Shown in pieces: positions 1 through 64,000 of a stretch of 64,000 bases of DNA. Within the stretch, counting starts at the first letter, position 1, and each line of letters starts with the position of its first letter. The notes below the pieces were generated by a model. It saw only the letters and a list, made by a program, of their open reading frames with translations. It searched no databases and was not told the origin of the DNA. The DNA is from Nitrosopumilus sp. (GTDB lineage: Archaea > Thermoproteota > Nitrososphaeria > Nitrososphaerales > Nitrosopumilaceae), in contig OZ252243.1 in NCBI GenBank assembly GCA_965249555.1, forward strand, positions 160,001 to 224,000, in the 5' to 3' direction. Position numbers and translations under genes: made by a program.

Positions 1-70
1 TGAGGGAGAATTTGATATGGATGTAGGGTTCTAGTGTGTATTTTATACTTGAAGTAAAAATAAATCATAG

Positions 71-1078
71 TTGATATACAAGTCGTTTGATAATCCAGGA
101 TTAGTAAAAGTACTTAGATTTTTGCAAACCCACAACACAGAATATCTATCAGGTCAAGATTTGAGTGATGTCTTAAGAATAAGCAGAGTTGCAGTATGGA
201 AACATATCAAAAAAATTCAGGAGTTAGGGTATATTGTTGAGTCAAAACAGAAACTAGGTTACAAACTAACATCAAACTCTGATGCTCTTTTTCCATGGGA
301 GATTACTTCAGAACTTGGAACAAAGATAATTGGACAACAAGCTTACTATTTTGATTCAATTGATTCTACTCAAAACCAGGCATTAAAAATTGCAGATGAT
401 CCTGTAAATAATGGCACCATAATAATTGCAGGAAGACAGACAGGAGGAAAAGGAAGATCTGGAAGAGCGTGGATTTCACCCAAAGGAGGTATTTGGTTTT
501 CAATAATTTTACATCCAAAATTTGATATTTCTATTACAACTTTATTTCCAATTGCGTCTGCACTAGCATTATCAATAGCAATAGAGAAAACAATGAAAAT
601 TTCACCAGAATTAAAATGGCCAAATGACTTGACTATCAAAGGCAAAAAGATAGCAGGAATTCTAGTTGATGCATCACTAGAATCAAACAGAATTGAAAAT
701 ATAGTATTGGGAGTAGGCATAAATTTTGATGTAGATGTAAAACAGATTGAAAAAACACTCGAAGGTTCACCAAATTTTTATGGGATAGCATCACTTAATG
801 AACAAAAAAACAAAGTCAAAGCAATTCAATTAGTTCAAACGTTTCTGGTGGAACTAGAAAAAATTTATGAATTACTAAATACAAAACAAACAAATAAAAT
901 CATTTCAGAATGGACTAAAAGATCATCAACAATTGGAAAGAATGTGAAATTAGACACCAGAGATGGGAAAATTAAAGGAAAAGCAATTAAAATTGATGAT
1001 GATGGGGCATTAATTGTATCAGATAACAACAAAACTAACAGAATAATTGCAGGCGATATTATTCATTTATCAAAGTAG
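71..1078 (+). CDS. birA: Bifunctional biotin-[acetyl-CoA carboxylase] ligase with N-terminal HTH
   Basis: HTH (LSGQDLS...ISRVAVWKHI), QTGGKGRSGRAW, KWPND and KIAGIL motifs. Confidence 0.95.
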   Translation: MIYKSFDNPGLVKVLRFLQTHNTEYLSGQDLSDVLRISRVAVWKHIKKIQELGYIVESKQKLGYKLTSNSDALFPWEITSELGTKIIGQQAYYFDSIDSTQNQALKIADDPVNNGTIIIAGRQTGGKGRSGRAWISPKGGIWFSIILHPKFDISITTLFPIASALALSIAIEKTMKISPELKWPNDLTIKGKKIAGILVDASLESNRIENIVLGVGINFDVDVKQIEKTLEGSPNFYGIASLNEQKNKVKAIQLVQTFLVELEKIYELLNTKQTNKIISEWTKRSSTIGKNVKLDTRDGKIKGKAIKIDDDGALIVSDNNKTNRIIAGDIIHLSK

Positions 1079-1079
1079 G

Positions 1080-1424
1080 TTATTTTTTAGTAATTCTGGA
1101 TTTAGTTTTTGTCTTTGATCTTTTTTTTGTTTTAGAAAGCATGGAAGATTGGTGTTCCAGTATTTCTTTGAGATCATTTTGAATGTCAAAAACAGTAGAG
1201 AGTAGTTTCTCTAGAGCAGTAGAATATTGCTCATATGCAGATAATAGTTCAGTTTTCTTTTCATTGGACTTTGATAGATATTCATTTGAGCGTAGCAGAT
1301 TTGCCGAAGTAATTAATTCAGGTATTTCAGATGCCGGATCGCCTAATTGCTTCAAATCTGCTTGAATTTGTTGAATTTTTTTACGCAAGTCATAAACTAA
1401 CTCTCCAGATACAATTGAGGTCAA
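1080..1424 (-). CDS. Hypothetical coiled-coil protein
   Basis: 114-aa ORF with helical pattern and basic tail, convergent with birA. Confidence 0.7.
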   Translation of the reverse strand: MTSIVSGELVYDLRKKIQQIQADLKQLGDPASEIPELITSANLLRSNEYLSKSNEKKTELLSAYEQYSTALEKLLSTVFDIQNDLKEILEHQSSMLSKTKKRSKTKTKSRITKK

Positions 1425-1549
1425 TGCAAAAATACGTAATTATGAATAAATTAAAGATTGTCTAACAGCAAAATATTGTTTAATATGAAAATAGTAAATG
1501 TGAGCCTGAATTTAGTATAAAATAGAAATAGACATTAAACAAAGAATCT

Positions 1550-3112
1550 ATGAAAAAATATACAATGATAATTCCTTATTTGTTAGTCATAATTTTATTG
1601 AGTTCATCTGTTCTTATAGGAACAGTATTTGCACAAACAGAAGAAGATACAGAATTAATGTTCAATCAAGCTAATGAGCACTTTGTTAAGAGTGAATACA
1701 AAGAAGCCATAACAATCTATGACAAGATCTTAGAGATCATACCAAACAATATTTCGACTCTAAAAATGAAAGGAATAGCGCAAAGCAATCTTGAATACCA
1801 CACTAATTCATTAAAGCAATTTTTCAAAGTTTTGCAATACAAACCAAATGATGCCACATCATTAACAGGTATGGGAGTGGGATTTGGAAATCTAGGGGAA
1901 TATCAAGAAGCAGCATCATATTTTGACAAGGCATTAAAAGTAAAACCCAATAGCACTGTAATTAAAAATTATAAAGAATTTGTAGAAAAAGTAATTTCAA
2001 AATATCCATACACACCAACTGAGAAACCAGCAGAATTGGAAAAAGAAGATACCATAACTATTCCAGAAGAATTGGAAAAAGAAGATACCATAACTATTCC
2101 AGAAGAATTGGAAAAAGAAGATACCATAACTATTCCAGAATGGGTAGAACCAATAGTAAAATGGTGGTCAGAAGAAAATATTGATGATTCAGAATTTATT
2201 TTAGCTGTATCATACCTAATGGAAAATGAAATAATACAAATTCCACCCATAGAAATACAAAGTATTTCTGAAGACAAAATTCATGAATGGATAAAAAATA
2301 ACATAGGATGGTTGACAGATGAACAAATAGATGATTCAGGTTTTGTTTCAGGTATTGAATATTTAATAGAAAAGGAATTAATTGCTGTAAATGTTCAAGA
2401 TTCAACTCAATTACAAGATTCAACTCAATTACAAGATTCAACTCAATTACAAGATTCAACTCAATTACAAGAACAATTAGATCGTGAATTTTACTTTTTT
2501 GAAAAATATCTTAGAGATATTTCAAAAAATATTTCTAAAGAGACCAGATATATTGAATATCCAAACCCCAGCCAAGATGTGATAAAAAAATTCCTCAGAG
2601 ATTATGTTAAATGGAATTTTGAAGAAGAGGTGAAAAAAGCATCTGCAAAATTTCCCGATCCAACATATGAAGTAATAGATAACATAATCATTATTTACTA
2701 CAAAGTATTCATCAATGATCAACCAACTGGACTTCCATTAGATCATGTCAGTACATTAGAAGACTCTTTTGCATTTTGGAAAGAACAAGATTTGAATATT
2801 AACAATCAAACAGCTAAAATACAATTTGAAATTACAAGTTCAAAATATGAAGCAAATGTTTGGATAACTTGGGTAGTTCGAGATCTTGGAGCAGGGGTTC
2901 TGGGACATGCACATATTGGAAAAGGAGTTGTAGAAGTAACATTAGGAGATTACAATTGTGATGGAAGTTTTCAATTGTATAATGTTAAAAGTGTCGAGAC
3001 AATCATGACACACGAATTAGGACATTCTATTGGTTTGAAACACGTTACAGAACAAAGTAATATCATGTATCCATCATATACTCCATCGTATGCATATTGT
3101 CTTCTAAGTTGA
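1550..3112 (+). CDS. Secreted TPR protein with C-terminal matrixin-like (M10) zinc metallopeptidase
   Basis: Signal peptide, TPR repeats, thaumarchaeal IPEW..KWW repeats, HELGHSIGLKH plus Met-turn (NIMYP). Confidence 0.85.
   Translation: MKKYTMIIPYLLVIILLSSSVLIGTVFAQTEEDTELMFNQANEHFVKSEYKEAITIYDKILEIIPNNISTLKMKGIAQSNLEYHTNSLKQFFKVLQYKPNDATSLTGMGVGFGNLGEYQEAASYFDKALKVKPNSTVIKNYKEFVEKVISKYPYTPTEKPAELEKEDTITIPEELEKEDTITIPEELEKEDTITIPEWVEPIVKWWSEENIDDSEFILAVSYLMENEIIQIPPIEIQSISEDKIHEWIKNNIGWLTDEQIDDSGFVSGIEYLIEKELIAVNVQDSTQLQDSTQLQDSTQLQDSTQLQEQLDREFYFFEKYLRDISKNISKETRYIEYPNPSQDVIKKFLRDYVKWNFEEEVKKASAKFPDPTYEVIDNIIIIYYKVFINDQPTGLPLDHVSTLEDSFAFWKEQDLNINNQTAKIQFEITSSKYEANVWITWVVRDLGAGVLGHAHIGKGVVEVTLGDYNCDGSFQLYNVKSVETIMTHELGHSIGLKHVTEQSNIMYPSYTPSYAYCLLS
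2033..2140 (+). repeat. In-frame tandem repeat, 3 x 36 bp (ELEKEDTITIPE)
   Basis: gaattggaaaaagaagataccataactattccagaa repeated three times. Confidence 0.95.
2396..2467 (+). repeat. In-frame tandem repeat, 4 x 18 bp (QDSTQL)
   Basis: caagattcaactcaatta repeated four times. Confidence 0.95.
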
Positions 3113-3233
3113 ATTTGTAAAAATATGATTATATTCTAAAAAATTAGAATAAAGATTAGCTTCACCTACACACAATTAACCTGTGGAGATTAGGTAAAAC
3201 GAATAATAGTCTAACTAATCATTTTTTGTAATT

Positions 3234-4145
3234 ATGCTTAAAAATACAACTGCTATTGGGCCTAAATGTCCAGCCTGTGGAGGTAGAAAAATGATCACAG
3301 ATCAAAGTACAGGAGAGTTGTGTTGTGAAAAATGTGGATTTGTGGCTACAGACAAAATTTCAGATACAGGTGCTGAATGGCGTTCATTTGCAAATGATGA
3401 AAGCAGCAGAGCCAGAACAGGAGCTGGAACTTCATTAACAATACACGATATGGGCTTGTCTACAATAATTGGTAAAGCCAACAAAGATTCAACAGGAAAA
3501 CCACTATCTTCAAGTGTAAAGAGTTCTATTGAAAGACTGAGGACATGGGACAGTAGATCACAAGCACATTCTTCTGCAGATAGAAATCTCAGACAAGCAC
3601 TTAATGAAATGGATAAACTAAAAGACAAACTTGCGTTAACAAATGCAGTAATAGAAAAAGCTGCTTACATTTACAGAAAAGCAATGGAGAGAAAATTAGT
3701 CAGAGGTCGTTCAATTCAAGGATTAGTCGCAGCATGCATTTATGCATCATGTAGAAATACAGAAACACCTAGAACTTTGGATGACATTGCTAAAGGAATC
3801 AATATTAGAAGAAAAGAAGTTGCCAGAGGTTATAGATTAATTTTCAGAGAACTTGATCTGAAAATGCCAGTAGTTGATCCAGTAAAAGGAGTTTCTAGGA
3901 TTGCAAGTATTGCAGAATTAAGTGAGAAAAGCAAGCGCAAAGCAATCATAATTTTAAATCAAGCGAAAAAAATTGGTTTAGTTGCAGGAAAGGATCCAAT
4001 GGGAATAGCCGCTGCTGCGCTATATCTTGCATGTATCAGTACAGGAGAAACAAAATCACAAAAAGATATTTCAATTGCATCGGGAGTTACTGAAGTAACT
4101 ATAAGAAACAGATGCGCAGGATTGAGAAAAATGCTTAATGATTAG
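3234..4145 (+). CDS. tfb: Transcription initiation factor IIB
   Basis: Zn ribbon CPACG...CEKCG, EWRSF B-finger, two cyclin repeats, GVTEVTIRNR. Confidence 0.95.
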   Translation: MLKNTTAIGPKCPACGGRKMITDQSTGELCCEKCGFVATDKISDTGAEWRSFANDESSRARTGAGTSLTIHDMGLSTIIGKANKDSTGKPLSSSVKSSIERLRTWDSRSQAHSSADRNLRQALNEMDKLKDKLALTNAVIEKAAYIYRKAMERKLVRGRSIQGLVAACIYASCRNTETPRTLDDIAKGINIRRKEVARGYRLIFRELDLKMPVVDPVKGVSRIASIAELSEKSKRKAIIILNQAKKIGLVAGKDPMGIAAAALYLACISTGETKSQKDISIASGVTEVTIRNRCAGLRKMLND

Positions 4146-4534
4146 AATGTCTTCATAGGGGTTTTTTTCAGAGGTTCGATAATTTTAAGAATTTTAAAGG
4201 AAAGTTTGCCAAAATCAGTCTCTTTTTCACACGATATCAACATTACATCATAATTAGTTAAGGGGAAACTCATTACAATGACTTTATCTCTATAAGACAT
4301 AGAAAAGTGAACTATGCCAAATTCATTATCAAATTCATGCCTCATTCTTACACGTAAAGAAAGTTCCATGAACATCATTTCATCTTGTTTTTGAGCTTCA
4401 AGTGAGAGCAAGCCTTCCTTCATCCCACCAGACACCAAATGACCTCGACTGTTGATGATTCTGGCTGAACGCATCTTGGAATCTAATTTAATGATTTTCT
4501 GACAGATTTTTTCAAGCTTTTCTACATCAACCAT
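4142..4534 (-). CDS. Thaumarchaeal roadblock-like (DUF6659-type) protein
   Basis: MRSARIINSRGHLVSGG...VIVMSFP pattern; paralogue at 9641..10039. Confidence 0.7.
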   Translation of the reverse strand: MVDVEKLEKICQKIIKLDSKMRSARIINSRGHLVSGGMKEGLLSLEAQKQDEMMFMELSLRVRMRHEFDNEFGIVHFSMSYRDKVIVMSFPLTNYDVMLISCEKETDFGKLSFKILKIIEPLKKTPMKTF

Positions 4535-4587
4535 TTGTATAGTTAAACAAGCGATCTATTTATTGCGATCTGTGTTATTAGATATCT

Positions 4588-5166
4588 GTGCAATCAGAAT
4601 CACCTAAAAATATAACCGATTATTACAAACATTTGTCCCTTTTCTGGACAGACATCATTCATTTGATGTCAAGTAAGCCACAAGCACTAACATCAATTGG
4701 TCCAATGAGAGCATTTGCTGCAAATTCAAAAAAAATTACTACAGAGTTAATTGACATCAATGAGACATTATTTGGATTTAATCAATATCTTACAGAATAC
4801 TACAAACAGCTCTCAGATACTTGGAAAGATGCACAAAAGAAAGTCAATCTAAAAGCCCCAGAAGTTCCTCAAGATGTAGAGCAAATTGAAGCATTCAAAA
4901 GAATTTGGATAGATATTTTCGATAATGATTTTACAGAATTGTTTGATTCTAAAAAATTTGGTGAAAACTATGGAAGACTAGTTTCAAAAGAGCTTGAATT
5001 AACTAAACATTGGAATAACATCACTAATGTAATTTTACAATCAGCTAATCTTCCAAGTAAAGAAGAGATGGATGAAGTGTACAAAGAAATTCATTCTCTT
5101 AAAAGAAGAGTTGTCAGACTAGAGTTAGAATCAAAGAAAAGGGAAGCGAAAAAAAATGCAACCTGA
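4588..5166 (+). CDS. phaE: Class III PHA synthase subunit PhaE
   Basis: C-terminal LPSKEEMDEVYKEIHSLKRRV motif; overlaps phaC. Confidence 0.85.
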   Translation: MQSESPKNITDYYKHLSLFWTDIIHLMSSKPQALTSIGPMRAFAANSKKITTELIDINETLFGFNQYLTEYYKQLSDTWKDAQKKVNLKAPEVPQDVEQIEAFKRIWIDIFDNDFTELFDSKKFGENYGRLVSKELELTKHWNNITNVILQSANLPSKEEMDEVYKEIHSLKRRVVRLELESKKREAKKNAT

Positions 5167-6220
5167 ATCAAAAATAGACCCAAAAATAATTGAAGAGATT
5201 TTAAAATTCAGTAATAATGTCATTAAAGCCCCAGAGTTAGTTGCAGCACCTGATGAAATTAGTTTGGAAGTAACAGAACATGATATTGTACTGGAGATAG
5301 ATAAAACAAGACTATTACATTACAAACCGCTTACAGAAAAACAACATAAAACACCATTGTTAATTTCATATGCATTAATTAACAGATACCACATACTTGA
5401 TATCCATCCAGAAAAAAGTTGGGTTAGAAATCTTCTGCAACAGGGATTTGATGTATACATGCTTGACTGGGGAACACCAACTAGTATGGACAAATATCTT
5501 GATTTTGATGATTATGTAAATGGGTATTTGGATTCTTGTGTAGAATATATCAAAAATGAATCATCTGTTGAAAAAATTTCATTACAAGGATATTGTACCG
5601 GGGGAACAATAGCAACGGCATACATCACATTGCATCCAGAAAGTGTAAAAAACTATGTCGCAACAGCCCCAGTAATTGATGGATGGAGAGACACTACAGT
5701 GATTAGCAATCTTGCAAAACACATGGATGTGGATAAAATGGTAGAAACCATAGGAAATATGCCACCTGAATTCATGTACTATTGTTTTTCAGTCCTTAAA
5801 CCATTTGAGCAGGGAATTGAAAAATATGTCAAGTTTTTCAAAAATATAGATAATAAAAAATATGTTGATAATTTCCTCAGAGTTGAAAAATGGCTAGGAG
5901 ACACACCTCCCATTCCTGGCGCGTTGTTCAAACAGTGGATAAAAGACATCTATCAAGATAATTTACTCATTCAAAACAAGATGTACGTAGGGGGGGAACA
6001 CATAGATTTGAAAAAAATCGATATGCCACTTTTTACACAAGTTGCAGTAGGGGATCATTTGGTATCACCTGAATGTAGCATGCCACTTCATTATGCGGTA
6101 GGTAGTGAAGATAAAACGTTGAGAATGTATCCAACAGGACATGTTGGAATGATTGCAAGTTCATTGTCTCAGAAAAAAGTACTGCCTGAGCTAGGACAGT
6201 GGTTAGCTAAAAGATCATAA
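5156..6220 (+). CDS. phaC: Class III PHA synthase subunit PhaC
   Basis: YALINRYHILD, GYCTGG catalytic Cys box, DHLV, TGHVG. Confidence 0.95.
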   Translation: MQPESKIDPKIIEEILKFSNNVIKAPELVAAPDEISLEVTEHDIVLEIDKTRLLHYKPLTEKQHKTPLLISYALINRYHILDIHPEKSWVRNLLQQGFDVYMLDWGTPTSMDKYLDFDDYVNGYLDSCVEYIKNESSVEKISLQGYCTGGTIATAYITLHPESVKNYVATAPVIDGWRDTTVISNLAKHMDVDKMVETIGNMPPEFMYYCFSVLKPFEQGIEKYVKFFKNIDNKKYVDNFLRVEKWLGDTPPIPGALFKQWIKDIYQDNLLIQNKMYVGGEHIDLKKIDMPLFTQVAVGDHLVSPECSMPLHYAVGSEDKTLRMYPTGHVGMIASSLSQKKVLPELGQWLAKRS

Positions 6221-6261
6221 AATAAAATTGATAAAAAAAAGAAAAAAAGAAAGTTTTGCCA

Positions 6262-6690
6262 CTAGTTATTCTTCGTGGTGAATGCAGAAATCCAAGATTG
6301 TAGAATGCTTCTGTTTAGGTCAGCAAATGATTTTGCATTATCGTTGAATGTTTTAATATTTTGTTGTGTTGCATCGATGGTTGCAAGTGCTACTTGATTT
6401 TGTATTGAAGCTGCCTTGACAATTTCTTCTGTTGTATCATGAATTACTTTTAATGTTGCTTCAGGAATGTTAGTTGCGATACCTGCTTTCTTTACATATT
6501 CTTTTTGTAGTGCAATAGTTGAATCAACTATGTTTTCATATGCTTGTAGGTATTCCTGTTGTACATTAGTAATGGATTGATGATATTGTGGTACGGATTG
6601 TTTAATACCATTGAAGAGTTTGTCTACATTTTGCTGATATACAGAAAATACATCTTTTGAATTTCTGGTTGTTGTTGTTTCGTTACTCAT
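6262..6690 (-). CDS. Probable phasin (PHA granule protein)
   Basis: Amphipathic Gln/Ala-rich helical 142-aa protein adjacent to phaEC. Confidence 0.6.
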   Translation of the reverse strand: MSNETTTTRNSKDVFSVYQQNVDKLFNGIKQSVPQYHQSITNVQQEYLQAYENIVDSTIALQKEYVKKAGIATNIPEATLKVIHDTTEEIVKAASIQNQVALATIDATQQNIKTFNDNAKSFADLNRSILQSWISAFTTKNN

Positions 6691-7112
6691 TGTTTCACCT
6701 CCTTATTTTTTGATTTTTTTGCTATTGGCAGGATAATTACTTGAACCAAGTCGCCGTCTCCCAAACCAAGTGCATTACGTTCAGCTTCAGGGATTGAGAT
6801 TCGCCCATTACTACTGATGGTAGTTTTGTAAGCACCCCAATTCATGAAGGATGGAAGCATTTGTCCGATGTTAAACATTGTATCCATACTTTTACTTTGC
6901 ATGGATGACATGTTTTGCATCATATTGGATTGAGTTTGTCTAGTACTGTCAGAAACTTCTCTTAGAGTATCTAAGGGATTGAATGTTTGGCTGGTTTGAT
7001 TGGTCATCAAAGAGCCAAAATTTTTAATAAATTCTGTTTGAGCACGTCCACTTTTTTGGATCCAGTCCTTGAACATTTCAGTTGGATCATACTGGTAATT
7101 ATTACCACTCAT
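6687..7112 (-). CDS. AbrB/SpoVT-domain regulator, PhaR-like
   Basis: C-terminal SSNGRISIPEAERNALGLGDGDLV AbrB motif; coupled to phasin-like gene. Confidence 0.7.
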   Translation of the reverse strand: MSGNNYQYDPTEMFKDWIQKSGRAQTEFIKNFGSLMTNQTSQTFNPLDTLREVSDSTRQTQSNMMQNMSSMQSKSMDTMFNIGQMLPSFMNWGAYKTTISSNGRISIPEAERNALGLGDGDLVQVIILPIAKKSKNKEVKQ

Positions 7113-7148
7113 TGGTAATTAATGGATTTAAGAGGTATATAAATCCAT

Positions 7149-7943
7149 CTAGACGTTATTCAAAAACTCCTTTACTTTAGAGGCAAAAGTGAAGGGGTCA
7201 TGAACATATGGCGTATGACCACATCCATCCATTCTAAAAAATCGACAATCCTGAATTGTGGATACAAAACTATCTGCATAATGAATTGGAATAACAGGAT
7301 CATTGGAACCCCAAATAATCATGGTGGGGGTAGAAATTGTTTGAAGTTTAGACGTGATTAATTCGGAGTTTTTTATTCCTAGTAATGTAGACATGAAAGC
7401 AAGTTTTGCATTAGGTAATCGCATTCTTTCTATAAATCCATTAACAACTACTTTAGTGATATTTTTTCCAGAACCTTCCATCAATTCAAATGCATTTTTT
7501 GCATTTGTTTCATTTGGATATAGTGCTGCCATGATATATGCATCAAGTGCAGGAGTAGATTGCCTCATAACTCCAGAAGGAGAAACAAGAATAAGTTTTT
7601 CAATGTCTTGAGAATGAGAAACTGCAAATTCAGCACATATTTGTCCCCCTAATGAAGAACCAATTAGATTAGGTCGTGCAATATCAGAGGCAACTAAAAA
7701 TTGTTGCAGAAAATCTGAAAAGAATTCAAGAGTGTAGTCTACAAGAGGTTTATCACTATAACCAAACCCAATAAGATCAGGAACAACAACACGAAATTCA
7801 TCTGCAAAAAGAGGAATTACTTGATCCCATCTTTCAGCAGATGCTCCCAATCCATGAACAAGTACAAGTGTTTTTTTAGAATCACCAGACTCCAGATAAC
7901 GGATCTTGTTTCCATCTATCTGAAGGAATTTTTCTTCCAACAT
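7149..7943 (-). CDS. Alpha/beta hydrolase
   Basis: HGLG oxyanion motif, GSSLG nucleophile elbow, D and GH catalytic motifs. Confidence 0.9.
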   Translation of the reverse strand: MLEEKFLQIDGNKIRYLESGDSKKTLVLVHGLGASAERWDQVIPLFADEFRVVVPDLIGFGYSDKPLVDYTLEFFSDFLQQFLVASDIARPNLIGSSLGGQICAEFAVSHSQDIEKLILVSPSGVMRQSTPALDAYIMAALYPNETNAKNAFELMEGSGKNITKVVVNGFIERMRLPNAKLAFMSTLLGIKNSELITSKLQTISTPTMIIWGSNDPVIPIHYADSFVSTIQDCRFFRMDGCGHTPYVHDPFTFASKVKEFLNNV

Positions 7944-8037
7944 TTAATCGTCAATTATTATCACTAGATAAGTTTTAGTTAATTTAGCGATCAAATACAT
8001 TTATGGTTTTTTGATATATTCAAAATTAAAGTAATTT

Positions 8038-8493
8038 TTATGATAAACCGTGTTTCTTGAAATATTTTTGGTGATATTCTTCTGCAGCATAGAATGTAGG
8101 AGTAGGAATAATTTCAGTAACAATAGGATGTTCATACCGTCCGGATTTGTCAAGTGTTTGTTTTGACTTTTCAGCGATTTCTTTTTGTTCATCATTGTGA
8201 TAAAAAATTGCTGAACGATATTGAATTCCAATATCAGGTCCTTGGCGATTCAATGTTGTGGGGTTGTGATTATTCCAAAATACATCAAGAAGGTCTTCAT
8301 AAGATATTTCATTAGGATCGTATTCTACTTCCACAGCTTCGACATGTCCTGTTTTATCTGTACATACTTCTTCATATGTTGGATGGGGTAATTGGCCACC
8401 AATGTATCCTACTTTGGTAGACTTGATACCCCTAGTTTTACCAAGTAAATCTTCAACATGCCAAAAACACCCTGCACCAAATGTTGCTTTCAA
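8038..8493 (-). CDS. msrA: Peptide methionine sulfoxide reductase A
   Basis: GCFW active site, TGHVE, AEEYHQKY. Confidence 0.95.
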   Translation of the reverse strand: MKATFGAGCFWHVEDLLGKTRGIKSTKVGYIGGQLPHPTYEEVCTDKTGHVEAVEVEYDPNEISYEDLLDVFWNNHNPTTLNRQGPDIGIQYRSAIFYHNDEQKEIAEKSKQTLDKSGRYEHPIVTEIIPTPTFYAAEEYHQKYFKKHGLS

Positions 8494-8545
8494 TTCAATT
8501 AATGTGAATGTATATCAAATTAAAACTATTTGTTAAAATTGAGAA

Positions 8546-9583
8546 TTATTTAATTCCAATTATTCCTTCTTGAATAAGAAATTTCAAAGAATTTACAAAT
8601 TCATATTCTGAAATCAAATCCTGTGACCACCATAATGCATTGTTTCTAATCCAATTAGGAATTTCATCTCCAGATACATCTCCAGAAGGGATATCTGAAA
8701 TCATGACGATGTTATTTTCTAGTAAAAATTCAATTCCAGATGCAAATGTAGAATCAGGAATTGCACCTGTTGCCCATTTTCCTGCATCAAGCTTCATTTC
8801 AGGAGGTAAAGGAACAGGATCTTCATAACCTAAAATATTGTAAATGGAGATATCTGAGAATTGAGAATCAAACCAAGATTTGTAATCAGGTTCATTATAA
8901 TATCGGTCAATATAGTATTGTGGTGATTTATCAAAAGATGGGAAACCATCAAGCGAAGTTGTTTTGTAGCCAACTACATCAGTAATAGAATTAAAAGGGA
9001 ATTGAGAATCAAACCAAGATTTGTAATCAGGTTCATTATAATATCGGTCAAGATAGTATTGTGGTGATTTATCAAAAGAGGGAAAATTTGGGATTTGGAA
9101 TTTTAGTGTAACAAAAGTAGATGAAGGTTCCAGAGTTGGTTCTGGAGTTGGTTCTGGAGTTGGTTCTGGAGTTGGTTCCAGAGTTGGTTCCAGAGTTGGT
9201 TCTGGATCCGGCGGAAGTGTAGTTGTAGAATATTCTTGGTATTCTATCGAGTTGTCCTTACTTCCATCATAGGTAACTGTTATCGGATAAGTGCCATCAG
9301 ACGACCAAGTAGGACCACCCACATGAAACACAGCTGAAAAACTGCCATCAGAATTTACAGGAACAGTGTTAAAATCTGCAAAATTTAATTTCTCAGGAGT
9401 AAAGATCTGAATAGTCACAAATGGAATATCGGGATCAAAAGAAACATTTCCAGAAATATTCAATTGATCATCCTTATGGTAAAGAGATTGATCAGTTGTG
9501 AAATCATATACTATTCCATACGCTGATGAAAAGCCCAGAGGGATTAGCAAAGATATGAAAAAAATTGAAAAATAACTATTCAT
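8546..9583 (-). CDS. Secreted/surface protein with PTPE linker and thaumarchaeal IPNWIRNNALWW domain
   Basis: Signal peptide, 12-bp PTPE/PTLE repeats (~9125-9205), duplicated FPSFDKSPQYY.DRYYNEPDYKSWFDSQF module. Confidence 0.8.
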   Translation of the reverse strand: MNSYFSIFFISLLIPLGFSSAYGIVYDFTTDQSLYHKDDQLNISGNVSFDPDIPFVTIQIFTPEKLNFADFNTVPVNSDGSFSAVFHVGGPTWSSDGTYPITVTYDGSKDNSIEYQEYSTTTLPPDPEPTLEPTLEPTPEPTPEPTPEPTLEPSSTFVTLKFQIPNFPSFDKSPQYYLDRYYNEPDYKSWFDSQFPFNSITDVVGYKTTSLDGFPSFDKSPQYYIDRYYNEPDYKSWFDSQFSDISIYNILGYEDPVPLPPEMKLDAGKWATGAIPDSTFASGIEFLLENNIVMISDIPSGDVSGDEIPNWIRNNALWWSQDLISEYEFVNSLKFLIQEGIIGIK

Positions 9584-9640
9584 ATTCTAAAAATCAATTT
9601 TCCACATAATTAAAGAATTCGTCAGATTGTTCAATTATAT

Positions 9641-10039
9641 TTAGTTGACATCAGTAAATATTTCAACAACTTTTTTGGCCAAGATCTCAATGTTGACAGT
9701 AGGTTCTGCAGATATCAGTAATAGAATTTGCGTGATAGGAAATGGGAAACTTACTAAAACCGCCTTGTCTCGTCTTGCAGCAAGATAATTAATCGGACCC
9801 AAGCTTGCATCTAGTTCTTTTCGAATAGATGCTTTTGAGACAAACTCAAAAAATGACTGTAATTTGGTTTCATCATTTTCATAAGGGGTAATTCCTTTTT
9901 TAAAACCACCTGCTACGAGTTTCCCATTTTCATTAACAATTCCTGCAAATCGGATCTCAGCTTCTTCAAGCAAGTGGTCGCATCTATCAGCATACAATTT
10001 CAAAGTAACATCAAGATTGGACATGACAAACTTATTCAA
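9641..10039 (-). CDS. Thaumarchaeal roadblock-like (DUF6659-type) protein
   Basis: IRFAGIVNENGKLVAGG...LVSFPFP. Confidence 0.7.
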   Translation of the reverse strand: MNKFVMSNLDVTLKLYADRCDHLLEEAEIRFAGIVNENGKLVAGGFKKGITPYENDETKLQSFFEFVSKASIRKELDASLGPINYLAARRDKAVLVSFPFPITQILLLISAEPTVNIEILAKKVVEIFTDVN

Positions 10040-10083
10040 GATACCAAAAATAAAAACCTAGCCTATGAACGCATAGAATTTCA

Positions 10084-10929
10084 CTACAAATGACATTTTA
10101 ACAACACATAATCAATTATCTTCTCTTTTGATGCTTTTTTCATTTTTTGAATAGACTTGAAAAGAAGTGTTTCAACATATTGAGGATATTGTTGTAAAAT
10201 TAATTCTTTCAATTGTTTTCTTTTTTGAAGGTAATAATCAGCCAAAGGATCATAAACAAAAGAACCAATTAATTTTTCTTCAGAAATCGTAAATCCACCC
10301 AAAGTGATCACCTGCCGAATTTGTTCTAAACTATAATGTTCTGATGACCAAGTAAATTTTAAAATTCCTAATTTTGAAATCGAAGATGTATTTAGAGTAA
10401 CAGGAATTGCTAAAACAAGTAATCCAGAATTAGATAATACTCTTTTTGATTCAGAGATAAATTCTGAAATAGGTTTGAAATGTTGTGCCGATTCCAATGC
10501 CAAGACACGGTCGACAGAATTATCAGAGAAAGGCAGTTTTGTAGAAGATGAGTTGACGAATTCGATATTTCTTTGAGTACCTGAATAAAGAAGCTGAGAA
10601 TAATTGATATTTACACAATAGATTGACAGATTTTCAAAACTATCTCTCCAAAAAACTGCTGGCGCAGATAACCCACTTCCAACATCAACAATGGTTTTAG
10701 CAGTTTCTAGTTCTGCCATTTTTGCAAAACAGGAACACAGATTTTTTTGTGCAGAGATTGGATCAGAGTTTTCATTATTCCAGTATCCAAAATTTAACAT
10801 GGAACCACCAGTTGCAAGTTGCATTACAGGGGATAGTGTATTGTAAAGATTTACAACATCTTTTTCATTTCGACGAAGAGTCCATAGAAAAACATCAAGT
10901 GGGTTTATTGAGACCAAAAATAATTTCAA
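10084..10929 (-). CDS. Class I SAM-dependent methyltransferase
   Basis: LNFGYW, VDVGSGL, LPFSDNSVD, ESAQHF. Confidence 0.9.
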   Translation of the reverse strand: MKLFLVSINPLDVFLWTLRRNEKDVVNLYNTLSPVMQLATGGSMLNFGYWNNENSDPISAQKNLCSCFAKMAELETAKTIVDVGSGLSAPAVFWRDSFENLSIYCVNINYSQLLYSGTQRNIEFVNSSSTKLPFSDNSVDRVLALESAQHFKPISEFISESKRVLSNSGLLVLAIPVTLNTSSISKLGILKFTWSSEHYSLEQIRQVITLGGFTISEEKLIGSFVYDPLADYYLQKRKQLKELILQQYPQYVETLLFKSIQKMKKASKEKIIDYVLLKCHL

Positions 10930-10958
10930 ATTTATTTGAAACTAGAGACTAATAATTT

Positions 10959-11088
10959 TTAGGGTAATCCTTCTGAATCTTCAGCACAGTGCTTATGAAC
11001 AGTGCTCATCATTATTTTTAGTGATCTCTTTTCCAGGCTGAATCTTATCACCGCAAGATACACAGGATGTTGCAAATTTTGCTTTCAT
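10959..11088 (-). pseudogene. Small CxxC...HxxC zinc-binding protein, frameshifted
   Basis: MKAKFATSCVSCGDKIQPGKEI... continues as VHKHCAEDSEGLP in another frame; 130 nt, so a real indel or an assembly error. Confidence 0.6.
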
Positions 11089-11184
11089 AGATGTTCATTT
11101 GGTACTGTAGCGTTGTCGTTACCTGAAATGTGGATCTTCTAAGGATTGAGATTTTACACAAGTCCTAAATGATGATTATTGGTA

Positions 11185-11460
11185 TTGACTCAAAGAGGCA
11201 TTTTGTATGATAGTTTTCCACTTGCTATTTCCATCTAGAACACCAGCACATTCAGCTGGGAGTCCTCTTGCCAATTCCACCGTGTTTCTTTGAGAAATTA
11301 TAATATGTCTGAAACCCATCAAAGAGAGGACTATCCATCTTCTTTATCCCCCTGTATGCAACCTCTCTATCCCTGATAGTTCCGTTTAGGCGTTCCATTT
11401 GATTATTATTTTTATCACCTTTCATGTGAATATGTCGGATATGTTCCGTATCTTTCTTAT
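11185..11460 (-). mobile_element. IS6-like DDE transposase 3' remnant
   Basis: Translates HIRHIHMKGDKNNNQMERLNGTIRDRE...YYNF...WKTIIQNASL; homologous to 21890..22186. Confidence 0.8.
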
Positions 11461-11703
11461 TCTGACAATCAAACTCACAAACAAAAGTTCATTTGTTGTG
11501 GAATAGGATCAAAAAAAGAGTCCAAAATAAAAGCATTGGAACTTGAACTTAAATTATTTACAGGAACAGACAAACTCATTTTTAAGAGAATCCAATAAGA
11601 CTAAAGATCAGATTCGAAAATTGAGATAGTCAAACTTTTCAATATTATATCGTAATAACCTAGTCTAACTACATATTTATCATTTACATTTCAAAAAAAT
11701 ACG

Positions 11704-12168
11704 TTGAATCAGCAGGTAGTAGATTTAGGTTTTATACTAAACCAAATTCAAGACTATGATTTTTCTATGGATAAATTTGAAGATAGATTGAAAATTCAAA
11801 AAACTCTCTACCTCCTGCAATCATTTGGAATTTATTTAGGATATGATTTTTCATGGTATCTTAGAGGACCGTACTGTACTTCTCTAACAACTAACGCACT
11901 TGCATTAGAAGATATTTATGATGATATACCAAACACTAAAGTAAAATTTAGAGATTCTGACAAACAAAAATTATTCATAAATTTTCTGAAACTAGTTAAA
12001 GGTAAGAATATAGATGAGTTGGAGATAATGGCTTTATTACATTATCTAAAACAAATTAAAAATGATGATGATAAAATCAAAAAAATGGTTGAGAATAAAC
12101 AAGTTAGATTTACCAAAGATCAAATCACCAATATGTGGAATGAGTTAAAAAAATGGAATCTGTTGTAG
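11704..12168 (+). CDS. Panacea/SocA/YwgA-like (DUF4065-like) antitoxin-type protein
   Basis: RLKIQKTLYLLQ...YDFSWYLRGPY...LEIMALLHY signature. Confidence 0.65.
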   Translation: MNQQVVDLGFILNQIQDYDFSMDKFEDRLKIQKTLYLLQSFGIYLGYDFSWYLRGPYCTSLTTNALALEDIYDDIPNTKVKFRDSDKQKLFINFLKLVKGKNIDELEIMALLHYLKQIKNDDDKIKKMVENKQVRFTKDQITNMWNELKKWNLL

Positions 12169-12395
12169 AACAAACAGAGACATTGGATTTTTCTCGTCGA
12201 GTTAACTTTGACCTAAAAAATTATATTGACAGAGCTATGCTTCAAACTATCATAGATTCCAAAGAGGAAAATGACGGACCATTAAGAATTATAGAAAAAC
12301 CTCTATTCAAAGGAACCGAATTAGAAAAAACTATTGACAGACTTGCAATTAAACAATCAGTTTTAGTGTCTTTAATCTATAGAACAAAATCATAA
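12153..12395 (+). CDS. Hypothetical protein, possibly truncated partner of the Panacea-like gene
   Basis: Overlaps upstream gene; ends at the junction with the RDD remnant. Confidence 0.45.
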   Translation: MESVVEQTETLDFSRRVNFDLKNYIDRAMLQTIIDSKEENDGPLRIIEKPLFKGTELEKTIDRLAIKQSVLVSLIYRTKS

Positions 12396-12399
12396 TTAT

Positions 12400-12831
12400 A
12401 AAGATGGACGGATTTCCTGGCTTGGTTGATTGATTTTATCATAATTTCAATTATTTTAACATCAATAATTTTTGCATCATTTGGAACACTAGACTATGAG
12501 TATGACGAAGATATTTTTGGGCAGAAAGTACACAGTACATTCCAACAAGTATCTTGTTTTTTGCATATTGGGCAATTTTAGAGTATAAAACAGAGCAATT
12601 GGGAAAAAATTCTTAATTTGAAGGGGACTAATATCTATGGGAATAACCCTATCTTGAAAGGGATCATAATTGATAGTTTCGGAAAAGCATTTTTGCTACC
12701 AGTAGATATAGTTCTAGGCTGGATTTTAACTAATGAGAAACGCCAGAGTGTTTAACAAATTAGGAGATACACTTGTTGTAAAAATCAAGATTCCCGAAGA
12801 TGTCTCAGATATCAGTTATTCAAAAGACTAG
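12400..12831 (+). pseudogene. RDD-family membrane protein pseudogene
   Basis: Frameshifted, 5'-truncated homologue of 22870..23358 (FLAWLIDF...FGKAFLLPVD...YSKD). Confidence 0.85.
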
Positions 12832-12913
12832 ATTTTGTCATATTTTGTTAAACAGTTACTTTGTAGGTTTAACCAACAGATCTATTAGCAACATTCAATC
12901 TTTTTTGGATAGA

Positions 12914-12997
12914 ATGTCTGACAATAACAAACAGTGGTGGATAGGACTACCAGATGAACTGCAAAATGACATAGAGTTTGAAGAACAAAAGGAGTAA
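12914..12997 (+). CDS. 27-aa acidic WW micropeptide
   Basis: MSDNNKQWWIGLPDELQNDIEFEEQKE; second copy at 23440..23514. Confidence 0.55.
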   Translation: MSDNNKQWWIGLPDELQNDIEFEEQKE

Positions 12998-13326
12998 TTC
13001 GGGTCACAGTAAGTTTCCCAGAAATTGGTAATTTTAGACAGGCAGTGTGATTCATAAATTTGATTGTAAAATATTAAAAGATACAGTAATGGCCAGAGCT
13101 GAGATGCCAACAAATGCTAAATATTTCCATATTGAATCAAATGATGAATAAAGTTTAAAAAAATATGCAGAAAAGAGGACATGTAAGTGCTAGACTTTGG
13201 TTTTTGATTAACTATCCTTACACTCTCTTGAAAGTTCAGAATTTATTGAAAACAATCTCGAACTTTCCAGTGTAATTCAAAATGTTAGTGAAAAATAAAA
13301 AAAAGACTAGTATTTTGAACTAGTAT

Positions 13327-13416
13327 TTACTTACTTGGGGGATTATTCCCTCTGCCGCCACCAGAAGGATTACCAGTTTGACTGGGTCCGTTAGATGGAC
13401 CTTTACAATTAGTCAT
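13327..13416 (-). CDS. 29-aa Gly/Pro/Asn-rich micropeptide
   Basis: MTNCKGPSNGPSQTGNPSGGGRGNNPPSK; GC-rich patch in AT-rich DNA, TATA-like CTTAATAC ~25 nt upstream. Confidence 0.6.
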   Translation of the reverse strand: MTNCKGPSNGPSQTGNPSGGGRGNNPPSK

Positions 13417-13530
13417 ACAAAATTATACGTTAAAAAGTATTAAGTTGTTTCGGATCATTTACACTATTCAATCTTGGAATATTATTCCAGTATGATCTAA
13501 TAGAATAATGGCACTCAAGTTAACTGTGCA

Positions 13531-14661
13531 CTATTGAACTATAAACGCTGAATTTCTGTGAATCTCTATTGGAAAGTAAAAACCCAAGTCATCATAAATT
13601 TCCTCCAAAATAAAACCATCAATTTCATTAGGGGTATCATTTGTATTCTGATAGTACCCAGAATCTACACCTAAAAGTATAGTTAGAGTCTCCTCATCAA
13701 CAACAACAAAGACATAATCATCATCTATCATTTGGTCAGTGAGATAAGAATGAGCTTGATTCAAAAGAGATAGTTTTTCTGTATAATCTAATTTATTCCA
13801 TGATGGATTAGGCTCTTCTCTAAAGTAAGTTACATATGGCTCGTTTAATCCTGATATTCTTTGATTATTTTTTACTAATTCCCTACATTCATCATAATCA
13901 AATTGATGAAATCCAATATCATATTTTAACTGTTTTTCGCCATTTATGAAACATGAAAACTGTGTATCAGTTGATTCAAACTCTTTAAGATTATAATAAA
14001 ACACCATTACGGCTTTGTGTTTATTATTTATGATTTTTTCAGCTTTTATTGTAATTGAATTTATTGTGATATAATCTGCAGATATGATAGAATTTGGGTA
14101 AAGCTTGTCAAATTTTATAAAATCACTATTCTTTAGAGTCTCATTTATGAAAAATTCACTCATTTGTTTTTTTAACTCTAATTGTTTTTCTAGATTTATT
14201 TTATAGAATTCAAAGCTTCCAGCATCAAACAATAGTTCTTGACAATCTGAAACTAGGAGATATGACAGAATTCCTTCATGAAAAGAAGAATTACCATTTG
14301 GTCCACTACAATGTAACTCAAAATCTGGAAAATCTGAAAGTGAATAGTATGAAACTTCAAGTGATGATTGTACCCTCGTAACTTTATTATAATCAGTAAA
14401 AACAATTGTAAAATTATTTGGTGTATAATCAGCTAGATATGATGTGGCATTAGGGTATATTGTAAAAAATGTTTTAACTTCTTTTGTGTTTTCTGCCTGC
14501 TCTAACCAGTCTTCTGATGATTTTGTTTGAAATGAGAGATCCTTTACTACCACATTAATATCATGATAATTTCTAACTAATTCAAAGGTAACAAAAATAG
14601 ATGTAAAAATTATGGGAATTATTATTGAAGCTATTATTGTAATTTTTATATATTTATTCAT
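13531..14661 (-). CDS. Membrane-anchored/secreted hypothetical protein
   Basis: N-terminal hydrophobic helix, 376-aa ORF with two similar Cys-containing segments. Confidence 0.7.
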   Translation of the reverse strand: MNKYIKITIIASIIIPIIFTSIFVTFELVRNYHDINVVVKDLSFQTKSSEDWLEQAENTKEVKTFFTIYPNATSYLADYTPNNFTIVFTDYNKVTRVQSSLEVSYYSLSDFPDFELHCSGPNGNSSFHEGILSYLLVSDCQELLFDAGSFEFYKINLEKQLELKKQMSEFFINETLKNSDFIKFDKLYPNSIISADYITINSITIKAEKIINNKHKAVMVFYYNLKEFESTDTQFSCFINGEKQLKYDIGFHQFDYDECRELVKNNQRISGLNEPYVTYFREEPNPSWNKLDYTEKLSLLNQAHSYLTDQMIDDDYVFVVVDEETLTILLGVDSGYYQNTNDTPNEIDGFILEEIYDDLGFYFPIEIHRNSAFIVQ

Positions 14662-14703
14662 TATCTAACTAAAATATTCAAGTATTATACTATTATATTC
14701 TTG

Positions 14704-15769
14704 TATGTATCCATGTGAATTGTTTTTATACATTTCCCACTTTTTTGCATCCCAAGGCATAGCCTTCGCTAGGGAATGCTTTCAATCAAAAGATGACGGA
14801 CATGTATCCATACGAGGCTTCTTCCTCAATGCTATCTTCATCCCTTCGTTAGAACCTATCCGCAGTTATCAACCGAGGCCTGTCCCTCAACATACAAAAC
14901 GCGACTTGCAGTCCTAACTGTAATTCTGTACAAATTCTCTCCTCTCTTTTAGCATCCAGTAAATCACTCGCAGAATCTTTGATGATGCGGCAACTGCGGC
15001 CTTTGATGATCCTCTCTTCTTTTTAATGCGATTGTAAAATTTTGTAATGTCACTGTTCTTGGCATGTATTGCATGAGAATGGACGCATTGGATAAGGACC
15101 CATCGTAGTGTCATGCTTCCCCTTTTGGTTATGCTGCCATGATGTATCGTGTCTGCAGAATTTCTGACTGATGGCACGACTCCTGCATATGCACATAACT
15201 TGTGAGAGTTGTTGAATCGGCTAATACCTGCAATTTCTGATGCGATAACTAGTGATTAGTCACCAATTCCGGGCATTGATTTTATTATCATGGCATCAGG
15301 ACTGGTCTTTACAGCAGGCATACACTCTTGAATCAATCTCTTCAATTTGCAGATTAAGATGGCCTATCTGTCGTACGAATCCGTCTATGCGATAGTCACC
15401 TAGTGAGGTGAGTCTTCTGTTGTATGTTACAGTGAACGTGACTCTTGGTATCTTGATTCCCTCCTGTAACAAAATTCCATGAACAGAATTTTTGAGAGAG
15501 GTTCTCCACTGAACGAGTTTTTTTCTGTATCTTACCAGTTGACGATGTTTTACTATTTTTTTGTTTGGAACATGGCATGTATCCTCCACGCAAAAGATCT
15601 GCTAGTATCATGGCATCAATCTTGTCTGTTTTTTTTGATGCAGCTATTGCTTTTGTAAGATATTGGTTTGACAGTATTACGTTTTTGTATCCCAATTCAT
15701 CTGTAAGAAATCTATACGTGTTATACCAAACTGATGATGATTCCATGACAATGTTTGCATGAATTGGTA
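14704..15769 (-). mobile_element. IS110/IS1111-family element, 5'-truncated and frameshifted copy
   Basis: Near-identical to ~33453..34530; right end ATTCACATGGATACATA and 3' non-coding region retained. Confidence 0.95.
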
Positions 15770-16039
15770 CCCGATAATCCATCTGATGATGAACTTCAAA
15801 GAATAACAAGTTTCTTCTTCTTTTTAAAATCACATGATGTGAATTATCGAAAAAATGCAAAATTTGAAAATATAATGTGTTATTTTAAAAAAGATTATTC
15901 TGTTGAAGAAAAAAATAAAATCTTCAATAGATTTAAAATAGTAGATGAATTGACAAATCCAGATAGAAATATTGAGGGAGAGGTTATTGATTCTATATAT
16001 CGTGTTTTAGAGAAAAAATCATGTCAGAAGAATTACTAG
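15770..16039 (+). pseudogene. 3' part of a hypothetical gene truncated at the IS110 remnant
   Basis: Track ORF 15755..16039 starts inside IS sequence. Confidence 0.45.
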
Positions 16040-16605
16040 ATATTATTTTAAAAAGCATAACAATTCCCGTTGTTGTTGGACTTGGATTAACCATCCTAGG
16101 ACTTATTTTAACAATTAATTCTATTAGATATCATAAAACTCATACAAAGCCACTTCTTGACAGACTTGATAATTTTTTAATTAAAAAAGAAATTTTTGAG
16201 AGTAGATATTTAAATACAATATCGAATAAATTTCATGCAGCATCTAAACTACTTGACAGGATAATACGAATTGCAGATGATGAAATAAAAAATGAAACAG
16301 AAATACAATTATCTAAAAAAACACTATCAATAAATACATTAATTTCACAAATCATCACCATTAAAAATGAAAATTATATAATGATGAATGAGATTGAAAT
16401 AAAACCTACAATACTTCATGACATAATTGGATTAAATATTATATTGGATGGTCTTGTTGGCGTTATACAAGAATATATCAAGTATAATTCTACCTATCTA
16501 GGTTTATTTGATTACATAAAAAGTGATTATGATGAATTTAAACAATTGGAGAAAAACTTTGGCATTACAACAAAAAATATTTACAGTTCATTCGGAAAAA
16601 AGTAA
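16021..16605 (+). CDS. Hypothetical protein with N-terminal TM helix
   Basis: 194-aa ORF, hydrophobic residues ~13-35. Confidence 0.6.
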   Translation: MSEELLDIILKSITIPVVVGLGLTILGLILTINSIRYHKTHTKPLLDRLDNFLIKKEIFESRYLNTISNKFHAASKLLDRIIRIADDEIKNETEIQLSKKTLSINTLISQIITIKNENYIMMNEIEIKPTILHDIIGLNIILDGLVGVIQEYIKYNSTYLGLFDYIKSDYDEFKQLEKNFGITTKNIYSSFGKK

Positions 16606-16732
16606 AAAAATAGATTTAGTGTTAATATTGATAATTACAGAAGATCGCCTAACAAAAGAAAAGTCCCTTAGCAAGTGTATTCAAATTATTTTTTGAAGAA
16701 TGTTTTTATTGTCTTTTTTTAGTGAATAAATA

Positions 16733-17458
16733 ATGCATGATTCTAATAATTCAAACACAAACAAATCAACAGATTCTAAAAATGAAAAAATACCATTGAG
16801 TAGATTTTGGGCTTGTTTCTTTTCATGTTCGATATTTGCATTATTTTGGATTATGAAAATGGAAAAAACTAGAAAGTGGATTCCAATGTTTATTTTTTTT
16901 ATTTTAATTCATTTTGTAATAGGTGAAACTCTATTATATCCAATTTTAAATGATGAGTATGTTTTACAACAATATTATGACATGGAAATACTTGAAACTT
17001 TTATGGATTATGGCATTATTCATATAGATGATGTATCGGATAATGCGTACCCTAAAGATTTGGTTGATTTTCTATCTTTAACTGCAATTGTTTTTTATTA
17101 TCTGATTGTCCCTATCGGTTCTTTTGTATTGGTTGTCGCTTTTATGTTCAAGTGGACTACACAATACAATCTAAAACATTTTGGATACAAGTCAAAAAAA
17201 GAATGGAAAAAATCATTAAATAATGATTACAATATCACACAATCAGTGAAAAAAGAATTAAAGATTATTGGTAATGAAATTACAGATGGTGTTGTAAATG
17301 TGGTATCAAAGCTAAAACCTAAAACAAAGACAGGAGAAGATGAAATAATTGAAAAAATTAACAAATACCATTCCCTGATGGAACAGGGTAAAATTACTAA
17401 ATCAGACTTTGAGAATAAAAAATCAGATCTATTGGATAAATCCTCAAAAATGAACTAG
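16733..17458 (+). CDS. Membrane protein with C-terminal SHOCT-like domain
   Basis: TM helices, LMEQGKITKSDFENKKSDLL; paralogue of 39985..40800. Confidence 0.75.
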   Translation: MHDSNNSNTNKSTDSKNEKIPLSRFWACFFSCSIFALFWIMKMEKTRKWIPMFIFFILIHFVIGETLLYPILNDEYVLQQYYDMEILETFMDYGIIHIDDVSDNAYPKDLVDFLSLTAIVFYYLIVPIGSFVLVVAFMFKWTTQYNLKHFGYKSKKEWKKSLNNDYNITQSVKKELKIIGNEITDGVVNVVSKLKPKTKTGEDEIIEKINKYHSLMEQGKITKSDFENKKSDLLDKSSKMN

Positions 17459-17518
17459 TGATCAAAAAAAGTTATGACAGTGTTACCCTTATCCAACATT
17501 GATTTGGGATTTGAATAA

Positions 17519-17941
17519 ATGGAATCTTTGCATAAAGTAACTCTAAAGTGTACTCTAAGATGTTTGCTTGGTTGTAACATTGGTGAAGTAACAGGCATGA
17601 TAATTGGCTCGCTACTAAGTTTAGATTTTATTTCAACTATAATTCTAGCAGTGGGACTGGCATTTATCACAGGTTATATTTTTACGATTGTGCCTCTGCT
17701 AAAAAAAATGTCTATACGACAAGCAGTAAAGGTTTCAATATCGGGAGATACTGCAAGCATTACAGCAATGGAAACTGCTGAAAATTCCATAGCATTTATA
17801 ATTCCTGGATTTATGGTGGCATCTTTGTTTGATTCTATCTTCTGGATTGGACTAGCAATAATGTTGCCATTTGGATTCCTAGCATCATATCCAGTTATGT
17901 ATTGGGTAATGAAACGGGATATGGGATGTACATTAAAATGA
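17519..17941 (+). CDS. DUF4396-like membrane protein
   Basis: TLRCLLGCNIGE...DTASITAME...GFLASYPVMYW. Confidence 0.75.
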   Translation: MESLHKVTLKCTLRCLLGCNIGEVTGMIIGSLLSLDFISTIILAVGLAFITGYIFTIVPLLKKMSIRQAVKVSISGDTASITAMETAENSIAFIIPGFMVASLFDSIFWIGLAIMLPFGFLASYPVMYWVMKRDMGCTLK

Positions 17942-18888
17942 CAAAGTGTAAAATCCCTCACGATAACATTACAGTTTGTAAAGTATTTTCTAAATGTTAT
18001 TTTCCATTAGAACCATATCTTAATGGCTACAAATATTGCACTCACTGCAGTATTTTTTAAAACAAAAGAGTCCGTGTTGTAGTGTAATATTAAGAATCAG
18101 AACTAAAAAACTAACCATAAAAACCACAGTTAAGGAACAAACTAATTAATTCTTTAATCATCAAAGAATTATATGACCTTACAAATAACTGTCGCACCAA
18201 AACTGTATGTAGATGGTGATGAACTTAACATAGTAGGTGAAAACATTGATGATAACAGCAATCCAATATATGGTACTGCCATAATTCAGATACTTTTTGA
18301 TAATACTCTATAGTTGGAGTTGATCAATTCGATGTAGATACTAAAAGTTTTTCACGTGTAATTATTGTTGGGGGATTATCATACACAAAGTCAGAAACAT
18401 ATACTGTAAAAATATTTCTTGGCGGTAAACAAGTACTACATTTGAATTTCAAGATAGAGATGATACGGTATAGACCTACATCTCCAATTAAGGGATTACA
18501 TGTATTAGATTTTAAGGAGATCAAGGAAATTAATCCAGGAATGAAAAGCATTCATAGGGATGGTGATAATGTAAAATCTAATCTAGTTTTACGTGCTAAA
18601 TTTCAAACAAACCAAGGTAACAACATTGGATGACACTGTACCAACAATACAATTCACACGAGGTGCAGTTGTGTTTGTAACTGGAAATACCATAATTTTT
18701 GATGACAGTCAAGCTTCTATAATGTGATAAAGTGTATAGTATTGAAATTATAAGGTTATTTTTATGGAGACAAGTATTTTTAATATTTTAACACAGTTAC
18801 GGTTGATTCCATAACACAACACTATTCTTTAGATGATGTTCTAATTTTCCCAAAAATAATATTAACTATAATAAATTAAATACTCATC

Positions 18889-19206
18889 ATGGAACCTGTT
18901 GACTACAAAATTGAACTTTATGATAAAGAAGGCATAATACCAGTAACAGATTCAAGATATAAAACTGAGTTTGACAACATATACAAAAATCTAGACAAAT
19001 TTCAAACAGCCAGTCCTGAAAATTTTATATTTGAAAATATCAAAGCATCTGACGGTTTTTATCTAATTAAGATAATCAAACTTGATGCAGAATGTGCTAA
19101 TGGTATGATTGAGATAATTAAAAATTCCACCATTCCAAAAATCCCGAAGAGTTATTTAATTGACATGATATCAAATGCACGTGATTATTTCAGATTTGGT
19201 AAATAA
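18889..19206 (+). CDS. Hypothetical protein
   Basis: 105-aa ATG ORF upstream of the ParB-like gene. Confidence 0.55.
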   Translation: MEPVDYKIELYDKEGIIPVTDSRYKTEFDNIYKNLDKFQTASPENFIFENIKASDGFYLIKIIKLDAECANGMIEIIKNSTIPKIPKSYLIDMISNARDYFRFGK

Positions 19207-19250
19207 TTACACCATGATCACCATAAAAATATTATAAAGAAAGTCCAAAG

Positions 19251-20063
19251 ATGGATTCAGTATTAAGCAAAGATCACCCAATACGAAATATTCAAAGAGA
19301 TAAACTTGAAATTTGGGAGGAATCTAATGTAAGAAAAACACAGGCAAATCAAAATTTAGAAGAGCTTGCTGAAAATATTAAACGTAACGGCATAGAACAT
19401 CCACTCTTAGTAAAAGAAACTGGCAACAAATACAAAGTATTTGCAGGACAGAGAAGATTTTTAGCCTCTGAATTAATAGAATTGGATTTTCTACCATGCA
19501 GAGTCTTTACAAACATCCCACTTGGTAATGCAATGCGCTTATCTCTTAGTGAGAACATATTTTCAAAACAAATGACTGCACTTGATAAAGCTGATGCAGT
19601 AAAAAGACTTATTGAGAAACACAAAGATAAAAAGAAGGTTTGCAATATTCTTGGAATAAAACAATCTACCTTGCAGAGTTATCTGTACTATCATGGATTA
19701 TCAAATGAGATTAAAACATTGGTGGACCAAGAATTTCTAAACATGCAATTTGCTGTTAAAGTTTTTCGGAAATTTTCAAAGATGAATGCAATTGAAATTC
19801 TACGTGAATTTTCAAAAACTAAAAAACTATCGATTCAGAGAAAAATTCTAATGTCTGCTATTTTACGAGCAGACAAGGGCGATTCATTGTATGACATTAA
19901 AGCCAACATTAGAAGATTGGGTTCTTCTGAACTTTCTATCTCTATTATTTTAGAGATTGCTGATTTAAAAATTCTGCAAAAAATTGCGAACAAGAACAAA
20001 CTAACTGTGGAGGATATGGGTTCTAGAATGTTAAAAAAATCAGTAAAGAGAAATAAATTTTGA
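19251..20063 (+). CDS. ParB/Spo0J-like protein with HTH
   Basis: LEELAENIKRNGIEHPLLV...YKVFAGQRRFLA, SLSEN, HTH. Confidence 0.85.
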   Translation: MDSVLSKDHPIRNIQRDKLEIWEESNVRKTQANQNLEELAENIKRNGIEHPLLVKETGNKYKVFAGQRRFLASELIELDFLPCRVFTNIPLGNAMRLSLSENIFSKQMTALDKADAVKRLIEKHKDKKKVCNILGIKQSTLQSYLYYHGLSNEIKTLVDQEFLNMQFAVKVFRKFSKMNAIEILREFSKTKKLSIQRKILMSAILRADKGDSLYDIKANIRRLGSSELSISIILEIADLKILQKIANKNKLTVEDMGSRMLKKSVKRNKF

Positions 20064-20304
20064 ATCCATACAATGAGAAAAGGCAACTAATGCCAGTTTA
20101 TCTAAACAATTTCATCTGAAACCAAATTAGATTGCAGAGGATGTAATTCCCAGTATTGGAATAAACATAAAGATAATTGAAGGGCAATGATGAGAGCCGT
20201 GACTTTTGATTCTCTTCATTTGAGAAAATGAAAGAATCATTTTCTGAGCCCTTCAATAATTGATAGATTTTATAGCTATTATATCATTCTATACTGTGGG
20301 CTGA

Positions 20305-21098
20305 TATAGCGAAGAGCCAAAGTTCGTGAACTAAAAATCATCAAAACAAAAGACTTTTTGATCACCACACACAATGAAACACATGAACAAGTTAGAACAG
20401 CTTGAAGCAGCATACAAAAAGGAAAACTCCAAAGCTGCAGTCAGGATGCTTGCAGTACTAATGGTTCTCAAAGAGGGTAAGGAATTAGAGTACACCGCAC
20501 AAACACTATACCGCTGTACAAACTGGGTACGCAAATGGGTTGATCGTTTTAAAGTAGATGGCCTTGATGGCCTCTACGATCACCCAAGGAGTTGAAGACC
20601 ATGTGTAATCCCAAAGAAGCAAATGAATTCTATCATGCTCAAAATTATGTTGACACTATTTACACCTGTAATGCTGCAGCAGACAATATTTGATTCTACT
20701 GGAATAAAATTTCACATAACACATGTCAGAAAAATAATGCGTCAGTATGGAATGTCTGCTAAAACTGCACAAAAATATCACATCAATCATGCAAGTGTAA
20801 CAGCTGTGCGCAGCTGGCATCAGTGCACAAATCAAAGAAGGTCAAGGACTTTTTGACAGATAATCCAGATGTTAAACTGATTTGGCTACCAAAAGGACCC
20901 ACCATATCTAAACATGATAGAACAGTGTTGGAAAATAAGCAAGCATGTGTTGTTGGTATCAGAATATTATGCAATGTTTACAATAATGAATAATGCAGTG
21001 TCACAATACTTTGAAACAAAAAAATTCAAACTTGATGTTGTTAATTATATTTTTAGAAATCCTGCAAAGATGTTCACGAACTTTTGATCGTCGCTATA
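20305..21098 (+). mobile_element. IS630-family element, internally deleted and non-autonomous
   Basis: 27-bp terminal inverted repeats incl. TA (TATAGCGAAGAGCCAAAGTTCGTGAAC, 24/27 match); broken transposase with HTH and LIWLPKGP..LNMIEQCW; most of the DDE domain missing. Confidence 0.9.
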
Positions 21099-21323
21099 CA
21101 TCATGATTATCAATCAGATAAGATCCAATCAAAATAAACCACATTGGGAAAAATGAAGCAACAAACAAAAATATTCTGGAACGAAAACTAATCATTTCAT
21201 CCATAGTAAGAACAATCTATGTTCTCTCATTCTTGTGTGTTTTATTGAAATGTCAAAATATTTTGTTTCTAATTGATTTGTATTTGACATCGTCTTTTTA
21301 ATCATCAAAGAACAACTAAACTC

Positions 21324-21414
21324 GTCAGGGTCGCATAGTTTGGTCTATTGCGTGAGATTGAAAATCTCTTGATCGACACCCTCGATTTCGTGGGTTCAAA
21401 TCCCACCCCTGACG
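21324..21414 (+). tRNA. Type II (long variable arm, G73) Ser-like tRNA with GAA anticodon; possibly a pseudo-tRNA
   Basis: Acceptor GTCAGGG/CCCTGAC+G, D-loop GG, anticodon arm TGAGA-TTGAAAA-TCTCT, variable stem GATCGA/TCGATT, T-arm GTGGG-TTCAAAT-CCCAC. Confidence 0.85.
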
Positions 21415-21443
21415 GGTTTATGATTTCTGTGATTGGTAATTCC

Positions 21444-21587
21444 TTAAAAAGTTTCATTGTCTGTTACCCTTTTTTCTGATTTCCGTAATCCAGTCCAGCC
21501 CTTTCTTGGGGTTTGATACCACTCAAACATCTTTCTCTGGATGTTTTTTGTTGCCTCTTCAACCCATTTTTCATACGCTCTAGTCAT
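21444..21587 (-). CDS. 47-aa hypothetical protein, possible provirus remnant
   Basis: MTRAYEKWVEEATKNIQRKMFEWYQTPRKGW...; ATGA-coupled to a truncated upstream ORF, convergent on the tRNA 3' end. Confidence 0.35.
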   Translation of the reverse strand: MTRAYEKWVEEATKNIQRKMFEWYQTPRKGWTGLRKSEKRVTDNETF

Positions 21588-21684
21588 TGTTGTTTCTTCA
21601 ATTCTATGTCACCATTTACAATGGTGAATACCATGTCTTGTGGTCTTGCATTTTTTGAAGCAATGGTAACTTTCAAGATGTTAA

Positions 21685-22186
21685 TCCAGGATGCAGATAA
21701 AGTATGGTTGAAAATCAAAGGCGATAGAAAGTATTTGTTTGCCATGATGGATAATGATACTAGATTTTGGATAGCCCAAAAAGTTACAGATAGTAAGTTC
21801 AAGCATGACGCTCAAAGTCTTTTGAAGATGGAAAACAAGTAACCAAAAATATTCCTAGTGAGTTTGTAACTGATGGACTGCCAGATTGTATGAAATCCTC
21901 AAAAAGGGTATTTGGTAAGAAGACAGATCATGCCAGACATATTCATCTTGATGGTGATATGAATAACAATAAGATGGAGAGATTTAATGGCGAAATAAGG
22001 GGGAGAGCCTTTAGAGGTCTCAAGAAAGACGATTCTTCTGCAATTACAGGAATCAAACTGTATCATAATTTCATTAGGCCACATATGAGTTTGGATAATG
22101 ATACTCCAGCCCATAGAGCTGGAATTGAGATTAAAGGAGATAACAAATGGCTCGCTATAATTCAAAATGCTAGTTTGAATAGTTGA
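21685..22186 (+). mobile_element. IS6-like DDE transposase remnant
   Basis: ADKVWLKIKG..KYLFAMMD..TRFWIA, VTDGL, NNNKMERFNGEIR; stops and 5' truncation. Confidence 0.85.
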
Positions 22187-22319
22187 GAAATAACAGATCA
22201 TCTTTTAAGAGCAAATTTAGTATTTTGTTAACTAATGCGATCATCAGCATGGAGATAAATAATTTAAAGAGTATAATTGAAATAAAATTATGAAATATCA
22301 AAATGGAAGTAATTAAAAA

Positions 22320-22550
22320 ATGTCAAATTATGAATTTCAAATCTTGTGTAATGATGGGAATGTAACTTGTCAAAATGTAATGAACGGTATGAAAGAAGAT
22401 TTTACAAATGTTGGAAAAAGAAAATTACTGAATGCTGATCATATCGGTGTAAGAATATGTGAAAACATAATGAATGCTGAAAAAATATCTAATGAATTAA
22501 TGAAAAAATATAGAGGGCATATCAAGAGGGTTACTATTGTTCCTAAATAA
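22320..22550 (+). CDS. Small hypothetical protein
   Basis: 76-aa ATG ORF. Confidence 0.5.
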   Translation: MSNYEFQILCNDGNVTCQNVMNGMKEDFTNVGKRKLLNADHIGVRICENIMNAEKISNELMKKYRGHIKRVTIVPK

Positions 22551-22869
22551 AATTGAAGCAAAAATTAGTAAGTGTAAAGATTGACTATATCTTTTTCGTT
22601 TCTTCCAAAAGTCCATAAAAACAAGTCAGGGGGATTTATCATTACCAAAAATAATTCTAATGTTAAAAGATCAGACTATTAATTTCCAAGGCAGCCTCTT
22701 TAGGAATTATCAGCGTTATGAACTCGTCTTTTTTTGAAATTTCCTTTCCAGGCTAGGTAGCAGCTGCCTTTAGGCGTTATTTTAGACACCAAGATATTAC
22801 TATTGAAATAAAGGTTAGTTAAAGATCAACATATTTTATCAACATATTTTATAAATTCACAATAATTAG

Positions 22870-23358
22870 TTGGACATGAGCGATTCAAATCCCGAAGTTA
22901 ACTCAAAATTAGTTTTAGCAAGATGGACAGACAGGTTCTTTGCATGGTTAATTGATTTTATCGTCATCTCAACAATTTCATCAGCAATAATTTTTGCAGC
23001 CTTTGGGGAGATAGATTTGGAAGATGAGGGAGGCATTTTTGGGCAGGGTGCCCTATACATGCAAACAAGCATCTTGTTCTTTGCATATTGGATAATTTTA
23101 GAATACAAGACAGGTCAGACAATTGGAAAAAAAGTTCTCGATTTGAAGGTGACTGACATTTATGGAAACAAGCCAAGCTTGAAGGGAGTCATAGCAAGCA
23201 GTTTTGGAAAAGCATTCCTATTACCAATAGATGTGATTCTGGGTCGGATTCTAACTAATGAAAAACGCCAAAGAGTGTTTAGCAAACTAGGCGATACAGT
23301 TGTTGTAAAAATCAAGAGTCCAGAAGATACATCAAATACCACCTATTCAAAAGACTAG
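22870..23358 (+). CDS. RDD-family membrane protein
   Basis: RFFAWLIDF, GQTIGKKVLDLKV, RQRVFSKLGDTVVV. Confidence 0.9.
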   Translation: MDMSDSNPEVNSKLVLARWTDRFFAWLIDFIVISTISSAIIFAAFGEIDLEDEGGIFGQGALYMQTSILFFAYWIILEYKTGQTIGKKVLDLKVTDIYGNKPSLKGVIASSFGKAFLLPIDVILGRILTNEKRQRVFSKLGDTVVVKIKSPEDTSNTTYSKD

Positions 23359-23439
23359 GTTTTGTCATATTTTGTTAAACAGTTACTTTGTAGATTTAAC
23401 CAACAGATCTATTAGTAACATTTGATCTTTGGGATTAGA

Positions 23440-23514
23440 ATGTCAGAGAAGAATAAAGAGTGGTGGGTAGGAATGTTTGATGAACTGCAAAATGACATAG
23501 AATGCAGAGAATAA
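23440..23514 (+). CDS. 24-aa acidic WW micropeptide
   Basis: MSEKNKEWWVGMFDELQNDIECRE; paralogue of 12914..12997. Confidence 0.5.
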   Translation: MSEKNKEWWVGMFDELQNDIECRE

Positions 23515-24178
23515 GTCAAGGAATTCATTGTTCTGAAAGTGGGAAATTTAGTTTATCCTGCGATATCCATTTCTGGATAAGAAATTAAGTGTAAAATTTG
23601 AATACTGGAGGTGATGTTTACATTAACGGTATTGAAGATTTTTGGAGTTTTGCCAAAGAGAACATGGCAAAGCATCATGGGCGAGTCCAGGTAAATTTTT
23701 ACTATACCTCAAGGAGATGGAATGAATATACAATAACAGAGATTGTAATTTGTTTGATCTATTGTTGAAGTATATGTTAGAGGCAGTAGGTACCTAATCA
23801 CCAATATCTAATATTATAACGTTCAATTCTGTGACATTTACAATATTCAATTATGGTTCTTGTTGTATTGTCTGGAGTTCAAACACGAAATACAAATTTT
23901 CTCCAAATTATAATTTATGACTAGATAAAATTTCCTTATGTAAACTAGCATTTGTGCATCTCATTCTATCCCTGCTTTTCATGGCGTAGAGGTCTTGTTT
24001 TTGCAAAAAGTACAAAAAAGATTCTTGGTGTATCTTGATGCTAGGAATTGTATTAGGAATTGTATTAGCAATGATTCATCAGAGATTGTTTTTGCAAATG
24101 ATACAAAATCTATCCATTATTTTTGTGAAATATTCAATAATAATCTAGGGGCAGTAGGTACCCAATCATCTGTGTTTA

Positions 24179-25114
24179 TTATTCAACAGATTTAGATGTT
24201 GTAAAATAACTTGTTTCAGTTGCTTTGCTATCCAAATGCGCATCGTTGTAAAAATGCATCATGGCATATGCATCTTTGAATTTTATGGATTTCTTTTTTC
24301 GATCTATTTCGACTGAAGATATTTGCCTTTTCTTAAGAAATTCATCTATCTTTTTAAATGACCACAAATACATTTTCTTTTCTTTAATCGCAGGCAATTT
24401 TCGTAATTTTTGAGAGTGTTTCGATATTTGTCCTTTTATTTTATCAATATCCTCAATAACATAATCTGCATGATTTTCCAAATGAGTAAAAACTTCTTTG
24501 TGGAATTCCATATGAATTTCATGATAGTCAAATAAATCTTCAAAATTATCTGGATGAAAAATTATCATTTCATTTCCATATTTACAGCAGTCATAATCTT
24601 GTGGAAGTTCTACTATTTCGTCTTTATTTAATGTCAGGACTCCAGATATTGCGTTCCATATAGATTTCTTATGAGATAAAATTTTCTGTTTTGTAAATTT
24701 TCCGAAAAAAATAACTGTTTTTCCTTGCATTGTAAATCTAAATTGGATGGATTTTAGATTATTCACAAATTGTTCATCAAGTTCAGTTACTTGATCATTT
24801 GTTTCTTTAAGATATACGTTGGTGTTAGGTATGTGTTTCATATCTTCTATGAGGTATTTTTTAATTAACGTCTCATCTCTGTTGTTACCATAATCTTGAT
24901 AATCCCAATTTTCTCTTTGTGAAACAAAGTTTATACATTGAGTGATGATTTTACTCATATCTTCTATGCGCAAATCCATATATTGCAATTCGACACGGAC
25001 TTCATCATGTTTATTTTCTTTTGTGACAAAAAATACTTGACATGTCATTTCAGATTTAGATATAAATTGAGAAATTTTACGTGTGATTGGAATTAAAATG
25101 TTATTTTCTTTCAA
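24179..25114 (-). CDS. kwaB: Kiwa anti-phage protein KwaB (DUF4868-like)
   Basis: 311 aa, FEDLFDY motif, C-terminal NDAHLDS..T..SY.T.SK; overlaps kwaA. Confidence 0.8.
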   Translation of the reverse strand: MKENNILIPITRKISQFISKSEMTCQVFFVTKENKHDEVRVELQYMDLRIEDMSKIITQCINFVSQRENWDYQDYGNNRDETLIKKYLIEDMKHIPNTNVYLKETNDQVTELDEQFVNNLKSIQFRFTMQGKTVIFFGKFTKQKILSHKKSIWNAISGVLTLNKDEIVELPQDYDCCKYGNEMIIFHPDNFEDLFDYHEIHMEFHKEVFTHLENHADYVIEDIDKIKGQISKHSQKLRKLPAIKEKKMYLWSFKKIDEFLKKRQISSVEIDRKKKSIKFKDAYAMMHFYNDAHLDSKATETSYFTTSKSVE

Positions 25115-25634
25115 AATAAACCCCTGCGCCTATTTTTATGATGGGATTATTTAGGAATTTGTTATTATTTGTAATAACTACAATTTCATCATTAATTGTG
25201 GTCACTTTGTATATTTTATATCCTAATAGTAACAAGGTTGGATTGAGGTATATTAAATCAGATTTTATATAGATTACACCAATTACAAAAAATATTATCC
25301 CATATGTTGCCACGTTCTGCCAATCTAAAACTTCGATAGTTACAAAGGGTATGACATAAGTTAGAAAATATTGAAGAATGCAACTTCCACTATTTTCGAT
25401 CTTACTTTTTGAACTGATTGGCATACCTACTATTTTATTTAATGACGAAAATACTCTGAACAGTGCAACTGATGATATTACAATTATTGGAATCAACACA
25501 TAAAATACTTCTATTTGTTGATAATGACGTATCATAATAATTACAAATAATGGAAAATATGATGTGAGAAATAATAAAATTCTTACGTTATTGTTCAACA
25601 TGATGTTTTCTCTTTTCTCATATTTGTATTTCAA
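25101..25634 (-). CDS. kwaA: Kiwa anti-phage transmembrane protein KwaA
   Basis: LFLTSYFPLF, YFLTYVIPF, YLNPTLLLLGYKIYKV motifs; 4 TM helices. Confidence 0.8.
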   Translation of the reverse strand: MKYKYEKRENIMLNNNVRILLFLTSYFPLFVIIMIRHYQQIEVFYVLIPIIVISSVALFRVFSSLNKIVGMPISSKSKIENSGSCILQYFLTYVIPFVTIEVLDWQNVATYGIIFFVIGVIYIKSDLIYLNPTLLLLGYKIYKVTTINDEIVVITNNNKFLNNPIIKIGAGVYFERK

Positions 25635-25758
25635 ATGATCGTTCCATCACCACCTAATTCGTAATTTTTGAATCTGGATAAGATCGTGATTTCATGTGTC
25701 CCTATAACCCAACAGAACTGTAATGAGGGATATTTAAGAGCCAAAAAGAATTTTTATT

Positions 25759-26343
25759 TTGTTGAGTTTAAAACCTAAAATTTGCAATGTTGTGTGTACT
25801 GCAGATTTAAAGCAAAGAGTCAACATATCAGAATTTGTAAAAATGCCTTGCGGTATTTATGATGAGGCAATATATGGCGGCAGGTGCGGGTATGTCAAGA
25901 TGCCTGAAATGGATGGGCGCGTTACCATTTTTTCAAGTGGCAAGATGATATCGGTGGGTGCAAAGTCAATTAAAAGGGCAAAGGATCAGCTAAACCAATC
26001 TAAATTTTACATGTTACAATATAACATGATAAAAAATACAGTGTTATCTGCAAAGATTAGAAACATTGTAGCTACAGTTGCTACAGGTAAGACAATACCA
26101 ATTGATATCATATCAACAAAGATACCAGGTGCTTCATATGATCCTGAGATATTTCCAGGGATGATAATAAAGGGGGTGAATAGTTGCAGCTGTCTTGTCT
26201 TTGCATCAGGCAAGATTGTAATTGCAGGTGCAAAGTCTGTCAATGAGCTAAACACCACAGCATTTGAGATGGTTCAAAGATTAAATGGATTGCTCAAAGC
26301 AATGGTTATAGAACCAAAGAAAGGTCACACGCTTGTAAGATGA
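25759..26343 (+). CDS. Divergent TATA-box binding protein paralogue
   Basis: Two TBP repeats: NVVCTADL...IFSSGKMISVGAKS and NIVATV...YDPEIFPG...VFASGKIVIAGAKS. Confidence 0.9.
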   Translation: MLSLKPKICNVVCTADLKQRVNISEFVKMPCGIYDEAIYGGRCGYVKMPEMDGRVTIFSSGKMISVGAKSIKRAKDQLNQSKFYMLQYNMIKNTVLSAKIRNIVATVATGKTIPIDIISTKIPGASYDPEIFPGMIIKGVNSCSCLVFASGKIVIAGAKSVNELNTTAFEMVQRLNGLLKAMVIEPKKGHTLVR

Positions 26344-26475
26344 TTCTCGGGCAAAGAGATTTGTGAAATGTTGTAAAATTAAATAAATCATACATCTTGT
26401 CAGTGGATATAACAAATCATAACCAATTAGATATGAATTTGAGCACAAGAATACTTGGTGGAATAATGGTATACA

Positions 26476-26893
26476 ATGAATTCCACAACACAGAAGAAAA
26501 CATACAGAATTGTAATAACTAAGGATCTTGAAGATGGCGGGGGTTTGTTGGCAGATGTCATGAATTGTATGTATACTCACAAGGTGAGACATTTGGTGAA
26601 ATTGTGGAAAACATGAAAGAAGCTGTAGAGGTATCAATTGAAGATGAACATAGTGGGTTTAATTTACTTGTTATAGAAAAATAATCTCAAAACTTTCAAA
26701 AGTATCTGGCAATCAGATATAAAATATTTGATCAAAAAAGAATTTTTTATAAAAAGTAGAAAAGGTAGCCATATTACTCTAACAAATAATATTGCACATT
26801 AGACTGTTCCTGTGAGGAACATGATAAAAACAAGATTATTTTTAAAAATACCAAGCAATAATGATATCCAGAGATGAATTGTGACTGATTATA
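26476..26893 (+). pseudogene. Decayed hicB-hicA pair
   Basis: YRIVITKDLEDGG/FVGRC..YSQGETFGEIVENMKEAV (frameshift in G-run), then RKGSHITL...TVPV with stops. Confidence 0.7.
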
Positions 26894-26988
26894 ACAATGG
26901 TTATGGGAAATAATATTTTATAATCCTATTCTAATCATAAAAATCAAAATAATCTAGATTCATAAACATATGTGCAGAAATAAACAAT

Positions 26989-27930
26989 TTGTCACAAGTA
27001 ATAATGAGTATTTTAATAACCAAAACTCGCAGTACACAATTATTTGAGGAATCAATAAAATCAAAATACACTGCAAAAAATTACAATTCACATCTAAAAC
27101 AATTCATTAAATTTGTAAAAGTAAATTCTGTTGATTCATTATTACTATATTCTACATCAGAATTACAACATGAATTAGAAAATTATTTAATACAACTAAA
27201 ACAAACAACAAATCCCAATTCCATACCATCAAAGTTTCAAGGAATCAAACATTTTTGTATCATGAATGAAATTCATATTAATTGGAACAAAATATGCAAG
27301 ATGTTTCCACAAAAACAAAAAACTCCAAATTTGAGATCATACACTACAAATGAAATTCGGAATATAATATATGCAGAAAAGAACATTAGAAACAAGGCAT
27401 TGATTCATTTTCTTGCATCAACAGGTGCAAGAGTAGGAGTTTTTGATCATAATTTATCAATCAAGCACATGAAGAAAATGCCTTGCAATATCTATGCAGT
27501 ATTACTTTATGCTGAAGATGTAGAAGAATATTGGTCATTTCTAACACCGCAGGCATCTAAAATTCTTAATAAATATCACCGTTTACGCAAACAAAAAGGA
27601 GAAATATTTTGCAACAACACTCCAATATTTGGAATTGATAAAACAACACAAAGACAGCTTGGATGGAATGGAGTTAGATCTGTAATGTATCGATCAATAT
27701 TCAAAAGTAATATTGTCAGACAGAAACAAAATTACCGTTATAATGTACAAGTTGATCATGGGTTTAGAAAAAGATTCAACACTATTCTAAAACTAGATAA
27801 TTCAATCAACTACAACATTGCAGAGAAGCTAATGGGGCACAAAAACGGTCTTGACGGCGTTTATTTTACTCCTACATTAAGCGAATTATTTACCGAATTT
27901 AAGAAGGTCATGTTCAAACTAGAGATTTAG
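26989..27930 (+). CDS. Tyrosine recombinase/integrase
   Basis: Catalytic R (STGAR), HGFRK, LMGH and downstream Y (GVYF) all present. Confidence 0.9.
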   Translation: MSQVIMSILITKTRSTQLFEESIKSKYTAKNYNSHLKQFIKFVKVNSVDSLLLYSTSELQHELENYLIQLKQTTNPNSIPSKFQGIKHFCIMNEIHINWNKICKMFPQKQKTPNLRSYTTNEIRNIIYAEKNIRNKALIHFLASTGARVGVFDHNLSIKHMKKMPCNIYAVLLYAEDVEEYWSFLTPQASKILNKYHRLRKQKGEIFCNNTPIFGIDKTTQRQLGWNGVRSVMYRSIFKSNIVRQKQNYRYNVQVDHGFRKRFNTILKLDNSINYNIAEKLMGHKNGLDGVYFTPTLSELFTEFKKVMFKLEI

Positions 27931-27990
27931 GTATAAATCATATTTTGTGAAACTTGAAACGATTTCACATAGTTCAGATTTTTATACTAA

Positions 27991-28221
27991 ATGTATCTAA
28001 CAAATCACATGAAGTTTAGAATATTCATCAAAAAAGATGAGGACGGGATGTTCGTATCAGAGGTTCCAGAACTTCCCGGATGCATATCTCAAGGAGACAC
28101 AAGAGAATTGGCAATAACTAACATCAAGGATGCCATTTCAGGATATATTACAAGTCTAAAAAAACATGATGAACCAATCCCTTTCTCCATTGATGAAGAG
28201 ACTGTAGAAATACATGTCTAA
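27991..28221 (+). CDS. hicB: HicB antitoxin
   Basis: VPELPGCISQGDTRELAITNIKDAI. Confidence 0.9.
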   Translation: MYLTNHMKFRIFIKKDEDGMFVSEVPELPGCISQGDTRELAITNIKDAISGYITSLKKHDEPIPFSIDEETVEIHV

Positions 28222-28438
28222 ACTGCCAATTATTTCTGCAAGAGAGTTACTCAAGATATTACACAAAATTGGATATGGTGTTGATCATCAGACAGGTAGT
28301 CATATAATATTAAGAAATAGAGATTATCCACATAGAAGAATAACTGTACCAAATCACAAAGAAATAGCAAGGGGGACATTACGCTCCATAATAAAACAAT
28401 CTGGATTAACTTTGGAAGAATTTTTGAAAATGAATTAA
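28214..28438 (+). CDS. hicA: HicA mRNA interferase toxin
   Basis: QTGSHIIL...ITVPNHKEIARGTLRSIIKQ. Confidence 0.9.
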   Translation: MSKLPIISARELLKILHKIGYGVDHQTGSHIILRNRDYPHRRITVPNHKEIARGTLRSIIKQSGLTLEEFLKMN

Positions 28439-28719
28439 GATTAAATTTTTCTGTATCTTGAATTTTTCTAGTGAGATATTTTTAAAAATATCAGACTGTT
28501 ATCTGTTGTATCTAATCACCATATGATATTCCATACCTTGCAATATAATACAATAATTCCATAATTTTGCAACAATTACATGGGATTGATTTGCCATGTT
28601 TTTGATGGTTTTGATTTTTGTTTTAACGGTTATCCAAACTGACTTAAATTAAAGTAAAAAATGAATAGTTTTAGTTGATTTTACAAAAATGACTTTAGAT
28701 TCTAAAAAATTAAAATTTG

Positions 28720-28949
28720 AGAAAAGACTAACTATGCAAGAGTTATCAGGTAGAGTACTTACACCTGACTAAAAGGAATGGCTTGTGTTAATCAAAGATA
28801 ATCTGATAAATTTAATATCTATTAATTTGGATGATCTTGATGAGGCTCTATTTTATCAGAAAGGTGATAGGATATAGTTCTATAAGTTATTTGGAGACGA
28901 GTATGAAAAGATTTTAGAGAAGCTACATGAGGTACTAATTAACTCTTGA
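28720..28949 (+). pseudogene. 3' remnant of a type I hsdR
   Basis: KEWLVLIK...FYKLFGDEYEKILEKLHEVLIN, homologous to ~37080..37308; stop overlaps the hsdS start. Confidence 0.85.
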
Positions 28950-30247
28950 ATGAATTAGTTTTTGATAAAAATAATTGCCCTAAAGGATGGGAATATTCTT
29001 CTTTAGGGTTTATCACAAAAAATCATGATGGTAAACGAATTCCTGTAAGTGCTAAATTAAGAGAAAATATGAAAGGAAAATATCCATATTATGGAGCTTC
29101 TGGAATTATCGATTATGTTAACAAATCCTTATTCAATGGAAATTATCTTTTGATTAGTGAAGATGGTGCTAATCTTTTAGCTAGATCATCTCCTATTGCA
29201 TTTATTGCCAAAAGAGAATTTTGGGTAAATAATCATGCTCATGTTTTAACTACTGTGTCTAATATTCAATTAGAATTTGTATCTTTTTTCATTAATAGTA
29301 TAAATATATCAAACTGGGTAACTGGAACAGCTCAACCGAAACTTAATCAAACAAATATGAATAAAATCCCAATTTCCCTTCCTCCAATTCCCGAACAAAA
29401 AAGAATCGTCTCAAAAATTGAATCAATCTTCACACAGATTGATTCAGCTAGAGAATCATTAAAAACGATAAAAAATAATCTGAAATTGCAAAAACAATCT
29501 GTATTAAAATCTGAATTTTATTTATCGGATAAAAAATTTGATTATAAAATCTTAAATGATATGTGCATTGATATCCAATCTGGTTTTGCCCAAGGCATTA
29601 AAAATGTTGAAAATGGAACGATTCATCTTAGAATGAATAATATAACTTCTAATTTTACAATGAATTTTCAATTGTTAAGAACTATTAACGCTAGTAAAGA
29701 CCAAAAAAACAAATACCTGATACAAAAAAATGATGTTATATTTGTTAATACAAATAGTGTTGAATTAATAGGAAAATCTTCTATTTTTTCATCTGATAAA
29801 ACATGTTTATTTAGTAATCATTTGACTCGTTTACGTACTGATCCTAAATTTTTGAAACCAAAATGGTTGTTATATTATCTTTATTTCAGATGGATACGAC
29901 ATGATTTCAGACTTATGTGTAGTAAACATGTTAATCAAGCATCTATTAATACTTCTAAGATAAAATTATTCCAAATACCTGTGATTTCTATATCTGAACA
30001 ACAATTGGTTATCTCAAAAATTGAATCAATCTTTGGTAGGATTGATGCAATTGACAAAAATGTTAATGATGCATTAGTATCCCTTGACAGACTAAAAAAC
30101 AGTGTACTAAAACAAGCCTTTGAAGGTAAGCTTGTATCACAGGATCCAAATGACGAACCAGCTGAGATTTTGCTTCAAAAAATACAACAAGAAAAGCAAT
30201 TAATACAAAATACAAAACCAAGAAAAGGAAAGAAAAATGTCAAATGA
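28946..30247 (+). CDS. hsdS: Type I R-M specificity subunit, complete copy coupled to hsdM
   Basis: Two TRDs, PPIPEQKRIVSKIE conserved helices, LKQAFEGKL tail. Confidence 0.95.
   Translation: MNELVFDKNNCPKGWEYSSLGFITKNHDGKRIPVSAKLRENMKGKYPYYGASGIIDYVNKSLFNGNYLLISEDGANLLARSSPIAFIAKREFWVNNHAHVLTTVSNIQLEFVSFFINSINISNWVTGTAQPKLNQTNMNKIPISLPPIPEQKRIVSKIESIFTQIDSARESLKTIKNNLKLQKQSVLKSEFYLSDKKFDYKILNDMCIDIQSGFAQGIKNVENGTIHLRMNNITSNFTMNFQLLRTINASKDQKNKYLIQKNDVIFVNTNSVELIGKSSIFSSDKTCLFSNHLTRLRTDPKFLKPKWLLYYLYFRWIRHDFRLMCSKHVNQASINTSKIKLFQIPVISISEQQLVISKIESIFGRIDAIDKNVNDALVSLDRLKNSVLKQAFEGKLVSQDPNDEPAEILLQKIQQEKQLIQNTKPRKGKKNVK
29419..29446 (+). repeat. Putative recombination site A1 (11-6-11 dyad)
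   Basis: TGAATCAATCT-TCACAC-AGATTGATTCA, perfect 11-bp inverted arms. Confidence 0.75.
30022..30049 (+). repeat. Putative recombination site B1
   Basis: TGAATCAATCT-TTGGTA-GGATTGATGCA. Confidence 0.7.
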
Positions 30248-31721
30248 AGCCCCAACAATTGTAGCAAAACTGTGGAATTTTTGTAACGTACTAAGAGATG
30301 ATGGAGTATCATATGGAGACTATGTTCAGCAATTGACTAATCTGCTATTCTTAAAAATGGCAGACGAGCAAACAAAGCCACCATTTAAGAAAAAATCAAT
30401 AATTCCTGCAAAATATGATTGGACTACTTTAACTGCAAAGAGTGGCAATGATTTGGAGAAACACTACAGACATGTTTTAGAGAATCTGTCTAGCGAAAAA
30501 GGATTGTTGGGAGTAATTTTCAGAAAATCCCAAAATAAAATCCAAGACCCTGCAAAATTAGAACGTTTAATCAAATTGATAGATGGTAATACAAAAGACA
30601 AGGACAAGATTCTTTGGACTGGAATGGACATCGATATCAAGGGAGAAATCTATGAAGGATTGCTTGAGAAAAATGCAGAAGATGTCAAAAGCGGTGCAGG
30701 TCAATACTTTACACCAAGAGCATTGATTTCTGCAATGGTTGATGTAATTGCGCCAAAACCAAAAGAGACAGTCGGAGATCCTGCATGTGGAACTGGTGGA
30801 TTTTTCTTGTCTGCTCATAAATACATTATCAAAAACTTTAACTTGGATCCTGATGAGAAAAATTTCTTAAAGAAAAAAACCTTCAAGGGTTGGGATATTG
30901 TAACTGAAGTGGTAAGATTGTGTGCAATGAGCATGTACCTGCACGGGATTGGGGATAAGGCAAGTCAGATTGTTGCAGGGGATTCATTAATCTCTGATCC
31001 TAGTGATAGGTTTGATATTGTAATGACGAATCCTCCATTTGGGAAAAAATCAAGCAACATTATATTTAATGAGGTAGGAAAGGCAGAACGTGAAACATTA
31101 TCTTATGAGAGAGATGACTTTTGGGCAACATCCTCAAACAAACAATTGAATTTTTTGCAACATGTAAAGACGATTCTTAAAATAAATGGTAGATGTGCTA
31201 TTGTAATTCCTGATAATGTTCTCTTTGAAGGAGGAGCAGGTGAGACCATAAGGAAAAAAATGCTAGAATATCTTAACTGTCACACATTGCTGCGATTACC
31301 AACTGGAATATTTTATGCAGGCGGGGTTAAAGCAAACGTATTGTTCTTTGATAAAAAGCCTGCAAGAACAGATGGCAAGGCATGGACTGAAAAACTGTGG
31401 ATTTATGATTTTAGAACGAACCAACACTTTACACTCAAAGAGAATCAACTATCAAGAAATAATTTAGATGACTTTGTAAAATGCTATAACACAAAAAATA
31501 TTCTAAAAAGAAAAGAAACTGAAGTATTTCATTCATATCAGTATGATGATTTGATAAAAAGAGACAAAGTATCACTGGATATCTTCTGGCTCAAAGATAA
31601 TTCTTTAGAAGACCTGGAGAATTTACCTCTGCCAAAAACATCTGCCAATGAGATTAAGGAAAACTTGAAATCTGCTTTGGAATCTATAAACAAATTAATT
31701 GTAGATCTTGATAAGAAATAA
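30237..31721 (+). CDS. hsdM: Type I R-M N6-adenine methyltransferase
   Basis: GQYFTPR, DPACGTGGF, NPPFG. Confidence 0.97.
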   Translation: MSNEAPTIVAKLWNFCNVLRDDGVSYGDYVQQLTNLLFLKMADEQTKPPFKKKSIIPAKYDWTTLTAKSGNDLEKHYRHVLENLSSEKGLLGVIFRKSQNKIQDPAKLERLIKLIDGNTKDKDKILWTGMDIDIKGEIYEGLLEKNAEDVKSGAGQYFTPRALISAMVDVIAPKPKETVGDPACGTGGFFLSAHKYIIKNFNLDPDEKNFLKKKTFKGWDIVTEVVRLCAMSMYLHGIGDKASQIVAGDSLISDPSDRFDIVMTNPPFGKKSSNIIFNEVGKAERETLSYERDDFWATSSNKQLNFLQHVKTILKINGRCAIVIPDNVLFEGGAGETIRKKMLEYLNCHTLLRLPTGIFYAGGVKANVLFFDKKPARTDGKAWTEKLWIYDFRTNQHFTLKENQLSRNNLDDFVKCYNTKNILKRKETEVFHSYQYDDLIKRDKVSLDIFWLKDNSLEDLENLPLPKTSANEIKENLKSALESINKLIVDLDKK

Positions 31722-32058
31722 TTTCCATCCATGGATGATTCTGCTAAATTATCAATACCTATAACAAATTAGGATTGTTTAGATCTCATAGCTAGACATA
31801 TGATTAAGATGTATGTGAGAACAAAAAAGAGAATTAACATAAAGAGAATGAAAACAATTACAAAAAAAGAGCATAAATTATCATTATAAAATTTACAAAA
31901 AATAAAAAACTTTGAGTTTTTATTCATTATCAAATTTTAGTATCTCTTCCAATGAATCAGATACAGTAAAAAATATTAGTCCACTATCCCATTCCCAATA
32001 AAATATATTCCTGTGACCGTCATCTTCATACGCATAAACTCGTCTTGTGTTTTTTTAA

Positions 32059-32955
32059 CTATGTTTGTCGAGGTAAATGCGTAGAGGTAGTAATAGATAC
32101 AATGAAACTCTCAAATATTTTTGTGTTATCGGGTCCTTGGTTCTTCAAATGTATTATTGAGCGAACATATAATTCCCATACCCAATACCATAATTCAGAA
32201 TGTAAATCAATTAATTCAACATTTAGTTTTAGGATTTCTTTGGCTTCTTTGTGATTTATTACCTTTCCGTGTGATTTGTATGTCTTTCCATCAGATAACC
32301 ACTTTGCAACATTCTCTGCTTGTTTCGGATTTTCTTTTAACATGTATTTTGAGAGCCAATTTTTTGCAAAACATTCTGCATCAGCTATTGCAGAAGTACA
32401 TATAGAAATTATTTCAGGTCGTACTTTTTGTAACATTGATAGATACATGTTTGGAGGATCACCTGCTTTTACGTTCTTTCTTACCATTTCCAATCCGTCA
32501 ATAAAAGAACGTGCAGGTATTAGAGGATCTCTCAGCAATGATATTTGTGGATCAATCGGACCTAATTCTGCAAGATATCCCATCATGATTTTATCCGATC
32601 CAAGGCACATCATTGTTGCTGCACTTTTTGCAAAATTTGGAACAATCACAGTAAAACTTTCAGTGAACCTTTCTCTGCACATAGAAAGTAGTTTTTCTGC
32701 AGCGTTACCACTACCTCCAGAAGAGTTTAAAATCAAAATTCCTTTCTTAGAATCTCCAGTAGAGCGCAATAGATCTTCAAATGGAATTACGTCGTCATTA
32801 TTAATAGCTGCATATGGATGTTCAGGATTTGCAAAATAACATATTACTTTACCGTTTAACTCGTCTTCAATTAATTTGATTAACTTTTTACGAGTTATGT
32901 GATCATTTTCATTTAAAATTGATGTAAAAATTGGATCTGTAATTATGTCTTTCAT
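32059..32955 (-). CDS. SDH-family Clp-fold serine protease
   Basis: LILNSSGG, VPNFAKSAATMMCLGSDKIMMG..AELGPIDPQ, SHGKVI. Confidence 0.9.
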   Translation of the reverse strand: MKDIITDPIFTSILNENDHITRKKLIKLIEDELNGKVICYFANPEHPYAAINNDDVIPFEDLLRSTGDSKKGILILNSSGGSGNAAEKLLSMCRERFTESFTVIVPNFAKSAATMMCLGSDKIMMGYLAELGPIDPQISLLRDPLIPARSFIDGLEMVRKNVKAGDPPNMYLSMLQKVRPEIISICTSAIADAECFAKNWLSKYMLKENPKQAENVAKWLSDGKTYKSHGKVINHKEAKEILKLNVELIDLHSELWYWVWELYVRSIIHLKNQGPDNTKIFESFIVSITTSTHLPRQT

Positions 32956-33101
32956 GTGTTCGAGATAAAATCACATCGGAGATGTATGGGTTTATCTCTT
33001 GTATCCAAGGCATCTAAAATTTGTTGAAGTTCGTCAAGATTATTAGTCTCCTTTTTCCCTTGTCTAATTGTATCTTTTACAAAAGTTTCTAATGACTGCA
33101 T
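32952..33101 (-). CDS. 49-aa protein translationally coupled to the SDH protease
   Basis: MQSLETFVKDTIRQGKKETNNLDELQQILDALD...; its TGA overlaps the protease ATG (ATGA). Confidence 0.55.
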   Translation of the reverse strand: MQSLETFVKDTIRQGKKETNNLDELQQILDALDTRDKPIHLRCDFISNT

Positions 33102-33325
33102 GTTATAGTTATGTTAAACACCTAAATAAATAAATTTCCCAGTCCAAAATTTTTATGTTAGATCTATTACTTAGGCTCTCCATCTTTCAAGATATATAAC
33201 TATATGTGAATACCAAAAGAAGGAATTCAGATAGCATAGGAAATGAACCCAGGTCCAGGAGTCGTAATCCATCGTCCTCAAAGAAAAAGCCAAAGAAACA
33301 GATTAGGGCAAAAAAAGACAAGTGC

Positions 33326-34321
33326 ATGTATGTTGGCATTGACTTGCACAAGGAATTTCTTCAAGTAGCAACAATGGATAATGACGGAAAGATATTACAA
33401 AACATAAAAGTTGAGAACACTCATGAATCAATCAGGAAACATTTTACAGACATACCAATTCATGCAAACATTGTCATGGAATCATCATCAGTCTGGTATA
33501 ACACGTATAGATTTCTTACAGATGAATTAGGATACAAAAACGTGACACTCTCAAACCCATATCTTACAAAGGCAATAGCTGCATCAAAAAAGAAGACAGA
33601 CAAGATTGATGCCAAGATACTGGCAGATCTTTTGCGTGGAGGATACATTGCAACATGCTATGTTCCAAACAAAAAGATAGTAAAACATCGCCAGCTGGTA
33701 AGATACAGAAAAAAACTCGTTCAGTGGAGGACCTCTCTCAAAAATTCTGTCCATGGAATTTTGTTACAGGAGGGAATCAAGATACCTGGAGTCACGTTCA
33801 CTGTAACATACAACAGAAGACTCGCCTCCCTAGGTGACTATCGCATAGACGGATTCGTACGACAGATAGGCCATATCAATCTGCAAATTGCAGAGATTAA
33901 TTCAAGAGTGTATGCTGCCGTAAAGACCAGTCCTGATGCCATGATAATAAAATCAATGCCCGGAATTGGCGATTACTCGGCACTAGTTATTGCAGCAGAA
34001 ATTGCAGGTATTAGCAGATTCAATGACTCTCACAAGTTATGCGCATATGCAGGAGTCGTGCCATCAGTTAGAAACTCTGCAGACACGATACACCATGGCA
34101 GCATAACCAAAAGGGGAAGCATGACACTACGATGGGTTCTCATCCAATGCGTCCATACCCATGCACTGCATGACAAGAACAGTGACATTACAAAATTTTA
34201 CAATCGCATTAAAAAGAAGAGAGGCTCATCAAAGGCCGCAGTTGCCGCATCATCAAAGATCCTGCGAGTGATTTACTGGATGCTAAAAGAGAGGAGAGAA
34301 TTTGTACAGAATTACAGTTAG
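33326..34321 (+). CDS. IS110-family DEDD recombinase/transposase
   Basis: YVGIDLHK, VMES, KTDKIDAKILA, PGIG, AYAGVVPSVRNSA; start placed at MYVGID. Confidence 0.95.
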   Translation: MYVGIDLHKEFLQVATMDNDGKILQNIKVENTHESIRKHFTDIPIHANIVMESSSVWYNTYRFLTDELGYKNVTLSNPYLTKAIAASKKKTDKIDAKILADLLRGGYIATCYVPNKKIVKHRQLVRYRKKLVQWRTSLKNSVHGILLQEGIKIPGVTFTVTYNRRLASLGDYRIDGFVRQIGHINLQIAEINSRVYAAVKTSPDAMIIKSMPGIGDYSALVIAAEIAGISRFNDSHKLCAYAGVVPSVRNSADTIHHGSITKRGSMTLRWVLIQCVHTHALHDKNSDITKFYNRIKKKRGSSKAAVAASSKILRVIYWMLKERREFVQNYS

Positions 34322-34490
34322 GACTGCAAGTCGCGTTTTATATGTTGAGGGAAAGCCTCGGTTAATAACTGCGGATAGGTCCTAATAAAGGGATGAAGAT
34401 AGCATTGAGGAAGAAGCCTCGTATGGATACATGTCCGTCATCTTTTGATTGAAAGCATTCCCTAGCGAAAGCTATGCCTTGGGATGCAAA
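34322..34490 (+). ncRNA. Putative bridge/seek RNA of the IS110 element
   Basis: Two GAGG-loop-CCTC hairpins flanked by segments matching target and donor junction; terminal GCATTCCC/GGGATGC stem with GAAA-loop hairpin; conserved in the second copy (~14745..14913, minus). Confidence 0.75.
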
Positions 34491-34563
34491 AAAGTAGGAA
34501 ATGTTTAAAAACAATTCACATGGATACATATAATCTGCAAATAAAATAATTATTTTGTAGAAT

Positions 34564-37308
34564 ATGAATCCCGAAGATAAAGCCCGTCAGAATATTGATA
34601 AAATGCTGATTGATTCAGGCTGGATTATTCAAGACTATGAGAATAGAAATCTCAGTGAAGGATTGGGGGTAGCAGTTAGAGAATACCCATTAAGTAAAGA
34701 TAATGCAGATTATGCCCTTTTCATTGATTCACAGCCAGTTGGGGTGGTTGAGGCAAAAAAATACGGACATACACTTAGCGGTGTAGTTGAGCAATCCGAA
34801 AAATATCTAGATGGATTATATGAAAAATTTGTCAGTACTCCCATAAGACCTCCATTTTCCTATGAAACGACTGGTATTGAGACTAAATTTGCAGACAGGC
34901 GTGATCCTGATCATCGTTCTCGTTATGTCTTTACATTTCATAGACCCGAATTACTACAAGAGTGGTTACAAGAAGACAAGACATTGCGTGCAAGACTAAA
35001 ACAGATTCCCGAATTAAATTTTGAAAAACTTTGGGACTGTCAGACTGAAGCAATCATAAATTTAGAGGACTCACTTTCACAAAACAAACCACGTGCATTA
35101 ATTCAGATGGCAACAGGTTCTGGCAAGACAATCACAGCAGTAACTTCAATTTATCGATTAATTAAATTTGCAAAAGCAAAAAAGATTCTATTTTTAGTTG
35201 ACAGGTCAAATTTGGGTAGACAAGCGTTACGTGAATTCCAACAGTATGAAACACCTGATGACGGTAGAAAATTTACTGACTTGTATAACGTACAACTATT
35301 ACAATCACACACAATTGATCCTGTTCCAAAAGTTGTAATCTCTACAATTCAAAGAATGTTTTCAATTCTAAAAAATAATAAAGATTATGAGGATGAAAAT
35401 GATGAATTTTCATCATTTGAAGATTCACAAGATGCGACTCCAGTTGAAGTACATTACAATGAAAATATACCAATTGGAGAATTTGATTTTATCATAATTG
35501 ATGAATGTCATCGTTCAATCTACAACAAATGGAAGCAGGTATTAGATTACTTTGATTCATTTTTAATTGGATTAACTGCAACCCCTTCAAATGATACTGT
35601 GGGATTTTTCAACAACAATCAGGTAATGAGATACACCCATGAAAGAGCTGTAGTTGATGATGTTAATGTTGGATATCACGTATACAGGATTAAAAACAAA
35701 ATTGGGGAGCAAGGAGGCACTATAGATGCAGGTCAATTTGTTGAAAAAAGAGACAGACTCACGCGGAAATCTGAGCAAGAGTATCTGAATGAAGATCTAA
35801 TTTATACACCAAGTGACCTTGATAGGTCAGTAGTAGCAAAAGATAGCATCAGACTAATTATTAGAACATTCAAGGAACGGTTATCTGAAATTTTTCCAAA
35901 CAGGACTAATGTTCCTAAAACCCTGATTTTTGCAAAAGACGACGCTCATGCAGAAGATATTACAGAAATTGTAAGAGAGGAATTTGGACTAGGAAATGAA
36001 TTTTGCAAAAAAATCACTTATCGTACAAAAGAAAAACCAGAGGAATTAATTACCTCGTTTAGAAATTCACCAATGCCCAGAATTGCAGTAACAGTTGACA
36101 TGATTGCAACTGGAACTGACATCAAACCATTAGAATGCATTATTTTTATGCGAGATGTCAAAACAAAGAATTACTTTGATCAAATGAAAGGAAGAGGGAC
36201 CCGAAAGATAGCAGATGATGATTTGATTGCAGTTACTCCTGATGCCAAAGCCAAAACTCATTTTGTCATAGTTGATGCGGTAGGCGTTTGTGAGCATACA
36301 ATGACTGACACTCACTCTTTATCTAAAAAACCAGGTGTTTCTTTCAAAGTATTGCTGGATAAAGCAACTGACAAAAATGCAGATGCAGACGATGTTGAGA
36401 GTTTGATTTACCGATTGTCCAGACTGAACGGAAAATTAAGTCAGGACGATAAAGATGAAATAAGCAATGCAAACAACGGAAAAACTCTGACAGATATTGA
36501 AAAAACATTGCTTGACGGAATTGACGCAGACAAGACACTAGAAAAAGCAAAAGAGCAGTGTCATACAGAAGAGCCAACAAATGAGCAGCTTAGAACTGTA
36601 TCAAAACAGATGATTGATGAAGCATGCAAGGTATTTGATTCGGCAAAACTACGAAAGACAATCCTTGACATCAAAAGCAAAAATGAGCAAATCATTGATG
36701 ATGTATCCATTGACGAATTGCTAGAAGCAGGATTTGTAGATAAAGTACAGAATATTGATAAAAAGACAGTTGATAACTGGATTGACTTTGTAGAGAAAAA
36801 TAAGGATCGAATTATAGCACTTGACATCATCTACTCCAAACCATATAGGATGAGAGAAATCACATTTGCAGATATTCAGAATCTGGCCAGTGCAATTGAG
36901 AAACCCCCGTATAATTTGACTCCTGAAATGCTTTGGAATGCATATCAGAGACTGGATAAATCAAAGGTGAAAAACAATCCCGCCAAAATGCTGACTGATT
37001 TGATATCTATTGTACGATATTCTGCAGGAAAAGAAGAATCATTATTGCCGTTTTCAGAAATAATTACAGAGAAATTTGAAAAATGGTTAACTGCCCAAGA
37101 ATCTTCTGGACGAAATTTTACATCAGAGCAAAAAGAATGGCTTGTAATGATTAAAAATACTATTGCAAGTTCTGTCTCAATTGGTATTGATGCACTAGAC
37201 GATGTGCCATTTAATCAGAAAGGTGGCAGAGTAAAGTTTTATGAAATATTTGGAGATGACTATGAAAAGATATTAGAGGATCTGCATGAGGCTCTGATTA
37301 ACCAATAA
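34564..37308 (+). CDS. hsdR: Type I R-M restriction subunit
   Basis: ADY...VVEAKK nuclease motif, MATGSGKT, DECH, QMKGRGTR. Confidence 0.97.
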   Translation: MNPEDKARQNIDKMLIDSGWIIQDYENRNLSEGLGVAVREYPLSKDNADYALFIDSQPVGVVEAKKYGHTLSGVVEQSEKYLDGLYEKFVSTPIRPPFSYETTGIETKFADRRDPDHRSRYVFTFHRPELLQEWLQEDKTLRARLKQIPELNFEKLWDCQTEAIINLEDSLSQNKPRALIQMATGSGKTITAVTSIYRLIKFAKAKKILFLVDRSNLGRQALREFQQYETPDDGRKFTDLYNVQLLQSHTIDPVPKVVISTIQRMFSILKNNKDYEDENDEFSSFEDSQDATPVEVHYNENIPIGEFDFIIIDECHRSIYNKWKQVLDYFDSFLIGLTATPSNDTVGFFNNNQVMRYTHERAVVDDVNVGYHVYRIKNKIGEQGGTIDAGQFVEKRDRLTRKSEQEYLNEDLIYTPSDLDRSVVAKDSIRLIIRTFKERLSEIFPNRTNVPKTLIFAKDDAHAEDITEIVREEFGLGNEFCKKITYRTKEKPEELITSFRNSPMPRIAVTVDMIATGTDIKPLECIIFMRDVKTKNYFDQMKGRGTRKIADDDLIAVTPDAKAKTHFVIVDAVGVCEHTMTDTHSLSKKPGVSFKVLLDKATDKNADADDVESLIYRLSRLNGKLSQDDKDEISNANNGKTLTDIEKTLLDGIDADKTLEKAKEQCHTEEPTNEQLRTVSKQMIDEACKVFDSAKLRKTILDIKSKNEQIIDDVSIDELLEAGFVDKVQNIDKKTVDNWIDFVEKNKDRIIALDIIYSKPYRMREITFADIQNLASAIEKPPYNLTPEMLWNAYQRLDKSKVKNNPAKMLTDLISIVRYSAGKEESLLPFSEIITEKFEKWLTAQESSGRNFTSEQKEWLVMIKNTIASSVSIGIDALDDVPFNQKGGRVKFYEIFGDDYEKILEDLHEALINQ

Positions 37309-37415
37309 ATGGATTTATTTTAGGAAAAAATAATGAATTACTCAAATTGCATAAAAACAACAGTTGATGTAAACGGTATTGTGACTGTTGATGATAACAA
37401 ATGACTTGCAATAAT

Positions 37416-38786
37416 CTAAAATGCACATAACAAAGAAAGTATTATAATTTTATGAGTTATTTTATGTATGGCAAATGTTGCATTTGCATCAATCCTACCA
37501 AAGATTGATTCAATTTTTGAGACGATTCTTTTTTGTTCGGGAAGAGGGGCTATGGGTAACTGGAATTTTTTTATATCGTATTGAAATAAATGTGGTATGG
37601 ACATTCCTTTTATTTTTTTTCTTACAATTTTTTGAAAAAAAGGTGATTTAAAATAATAAAATAAACATCTTGGAAAAATAGATTCAACCGGACGTACAAC
37701 TAGAATGGATGAGTTTACGGTAGTAGGTTGTGCTATATTATCTACATAACCAATTTTTCCTATTGTGCCGTCCTTTGTGATTAAGATATCTTTTTTATAA
37801 AGTTTAATTTCTGGAGATTCATCATACCTGAATTTGGAAAGATGATCCATTACGTTTTTGTAATTTATTGATCCATTTTCATTAATATCTTTAACAGCTA
37901 ACAATAAAGGACCTTCATCAGTATATTCATTTCGTTTTAATCCTCTCCAACCAATTCTAGCGTTAATGTTTATGTAATCACTTAATATTATTGTTATCCA
38001 TCCCTTTGGAAGATTATCTTTCTCGAAAACCAATTCTTTTGTAGAATCATTGTGGATCTTTTTCAAAAGAACTTCAGCTGGTTCATCATTAGGATCTTGC
38101 GATACTAGTTTTCCCTCAAAGACTTGCTTTAACACAGCTTGTCTAGATTGCTTCAACATTTTTCTGACATTTTCTAACTTTTTTCTACTTGCATCAATCT
38201 GTGTGAAGATTGATTCAATTTTTGAGACGATGCGTTTTTGTTCGGAAAGTGAAGGTAAAGGGATTTTTATTTTAGATAATTTATTAGCGTTAAAATTTGG
38301 TTGTGCAATCCCTATATTTCCTGAATGGATTTGTTGCCAATAAAGATCTGATTTAAAAAAATGGCTCACATAATTTGCATATGTGTTATTAGATAACACA
38401 ATTCTTACTAAATAAGATGCAAAAACTGCATTAGGGGGATTCTTGATTAGAAAACTTTTTCCTACAGTAGCACCAGTTCTTGCAAATACTAAATTATTTG
38501 CTTCTAATAGAAAAGCAGATATTTTCTTTGTAGGTATCTGACAATATGGAACCTTATCCCAGTTCACAGTATTATTTTGTATGTCTGTTATTCGTAAATA
38601 TTTAGGACCAATGTTTGCTTTCGTTGATTTTGCTGTATATCCATAATGAATTTTTATGGATAATTTATCAATAATTGTAATGATCCATCCTTTTGGAAGA
38701 TTATCTTTTTCAAAAACCAATTCTTTTGTGGAATCCTTGAGATATACATCTGGCAAGTTCTGGAACCTCTGATACAAACACCCCAT
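37416..38786 (-). CDS. hsdS: Second, inverted hsdS cassette (two different TRDs, conserved C-terminus missing, uncertain start)
   Basis: Two TRDs and conserved spacer; HsdS similarity stops right after SKIESIFGRIDA; 5' end fused to a hicB fragment. Confidence 0.9.
   Translation of the reverse strand: MGCLYQRFQNLPDVYLKDSTKELVFEKDNLPKGWIITIIDKLSIKIHYGYTAKSTKANIGPKYLRITDIQNNTVNWDKVPYCQIPTKKISAFLLEANNLVFARTGATVGKSFLIKNPPNAVFASYLVRIVLSNNTYANYVSHFFKSDLYWQQIHSGNIGIAQPNFNANKLSKIKIPLPSLSEQKRIVSKIESIFTQIDASRKKLENVRKMLKQSRQAVLKQVFEGKLVSQDPNDEPAEVLLKKIHNDSTKELVFEKDNLPKGWITIILSDYININARIGWRGLKRNEYTDEGPLLLAVKDINENGSINYKNVMDHLSKFRYDESPEIKLYKKDILITKDGTIGKIGYVDNIAQPTTVNSSILVVRPVESIFPRCLFYYFKSPFFQKIVRKKIKGMSIPHLFQYDIKKFQLPIAPLPEQKRIVSKIESIFGRIDANATFAIHKITHKIIILSLLCAF
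37485..37512 (-). repeat. Putative recombination site B2 (inverted partner of B1)
   Basis: Minus strand TGAATCAATCT-TTGGTA-GGATTGATGCA, identical to B1. Confidence 0.7.
38190..38217 (-). repeat. Putative recombination site A2 (inverted partner of A1)
   Basis: Minus strand TGAATCAATCT-TCACAC-AGATTGATGCA, 27/28 identical to A1. Confidence 0.75.
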
Positions 38787-38895
38787 CTTCGTCTTTTTTG
38801 ATGAATATTCTAAACTTCATATGATTTATTAAATTATTTAGTATAAAAATCTAAATTATGTGAAATCATGACAAGTTTTACAAAATATGATTTAG
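38710..38895 (-). pseudogene. hicB 5' fragment with its promoter region, inverted copy of ~27933..28110
   Basis: MKFRIFIKKDEDGVFVSEVPELARCISQG, then switches to hsdS sequence; upstream gatttttatactaaa conserved. Confidence 0.85.
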
Positions 38896-38917
38896 ACTCA
38901 AATTTCTAGTTTATAAT

Positions 38918-39886
38918 TTAATCAATGGGATGAGTACGTGCATAATTATTTAATCTGTATATGTTTTCCATTATTGGAGTTTTGTTATTTATTGGAAGTT
39001 GTGATACTAGAAAAATTTCTATAATTGACTTTAAATCATTAGTAAGATAGTTTAATTCTTTCCCACCCTTGATAAGATATTCTTTATTTACATCACTTCC
39101 ATGCACATTATAATTTCTAGTGTTTACTATTTTGTCCACAAAATTATCTTTGTCAATACATTCTCTGATTTGTTCTGGACAAAGATCTAAAAACCACTTT
39201 ATCTTGTTTCTAAATTCTTCATGCTTTGCTTCAGTTGCATCATAAAATCTTTGTATTACATGTGTGTGTTCTGTAAACATTGTATGTAGTGACATGTCAC
39301 TCTCAAATATATTGAAAAAATCATACATTATTTCATATGTTTTGAACCATATTTCATTCCATTTTTGGATTATCTTCTCAAAATTATCTTTTAAATCATG
39401 GAATCGTATTACTCCATCATCTGTTATTTTTGGATTCTCGAGTCTGTTGTTTCTATGATAACGTATCAATCAGTAAGGATAATACTTGAAATTTTTTGAG
39501 TTCGTTGTAGTTCCCTTAATGTATTTTGGAAAAACTGGTTTACCCATACATAGTCTTAAAAAATGATTGATTTTAGATGTCTCATCATCTAATTCCATTC
39601 CAGATTCTGGTTCAATTTGAAAAAATTCGAATTGTGTTGTTTTTTGCTCCAATAAACTAAAACTGGATTCCATGGTTTGTCCTATTTTTAATTTTGTAGA
39701 CTCACTTATGTTCACTGTTTCATTAATCTTATAGAATACTCCATATGTATCATCCTCCGGGGTTTTACTCATGAATGGTCCCCAAACAAATACATCTCTC
39801 AATCTGATAAATTTACAATTGTAATTTCTCATACTAATAAAAATTTGAATATAAATAATGAATCTGATTTTTGGTTGTTTGGACAT
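38918..39886 (-). pseudogene. ApeA-like HEPN-domain protein split by an in-frame TGA
   Basis: Two abutting same-frame ORFs (TGA at 39470-39472); C-terminal RNYNVH (RxxxxH) motif. Confidence 0.65.
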
Positions 39887-39984
39887 ACATCTCTGTTTGA
39901 TCTAGTAGCGTAAAATCCAATAATAAAAGTGATCATTTGATCGAGTGTTTTTTATATCTAAAAAATTCATAATTTAATGTAAGG

Positions 39985-40800
39985 TTGATAATGTCTGATT
40001 CTAATAACTCAAAAACAGATATGGATCAAAACAAATCTAAAAATAATAGACAAACACCATTAAGTAGATTCTGGGCTTGTTTTTTCAGTTCTACAATTTT
40101 TGCGTTATTGTGGACAGGTAAAATGAAAAAGACCAGACAATGGATTCTTTTGTTTACTTTTTTTATTACAATATGGTTTGTCTTAGATTATATTTTGTAT
40201 CCGTTTTCAGATGATTCTGATTTTACTCTAGATAATGTTGTGGATCATTCATTTCGTATTGAACCGAATTATCATCTAGAGACATTTTTGAGTAGTATGA
40301 TTTATGACTATTTTCCCAACAGTGGGAATTTAGATGATATAATATTTTTAATATCTTTTTCATTGATTGTTTTGTATAACCTAGTAATTTTTATCGGTTC
40401 ATTGTTAATGATTGTTTATTTTATGTTAAAATGGACTACACAATACAATCTAGATAATTTCAACTACAAGTCAAAACGAGAATGGAAAAAAGCAAACATA
40501 CCACAACATAACATTACTGAAAAAATTAAAGAACATTCTAGCAATATATTTTCAAACATGAAGGACATTAGTAAAAAGACAAGTGCAAAGATACCATCTG
40601 AAAAAATTATAGAAACAAGTACAAAAACAGCAGAAAAAATTGCAGATACTGCAAAGAATCTAAAACCAAAAATTAAGATGAGTGAAAATGATAAAAGAAA
40701 CCAGATAAGAGAATGGCATGATATGATGACTTTGGGGATTATTACTGAATCAGAGTTTGAAAAGAAAAAAGAAGAATTTTTAAAAGCAAATAATGACTAA
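39985..40800 (+). CDS. Membrane protein with C-terminal SHOCT-like domain
   Basis: PLSRFWACFFS, KWTTQYNL, LGIITESEFEKKKEEFL; paralogue of 16733..17458. Confidence 0.75.
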   Translation: MIMSDSNNSKTDMDQNKSKNNRQTPLSRFWACFFSSTIFALLWTGKMKKTRQWILLFTFFITIWFVLDYILYPFSDDSDFTLDNVVDHSFRIEPNYHLETFLSSMIYDYFPNSGNLDDIIFLISFSLIVLYNLVIFIGSLLMIVYFMLKWTTQYNLDNFNYKSKREWKKANIPQHNITEKIKEHSSNIFSNMKDISKKTSAKIPSEKIIETSTKTAEKIADTAKNLKPKIKMSENDKRNQIREWHDMMTLGIITESEFEKKKEEFLKANND

Positions 40801-41302
40801 AGTTTGATCAAGATGAAATTAGTGTTATTATCTACATTGTCTATAATTTTAGTATGATACAAAGCCAACACAAAATAGTAAGGATGTTTAATTTGTCTTA
40901 CTTTACAGGAGAAGATTTGTATATCTTGATTTTTCATTTTTGGGATTAGTGATCATCGTTGTTTTGATCAGAGACAAATAAATGAGACATGGTATAATTC
41001 ATTCTCATTTTTAACCGATTTCTCAAATTATTCAAATGGAAAAAGCAAAGGATCTCATCATGTTTTGTTCATTGGAATGATTACAGAACAAATAAAAATC
41101 CCTAGCAAGATTCTATCTGAGTCATTTCTTGTTGGTGTTTTGTATCTGGCGGGAACACTATATCTGTATGAGAATGCAGTGAGACGAGGACTACCATATG
41201 TCCATTCGACTGTTCTAATGGTGTAATTATACATCATAAAGTCATGGATGAGAATTCCAAGTGACAGCACACTGCATTATTTTCTCTCAATCAAATGTAC
41301 CA

Positions 41303-41449
41303 ATGACAAATCACATAAAGTTTAAAGTATTCATCAAAAAAGACGAGAACGGGATGTTTGTATCAGAGGTTCCAGAACTTTCTGGATGCATATCTCAAGG
41401 AGACACAAGAGAATTGGCAACAACTAACATCAAGGATATGTATCCATAA
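41303..41449 (+). pseudogene. Truncated hicB copy
   Basis: MTNHIKFKVFIKKDENGMFVSEVPELSGCISQGDTRELATTNIKD, then stop. Confidence 0.8.
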
Positions 41450-41563
41450 AATAATCTTTTACCTTAACAAATTTCTTTTTATCTATTATTTTTCCATCAT
41501 TGTATTGTGTAGTTAGTTTGAAATGTAATTTCACTTTGGTTTCTAATTTGGACAATTTTTGAA

Positions 41564-41785
41564 TTATAATTTTTGATATGGTATGTTGTTTTCAGTTAAT
41601 TGGTTACATTGTTCATTTGATATTAGATAATCTGTTTTTGAAATTGCTGAAAAATGTTTACCTGATTCCATTAATACACCAACCATTGAAACTTCATTTT
41701 TTGGATCTACTCTGATTCTTCTATATGAAAAAGGATTGTCATTTTTTGCCATGGTTTGTATAATAAATGGTTTTTTATAAATCAT
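41564..41785 (-). CDS. Small hypothetical protein
   Basis: ORF, probable start at MAKND. Confidence 0.45.
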   Translation of the reverse strand: MIYKKPFIIQTMAKNDNPFSYRRIRVDPKNEVSMVGVLMESGKHFSAISKTDYLISNEQCNQLTENNIPYQKL

Positions 41786-42211
41786 ATAAATCCTGATTCT
41801 GTTGAGTTATAGTGATATGGTCTGTCTGGTTGTAGAGTTCAAAAGTTGAACTGGAATGCAGATTTATCAGACTCAATTCAAAACACCATAATAGACATTT
41901 TCTTAAAAAGCAGATCAAAGATTGTTCAAGTATTGGTTTAGTCAAATATTAATTCAAAGTTCAATTCGGAGAAAATTCACATTTCATAATTTATCCCGGG
42001 ATAACTTTACAGAACTTTTAATCACTACTATTTTATAATAAAACAAATTCTAAAATTTTAGAATGTCAAAAACATTAGCGTCGACTATGTTAATGGCAGT
42101 TTCTATAATTTTTGGAATTAATACAGTTTATGCAGAATATTGTAGAGTCGAATGGAGATTCCACTCATTGAACATAACGTAAATAATCTTAAACATATCT
42201 TGTATGATTAA

Positions 42212-42946
42212 ATGACTGCTTGTAATGATCCTAAATGCCCATTAAACAGGCAAGGCGTATCTCATGAAAATCATGATTCTATTGAAAGTAAGCCTATAAA
42301 AAATCCCTGTAATGATCCTCGATGTGCAATGAATAGAATGGGAATGAGCCATGAAACTCATGATGGACAGACAAACTATGAAGAACCAAAGCAACAAAAA
42401 CATGTAGAATACCAATTTGGTAGATCTCCTGTAAAAAGACAGACAAACTATGAAGAACCAAAGCAAGAAAAACCCCCAAAACAATCTAGTGATGAATTTC
42501 ATGGTTCAGCAGATGATGCATTACATGAATTAGGTAGGTTAGTTAACAAAGAGAATCCAAATAAACTATCCAGAGGGAAAATACTTGAAGAGAGAAGGAA
42601 GAGAGGAAGACAGCCAATAGAACAGGAAGCTCAAGAGGAAGTTAAACGTAGAGAAAACCTAAAACAAGAAAAAGTTTCTACAAAATCTAAAATATTTTCA
42701 CGTTCTAGTTCTGGTTTACCCTCAATTAATCAAATTTTACACAGCAGTAATCCTTATGAGACTTTTAACATAGAAGAAGAATCCACCTGTGATGATATTA
42801 AATCAAAATACAAAGAATTGAGTAAAAATTACAATGCAACTAGAGGAAGTGTCAACAGAACATCTGAGGAACAAGAACTATTAACTAAAACTCAAAGTAA
42901 AATAAACATCGCATACGACTTTTTAAGAAAAAAACATTGTGGATGA
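42212..42946 (+). CDS. Atypical J-domain protein (no HPD) with two N-terminal Cys/His repeats
   Basis: C-terminal NPYETFNI...DIKSKYKELSKNYNAT...INIAYDFL; N-terminal 2x CNDPxCxxNRxGxSHExHD. Confidence 0.75.
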   Translation: MTACNDPKCPLNRQGVSHENHDSIESKPIKNPCNDPRCAMNRMGMSHETHDGQTNYEEPKQQKHVEYQFGRSPVKRQTNYEEPKQEKPPKQSSDEFHGSADDALHELGRLVNKENPNKLSRGKILEERRKRGRQPIEQEAQEEVKRRENLKQEKVSTKSKIFSRSSSGLPSINQILHSSNPYETFNIEEESTCDDIKSKYKELSKNYNATRGSVNRTSEEQELLTKTQSKINIAYDFLRKKHCG

Positions 42947-45008
42947 CATGATTGTTTTAGGAATTGATTTAGGGACTAACAGATCTGCTGCTGCTGCAAT
43001 GATTGATGGTAAGATACAGCTTGTTTCATCTGCTGATACAAATTCTGCCGATACAGAACCATTTCATTCAGTTGTTTCATTTTTTGAAGATGGAGGTTGT
43101 CTTATTGGCAAACAAGCATTAGAACAAGCATCATACAATCCTAAAGGAACCATATTCAATGTTAAGAGATTAATGGGTTCTGGAGAAAGGGTTCAGGCTT
43201 TGAAGAAAAGCTATCTTCCACAGTTTATCTCAGCACTGCTAATCATGGAGATGAAGATAAAGGCAGAGAAATTATTCAAGCAAACAATCACTCAGGCAGT
43301 AATTACAGTCCCTGCCTACTTTAATGATAATCAGCGTCAGGCAACTAGAGATGCTGGAAAGATTGCAGGATTGAAGGTAATTCAGGTGTTAAATGAGCCC
43401 GTATCAGCATCAATTGCCTACGGCTTGAATAGATTGGAGGGACCAACAAAAATTCTTGTCTTTGATATGGGTGCTGGAACATTGGATGTATCAATTTTAG
43501 AAGTGGACAAAAATTTCTTTGAAGTATTGTGTACAACTGGTGATGTGAATCTTGGAGGAATTAACATCGATGAAATTATTTCAGAATTTCTTTTAGCAGA
43601 AATTTTAAAAATAAAACCTGGTGAAAAAATTGATGATCTCTCAAAATTACAAATTATGCAATTAGCTGAATCAATTAAAATTAAATTATCTGATGAGAAT
43701 GCCCTTGATTTTGTAGAAGATATTGCATTAACTGACTTGCATGTTGATTTGCCAATATCAATTAACAGAGATACATTTGACTCTATGATTGAACCCATAC
43801 TAGAAAAGTCTAAAATATGTATATTTGATGCACTAAAAGGTGCAAATCTAACTTCTGATGAAATTGATAAAGTGCTTCTAGTTGGCGGACCTGTTAAAAT
43901 TCCTGCAATTAGAAAAATGGTTTCAGATTTTATTTCTGAACCTGAATCAGACATTGATTCTACATTTACAGTAGCATCGGGAGCTGCAATTCAAGGTGCA
44001 GTACTATCTGATGATAAAAATTTGCCAGTTGCATATCAGAATCTAATATTGCTAAATAAAACACCATTAGACTTGGGAGAACACGCTAAGAAAAGTGGAG
44101 AGGACATTATTCAATTAATGATTCCAAAAAATACCACTTATCCTACTGAATTTACAGATGTGTTTTATGTAAACAAACCAATGCAGACTGAGGTTTCAAT
44201 TAGTATTTGGCAAGGTGATTTTGAAAAAAATCCCGGATTCCAAAACAATGTAAACATTGGGCAGTTTTGGTTACGGGGTTTACGAGAGGGAATAAAAAAA
44301 GAGATTGAAATAACATACAGAATAGATGGTGATGGAATAATTGTAGTTTCTGCATATGAAATAGAAGGGAATACCCATGATGAATTAGTTATAGATGAGA
44401 TGGGAAATTCAGTCATACCTCCACCAGAACTTGATTTTGCACATGAAGAAATTGAGAAAATTGAGAAAAAACGCAGACGAGACACAATGAGTCCATATGA
44501 AATTCCTGTGGATGATTACGAATTTGCATCACCAAACATATCTGCAGAATACTCTAAAGACTATGATTGGGTTTGTGGCAGTTTAGCCAAAGCAATTGAT
44601 ATTATTAAAACTCATCATAATCATCCAGAATACAGTCCCGAGTTTTTTAATACTGCAAGATTTGAAATATACCTGCAATTAGATATGCAGTATGCATATG
44701 CGTATATTCAATTAACAGGGGGACCCGTATATCCAATTCACATTCATAATGCTCTCAAAGAAGAATCAGAAGTGAATAAAAAAATCATGGTAGTAACACT
44801 GGTGCACGAATTACTACATGCAATACATCCTGATTGGGGACACAACAAAATACGTCCAGCAGAAAGAAGACTTGCAAATCTAGCAATGTATTTTGATGCA
44901 TACAGAGAGATGGAGATAAAATTTCTTAGTGGAAAAATGTCTTTGTGCAACAATACTATGACATCTAGAGATCAAAAAGTTAGAATTCAATGTAAGGATG
45001 AAGTTTAG
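42939..45008 (+). CDS. Hsp70/DnaK-like protein fused to a C-terminal HExxH zinc metallopeptidase
   Basis: GIDLGT, TVPAYFNDNQRQAT, NEP, FDMGAGTLDVS, LLVGG, linker ILLNKTPLDLG, SBD-beta; tail TLVHELLHAIHPDWGH. Confidence 0.85.
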   Translation: MDDMIVLGIDLGTNRSAAAAMIDGKIQLVSSADTNSADTEPFHSVVSFFEDGGCLIGKQALEQASYNPKGTIFNVKRLMGSGERVQALKKSYLPQFISALLIMEMKIKAEKLFKQTITQAVITVPAYFNDNQRQATRDAGKIAGLKVIQVLNEPVSASIAYGLNRLEGPTKILVFDMGAGTLDVSILEVDKNFFEVLCTTGDVNLGGINIDEIISEFLLAEILKIKPGEKIDDLSKLQIMQLAESIKIKLSDENALDFVEDIALTDLHVDLPISINRDTFDSMIEPILEKSKICIFDALKGANLTSDEIDKVLLVGGPVKIPAIRKMVSDFISEPESDIDSTFTVASGAAIQGAVLSDDKNLPVAYQNLILLNKTPLDLGEHAKKSGEDIIQLMIPKNTTYPTEFTDVFYVNKPMQTEVSISIWQGDFEKNPGFQNNVNIGQFWLRGLREGIKKEIEITYRIDGDGIIVVSAYEIEGNTHDELVIDEMGNSVIPPPELDFAHEEIEKIEKKRRRDTMSPYEIPVDDYEFASPNISAEYSKDYDWVCGSLAKAIDIIKTHHNHPEYSPEFFNTARFEIYLQLDMQYAYAYIQLTGGPVYPIHIHNALKEESEVNKKIMVVTLVHELLHAIHPDWGHNKIRPAERRLANLAMYFDAYREMEIKFLSGKMSLCNNTMTSRDQKVRIQCKDEV

Positions 45009-45289
45009 ACTAGATCATTATGGAATATTTTACAAAAATAACTGATGGATTACCAGATTACAATTTGCAAAAATTAAAACAGTACAATTGATCACTCCAA
45101 TGAGTTACAATTAGTCGTGTATGGTTTTCACTAGGTGGAATTTCAAATGATATCTTGCGCCATGAATAATGCATAGCTTACGCTACACATGATTAAAAAT
45201 GAAATCATCGTACAAGTCGTGTATATTTTCCACTTGATGAATTGAAAATAATCCATCGTGCATAGTCTCTATGTAAGTGGCTGAACCGA

Positions 45290-48275
<2,986 letters not shown>

Positions 48276-48426
48276 GCAAATTCAGCCACATATTACACGA
48301 CTATGCACGACGATCATTGCAAACCCCCTGGCAGGGGTCTGCTACATCCTTCATACAACACTTTCGTGATGTATTGCATCGATGATTTTGTGAAGATTAT
48401 GTACACCCGTACACTTTCCTTGTCTA

Positions 48427-49897
<1,471 letters not shown>

Positions 49898-50118
49898 CTG
49901 ATTTACTTGATTATTTTTTATTATTGAAGTACATTTTGTACTATATTGGAATTGACGGATGCACATAATCTTCACATTTCAGATATGATCTTTTGATCAA
50001 ATCCTCATTTTGTATGCGTAACTGGAGGCCCATGAATCATAACTTGGCATATTGCCATACTTCATCACGAGCGCCGCCTATTGCGTTACGTATGCAGAAG
50101 TTGAAGAAGGCGGAATCC

Positions 50119-50125
50119 ATATAAA
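50119..50125 (-). promoter_or_regulatory. Probable TATA box of the rRNA operon
   Basis: TTTATAT ~220 nt upstream of 16S, ahead of the GC-richer 5' external spacer. Confidence 0.5.
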
Positions 50126-50245
50126 CCATGCGTGAAATTATGCCTGATCGATGCAAAAAATTGAAAGAATTACAATAAAAACTAGGCATAAATGTATATG
50201 AAAAAGTAGTCTTGATAGTTAAAATGTTAGATTTTGTTTTGAAAG

Positions 50246-51541
50246 TTGCTTTTGAATTACATTTCTGAATACAAAAAGAAAACCAAAACATCTGCAAAGA
50301 TATTTGCAAAGTCTTCAAAACTTCATATTAATGGAGTAAGTCACAACATAAGATTCTATGAACCATATCCATTTGTTGTAAAATCATCTACAGGAAAAAA
50401 TCTCATCGATGTAGATAACAACAAGTATGCAGATTACTGGATGGGGCATTGGAGTTTGATATTAGGACATGGTCCAAAAAATGTCAAAGAATCTTTGAAA
50501 AAGCAGATTGAAAAAAGTTGGATGTATGGAACAGTAAATGAGCAGACAATAAAACTATCAGAATTAATTTCAAAAGCAGTTCCAGTTGCAGAAAAGATTC
50601 GTTACGTAACATCAGGTACTGAAGCTACAATGTATGCAGTAAGACTTGCGCGTTCAGTTACAGGTAGAAAAATTATTGCAAAGATTGATGGTGGATGGCA
50701 CGGATATACATCAGATTTACTAAAGAGTGTAAACTGGCCATTTACAGAATCAGAAAGCAGTGGAATAGTCAATGAAGAAAAAATCATCTCAATTCCGTAT
50801 AATGATTTGGAGAATTCTTTGAGGATTTTAAAAAAATATGCAAAGAATTTAGCAGGAGTGATTGTCGAGCCGGTATTAGGCGGAGGCGGATGCATTCCTG
50901 CCACTCAAGAATACCTCAAAGGAATTCAAGAGTTTGCTCACAAAAATAAATCACTATTTATTTTAGATGAGATAGTTACGGGTTTCAGATTCAGATATGG
51001 ATGTCTCTATCCAACGATGAAACTTGATCCTGACATTGTAACTCTAGGGAAAATTGTAGGAGGTGGAATGGCAATTGGTGTCATGTGCGGCAAAAAAGAG
51101 ATCATGGAATATGCAGATACTACGGATAAGAAAAAATCAGAACGCTCCTATGTAGGGGGCGGGACATTTTCTGCAAATCCCGCATCAATGACTGCAGGAT
51201 ATGCAACACTTGGTCATCTAAAATCAAAAAAATCAGTTTATTCAAAAATTAACTCACTTGGAAGATTCACCAGAAAAGAGATGAGTAAAGCATTTGATGG
51301 AAAAGTTGCAGTTACTGGAAAGGGGTCATTGTTTATGACTCACTTTCTAAAGGATGACATTACAGAAATTACAAATTCGGCACAGGCTGCAAAATGTGAC
51401 GGTGCAATGCTTGCAAATTATCATTTCAAGATGATTGCCCATGATGGAATATTCTTTTTGCCAGGTAAACTAGGGGCAATATCTGAGGCACATAGTAAAG
51501 AGGATATCAAGAAGATGATTAAAGCATCTGAGGATTTCTAG
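50246..51541 (+). CDS. hemL: Glutamate-1-semialdehyde 2,1-aminomutase (class III aminotransferase)
   Basis: [42 protein letters not shown]. Confidence 0.85.
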
Positions 51542-51900
51542 ATATTACGATTTTGGAATTCATCTCTCCAAGAAATTAGTTGGTTAAAGACATCCACATG
51601 ATTTTCAGATTTTATTGTAATGTGAACATGGGCATAAAGTTCTTCAAATTGAGCCTCAAATATCAGAGTACACTCTTCTTTGAAAAAAGGCACTGTAATT
51701 CCAATTTTTTTAATAGAATTAAATTCAAAATTCTCAATTTGAATGGTTTTTTCTTTAATTGTAACTTGTCTCTTTTCTGGATTTTTGTTAATTGAATCAT
51801 CAATCTGTTTTTGTGTAGAATCATCCCAGATTGGAGAATCTTGAGGCCACCTATGCACATGAATTTTATCAGATAGATACTTTAGTTGAGAATCAGGCAA
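51538..51900 (-). CDS. Hypothetical protein
   Basis: 120-aa ORF filling the gap between core genes. Confidence 0.65.
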
Positions 51901-51978
51901 TAAACAGAGTCATTTCTAATTCAAATTAAGCATATCTTTGAAGATTCAGTTTTTATAAAATAAACAAGTCCAGAAAGC

Positions 51979-52098
51979 ATGGAAAAGAAAAAAGAAGGAA
52001 GAGAGGATTACGCTACAGATGACCCTACAGATACAACAGCCCAAGAGCAAGAAGAGATGTCAAGAGAGGCAATCAAAAAATTCAAGTCACTAGGATAA
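51979..52098 (+). CDS. 39-aa hypothetical protein
   Basis: MEKKKEGREDYATDDPTD...; strong TATA (ttttataa) ~25 nt upstream. Confidence 0.5.
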   Translation: MEKKKEGREDYATDDPTDTTAQEQEEMSREAIKKFKSLG

Positions 52099-52135
52099 GC
52101 CAAACTTTCATTAGCCATATCATTTTGTAGAAATT

Positions 52136-52957
52136 ATGGGACTATTTGGCTCAAAGGTAAGCTCTGAAGATTTAATGTATGATGCAATGTCTATGATGGA
52201 GCAAAATCAGCCAAAAGTAGCCATATCATTATTTAACAAAATTCTAAAACAAGACTCTGAAAATGTTTCAGCATTATTTAACAAAGGTTTAGCACTAAAT
52301 CAGAGAAAAAAATACACTGATGCAGTTACTTGTTTTGAGAGACTACTAGAGATCAATCCAAAAGACGCTCAAGCACTCAACAACAAGGGAATAGCAATGG
52401 CAGAGATGGGAAATATTCAAGCTGCTGCAGAATGTTATGACAAAGCAATAGAGGCAGATCCAAAAAATGCGGCATCTTATTTTAACAAAGGAGTGTTACT
52501 TGATAAATTACAAGAACGTGAAGAAGCAATAGAATTTTTGGACAAAGCAATATCCATAGAACCAAGAAAACCAAATGCAATGGTCTACAAAGGAATTGTA
52601 TTAGGTAAAATGAAAAAACATGAAGAAGCTTTGAACTGTTTTCAAAATGTTTGCAAAAAATATCCTAACAATCAGGATGCATTTTTTCAAAAAGGCATCC
52701 AATTAGCAGAATTGGGACAACATAAAAAAGCACTTGGGGTATTTGATGAGATTCTTGAAAAATTCAAAGACAATGTGAATGTCATTTATGCAAAATCACG
52801 AAGTAAAGCCGCATTAGGAATGTACCCAGAATCATTAGAATTACTAAAACTGGCAGTTTCTAAAAACCCCAAAGTAATCCGCGGATGGGCAAAAGAAGAA
52901 GAAATCTTTGAGCAATTACATGGAAATGACCAATTCAGAAAACTTGTAAAACTTTAG
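52136..52957 (+). CDS. TPR repeat protein
   Basis: Repeated NKG..L 34-aa units. Confidence 0.9.
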   Translation: MGLFGSKVSSEDLMYDAMSMMEQNQPKVAISLFNKILKQDSENVSALFNKGLALNQRKKYTDAVTCFERLLEINPKDAQALNNKGIAMAEMGNIQAAAECYDKAIEADPKNAASYFNKGVLLDKLQEREEAIEFLDKAISIEPRKPNAMVYKGIVLGKMKKHEEALNCFQNVCKKYPNNQDAFFQKGIQLAELGQHKKALGVFDEILEKFKDNVNVIYAKSRSKAALGMYPESLELLKLAVSKNPKVIRGWAKEEEIFEQLHGNDQFRKLVKL

Positions 52958-52963
52958 AACCAA

Positions 52964-53668
52964 TTACAGAATCTTTTTTCGTACTGCGTCTATACGAATA
53001 ATTCCAACTTTCTTTTTAGGACCAATTAGTCTTGCCTCAAAGAGTGGAACATAGACTTCGGTAATTTCACGCAAAATAAATTCCTCAGTTAGATCACGAA
53101 CATCTGTTTCCACAGGTCTTTTGAGTTGAGATTGAAGTTTCTCAATTGCAGCATCATTAGTTATTTCAGGTTTTTTGATATTTTGCTGGTTTTTTTCCAA
53201 GATTCGTTTGGGATAATTTTCAACAGTCTTTGAATTAATTTTAAATGGGAACTTTATTTCATGGCCATGATGATCAAATGCAAGTTCATCTTCTTCCTCA
53301 ACAAAAACATGTTCTTCTAATTTCAAATCAATTTTATTTTTTCCATGTTTTCCGGAAAGCGCCTTTGCAAATCCAGATTTAGAACGTATGAAGAATAGAC
53401 CCCCACCCAGCACTACATCCCGAATATTATAATTTACAGAAATTGTATGAGTTGCTTTCCGGTAATAATCAGCGATAAATTTTCCTGAAACCATTAAGAT
53501 ACATTCATGGTATAATTTCAATGAATGAACATGTACTTGTTCTTTTTTTGGACGTGAAAGCAGAGACTTGAAAGGGGTTGTTTTCTTTTGTTGAATAATT
53601 TCCATTGCCTCTGCTTCATCAATCTTTTTTCTTAGAACAACTGTCTTTACATCATTAGTCTTTGCCAA
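52964..53668 (-). CDS. Conserved hypothetical protein
   Basis: 234-aa ORF. Confidence 0.7.
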   Translation of the reverse strand: MAKTNDVKTVVLRKKIDEAEAMEIIQQKKTTPFKSLLSRPKKEQVHVHSLKLYHECILMVSGKFIADYYRKATHTISVNYNIRDVVLGGGLFFIRSKSGFAKALSGKHGKNKIDLKLEEHVFVEEEDELAFDHHGHEIKFPFKINSKTVENYPKRILEKNQQNIKKPEITNDAAIEKLQSQLKRPVETDVRDLTEEFILREITEVYVPLFEARLIGPKKKVGIIRIDAVRKKIL

Positions 53669-53755
53669 AACTACACAAAGTATACGATTCCATCTATTAA
53701 ACCAATTCGACTAGGAAAGAGATAATAGATTTGAAATGATTCAAACAAGGTAGGT

Positions 53756-54148
53756 ATGACAAAAAAAGGCGGTTATATTGAAAAATTGCTAAAAAAAGCA
53801 GACAAGGCACTTCAAGAAGGGGTCAAAAAAGCAGACAAGGCATTTCAAGAAGGGGTCAAAAAAGCAGATGATGTATTAGATAATGCAGTAGAGCTTGGAG
53901 TAATGACTGCAAAACAGGCTAGTCAGACAAGTAAAGAACTTCGAAATCATGCAAAAAAAGAAAGAGAGGCATTACAGAAAAGAGGAATTAAAAAACTAAA
54001 TGAAGGAATCACAGCTGCAAAAAATGTAACATCTAATACTCAAGAAGGCTTGGAGATACTAAAAAAACTTGGAAAGTTAAGAACTAATGGGGTTATTACA
54101 GAAAAAGAATTCCAGGCAAAGAAAAAGAAAATTTTGGATAGAATTTAG
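53756..54148 (+). CDS. SHOCT-domain protein
   Basis: LKKLGKLRTNGVITEKEFQAKKKKIL; 33-bp tandem duplication (KKADKA.QEGV). Confidence 0.8.
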   Translation: MTKKGGYIEKLLKKADKALQEGVKKADKAFQEGVKKADDVLDNAVELGVMTAKQASQTSKELRNHAKKEREALQKRGIKKLNEGITAAKNVTSNTQEGLEILKKLGKLRTNGVITEKEFQAKKKKILDRI

Positions 54149-54149
54149 T

Positions 54150-54605
54150 ATGAAAAAATCAAATATTTTTGGATCAGGAGATAAAAGAACAGTAAACCCA
54201 AATTGGTTTACAAATAAAACATGGATGAAGGTTCTCTCAGAGAAAATAAAAGCAAAGGACCAAGACATCTATCATGTTCATTTTGAGCGAGGAGCCAGAA
54301 CCAAACTTCATGCACATAACGGAAATCAAGTATTAATTGCAACAAAAGGGGATGGAAGCCTTGAGATTTTTCGAAGATATGGCTCAAGTAAAACTAACTT
54401 TAAGATAAAAAGAACAGAGAAGATCATCCTCAAAGAAGGAGACATGGTACACATTCCGGCAAAAACATATCACACCCATGGCTCAATTAATAAAAAGAAA
54501 ACATTTTCCCACATTGCAATAAACATCTTGCCTAAAAAAAATGCAATATACAAAACAGTATGGTATGAATCAGATTTTAAAACCAAAGTATCAGAAATCA
54601 TTTAG
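54150..54605 (+). CDS. Cupin-domain protein
   Basis: LHAHNGNQVL...GDMVHIPAKTYHTHG. Confidence 0.85.
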   Translation: MKKSNIFGSGDKRTVNPNWFTNKTWMKVLSEKIKAKDQDIYHVHFERGARTKLHAHNGNQVLIATKGDGSLEIFRRYGSSKTNFKIKRTEKIILKEGDMVHIPAKTYHTHGSINKKKTFSHIAINILPKKNAIYKTVWYESDFKTKVSEII

Positions 54606-54610
54606 GCAAT

Positions 54611-54973
54611 ATGTCATTAAGAAAAAATTCTGAAATCAAATCTATTCAAGGAGATGAAGGATCTAAAATTAAACAATACTTTCATCCACACAACACACTA
54701 AATGGAATTAATTATAGTATGGCACAATTTACGCTAGAACCAGGAAAGAAATCTAAACTTCACAAAATGAGTTCATCTGAGATCTACTATATTTTAGAGG
54801 GGAATGGAAAACTAGAGATCGAGGAAGAAGAATATCATCTTGAAAAAGATGATTCTGCATATGTTCCGCCAAATTCAAAGCAGTTTATTGAAAATACAGG
54901 ATCAACTAATTTGAGATTTTTGTGCATAGTTGAACCTGCATGGAAGGCAGATGATGAAATTTTGTTGGAATAA
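54611..54973 (+). CDS. Cupin-domain protein
   Basis: HKMSSSEIYYILEGNG...YVPPNSKQ. Confidence 0.85.
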   Translation: MSLRKNSEIKSIQGDEGSKIKQYFHPHNTLNGINYSMAQFTLEPGKKSKLHKMSSSEIYYILEGNGKLEIEEEEYHLEKDDSAYVPPNSKQFIENTGSTNLRFLCIVEPAWKADDEILLE

Positions 54974-55035
54974 AACGAGTTTAATGCTAAATTTTGTGCA
55001 ATTGTTTTTAACATATTACAAGTTATTGCTTCTTA

Positions 55036-55710
55036 GTGAACTCATATCAAGCACTCAAAGTACTGAATGTAAAACCAAACTCATCTCATGCGGAGATCAA
55101 GGCGGCTTATCGAAAGTTGGCACTAGAACTACACCCGGACAAAAATAAGGACAAAAATGAGGATTTGGAATTTAAAAAAATTACAGAGGCATATACACAC
55201 CTCAAGAAAAATTATAATCAAAATAGCAATTTACTAAATCAAGAATATACTGAAAGCAAATCAAACACAGACTTTAAGAGAAAATCCCAATGGGCAGCTC
55301 CCGAAGAGCAAAAAATTCCAGAACAAGACTGGGGCAAATATACTCGTGAATTTGAAGAGGATGACCCAAATTTTTGGAAAGAATATGAAGATAAATTCTG
55401 GAAAGATTACAATGCACGTATACGCCCAGACGGTAAAAATGGAGAATTTGATAAAGCAAAAGAGCCTAAAAAACAACCAACCATTTTTGTCGATGTAGAT
55501 GAAAGCTTGTGCATTGGTTGTTGCAGTTGTGAAACTATAGCACCGGAAGTTTTTGAAATAAATAAACAAAGTAGATCAAATCCCAAATCATCGGTAATCA
55601 ATCAAAAAGGAGCAGGCATAAACAAAATAATGAATGCCGCACAAACTTGCCCAACAAAAGCAATCAGAGTAGAGAATACAGTTACAAAAGAGAGATTATT
55701 TCCTTACTGA
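55036..55710 (+). CDS. DnaJ-ferredoxin fusion protein
   Basis: J-domain with HPD; CIGCCSC...CP ferredoxin motif. Confidence 0.92.
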
Positions 55711-56120
55711 GATTGGATTTTTAATTTATTGCAAAGTTCTTCAATTTCAGATTCAGATAGTTTCAATGTAGAATCAAACATACTGTGTATGGTACCTGCA
55801 GAATCATCTGTACTTCGTGGCACTAGATGCACATGAACATGTGGAACTTCTTGTCCAGCTTCTTCTCCGTTATGTACGGCAACCAAAGTTGCACCAGTTA
55901 TAGCATCTACCTTAGAAATCATCAAGTGAACTAGTGAAAACAAATCAGTATTTTCTTCATTACTCATGTCTTGGATTTTTTTATGATGATTCTTTGGAAT
56001 CACAAGTACATGGCCCTTTGCAAGAGGGAAGGCATCTAAAAAAGATATAGAGTTTGAGGTTTCCTTGAGAATTTTTGCTGGGATATCGCCTGCAATAATT
56101 TTACAAAAAATACAGTCCAT
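55704..56120 (-). CDS. HIT-family nucleotide hydrolase
   Basis: CIFCKII, HVHVH triad. Confidence 0.95.
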
Positions 56121-56158
56121 TGTATTTCATCAGATTTTTTAAAATATTAAACCATCGA

Positions 56159-56438
56159 TTAGGGGGTAACAATGCTTGCCCATGCAAGATCCTTGCCAAA
56201 CTTTATAGTTGTTTTATCACCTGGGTTGAGAGTGTAATTTTTGATTATCTTTGGAACATCATCCATAGTCTCAACATAGCAAATACCGGTCATCATTTGT
56301 TAATATCACTACATCTTCAAAGACATCTTCACGAATTAGATGCCAAAATGGGAAGACAATAGTCGATAGAGCAATTCCTGCAACTAAAAATGCACCTCCA
56401 AAAACTAAACCAGCCTTTTGACTTGAGCTGAGTTCCAT
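56159..56438 (-). pseudogene. Small membrane protein with a single +1 frameshift
   Basis: MELSSSQKAGLVFGG...TNDD continues as GICYVETMDDVPKIIK...SIVTP if one C at ~56287 is removed; may be an assembly error. Confidence 0.55.
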
Positions 56439-56439
56439 T

Positions 56440-56607
56440 TTACCACAGACCACCGTCACCTGAATTTGGATCTAATTTCTTTTCAGGAACGTTGCCATGT
56501 GCTTTTTTCATATGTCTTTTCAAACGCTCAGGATCATGTAATTCAGTGCCGCATTTTTCACATTTTGTTTGGTTTTCCTTCTCTTTGTTACGTTTGAACA
56601 AACCCAT
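56440..56607 (-). CDS. C2H2 zinc-finger protein (55 aa)
   Basis: CEKCGTELHDPERLKRHMKKAH. Confidence 0.8.
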   Translation of the reverse strand: MGLFKRNKEKENQTKCEKCGTELHDPERLKRHMKKAHGNVPEKKLDPNSGDGGLW

Positions 56608-56661
56608 TAACTGATAACATTTTGAAATACATTATAAAGGATGCTCAATTTTTGAAAAACT

Positions 56662-57801
56662 GTGACAGTAAAAAACATCACAGTTTTGGGTTCCGGTGTT
56701 ATGGGACATGGAATTGCTCAGGTTTCAGCAACTGCAGGATACAATGTAGTGTTACGAGACATCAAACAAGAATTTTTGGACAAAGCCATGGAGAAAGTAA
56801 AATGGAGCATAGATAAACTAGTTTCAAAAGAAAAAATTTCAAAAGAAGAAGGTGATGCGATTTTTGCAAGAATCAAACCAGTCATAGATTTGAATGAAGC
56901 AGTAAAAGATGCAGAACTAGTCATTGAGGTAGTTCCAGAAATTATGGATTTAAAGAAAAGAGTCTATGCAGAATTGGATAAAGCAGCGGCACCAGAAGTG
57001 GTCTTTGCATCAAATACAAGCACACTACCAATTACTGAAATAGCAAATACAACATCACGACCTGAAAAATTCATAGGAATTCATTTTTTCAATCCACCAC
57101 AATTAATGAAACTAGTAGAGATAATTCCAGGAGAAAAAACATCACAAGAAATAATTGATTTGACTCAAGAATATGTAAAATCAGTTAACAAGACAGCAGT
57201 GATATGCAGAAAGGACGTTCCAGGGTTCATTATCAACAGATTATTCATTCCGATGGTCCATGAAGCCTGTTACCTAAAAGATAGAACAGGTGCAACGCTT
57301 GAAGAAATTGATTCTGCATTCAAATTCAAATTAGGATTTCCAATGGGTATCTTTGAATTGGCAGATTTTACAGGAATGGATGTAATTCACAAAGCTACTG
57401 TAGAGATGCATCTACGTGACAAAAAAGTAATCAATCCTCATCCACTAGTTGAAAAAATGTTTGATGCAAAAAAACTCGGACAGAAATCAGGAGAAGGGTA
57501 TTACAAATATTCAGAGGATAAATACGAAAGAGTTGCACTATCAGAGGAATTAGCGGCAAAATGTGATCCAATACAGATTGTTGCCAACATACTAAACAAC
57601 GCAGCATGGCTTGTTACAAATGGTGCAAGCGACATAGAAGAGATTGAGAAAGCAGCTCAGTTAGGGCTAGGACTCAAAAAGCCATTATTTGAAACAGCAA
57701 AAGAGATGGGCATCAAAAAAATTGTTGACGAGCTAAACAAGCTTGCTGAAGAACATGGTGAGTTTTACAAGCCAGATCCGCTACTAGTCTCTATGCAGTA
57801 A
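56662..57801 (+). CDS. 3-hydroxyacyl-CoA dehydrogenase (probable 3HP/4HB-cycle 3-hydroxybutyryl-CoA dehydrogenase)
   Basis: GSGVMG NAD motif, ASNTS, HFFNPP, PGFIINR. Confidence 0.92.
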   Translation: MTVKNITVLGSGVMGHGIAQVSATAGYNVVLRDIKQEFLDKAMEKVKWSIDKLVSKEKISKEEGDAIFARIKPVIDLNEAVKDAELVIEVVPEIMDLKKRVYAELDKAAAPEVVFASNTSTLPITEIANTTSRPEKFIGIHFFNPPQLMKLVEIIPGEKTSQEIIDLTQEYVKSVNKTAVICRKDVPGFIINRLFIPMVHEACYLKDRTGATLEEIDSAFKFKLGFPMGIFELADFTGMDVIHKATVEMHLRDKKVINPHPLVEKMFDAKKLGQKSGEGYYKYSEDKYERVALSEELAAKCDPIQIVANILNNAAWLVTNGASDIEEIEKAAQLGLGLKKPLFETAKEMGIKKIVDELNKLAEEHGEFYKPDPLLVSMQ

Positions 57802-57978
57802 TTAGGCAAATTAGAGAATTTTTAATTTATTCATCAGATGATCTTCTGCTTGGCCTAACTGGTACAAAGAATCGCATCTTACTTCCAATCATAGATTCAT
57901 TACGTCAAATCAGCCCATAAAGAAGGAGGGGTCGAGACATAACTAGATCCAAAACGGAATAAATAATCACAGATAGTG

Positions 57979-58590
57979 TTAACTCGAATCCTTTTGAGCC
58001 ATTCTTAAAGCCTCACCACTTTTAATTTTATTAAAATCATCAAGGATTTCGGCATCAGTTGATTCTGTGTCTTTGTTGGATGATGTAGAAATTAATTCTA
58101 AAATTTTCTTTACTGCATCTTGAGGTGTGTCAACTCCAATAATTTTGATGTTTTCTCTATGATCAAGAAAACCGTCAATGTATTGTTCAATAGAACCTCC
58201 AATGTTTCTGATTGCAACCATTGGTTTTTTGTACATATATGCAGCACATACTTCTGATAAAGTACCAGAACCGCCACCTACAATAATTATTCCATCAGCA
58301 CTTAATGCATTTAGAAAGTCACGGGCAAGTCCCATGCCAGTTGGAATTACAATGTCACAGAATTGATTAGCCAATGTAGCATCATCTTGAGGAATTATTC
58401 CCACAGTCAAGCCATTTGCATCATGAGCACCATGTGATGCAGCTTTCATCACTCCTCCCAATCCACCAGTTATCAGAACAGAGCCAGATTTTGCAATATG
58501 TTCTCCAACATCGTATGCAATCTTTTCATGTTTTGGCGTACATCCATTGATATTATTACCAATAACTAAGATCTGATGTTTCTTTGTCAT
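57979..58590 (-). CDS. TIGR00725/LOG (SLOG) family protein
   Basis: TGGLGGVMKAA, GGGSGTLSE. Confidence 0.85.
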   Translation of the reverse strand: MTKKHQILVIGNNINGCTPKHEKIAYDVGEHIAKSGSVLITGGLGGVMKAASHGAHDANGLTVGIIPQDDATLANQFCDIVIPTGMGLARDFLNALSADGIIIVGGGSGTLSEVCAAYMYKKPMVAIRNIGGSIEQYIDGFLDHRENIKIIGVDTPQDAVKKILELISTSSNKDTESTDAEILDDFNKIKSGEALRMAQKDSS

Positions 58591-58841
58591 TCATTTTCTC
58601 CTTCACGAATTAATTTGAGCTTTTTGGTAAGAAGACTTTGGAATGTTATTTCCATTGGTGTTGATGAATGTTTAATTATTTTCTGACTTTGTATTATTTC
58701 ATTTTCCAGTCTTTCCCGTATTGCCTGATCAGATAAGATTTGACGTTTTAATGAGATTGCTTGCTTTTGGCCACTAGTGTATATTTGAATCCAGCAATAG
58801 CCAGTTTGACTGTCATCAATGTCTATTTCAGTTATTTTCAT
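58587..58841 (-). CDS. Hypothetical protein
   Basis: 84-aa ORF coupled to the downstream gene. Confidence 0.6.
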   Translation of the reverse strand: MKITEIDIDDSQTGYCWIQIYTSGQKQAISLKRQILSDQAIRERLENEIIQSQKIIKHSSTPMEITFQSLLTKKLKLIREGENE

Positions 58842-58874
58842 ATTAGAATTATGAGATATTTGCTTTTTAGGGTT

Positions 58875-59279
58875 TTAATTTTTTTTAGAAGGTAAATTGG
58901 AATTATTGTATAAAATCACACATACAAAAATACCCTTACCTGAAATGGCCTGCGCACTATGTTGCATTCCCTTTGGAATGAATATGGTTGAAGGTGATGC
59001 CACCTCGTATGATTCATCTTCTAATTGTATATCATATGTCAAGCTAGAATCTTCAGATAGTATCAAATTAATCTCATCATGATCATGTTTGTGTAATTCG
59101 CTATATTTTGGAAGAACCGCAGAGGCATCAACAAAGTGAACTGCAATGTGTGTGTCTGATTGAGGAATCAAAGTTTTGTTCAGCATTGATAATCGTTTGA
59201 TTGGAGCCTTGCTATGAAAAGGAACTTTGTCAAGTGATTCAATAACTCCTTTTTTGATAAATTTTTGATATTTATTCAC
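58875..59279 (-). CDS. Cupin-fold protein
   Basis: LHKHDHDE...FIPKGMQH. Confidence 0.75.
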   Translation of the reverse strand: MNKYQKFIKKGVIESLDKVPFHSKAPIKRLSMLNKTLIPQSDTHIAVHFVDASAVLPKYSELHKHDHDEINLILSEDSSLTYDIQLEDESYEVASPSTIFIPKGMQHSAQAISGKGIFVCVILYNNSNLPSKKN

Positions 59280-59311
59280 AAATCAATTGGTCATTCTATC
59301 AATTATATCAG

Positions 59312-60052
59312 TTGTCCATCCGTGATCATATAAGCAACAAAGTCCAAATAACACCATTGCAAGTAGATAGAACTTCAGAATGGTTTGTTCCAAAATTTGG
59401 CTCTAAAAGATTTCGAATCGGTATAGGGATTTTGTTTTTGCCATACACAAGTATTGTTACATGCTTTGCCGCATTAGGAGCAATTTCAGGACCACTACAA
59501 TTAGAACGGGTTGCAGCAATTTGTGTGATTTACATTTTAGCACTTGGAATTGGTGCGCATCTGCTTGATGCTGTAGGAGGTAAAACAAAACCTTGGGGAG
59601 ATCTACCAAAAAGAAAGATTGGAGTTATGGCATTGGGTGCTGTAAGCATTGCGTTTTCTGTTGGAATTTATTTTGCATTTTTAGATTCTCCTTGGCTTTT
59701 TCCAATAGGGATTATTGAAGGGTTTTTCCTATTTGCATATAGTCTAGAACTCTTTGGAGGTAAATTTCACAATAATATATCAACAGTATTTTCATGGGGC
59801 ATTCTACCTGTTTTTGCAGGTTCTGTTATCCAGACAAATTCAATTACAATGGAGACGGTAATTATTGCCACAATTACGGCACTAGTTACCTATGCATTGA
59901 TAAAAACATCCAGACAATACAAACTGCTCAAAAGAGACAATGGAGATATACACATCATCAAAAAGAAAGAGCGTATTTTAAAATTAATTACAGTCGGAGT
60001 TGTTGTATCAACTATCATTTTTTTCATTGCAAGATATTATAATTTGGTTTGA
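59312..60052 (+). CDS. Polytopic membrane protein (UbiA-like fold possible)
   Basis: ~7 TM segments, AHLLDAV motif. Confidence 0.65.
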   Translation: MSIRDHISNKVQITPLQVDRTSEWFVPKFGSKRFRIGIGILFLPYTSIVTCFAALGAISGPLQLERVAAICVIYILALGIGAHLLDAVGGKTKPWGDLPKRKIGVMALGAVSIAFSVGIYFAFLDSPWLFPIGIIEGFFLFAYSLELFGGKFHNNISTVFSWGILPVFAGSVIQTNSITMETVIIATITALVTYALIKTSRQYKLLKRDNGDIHIIKKKERILKLITVGVVVSTIIFFIARYYNLV

Positions 60053-60156
60053 GTAATTAGAAAGCCAGATAAATGGAGAATATTGAAAATACGGATCATA
60101 CAAAAAAGACTCGTTCTGAGAGTAAAGGATATTAGTTAATTATACAAACAATATTC

Positions 60157-60279
60157 ATGGAAAGACGCTCAATGCCAGTATGTTTTACTAAAAAACAATA
60201 CAAAATGATCGAAGAATTCGCCAAGAAAAATGGCATGCTTAATGCAAGTCAAGCTCTTGAAAAAATCTTAAACAATTAA
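60157..60279 (+). CDS. Small ribbon-helix-helix (CopG-like) protein
   Basis: MERRSMPVCFTKKQYKMIEEFAKKNGMLNASQALEKILNN. Confidence 0.6.
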   Translation: MERRSMPVCFTKKQYKMIEEFAKKNGMLNASQALEKILNN

Positions 60280-60395
60280 GTGATTTTTGTTATTTTTATC
60301 TTTCACTGATTAACGTAAGTTATGTCTCAGTTCACTCTGATCATTTCTTTTTTATTACATTTAATAGATTAAATTATTTAAAATCTCATAGAGAC

Positions 60396-60806
60396 ATGGG
60401 ACTGTTCAGTAAAAAACCATCATTTTGTGCCGTATGCAACAAAGAGCTAACTCACAAACACAAACCAAAAAAAGAGTGGAATATAGACGGTCGACTTTGC
60501 GGGGATTGTCATTTTGATAAATCAAAGGAATACTATGAAGGAACAATAAGACAGCCATGTGTAGAATGTAAAACAACCAGAAAAATTACAGATTTGTGGG
60601 AACCCAGATGGCAATGGGACATGCAAGGTTTGTTATGCAAAGAATGCTTTGACAAAAAAGAAAAAACCCATACTAAAAAGAAAAATTTCTGTGCATTATG
60701 TGGTGGAAAGATGGGACTGATCAGATATAATGCAAAAGGAGATTGGAAGATTGAAGGTCAACTTTGCAGAACTTGCTGGGATGAAAAGAAAGCAGAGTTT
60801 GGATAA
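60396..60806 (+). CDS. Cys-rich protein with three CxxC...LCxxC repeats
   Basis: Repeated W.I.G.LC..C units. Confidence 0.8.
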   Translation: MGLFSKKPSFCAVCNKELTHKHKPKKEWNIDGRLCGDCHFDKSKEYYEGTIRQPCVECKTTRKITDLWEPRWQWDMQGLLCKECFDKKEKTHTKKKNFCALCGGKMGLIRYNAKGDWKIEGQLCRTCWDEKKAEFG

Positions 60807-60808
60807 AA

Positions 60809-61006
60809 GTGGGTTTTTTTAATAAAAGTAAATGTGACATTTGTAACAAAAAATTTTCAAAAGAAGAAGAGATGATGAATCATAAACAAATTATTCATGG
60901 AAAAGATTTGCAATACGACTGTAAAGAATGCAACAAATATTTCTCAAACATGGAAGATATGAGAACACATTTGCAAAGAGAGCACAGTTACAAAAAAGAC
61001 AGATAG
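60809..61006 (+). CDS. Double C2H2 zinc-finger protein
   Basis: CDIC...H...H and CKEC...H....H. Confidence 0.85.
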   Translation: MGFFNKSKCDICNKKFSKEEEMMNHKQIIHGKDLQYDCKECNKYFSNMEDMRTHLQREHSYKKDR

Positions 61007-61216
61007 TTAGACTGCTTTTACTGTTTTTACTACAGGAGGTCTTACTTTAGTAAAGACTCTGAATCCACATATACATTTGATTTCAGGTAAGCGAGACAGG
61101 TCAGTGTTGGAAACATTAGTTGCACACCTAAGACAAGAGTAAATTACATCAAATGCCTCAACAGGGGTTTCTTCAACAGGGGTTTCTTCAATAGAATCTG
61201 AGTTTTCTTCAACCAT
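61007..61216 (-). CDS. rpo12: RNA polymerase subunit Rpo12 (RpoP)
   Basis: YSCLRC...IKCICGFRVFTKVRPPVVK. Confidence 0.9.
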   Translation of the reverse strand: MVEENSDSIEETPVEETPVEAFDVIYSCLRCATNVSNTDLSRLPEIKCICGFRVFTKVRPPVVKTVKAV

Positions 61217-61254
61217 ATTTATCATCAAAATTTCGATAATTTAAGGATACCAGA

Positions 61255-61563
61255 TTACGTCAGGGACAATTCAATGTAGACATCATCAGGAATGTGGAGC
61301 CTCATTAGTTGTCTAATTGCTTTATCATCAGCATTAATGTTAATTATTCTTCTATGCATTCTCATTTCCCATTTCTCATAGGTTTCAGTGCCACTGCCAC
61401 AAGGGGATTTTCTAGTAGCAATATGTAATCTTTTGACAGGAAGTGGAGTAGGACCTTTTACTTTAACACCAGTTTTTTTACCGATTCCCATGATTTCTCC
61501 ACAAACACCATCTAATTTTTTTAAACTGGTAGATGTGAGTTTTACACGGGCGGTTTGTGTCAT
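61255..61563 (-). CDS. rps10: 30S ribosomal protein uS10
   Basis: KGPTPLP, RKSPCGSG, MRMHRRII; start at MTQTAR. Confidence 0.97.
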   Translation of the reverse strand: MTQTARVKLTSTSLKKLDGVCGEIMGIGKKTGVKVKGPTPLPVKRLHIATRKSPCGSGTETYEKWEMRMHRRIININADDKAIRQLMRLHIPDDVYIELSLT

Positions 61564-61573
61564 GAAAATCTGC

Positions 61574-62872
61574 CTATGGTTTGAACTCTTCAGTAATTTC
61601 TTTAACGATACCTGCTGCGATTGTCGCACCCATATCTCTAAGAGCGAATCTGCCCATTTCAGGAAAATCTTTGAAAGTTTCGATACAAGTTGGTCTTACA
61701 GGTCTAATTTTTACAATTGCAGAATCACCAACTTTTAGGAACTTTGGATTTTCTTCCTCAACTGCACCGGTTGCTGGATTGATCTTTTGGAGGAATTCAG
61801 TAACAGTTGCCGCAACTTGTGTAGTGTGTGCATGCATAACTGGTGTATATCCAGGAGCAATTGCTGTTGGGTGGTGAATAACTATAATTTGTGCTTTGAA
61901 TTCTTTTGCAACCATTGGTGGTTTATCAGGACTTCCAAGTACATCGCCCCGCTTGATATCTTTCTTTTCAATACCTCTAAGATTGAAACCAATGTTATCG
62001 CCTGCTTCTGCAGTTGGCATTTCTGTGTGGTGTGTTTCAATTGATTTAATTTCACCAAGAGCGCCAGAAGGCATTACAATTATTTTCTCGCCTGCTTTCA
62101 TAGTTCCGGTTTCAACTCTACCTACAGGTACTGTACCTACGCCAGTAATGGTGTAAACATCTTGAATTGGGACACGTAGTGGTTTACCAGTTGGTTTGTC
62201 GGGTACAGTAAAGTCATCAAATGCTTCAAGTAGTGTCTTTCCTGCATACCATGACATGTTCTCAGATTTTTTAACTAAATTGTCTCCTTTCCATCCAGAA
62301 ACTGGGATAATTGCTACATTGTCCAGTTTGTAACCTACAGATTTTATCAATTTTTCACCTTTTTCTTTGGCTGCTTTGAATGCGTCCTCTTTGTAATCAA
62401 CTGCATCCATTTTATTGATTGCAACAATTAGTTGGCCTACACCGAGTGTTTTTAGTAAGAATGCGTGCTCTCTTGCTTGTCCACCTGCTGCAATTGCAGT
62501 ATCAGTTTCACCTTCTTTTGCTGAAAGCACCAAGATAGCAGCATCTGCTTCAGAAGCGCCAGTAATCATATTTTTAATAAAGTCCCTGTGGCCAGGTGCG
62601 TCAATTAATGTAAAGAAATACTTTGCAGATTCAAACTTTTGGAAAGCAAGATCAATAGTAATACCTCTTTCTCTTTCATCTTTGATATTATCCATAACCC
62701 ATGCGTACTTGAAAGTATCACCCTTTCCGGTCTTTTCAGATTCAACTGCATGTGCTGCAATTGTTCTTTCATCTACAACTCCTAAATCCATCAAGAAATG
62801 ACCCATAGTTGTTGATTTACCGTTATCAATGTGACCAGTAACAATCATGTTCAAGTGTGGTTTGTCTGCCAT
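61574..62872 (-). CDS. tuf: Translation elongation factor EF-1 alpha
   Basis: GHIDNGKST, ERERGITID, DAPGHRDF, NKMD. Confidence 0.98.
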   Translation of the reverse strand: MADKPHLNMIVTGHIDNGKSTTMGHFLMDLGVVDERTIAAHAVESEKTGKGDTFKYAWVMDNIKDERERGITIDLAFQKFESAKYFFTLIDAPGHRDFIKNMITGASEADAAILVLSAKEGETDTAIAAGGQAREHAFLLKTLGVGQLIVAINKMDAVDYKEDAFKAAKEKGEKLIKSVGYKLDNVAIIPVSGWKGDNLVKKSENMSWYAGKTLLEAFDDFTVPDKPTGKPLRVPIQDVYTITGVGTVPVGRVETGTMKAGEKIIVMPSGALGEIKSIETHHTEMPTAEAGDNIGFNLRGIEKKDIKRGDVLGSPDKPPMVAKEFKAQIIVIHHPTAIAPGYTPVMHAHTTQVAATVTEFLQKINPATGAVEEENPKFLKVGDSAIVKIRPVRPTCIETFKDFPEMGRFALRDMGATIAAGIVKEITEEFKP

Positions 62873-63002
62873 ATGGACTGCCTCTCATAGGTCATTTATT
62901 AGCGTTATGAATTTTTGAAAAAAACTATACTTTTTTTCAATTTATTTCAGATCTTATTACTTTGTCAAAAGCACATAAATCAAAGAGATAAAAAGAGAAA
63001 TT

Positions 63003-64000
63003 ATGAAGATTACGGTTTCAGTTATCAAAGCAGATGTCGGCGGAGTTGGCGGACATACAAAACCAAGTGATGCTTTAATTGAAGCAGTAAGAGATACGGT
63101 AAAAAATTCAGCAGATCTACTAATTGATCATTACATTGGGTATTGCGGAGATGATGTCCACATTGTAATGTCTCATACACATGGAGTGGATAACCAACAA
63201 ATTCACAAACTGGCTTGGGACGCATTCATGGCAGGAACACAAGTTGCCAAAGAAGAGGGGCTTTATGGAGCAGGACAAGATTTACTGAAAGATTCTTTTT
63301 CAGGAAATGTAAAAGGCATGGGTCCGGGGGTTGCAGAATTAGAATTTGAAGAAAGAGCAAATGAGGCATTCACAGTATTTGCAGCAGACAAAACAGAGCC
63401 TGGAGCATTCAACTATCCAATTTACAGAATGTTTGTAGATGCATTAAGTAACACAGGTTTGATTGTAAACAAGTCACTTGCTAGTGGTGTGAAGATAAAC
63501 ATAATGGATGTAGAGCAAGGAACAATTGCTGAGCTTGAATTGTGGCAAGACAAGCCAACTATCGAAGCTGCATTAATGTATCCGGGAAGATATGTTGTTG
63601 ATTCAGTTAATACTAAAGATGGGGAACCAATTCTTGCAGCATCAACTGACAGATTACATAACATTGCCGGAACATATGTTGGAAAAGATGATCCAATATG
63701 CCTAATCAGAACACAAAAGAATTTTCCAGCTACAGAAGAGGTTGGAAGTGTATTTAATAATCCACATTATGTAGCAGGAAACACAAGAGGCAGTCACAAT
63801 ATGCCACTAATGCCTGTAAAACTAAACTCTCCAGCAACGATCAATTTCTGTATTCCAATTGTTGAGGCACTAGTGTTTAGTATGCACAATGGAAAGTTTA
63901 CGGGTCCATTTGACGGATTCTCAACTCCAGACTGGGATTACATAAGAGAGATTGCAACAAAGAAAGCAATGGCAATTAGAAGTCAAGGATTCATTCATCC
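63003..64000 (+). CDS. fbp: Fructose-1,6-bisphosphate aldolase/phosphatase (runs off the window end)
   Basis: MKITVSVIKADVGGVGGH...GDD...GLYGAGQDLL...ADKTEPGAFN...YVGKDDP; absent from the ORF track because there is no stop in the window. Confidence 0.95.
   Translation, partial: MKITVSVIKADVGGVGGHTKPSDALIEAVRDTVKNSADLLIDHYIGYCGDDVHIVMSHTHGVDNQQIHKLAWDAFMAGTQVAKEEGLYGAGQDLLKDSFSGNVKGMGPGVAELEFEERANEAFTVFAADKTEPGAFNYPIYRMFVDALSNTGLIVNKSLASGVKINIMDVEQGTIAELELWQDKPTIEAALMYPGRYVVDSVNTKDGEPILAASTDRLHNIAGTYVGKDDPICLIRTQKNFPATEEVGSVFNNPHYVAGNTRGSHNMPLMPVKLNSPATINFCIPIVEALVFSMHNGKFTGPFDGFSTPDWDYIREIATKKAMAIRSQGFIH

What the first reader, a model, noticed from the sequence alone, without database searches (positions are those of the whole stretch)
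26989..38895. Candidate archaeal hsdS shufflon: invertible type I R-M locus with two spacer-matched pairs of dif-like sites
Seen: hsdS1(+)-hsdM...hsdR is faced by an inverted hsdS2(-) with different TRDs. After each of the four TRDs sits a 28-bp dyad TGAATCAATCT-N6-RGATTGATKCA. The two first-TRD sites share spacer TCACAC (29419-29446 +, 38190-38217 -). The two second-TRD sites share TTGGTA (30022-30049 +, 37485-37512 -). Each pair lies within ~39 bp of exact identity, whereas the equally conserved FEGKLVSQDPNDEPAE segment is diverged at synonymous positions. hsdS2 loses HsdS similarity immediately after its B site. An intact tyrosine recombinase lies ~1 kb upstream of hsdS1. Known: Xer/dif-type tyrosine recombinase sites are 11-6-11 and need spacer identity; Mycoplasma pulmonis hsd and pneumococcal SpnIII loci vary specificity by hsdS inversion. 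Inference: A-A and B-B inversions (~8.8 and ~7.5 kb, flipping hsdM/hsdR) give four configurations joining different TRD pairs to the single C-terminus. I know of no characterised archaeal example.
Basis: partly seen in the sequence, partly recalled or inferred. Interest (0 to 1): 0.88.

Follow-up and report, generated by a model that had tools for sequence, protein, structure and literature searches.

The report
Invertible restriction-specificity locus in Nitrosopumilus
An ammonia-oxidising archaeon carries a restriction-modification locus built to flip DNA segments and so change which sequences it marks and cuts, a trick well known in bacteria but not yet described in this archaeal group.

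Summary
Four 28-bp dyads lie at the stated coordinates, with 0 expected by chance. They sit after the four TRDs of two inverted hsdS genes that flank hsdM and hsdR. A tyrosine recombinase gene lies 1 kb upstream.

The organism is an archaeon of a genus whose related records are titled Nitrosopumilus. The same nested four-site layout recurs in 10 further loci from 9 other species of the genus. In all 22 site pairs the 6-bp spacer is identical within the pair, although it differs between loci. In 11 of 11 loci only one hsdS head carries the conserved C-terminus. The core codons GAA-TCA-ATC are fixed at 46 of 46 peptide-ascertained sites, while neighbouring codons vary. Recombinase orthologues sit beside or inside such loci in 17 of 22 full-context cases. 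Between G163 and G166, the CR2-hsdM block is inverted with a breakpoint at site B.

The best reading is a recombinase-driven hsdS inverton with four possible specificities. It is a new member of a known kind: predicted invertons are already tabulated for Euryarchaeota (PMC7672463), and none for Thaumarchaeota.

The parts
26989..27930 (+). Rec: divergent Xer-like tyrosine recombinase, the candidate hsdS invertase
   Evidence: Pfam Phage_integrase E=3.9e-4, 20.7 bits, below the gathering score of 27.1. NCBIfam XerA_Arch E=1.7e-13, 50.7 bits, cut-off 220. R148, H257-x-x-R260, H284 and Y292 are invariant in 12 of 12 orthologues.
27991..28438 (+). hicB (27991-28221) and hicA (28214-28438) toxin-antitoxin pair, which travels with Rec in related loci
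   Evidence: Pfam HicB_lk_antitox 42.4 bits and HicA_toxin 69.8 bits. Found beside Rec in G154, G172, G165, G164 and G036.
27916..28095 (.). Left arm of the outer inverted repeat: the Rec-hicB intergenic region with a TATA-like TTTTTATA, plus the hicB 5' end
   Evidence: Arms are 87-89% complementary to 38734-38912. The TATA reading comes from inspecting the sequence only.
28478..28624 (-). Remnant of an hsdM 5' end
   Evidence: blastn, 70.9% to the 5' end of G164 hsdM, minus orientation. The ORF translation resembles the HsdM N-terminus.
28713..28943 (+). Remnant of an hsdR 3' end, directly upstream of hsdS1
   Evidence: tblastn, 59.7% identity to HsdR residues 837-913. Its position matches the hsdR-hsdS junction of G172.
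28946..30247 (+). hsdS1: TRD1a - site A - CR1a - TRD2a - site B - CR2. This is the complete, currently assembled specificity gene.
   Evidence: Pfam Methylase_S, 107 bits, 2 domains. It has a 65-aa CR2 tail and overlaps the hsdM start.
29419..29446 (+). Site A, spacer TCACAC
30022..30049 (+). Site B, spacer TTGGTA
30237..31721 (+). hsdM
   Evidence: Pfam N6_Mtase 228.5 bits and HsdM_N. Full length compared with orthologues of 80-87% identity.
32059..34321 (.). Insertion between hsdM and hsdR: an SDH-type ClpP-like protease (32059-32955, -) and an IS110 transposase (33206-34321, +). It is absent from the otherwise collinear G164 locus.
   Evidence: Pfam and NCBIfam. In G164 hsdM is followed directly by hsdR.
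34564..37308 (+). hsdR
   Evidence: Pfam ResIII, EcoEI_R_C and Helicase_C. Full length compared with orthologues.
37416..38786 (-). hsdS2 head: TRD1b - site A' - CR1b - TRD2b - site B' - 22-aa unrelated tail. It has no CR2.
   Evidence: Pfam Methylase_S, 97.7 bits. Tail shown. Its first 17 codons overlap a truncated hicB copy in another frame.
37485..37512 (-). Site B', spacer TTGGTA. Homology to site B ends at the last base of the dyad.
   Evidence: One search gives the exact tract as -10..+28.
38190..38217 (-). Site A', spacer TCACAC
38734..38912 (.). Right arm of the outer inverted repeat: a second copy of the hicB promoter-like region and its first ~30 codons, pointing into hsdS2
   Evidence: HicB, 90% over residues 6-35.

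Best explanation
This is a phase-variable (invertible) type I restriction-modification locus, an hsdS 'epigenetic inverton' or shufflon, in a Nitrosopumilus-genus archaeon.

Two hsdS 'heads' face each other. Each encodes two different target-recognition domains (TRDs). Between them lies one segment carrying the only copy of the HsdS C-terminal conserved region (CR2), fused in frame, together with hsdM and hsdR.

Each head holds two 28-bp 11-6-11 sites with the same arms but different 6-bp spacers: class A after TRD1 and class B after TRD2. The neighbouring Xer-like tyrosine recombinase (26989-27930) is inferred to recombine A with A' and B with B', because only those pairs share a spacer.
- A B-B' inversion (~7.5 kb) moves CR2-hsdM-hsdR from head 1 to head 2.
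- An A-A' inversion (~8.8 kb) additionally swaps the second TRDs.

Together these give four TRD combinations, and so four methylation and restriction specificities.

Shown here: the anatomy, its conservation across species, spacer identity within pairs, nucleotide-level constraint on the site, the recombinase association, and one evolutionary inversion footprint at site B.

Inferred: that the recombinase acts on these sites, that inversion is ongoing in this strain, and that head 2 is expressed after flipping, possibly from the duplicated hicB promoter-like region.
For: 1. Sites are real and non-random. There are 4 sites where 0 are expected. The whole genome holds only one further match, in an hsdS pseudogene beside a recombinase fragment.

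2. The layout recurs. The nested A,B(+)...B',A'(-) arrangement is found in 11 loci of 10 species, among 151 genus genomes scanned.

3. Spacers match only within pairs. In 22 of 22 pairs, spacer positions 12-17 are identical within the pair. Positions 13-17 are the most variable between loci. Positions 2-10 and 20-24 are invariant in 44 of 44 sites. A and B never share a spacer: class A starts TC and class B starts TT.

4. One C-terminus per locus. In 11 of 11 loci exactly one head has a 55-66-aa CR2 tail and the other has a 15-46-aa unrelated tail. In 5 of 11 loci B-B' identity stops at the last base of the dyad.

5. Nucleotide-level constraint. A codon-degenerate search for K-[IV]-E-S-I-F-x-x-I-D found 46 sites in 12 of 151 genomes. 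E-S-I is GAA-TCA-ATC in 46 of 46, although genome-wide usage is TCA 0.36 and ATC 0.18. The adjacent codons do vary: K is AAA 36 and AAG 10; I/V is ATT 32, ATC 11 and GTN 3; D is GAT 39 and GAC 7.

6. Within this locus, 9 of 16 codons of an identical peptide differ synonymously, but 0 of 33 nt differ at each site pair.

7. Recombinase association.
   - Among loci with Rec of at least 55% identity, 15 of 42 have a dyad within 10 kb. Among paralogues below 55%, 0 of 36 do.
   - Counting also a related dyad (TGCRTCAATCC-N6-GAGTTGAYGCA) in a second hsdS family, 17 of 22 loci with full 20-kb context are hsdS-dyad loci.
   - In G172, G165, G014 and G009, Rec lies inside the B-B' segment.

8. Inversion footprint. 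G163 and G166 share hsdR at 91.9% identity in the same orientation. Their B-CR2-hsdM block is 95.2% identical but inverted. The breakpoint lies 38 bp from site B, and in G163 the block is joined to the second head at B'.

9. All parts are intact here: Rec, hsdS1, hsdM and hsdR are full length compared with orthologues.
Against:
- The protein database holds HsdS1 only as the exact self sequence, on 2 contigs. The next best hit is 61% identical over 44% of the query, so no recombinant forms were seen.
- The sites are related by descent, so the counts across loci are not independent.
- The recombinase family is multi-copy with many fragments. In 5 of 22 full-context orthologue loci no hsdS dyad was found, so it may have other roles.
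- The Rec tree does not separate the two site types.
- The window locus carries an IS110 and protease insertion and remnants of older rearrangements.
- hsdS2 has no clean start: its ORF begins out of frame inside a truncated hicB. Expression after flipping is therefore unproven.
- One between-species difference that I first read as a B-B' flip (G009 against G172) is better explained by the whole cassette lying the other way round relative to hsdR and hsdM.
Confidence: 0.72

Rival explanations
1. Static relic. The two hsdS genes are old paralogues in a decaying, rearranged defence island. The dyad is inherited with the conserved KIESIFxxID codons, and nothing inverts today in this strain.
For: - Remnants of a second hsdM, a second hsdR and two extra hicB copies, plus an IS110 insertion, show a history of illegitimate rearrangement.
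- hsdS2 lacks a clean start codon context.
- Solitary hsdS genes in G158 and G166 keep recognisable sites.
- No recombinant protein forms are in the database.
Against: - Spacers are identical within pairs in 22 of 22 cases despite between-locus variation and TRDs less than 33% identical.
- Core codons are fixed at 46 of 46 sites while flanking codons drift.
- In solitary G166 both sites carry 2 mismatches to the pattern.
- Rec and all R-M genes are intact.
Confidence: 0.13
2. The repeats do recombine, but through general homologous recombination or gene conversion between short inverted repeats. The neighbouring recombinase is the integrase of a mobile island that carries the R-M system.
For: - Thaumarchaeal integrated elements commonly carry XerC/D-like integrases and type I S, M and R genes (PMC6563490, Table 1 passage).
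- The Rec family is multi-copy with many pseudogenes.
- In some loci the identical tracts extend to 100-211 bp, as gene conversion would give.
- The pneumococcal spnIII locus is reported to recombine independently of all known site-specific recombinases (PMC6620402, title and abstract in the listing).
Against: - In the window the identity tracts are only 39 bp.
- In 3 loci B-B' identity is 16-22 bp and still covers the spacer, which is short for homologous recombination.
- Identity is strict in the 6-bp spacer but relaxed at positions 18, 19, 25 and 28, the pattern expected of a tyrosine-recombinase crossover region.
- Rec sits inside the invertible segment, 100-650 bp from B', in four loci, and between inverted hsdS genes of a second family in five more.
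- Rec paralogues below 55% identity are never next to such sites (0 of 36).
Confidence: 0.1
3. The sites serve mainly to exchange whole cassettes (TRDs or entire R-M modules) between genomes rather than to switch reversibly within a clone.
For: - The B..B' segment of G153 and G154 is 99.3% identical over 4.3 kb, while the flanks are 70-76% identical. The block starts 26 bp from a B site.
- G151 contig C3 shares flanks at 92-99% with the G151 C1 locus but holds a different R-M family between its sites.
- One TRD is 98.8% identical between G153 position 2 and G154 position 1.
Against: Exchange and inversion are not exclusive. Inverted sites with a resident recombinase will invert whenever they can exchange. 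The G163/G166 difference is an inversion, not a replacement.
Confidence: 0.05

Closest known systems
Mycoplasma pulmonis hsd loci (HvsR-dependent hsdS inversions)
   Same: Two full hsdS genes in inverted orientation undergo tyrosine-recombinase inversions that produce chimeric HsdS proteins with new specificities (PMC4948785, Introduction passage). From recall of Dybvig et al. 1998, which is not held: the two hsdS genes flank hsdM and hsdR, so these genes flip too, and two classes of site (vip, hrs) are used.
   Different: - The organism here is an archaeon.
- The recombinase is encoded at the locus and belongs to a family found only in Nitrosopumilaceae-type records. Homology to HvsR was not tested.
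- The sites lie after each TRD, inside the ESIFxxID codons.
- Only one C-terminal conserved region exists per locus (11 of 11).
Pneumococcal SpnIII / cod locus (PsrA/CreX) and the 'epigenetic invertons' surveyed by Huang et al. 2020
   Same: A type I R-M system with multiple hsdS genes, inverted repeats inside the hsdS coding sequence, and a locus-encoded tyrosine invertase (PMC7672463, passages and section 14). The related Nitrosopumilus loci with Rec between inverted hsdS genes (L048, L068, L078) have the same gene order as SpnIII.
   Different: - In the window, hsdM and hsdR lie inside the invertible segment, and the two heads are complete two-TRD units rather than silent half-genes.
- The repeats are 28-bp dyads with pair-specific spacers rather than longer repeats. 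The repeat lengths in SpnIII are recalled, not checked.
- The survey tables list 4 and 11 loci for Euryarchaeota and none for Thaumarchaeota.
Xer/dif and Cre/loxP-type 11-6-11 (13-8-13) tyrosine-recombinase sites with heterospecific spacers
   Same: Two inverted arms surround a short asymmetric spacer whose identity decides which sites can pair. Here the arms are invariant and spacers match in 22 of 22 pairs. That spacer homology is required is established knowledge, recalled.
   Different: - These are not dimer-resolution sites: four copies lie inside coding sequence.
- The recombinase is not an XerA equivalog (50.7 bits against 220).
- No XerA above the cut-off was found in this genome.
Haloarchaeal virus phiCh1 int1 inversion system
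   Same: This is the only archaeal phase-variation-by-inversion system cited in the review of archaeal tyrosine recombinases that I searched (PMC8371274, reference-list passage).
   Different: It is viral, and according to the cited title it varies proteins with cell-surface adhesion specificity rather than R-M specificity. No sequence comparison was made.

Membership tests
hsdS epigenetic inverton / phase-variable type I R-M (definition in PMC7672463) | Type I R-M locus with hsdR, hsdM and at least two hsdS genes | tested here: met
   Pfam hits for all genes. hsdS1 is on the + strand and hsdS2 on the - strand.
hsdS epigenetic inverton / phase-variable type I R-M (definition in PMC7672463) | Inverted repeats inside the hsdS coding regions, flanking the invertible sequence | tested here: met
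   Two nested pairs, each a 39-bp exact tract.
hsdS epigenetic inverton / phase-variable type I R-M (definition in PMC7672463) | Invertase gene at the locus | tested here: met
   An intact tyrosine recombinase lies 1 kb upstream. Orthologues are associated with hsdS dyads in 17 of 22 full-context loci.
hsdS epigenetic inverton / phase-variable type I R-M (definition in PMC7672463) | Both orientations present in one population, with several methylation motifs | not testable with these tools
No methylome data are available. There is only a between-species footprint, G163 against G166.
Tyrosine recombinase superfamily | Catalytic R...H-x-x-R...H/W...Y residues and a two-domain Xer-like fold | tested here: met
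   R148, H257/R260, H284 and Y292 are invariant in 12 of 12 orthologues. The NCBIfam XerA, XerC and XerD alignments span residues 18-286. The Pfam score is below the gathering threshold. The fold was not confirmed: the AF2 model has pLDDT 48.6, and no PDB sequence hit was found.
XerA (archaeal chromosome-dimer resolvase) acting at dif | Scores as a XerA equivalog, with a single dif site per chromosome | tested here: not met
   50.7 bits against a cut-off of 220. There are four sites inside genes, and the recombinase family is multi-copy.
R64-type shufflon (Rci/sfx) | Several invertible segments separated by many repeats, giving alternative C-termini to one constant N-terminal gene part | tested here: not met
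   Here one constant 3' part toggles between two variable 5' heads through two site pairs. The R64 features are recalled. PMC8371274 reports no direct relationship between archaeal tyrosine recombinases and Rci.

The most novel reading that the evidence does not exclude
The 28-bp sites are a genus-wide addressing system and not only an inversion switch. Arms common to all sites recruit one lineage-specific recombinase, and the 6-bp spacers (class A TC...., class B TT....) define orthogonal docking points. Through these points TRDs and whole R-M modules, of at least two unrelated type I families, would be inverted within a cell and also swapped between strains and species, as a natural recombinase-mediated cassette exchange. 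This would give ammonia-oxidising archaea a phase-variable methylome and a shared pool of specificity cassettes.
Probability: 0.25. Interest if true: 0.8.

Novelty: new member of a known kind. Interest (0 to 1): 0.62.

Why it matters
Phase-variable type I systems are a major source of clonal heterogeneity in bacteria. They affect both phage defence and epigenetic gene regulation. In the papers I searched, no such system has been experimentally characterised in any archaeon.

The 2020 survey that tabulates predicted invertons lists 4 and 11 loci for Euryarchaeota and none for Thaumarchaeota (PMC7672463). The 2023 survey of archaeal R-M systems contains no word beginning 'inver' (PMC10609329).

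Nitrosopumilus-type ammonia oxidisers are among the most abundant archaea in the ocean; that statement is recalled. A conserved, recombinase-linked hsdS switch in at least 10 species gives a concrete, testable case of programmed inversion and possible methylome switching in this group. It also offers a compact site (28 bp, spacer-addressed) with a cognate recombinase that could serve as a genetic tool for organisms that have few.

Tried and rejected
This was the decisive test.

3. Recombinant HsdS forms in the 5.8-billion-protein collection. The search with HsdS1 returned only the exact self sequence (1 member, 2 contigs). The next hit is 61% identical over 44% of the query. I ran no further search on HsdS2.

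4. Recombinase structure. The AF2 model built from 12 sequences had mean pLDDT 48.6, so no fold search was run. A profile search of PDB sequences gave 0 hits at E <= 0.01.

5. G009 against G172 as a B-B' flip. I rejected this reading. TRD homology follows the Rec-linked head, so the whole cassette lies the other way round relative to hsdR and hsdM.

6. Co-variation of Rec clades with the two site types. None was found: the labels are intermixed, and all groups together are as low in 73 of 200 shuffles.
   - The tree used 33 rows: the window plus 32 of 78 loci.
   - Rows were dropped if Rec identity was below 55%, the aligned length was below 270 aa, there was an internal stop, or the match was in minus orientation.

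7. Solitary-gene by-product idea. Only G158 and G166 have same-strand-only sites without a partner head in the stretch fetched. G036 has one head beside Rec.

8. The bacterial sigma-70 promoter scanner was not used, because the organism is an archaeon. The TATA-like element upstream of hicB is read from the sequence only.

9. Literature. Five searches and passages of seven papers found no thaumarchaeal hsdS inverton.
   - Supplementary files were not opened, since the session instructions say they are closed.
   - Tables S5 and S12 of PMC7672463, Data Set S3 of PMC7394358 and Data S2 of PMC10028968 may list archaeal loci that I could not see.
   - PMC24968 (Dybvig 1998) is not held, so its details are recalled.

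Full report
**1. What is in the window**

The region holds, from left to right:
- a tyrosine-recombinase-like gene, Rec, at 26989-27930 (+);
- a hicB/hicA pair at 27991-28438 (+);
- about 500 bp containing a remnant of an hsdM 5' end on the minus strand (28478-28624) and a remnant of an hsdR 3' end (28713-28943);
- hsdS1 at 28946-30247 (+), overlapping hsdM at 30237-31721 (+);
- an SDH-type ClpP-like protease gene at 32059-32955 (-) and an IS110 transposase at 33206-34321 (+);
- hsdR at 34564-37308 (+);
- hsdS2 on the opposite strand at 37416-38786 (-).

These assignments rest.

A TBP gene and archaeal 16S and 23S rRNA genes at 45282-49897 show that the organism is an archaeon. Its genome is one contig of 2,230,439 bp with 34.4% G+C. 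Related loci come from records titled Nitrosopumilus, Nitrosopumilaceae or Thaumarchaeota.

**2. The observation**

The pattern TGAATCAATCT-N6-RGATTGATKCA occurs at exactly the four stated places, with none expected in shuffles. In the whole genome it recurs only once more, at up to 2 mismatches per arm. That fifth copy lies in an hsdS pseudogene fragment next to a fragment of a Rec paralogue. A second type I system elsewhere in the genome has no match to the dyad.

Each site follows one TRD and encodes ...K-I-E-S-I-F-x-x-I-D.... The two sites after the first TRDs share spacer TCACAC. The two after the second TRDs share TTGGTA. Each pair lies in a 39-bp exact tract.

The 16-residue peptide FEGKLVSQDPNDEPAE, present in both genes, differs at 9 of 48 nt, all at third positions. 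The 33 nt around each site pair differ at 0 positions. After site B' the hsdS2 frame runs into 22 unrelated residues.

**3. Geometry**

hsdS1 reads TRD1a-A-CR1a-TRD2a-B-CR2 and continues into hsdM. hsdS2 reads TRD1b-A'-CR1b-TRD2b-B'-tail.
- A crossover between B and B' inverts CR2-hsdM-(protease, IS110)-hsdR. This joins CR2 and hsdM to head 2 and leaves head 1 with the tail.
- A crossover between A and A' also carries the two second TRDs across.

The four TRDs are 24-32% identical to each other, so four specificities are possible.

An outer inverted repeat (27916-28095 against 38734-38912, 87-89% complementary) places a second copy of the region upstream of hicB in front of head 2. That copy includes a TATA-like TTTTTATA about 30 nt before the ATG and the first ~30 hicB codons. 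It could supply transcription after a flip. This is inference from sequence only. The hsdS2 ORF starts out of frame inside the truncated hicB, so how it is translated is open.

**4. Is it more than inherited codons?**

I scanned all 151 species genomes of the genus.

By DNA pattern, 17 of 151 genomes have a match. Ten further loci, in nine other species (G151 has two), show the same nested order A, B on one strand and B', A' on the other. The loci are G153, G154, G172, G165, G164, G163, G151 (two), G014 and G009.

In the 22 site pairs of the 11 loci:
- spacer positions 12-17 never differ within a pair;
- positions 13-17 are the most variable positions between loci;
- positions 2-10 and 20-24 are invariant in 44 of 44 sites;
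- within-pair mismatches occur only at positions 1, 11, 18, 19, 25, 26 and 28.

Class A spacers are TCACAC, TCTCAC, TCTCCC or TCGCAC. Class B spacers are TTGGTA, TTGATA, TTGGCA, TTGCCG or TTGACA. A and B never share a spacer. This is the pattern expected if spacer identity is what permits recombination, and if A and B are kept orthogonal so that A-by-B events, which would delete or scramble a TRD, cannot happen.

To avoid ascertainment by the DNA pattern, I also searched a codon-degenerate pattern for K-[IV]-E-S-I-F-x-x-I-D. It found 46 sites in 12 of 151 genomes. E-S-I is GAA-TCA-ATC in 46 of 46, and the second Ile is ATT in 45 of 46. The flanking codons vary: AAA 36 and AAG 10; ATT 32, ATC 11 and GTN 3; GAT 39 and GAC 7. 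Genome-wide, TCA is 36% of Ser codons and ATC is 18% of Ile codons. The sites share ancestry, so these counts are not independent. Even so, synonymous drift has reached the neighbouring codons and not the dyad core.

**5. One C-terminus per locus**

In 11 of 11 loci one head ends in a 55-66-residue CR2 containing the conserved stretch FEGKLV.QDP (one variant has N for K) and the other ends in 15-46 unrelated residues. B-B' identity ends at the last base of the dyad in 5 of 11 loci and 7 bases later in 3 of 11. The 28-bp site is thus the unit retained at the 'tail' end of the segment.

**6. The recombinase**

Rec scores weakly but consistently as Xer-like. NCBIfam gives XerA_Arch at E=1.7e-13 (50.7 bits, cut-off 220), with XerC and XerD weaker. 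Pfam Phage_integrase gives 20.7 bits, below the gathering score. R148, H257-x-x-R260, H284 and Y292 are invariant in 12 orthologues. Rec is not an XerA equivalog, and no XerA above the cut-off is present in the genome.

The family is multi-copy with many fragments. It was found only in thaumarchaeal-type records, apart from two MAG contigs binned as bacteria.

Association with the sites:
- Of 42 loci with Rec of at least 55% identity, 15 have a dyad within 10 kb. Of 36 loci with more distant paralogues, 0 do.
- Further orthologue loci (L048, L049, L062, L068, L078) lie between inverted hsdS genes of a second family. Their nested repeat pairs carry a related dyad, TGCRTCAATCC-N6-GAGTTGAYGCA (peptide IASILSGVDA), again with spacers matched within pairs.
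- Counting both site types, 17 of 22 orthologue loci with full 20-kb context are hsdS-dyad loci and 5 are not (using loose patterns).
- In G172, G165, G014 and G009, Rec lies inside the B-B' segment, 100-650 bp from B' and co-directional with the tail-bearing head.

The Rec tree does not separate the two site types. The window's Rec falls in a well-supported group of five (99/96) with G165, G172, G009 and G014.

**7. Evidence that segments have actually inverted**

G166 has a plain operon, hsdR-hsdS-hsdM, with no second head in the 14 kb fetched. G163 shares its hsdR at 91.9% identity in the same orientation. However, the block from 38 bp before site B through CR2 and hsdM is 95.2% identical and inverted, and in G163 it is attached at B' to a second head. 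That is the product expected of a B-B' inversion.

The G009 arrangement, which I first took for another flip, is better described as the whole cassette lying the other way round relative to hsdR and hsdM.

The locus is also a hot spot for replacement:
- The B..B' segment of G153 and G154 is 99.3% identical over 4.3 kb while the flanks are 70-76% identical.
- A 10.6-kb extra contig of G151 shares flanks (92-99%) with the chromosomal locus but holds a different R-M family.
- The same TRD (98.8% identical) sits at position 2 in G153 and at position 1 in G154.

**8. What is not shown**

The protein collection holds HsdS1 only in its present form. Rec activity on the sites, expression of head 2, and any methylation phenotype are all inferred.

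**9. Comparison with what is known**

Functionally this is an hsdS inverton of the kind characterised in Mycoplasma pulmonis, Streptococcus pneumoniae and others (PMC7672463 and PMC4948785, passages read).

The closest layout is M. pulmonis, with two inverted hsdS genes. That hsdM and hsdR lie between them, and that two site classes are used, is recalled, because the source paper is not held.

The tables of the 2020 survey list 4 (REBASE) and 11 (NCBI) invertase-positive loci in Euryarchaeota and none in Thaumarchaeota. Other papers say in general terms that such systems exist in archaea. In the survey of archaeal R-M systems no word beginning 'inver' occurs. In the review of archaeal tyrosine recombinases, 'invertase' and 'restriction' do not occur, and its phase-variation passages cite only the phiCh1 virus as an archaeal case. 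I could not see the supplements.

**10. Verdict**

I file this as a new member of a known kind: a conserved, lineage-specific family of invertible type I specificity loci in Nitrosopumilus-type archaea, with its own Xer-like recombinase and spacer-addressed 28-bp sites. Confidence that it works as an invertible switch is about 0.7. Interest is 0.62.

Noticed in passing
window 32059-34321: An SDH-type ClpP-like serine protease gene (-) and an IS110-family transposase (+) sit between hsdM and hsdR. The otherwise collinear G164 locus has hsdM followed directly by hsdR. This may separate hsdR transcriptionally from hsdS-hsdM.
   Followed up: partly
window 41306-41437 (+), 38734-38834 (-), 28000-28131 (+): There are three copies of the hicB 5' region, of which only the first belongs to a complete gene. 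The third is 93% identical to the first. Together with the second it brackets the HEPN/ApeA genes at 38918-39886 as an inverted repeat.
   Followed up: partly
window 38918-39886 (-): An ApeA-like N-terminal domain ORF and an Apea-like HEPN ORF are adjacent, possibly one gene split in two. A 72-79% identical pair lies next to a Rec orthologue in L059.
   Followed up: no
window 28478-28943: Remnants of a second hsdM (5' end, minus strand) and a second hsdR (3' end, directly before hsdS1). The hsdR-hsdS junction matches that of G172, G165 and G163. This suggests the window's layout derives from an ancestor with hsdR upstream of head 1.
   Followed up: partly
L048, L049, L062, L068, L078 (Rec-orthologue loci): A second hsdS family has Rec placed between inverted hsdS genes. 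Its nested repeat pairs carry a related dyad, TGCRTCAATCC-N6-GAGTTGAYGCA, with spacers matched within pairs. The same motif also occurs outside the heads in L028 and L029.
   Followed up: partly
L028 7071-11392 against L029 11340-7019: The segment between the B sites, holding an hsdM/hsdR of a different type I family, is 99.3% identical between two species whose flanks are 70-76% identical. This looks like recent transfer of the whole module.
   Followed up: partly
L035 (G151 contig C3, 10,621 bp) against G151:C1:69613-81486: A short extra contig shares both flanks (92-99%) with the chromosomal four-site locus. It carries a different R-M family, and its two second TRDs are identical. It is probably a co-assembled strain variant of the same locus.
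   Followed up: partly
G000:C1:505226-506662 (outside the window): A decayed copy of the pairing: a fragment of a Rec paralogue next to an hsdS fragment with stop codons. The hsdS fragment keeps a dyad with spacer TTGACA.
   Followed up: no
genus scan: 16 of the 17 genomes with the dyad are 1.9 Mb or larger, and most are near-complete assemblies in few contigs. Only one genome below 1.9 Mb (G081, 1.5 Mb) has the dyad, and the many 1.2-1.8-Mb genomes otherwise have none. This may reflect a sub-lineage with larger genomes, or assemblies that break at such repeats.
   Followed up: no
window 21323-21415: tRNA-Phe(GAA) spans 93 nt by ARAGORN, longer than a plain tRNA, so it may contain an intron. 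It lies 5.6 kb upstream of Rec. No attachment-site repeat was looked for.
   Followed up: no

Follow-up and report, generated by a model that had tools for sequence, protein, structure and literature searches.

Within the 64,000-nucleotide stretch of a Nitrosopumilus contig analysed here (the window), a transposase gene and a downstream non-coding region are enclosed by the ends of an insertion sequence. The host genome is that of an ammonia-oxidising archaeon, with an archaeal AmoA encoded, and relatives of the transposase are found by protein search in Nitrosopumilus MAGs, so an earlier note on this DNA was right to name a thaumarchaeote. The features of the locus outside the RNA, and a second copy in the window, are:

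33198..34525 (+), focal IS1111-type element, 1328 bp with the shared T counted once (a T is also present at 33197), delimited by copy similarity and the empty sites of other copies
33190..33197 (+), left target (LT) with the shared T (33197)
33198..33211 (+), left end, in which the extension AACTAT (6 nt) precedes the subterminal inverted repeat ATGTGAAT (33204-33211)
33229..33237 (+), internal left-end motif AGATAGCAT, which repeats the 5' loop of module 2 in the same sense
33329..34321 (+), transposase gene, encoding 330 aa when read from the ATG (MYVGIDLHK), in a frame open from 33206
34514..34525 (+), right end, made up of the subterminal repeat ATTCACAT (34514-34521), GGA as its extension and the shared T (34525)
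34526..34535 (+), right target (RT) ACATATAATC, flank outside the element, matching the right-target guide
14709..15769 (-), second copy, 5'-truncated and frameshifted, aligned to query 304-1384 at 93.4% identity
14899-14889 (-), right-target guide of the second copy, TTTTGTATGTT, with its right flank ACATACAA at 14708-14701 (own-guide run 8 nt)

The transposase matches PF01548 (6.9e-25, bit score 88.1, cut-off 29) and PF02371 (7.2e-21, bit score 74.8, cut-off 21.3). Judged by its sequence the element is a member of the IS110 family and of the IS1111 type, as had been proposed. In the focal copy, 373 open codons lie between the left end and module 1 of the RNA. Aligned to the recombinases of IS621 (8wt6) and ISCro4, the protein keeps the GID, ME, KTDKIDA and P----S motifs, and with them the acidic residues of the catalytic site and the serine near the C-terminus. 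The C-terminal motif is GVVPSVRNSA, i.e., G--P----SA. For IS1111 transposases, the relevant part of PMC11187229 gives GL-P----S(t)G, occasionally TA, and does not list SA. The same source uses a longer non-coding region downstream of the gene as a criterion for the group, and subterminal inverted repeats of 7-17 bp are described for it in PMC11208160. Here, 204 nt lie downstream of the gene (34322-34525) and 131 nt upstream (33198-33328, if the ATG at 33329 is the start), and the repeats ATGTGAAT/ATTCACAT are 8 bp each. Both the subterminal repeats and the placement of the RNA 3' of the coding sequence are thus as the earlier note described them.

With the RNA region as DNA query, matches among 60 relatives were found in just four other genomes, all of them weaker, and the search was therefore moved to the transposase protein. 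In the plasmid set, the best annotated protein matches are haloarchaeal IS110-family genes with 33-37% identity, ISHvo9 included; its modules are too diverged for comparison by eye and it was dropped as an RNA comparator.

Element boundaries and empty sites

The copies resemble one another from TAACTATATG to CACATGGAT. The exact ends are placed by uninterrupted paralogous target sites, which give the general layout ...LT-T-[AACTATATG...CACATGGA]-T-RT. An empty site consists of the left flank, one T and the right flank, and there is no target duplication beyond this shared core. Three uninterrupted paralogous sites, ATAGATGATTTTTACAATCATAACA, exist for copy 282301, and the IS66-type ends CGTGAAGGTTGATACATAC hit by copy 710478 are found uninterrupted at least four times. 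In genome G061, TGCT(T)GATTCATAC occurs uninterrupted at 185 sites, compared with 0 for a reversed-pattern control. For the focal insertion, no empty-site paralogue is present within two mismatches in its own genome, and among 120 genomes of the genus the best match to the left flank (G126, 89-90% identity) stops at window position 33168 with the right flank not adjacent; the focal insertion itself is therefore without empty-site proof. At the left end, TAAC[T/C]ATATGTGAA is kept in relatives.

The donor and all targets have just one T in common, and no dinucleotide. This T is followed by A in 50, by G in 10 and by another T in 7 of 67 flanks, and neither a TA, AT or CA dinucleotide core nor a set of fixed guide registers fits all copies. 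From these ends the circle junction is predicted to read ...CACATGGA-T-AACTATATG..., i.e., ...AATTCACATGGA-T-AACTATATGTGAAT...; in its own genome the focal family shows no abutment of a right end to a left end.

The earlier note had drawn another frame, TATGTGAAT...ATGGATACA, with a TA core on both sides, ATAAC as the left target recognised through ATAACT of module 1, and the whole of ATGGATACAT as donor end. All its quoted strings are at the positions it gave, TAAC stands directly before TATATG in 21/21 left ends, and 16/29 right ends read GGATACATAC. However, excising [AACT...ATGGA] plus T yields a perfect IS66-type end, GAAGGTTGATACATAC, and this corrected excision also restores a repeat that is present uninterrupted three more times, while the earlier frame does neither. 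The other 13 right ends diverge within ACATAC directly after GGAT, the T-AA of the module-1 loop is invariant across families, and ATGGATACAT is constant in copies with flanks AATC..., AATTAC... and others. We consider this frame almost certainly wrong. Its ends are 5 nt (left) and 4 nt (right) away from those given by the uninterrupted paralogous targets, and its TA core is misplaced, as only the single T is always common. The arrangement ATAAC-TA-[TATGTG...GGATACA]-TA does not fit the paralogous targets, and the circle junction derived from it is consequently wrong as well.

The RNA contains two homologous modules

The region between the gene and the right end holds two modules, both with a GAGG/CCTC hairpin (34347-34359 and 34407-34420), as was noticed before. 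Its features are:

34317..34385 (+), module 1, predicted target-binding loop, from the fold and a consensus structure with compensatory changes
34336..34346 (+), right-target guide (RTG) on the module-1 5' side, whose reverse complement AACATATAAAA matches the flank ACATATAA (34526-34533) over 8 nt
34360..34368 (+), left-target guide (LTG), GGTTAA plus T, then an invariant AA, in the same sense as the left flank
34391..34436 (+), module 2, predicted donor-binding loop, from the consensus structure and covariation
34462..34478 (+), conserved CTAGCG...GCTATGCC segment, whose GCTAT (34471-34475) is able to pair with the module-2 5' loop

Module 1 has an outer stem GTTAGGAC/GTCCTAA, a closing stem CGCG/CTGCG and the hairpin GAGG-GAAAG-CCTC at 34347-34359. 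Module 2 is closed by GGATG/TGTCC and contains a 5' loop AAGATAGCATT (34396-34406), its hairpin, and a 3' loop with ATGGATA (34423-34429). The consensus structure of 31 pairs has 97.3% of cells paired, compared with 47% or less in slid controls, and 12 pairs are changed on both sides, a number reached in 0/500 shuffles. No Rfam family was found in 33100-34650 at E up to 10, where two matches are at chance level (E 5.7 and 8.2).

Diversity in the guide loops is 5.4 times that of the remaining RNA (0.279 vs 0.052 differences per site, 17 copies). Site by site, it is highest in the two guide loops and the hairpin loops, in agreement with the observation that other differences between copies fall in hairpin loops. 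The scaffold, at 0.052, is also more conserved than the last 100 codons of the gene (0.11-0.17), a rough baseline only, as frameshifted copies may inflate the diversity at codon positions.

Module 1 guides covary with the flanking targets

Alignments of each guide to its own flanks reveal a clear relationship between module 1 and the target. For the RTG, the longest exact run between its reverse complement and T plus the right flank has a mean of 6.79 (67 unique flanks, 26 guide variants), compared with 3.53 over 1405 pairings with other guide classes and 3.94 in a same-sense control. Runs of 6 nt or more are found in 73% of own pairings and 3.2% of other-class pairings, and none of 2000 class permutations reaches the observed mean. 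The same holds in the own genome alone (17 flanks, 9 classes, 0/2000). On the left side the suffix run of the LTG is 3.98 vs 1.12 in controls (41 unique left flanks, again 0/2000), and the base adjoining the T agrees in 40/41 flanks, with all four bases represented. The check called for by the earlier note, guide/flank covariation over more copies, places 77 modules parsed from the own genome and Nitrosopumilus MAGs far above permuted controls, although the copies within one genome are related and the counts overstate independence.

The proposal began from a single base: TTATA (34338-34342) faces the flank TATAA in the focal copy, and in the second copy, on the minus strand (loop 14899-14889), TTGTA faces TACAA. 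Both observations are correct. Extended to the seven comparable copies, this base covaries in five; it holds for all four G-guide copies but for only one of three with an A in the guide. The wider claim of natural reprogramming fares better, as 16 of the 26 distinct RTGs have an own-flank run of 7 nt or more. Natural variants of the loop include TTTTGTATGTT/GGTTGAT and TTATGATTGTT/GTTTTTT, guide/target pairs include GGTTGA-T-ACATACAAAA, GATTTT-T-ACAATCATAA and GGTTAA-T-ACATATAAAA, and at least 10 guide variants exist within one genome. We take this to mean that guides are naturally re-aimed in this lineage.

The match is not rigid. The RTG offset from the shared T is 0, 1 or 2 in 28, 15 and 18 of 67 flanks, unlike what a rigid IS621-like geometry predicts. 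The focal LTG, GGTTAAT, agrees with its own left flank at 4/7 positions, with a suffix run of 2 (A-T only). The earlier note took ATAACT of module 1 as the match to the left flank. The strings are there, ATAACTG at 34365-34371 beside ATAACTA at 33196-33202; however, the shared part belongs to a loop tail, T-AA(C), that is invariant in 77/77 modules and in every other relative inspected. It stands against the element's own first bases and is not a match to the left target.

The covariation could in principle run in the opposite direction, i.e., the loops are copied from the flanks after insertion, for instance by gene conversion between LT-T-AAC and LTG-T-AAC, and record targets instead of choosing them. 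The DNA of the module-1 3' loop does resemble a left junction (X6-T-AAC), the loops are far more diverse than the scaffold, and we know of no mechanism by which guides change. This reading is nevertheless very improbable. In the L039 family many independent insertions have one guide and one target motif, with a 9-nt run in 10/12 unique flanks, and the genome of this family holds 185 empty target sites, as expected if the guide directs the choice. The right guide is antisense to its flank, which simple conversion does not yield. Finally, in the experiments reported for ISEc11 and IS621 it is the guide that determines the target (PMC11187229; PMC11208160).

Module 2 agrees with the right end of the element

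The module-2 loop AT[G/A]GAT agrees with the right end CACAT[G/A]GAT in 76/76 records (55 G, 21 A). Together with the guide/flank statistics this argues for the assignment made from the focal sequence, with module 1 on the target side and module 2 matching the right end of the donor. The starting point for module 2 was the 10-nt repeat ATGGATACAT, present at 34423-34432 and again at 34520-34529. Its first six bases stand as a donor match, while the last four (ACAT, 34526-34529) belong to the flank. By our own estimate, not a computed value, a lone repeat of 10 nt is roughly what one expects by chance in an AT-rich element of 1.3 kb; the significance comes from the other copies.

The agreement above concerns the left-donor side; the right-donor guide is less clear. 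The module-2 5' loop has only 4-5 bases complementary to the left tip, concordant in 49/49 records but across one deep split. It may instead pair within the RNA, with GCTAT at 34471-34475; this helix 5 has 93.8% of cells paired and 2/5 pairs changed on both sides. The motif AGATAGCAT inside the left end changes together with the module-2 loop in the L054, L062 and L065 families but not in L022, and in L076 and L079 a co-change was judged by eye.

Copies within the genome

The genome contains 9 near-full copies and about 35 fragments. The RNA modules could be relics in a family that spreads by IS66-type composites, by recombination between copies or by a trans-acting guide from a few master copies, so that the focal RNA is not what placed the focal copy. 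Several features of the copies fit this. An own-guide right-flank run of 6 nt or more is found in only 11 of the 22 RNA-carrying copies of the own genome, the other half mismatching their own guide, and two right ends without an RNA match the guide of other copies over 9 nt. In seven copies, 28-31 nt of an IS66-type left end are fused to the left tip. Six RNA-bearing 3' fragments have one common breakpoint (query position 867) and one common upstream sequence, and the long open frame is kept in only 3/9 full-length copies. Against it, exactly these three intact-frame copies (focal, 710478 and 282301) have own-guide runs of 8, 7 and 10 nt, the RNA scaffold has diverged less than the gene, and action in trans would still be RNA-guided. 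We thus regard relic modules as improbable, though somewhat less so than the copying of loops from flanks. Guides that choose targets remain the preferred reading. The counts for own, sibling and neither guide are 115/14/22, with a register fitted to the own guide and hence leaning to 'own'. The six copies starting at query 867 had been considered as a sister family with a diverged gene; this was rejected, as they have just ~100-230 nt of upstream sequence in common.

Proposed mechanism and comparison with known systems

We suggest that the locus is very probably an apparently intact IS1111-type (IS110-family) insertion sequence of a Nitrosopumilus-like host, with a 3' bridge RNA or seekRNA whose two homologous internal-loop modules choose the target and hold the donor. 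From the sequence data we infer that the RNA is produced, is bound by the protein and guides excision and insertion. In such a mechanism (i) module 1 would select the target, its 3' strand (about 6 nt plus T) being equal to the left DNA sequence, pairing with the bottom strand and setting the crossover at the T, (ii) module 2 would hold the donor by means of AT(G/A)GAT(A), identical to the element's right tip, and (iii) the DEDD/Ser recombinase, by analogy with ISEc11 and IS621, would exchange strands between a circular donor junction ...CACATGGA-T-AACTATATG... and a target LT-T-RT.

The closest known systems are ISEc11, ISPa11 and ISKpn4 (Siddiquee et al. 2024, PMC11187229), described as having a DEDD transposase of about 330-340 aa, subterminal inverted repeats, a long downstream non-coding region and natural re-aiming between relatives. 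IS1111 seekRNAs have the guide complementary to the top strand 5' of the other guide (PMC11187229), and the guide order is the same here. The present element differs from these three in its archaeal (Nitrosopumilus) host, a distantly related protein, a C-terminal SA instead of SG/TG and the number of guide variants inside one genome.

The bridge RNA of IS621 (Durrant et al. 2024, PMC11208160) likewise has two internal loops, for target and donor, and in each loop one strand pairs with the bottom strand on the left and the other with the top strand on the right. The focal recombinase aligns to the IS621 structure. However, the RNA is here encoded at the right end and in IS621 at the left end, and the order of the guide strands within the loop is reversed. 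All four IS621 pairings include a CT dinucleotide core (PMC11208160), whereas a single T is common here; the register of the right guide shifts by 0-2 nt, and the right-donor guide is only a candidate. The mechanism is thus already known from bacteria, and this lineage adds many naturally re-aimed guides, not a new kind of system. The number of archaeal IS110 recombinases is given as 662 in a preprint. None of the papers on Nitrosopumilus and IS110 found by full-text search deals with guide RNAs, nor was one on a thaumarchaeal bridge RNA or seekRNA found; the supplements of PMC11187229 and PMC11208160, which lie outside the search, may list archaeal IS1111 RNAs.

Targets in other insertion sequences

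In the own genome, the commonest guides have the sequence of an IS66-family terminal inverted repeat (GGTTGA-T-ACATAC), and additional sites of the same element are the targets of other guide variants. The prey is IS66-family (Pfam DDE_Tnp_IS66), plus related short repeats. This resembles a known IS1111-type element that prefers the terminal inverted repeat of another transposable element, with a different prey.

It can be speculated, as a possibility we hold to be less likely than its opposite, that this archaeal IS1111 lineage combines rules looser than those of IS621 with a fast-evolving library of target loops in one genome. A single shared T may suffice, with the left guide fixing the cut and the right guide 0-2 nt off register, and the loops, with about five times the diversity of the scaffold, may chase different positions in the ends of IS66-family and sister IS1111 elements. 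If so, the element would be a guide-diversifying parasite of other transposons, and the same-sense copy of the module-2 loop in the left end would be part of a not-yet-described scheme of donor recognition.

RNA-guided IS110/IS1111 recombinases are under development for genome writing, and the worked examples are nearly all bacterial. For a single compact archaeal enzyme of 330 aa, this lineage supplies dozens of natural pairs of guide and target, and its empty sites define the exact junctions. Such a data set bears on the number of paired bases required, the slack allowed to the right guide and whether a single shared base is sufficient for crossover. In marine ammonia oxidisers, a guided element with the ends of other insertion sequences as its prey also bears on how Nitrosopumilus genomes, described as IS-rich (PMC13343696), are shaped.

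Some guides of a sister MAG are directed to the left tip of a related IS1111-type element. Abutments of a right end to ATGTGAAT in L068, L097 and L032-L037 had been considered as circle or tandem junctions, and this was rejected. They are L097-type elements inserted in the left tip of L023-type elements, and both of their guides fit TAACTA-T-ATGTGAA.

Judged by its sequence, the focal insertion sequence has the features tested of an IS1111-type (IS110-family) element with a predicted seekRNA/bridge RNA, except that the C-terminal motif is a variant (SA), and its right-donor guide is only a candidate. Archaea are known to carry such IS1111/seekRNA elements too, and natural re-aiming has already been described for ISEc11 and ISXne4 (PMC11187229). 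The guide/target pairs that occur naturally in the focal lineage form an unusually rich series, and a full-text literature search found no paper about a Nitrosopumilus guide RNA of this family.

Transposase, neighbours and host

33198-34525, + strand: focal element, 1328 bp with one common T
33206-34321, + strand: transposase ORF, the single ORF in the region; PF01548 (E 6.9e-25) and PF02371 (E 7.2e-21) in Pfam
32059-32955, - strand: ClpP-like SDH protease gene, neighbour of the element
34564-37308, + strand: type I restriction R subunit gene (ResIII, EcoEI_R_C and HSDR_N domains)

The two Pfam domains are those of IS110-family transposases. From the ATG at 33329 (MYVGIDLHK...) the protein has 330 aa and, aligned to the IS621 and ISCro4 recombinases of known structure, retains the GID, ME, KTDKIDA and P----S motifs. 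The frame is also open for 41 codons 5' of this start (33206-33328), beginning at a GTG within the subterminal repeat (33206), and the putative product is Lys/Arg/Ser-rich. The element lies downstream of the protease gene and 38 bp 5' of the R-subunit gene; in G126, the closest relative found, the left neighbour is retained and the right one is not adjacent.

The window covers 160001-224000 of a single 2.23-Mb contig. The host genome encodes an archaeal AmoA (390 bits), and the 77 loci of transposase relatives (45-87% identity) are nearly all in Nitrosopumilus/Nitrosopumilaceae MAGs; the host was therefore rightly called a thaumarchaeote in the earlier note.

Copies and exact ends

Using blastn (query 33150-34600 against the genome), 9 near-full copies (the focal element among them) and about 35 fragments were found at 88-99% identity, giving 21 left and 29 right ends. 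Their similarity begins at (A/T/C)TAACTATATGTGAAT and stops after CACATGGAT. ACATAC comes next in 16/29 right ends, while the remaining 13/29 diverge immediately or inside those six bases. Only 3/9 full-length copies retain the long open frame, and their own-guide runs are 8, 7 and 10 nt.

The exact ends follow from uninterrupted sites of other copies. The copy at genome position 709346-710681 is located in an IS66-type end; once AACT...CACATGGA and a single T are taken away, the site reads GAAGGTTGATACATAC, a sequence found uninterrupted elsewhere. Independently, the restored site of copy 282301 is ATTGATGATTTT-T-ACAATCATAACA, with three uninterrupted paralogues of one mismatch each. In the MAG genome G061 the flanks of the relatives read ...TGC-T / (T)GATTCATAC, and uninterrupted TGCT(T)GATTCATAC occurs 185 times, against 0 for a reversed-pattern control. 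The focal element is therefore 33198-34525, with tips AACTAT plus ATGTGAAT (left) and ATTCACAT plus GGA (right). The ends proposed earlier miss these by 5 nt on the left and 4 nt on the right, and the circle junction proposed with them was wrong. Neither its own genome nor 120 genomes from the genus yielded an empty site for the focal insertion itself.

In G061 (the genome of L039) the motif present 185 times is the target motif of that genome's element, suggesting that a short repeat or IS end is very abundant there.

Predicted RNA structure

The 204 nt 3' of the stop codon are predicted to fold into two modules, the putative target-binding loop (module 1) and the putative donor-binding loop (module 2).

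Module 1 (fold and consensus): outer stem GTTAGGAC/GTCCTAA; closing stem CGCG/CTGCG; internal loop around the hairpin GAGG-CCTC
Module 2 (fold and consensus): closing stem GGATG/TGTCC and its own hairpin
Conserved segment of the RNA: CTAGCG...GCTATGCC

Among 16 diverse sequences, standard pairs fill 97.3% of the pair cells, compared with 32-47% when the partners are slid. Both sides have changed in 12/31 pairs, which is matched by 0/500 shuffles. Rfam gave no family match for the region.

Module 1 and the target flanks

We parsed 77 modules, 17 from the own genome and 60 from relatives. The right guide is the 11-nt 5' loop strand. When its reverse complement is compared with the common T plus the right flank, the longest exact run averages 6.79 nt over 67 unique flanks. 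The mean falls to 3.53 nt (n=1405) when guide classes differing at four or more positions are paired with the flanks; a same-sense control gives 3.94 nt. Runs of at least 6 nt are seen in 73% of own and 3.2% of other-class pairings, and the observed mean was reached in 0/2000 class-label permutations, likewise 0/2000 for the own genome alone (17 flanks, 9 classes). For 16/26 distinct guides the own flank has a run of at least 7 nt.

The left guide is the 3' loop strand, about 6 nt plus T followed by an invariant AA, in the same sense as the left flank. Over 41 unique left flanks its suffix run comes to 3.98, the control value being 1.12, and 0/2000 permutations were as high. The base adjoining the T agrees between guide and flank in 40/41, and A, C, G and T all occur. 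This strand order is the one known from IS1111 seekRNAs, where the top-strand complement is positioned 5' (PMC11187229). Across 17 copies the guide loops are 5.4x more diverse than the remaining RNA (0.279 vs 0.052).

In the focal copy the right guide AACATATAAAA matches the flank ACATATAA over 8 nt, and its left guide GGTTAAT fits the left flank at the final two bases only. The earlier note had proposed guide/flank covariation from one base, the fifth of the loop. The flank has C there in all four TTTTGTATGTT copies; among the four TTTTATATGTT copies it has T in one (the focal copy) and C in two, and one flank is unrelated. That single case is therefore weak, and it is the 77 modules and the permutations that bear out the general claim.

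The picture is not uniformly tidy. In the own genome only 11/22 RNA-bearing copies match their right flank over at least 6 nt; the others include rearranged copies and six 3' fragments with a common breakpoint.

G000:C1 (contig of the window's genome) 2219668, 2075544, 1839073, 1584120, 57115, 1558715: six 3' fragments, common start base at query position 867

These fragments hold only the last ~515 bp (gene end, RNA, right end) and have 100-230 nt of unrelated upstream sequence in common. Five different right-target guides are represented among them, and most of their flanks do not match. Two right ends without RNA match, over 9 nt, a guide carried by other copies, which hints at action in trans.

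A seventh fragment (G000:C1 1661095) starts one base later, at position 868, after other upstream sequence. In the copy at G000:C1 505020 (-), the module-1 5' half is fused to the module-2 3' half, the product of a deletion by recombination between the modules at their look-alike GAGG/CCTC hairpins.

Crossover

The right-guide match is offset from the common T by 0, 1 or 2 in 28, 15 and 18 of the 67 flanks. Because G061 insertions are always after TGC-T, with one or two T's present, it is apparently the left guide that positions the cut, and a shift of the right guide seems to be tolerated. Donor and all targets have only one T in common; the base after it in the targets is A (50 flanks), G (10) or T (7). 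In contrast, IS621 has a CT dinucleotide that is part of all pairings (PMC11208160). This hints at looser crossover rules in the focal lineage.

Module 2 and the donor ends

The module-2 3' loop strand contains AT[G/A]GAT(A), and its G/A agrees with the right-end CACAT[G/A]GAT in 76/76 records (55 G, 21 A). The CAT(G) that follows in the loop is constant even in copies with very different flanks. Thus, of a 10-nt identity between module 2 and the right end reported earlier, the donor part holds, while the last four bases (34526-34529) are flank that matches by chance. The IS66-type end that is the commonest target in the own genome contains GATACAT.

In the 5' loop strand, 4-5 bases are complementary to the left-tip TAAC[T/C]AT, concordant in 49/49 but across one deep split. 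This strand can also pair with a downstream GCTAT of the RNA (93.8% of cells paired, both sides changed in 2/5 pairs). A same-sense copy of it (34396-34406) lies inside the left end at 33229-33237, a 9-nt repeat AGATAGCAT; the two change together in five families, and in L022 they do not.

Targets among other insertion sequences

A second abundant element, with ends GTATGTATCAA...TTGATACATAC, has 47 left ends in the genome.

G000:C1 97700-99200 (outside the window), element at ~97720-99160: IS66-family element (L098), 1441 bp, 11-bp inverted repeats GTATGTATCAA
G000:C1 94831, 1240012, 1247646, 1854355, 2194411, 2210563, 2071119 (diverged): seven IS1111-type left ends fused to IS66-type sequence

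The IS66-family element encodes a 449-aa DDE_Tnp_IS66 transposase, and the one copy examined has an 8-bp direct repeat of flank. Its left ends include three tandem copies ~1450 bp apart near 2204396-2207296, and short derivatives retain the ends alone.

The commonest guides, GGTTGAT with ACATAC[A/C]AAA, spell the outermost bases of the inverted repeat of the IS66-type element, and the guides TTTTAGATGTT and TGTTAGATGTT match ACATCTAA, ~20 nt inside the right end of that element. The seven fused copies carry 28-31 nt from its left end joined to their own left tip (…CACAAATCAA-T-AGCTATATG), and their second element base is G instead of A. The two full-length ones end GGAT-ACATAC, so both IS66-type tips are carried by the composite. 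It might have originated by guided deletion and then been moved by the IS66 enzyme; one case checked by eye had no flanking direct repeat.

In a sister MAG, the left tip of L023-type relatives is the target of the guides of L097-type elements. Loci of sister MAGs (L032, L035, L036, L037, L084, L068, L097) show an IS1111-type family nested precisely within the left tip of a second such family (…CACATGGA-T-ATGTGAATAAG…). The two guides of this nested family spell that tip, and the IS is therefore targeting its own relatives.
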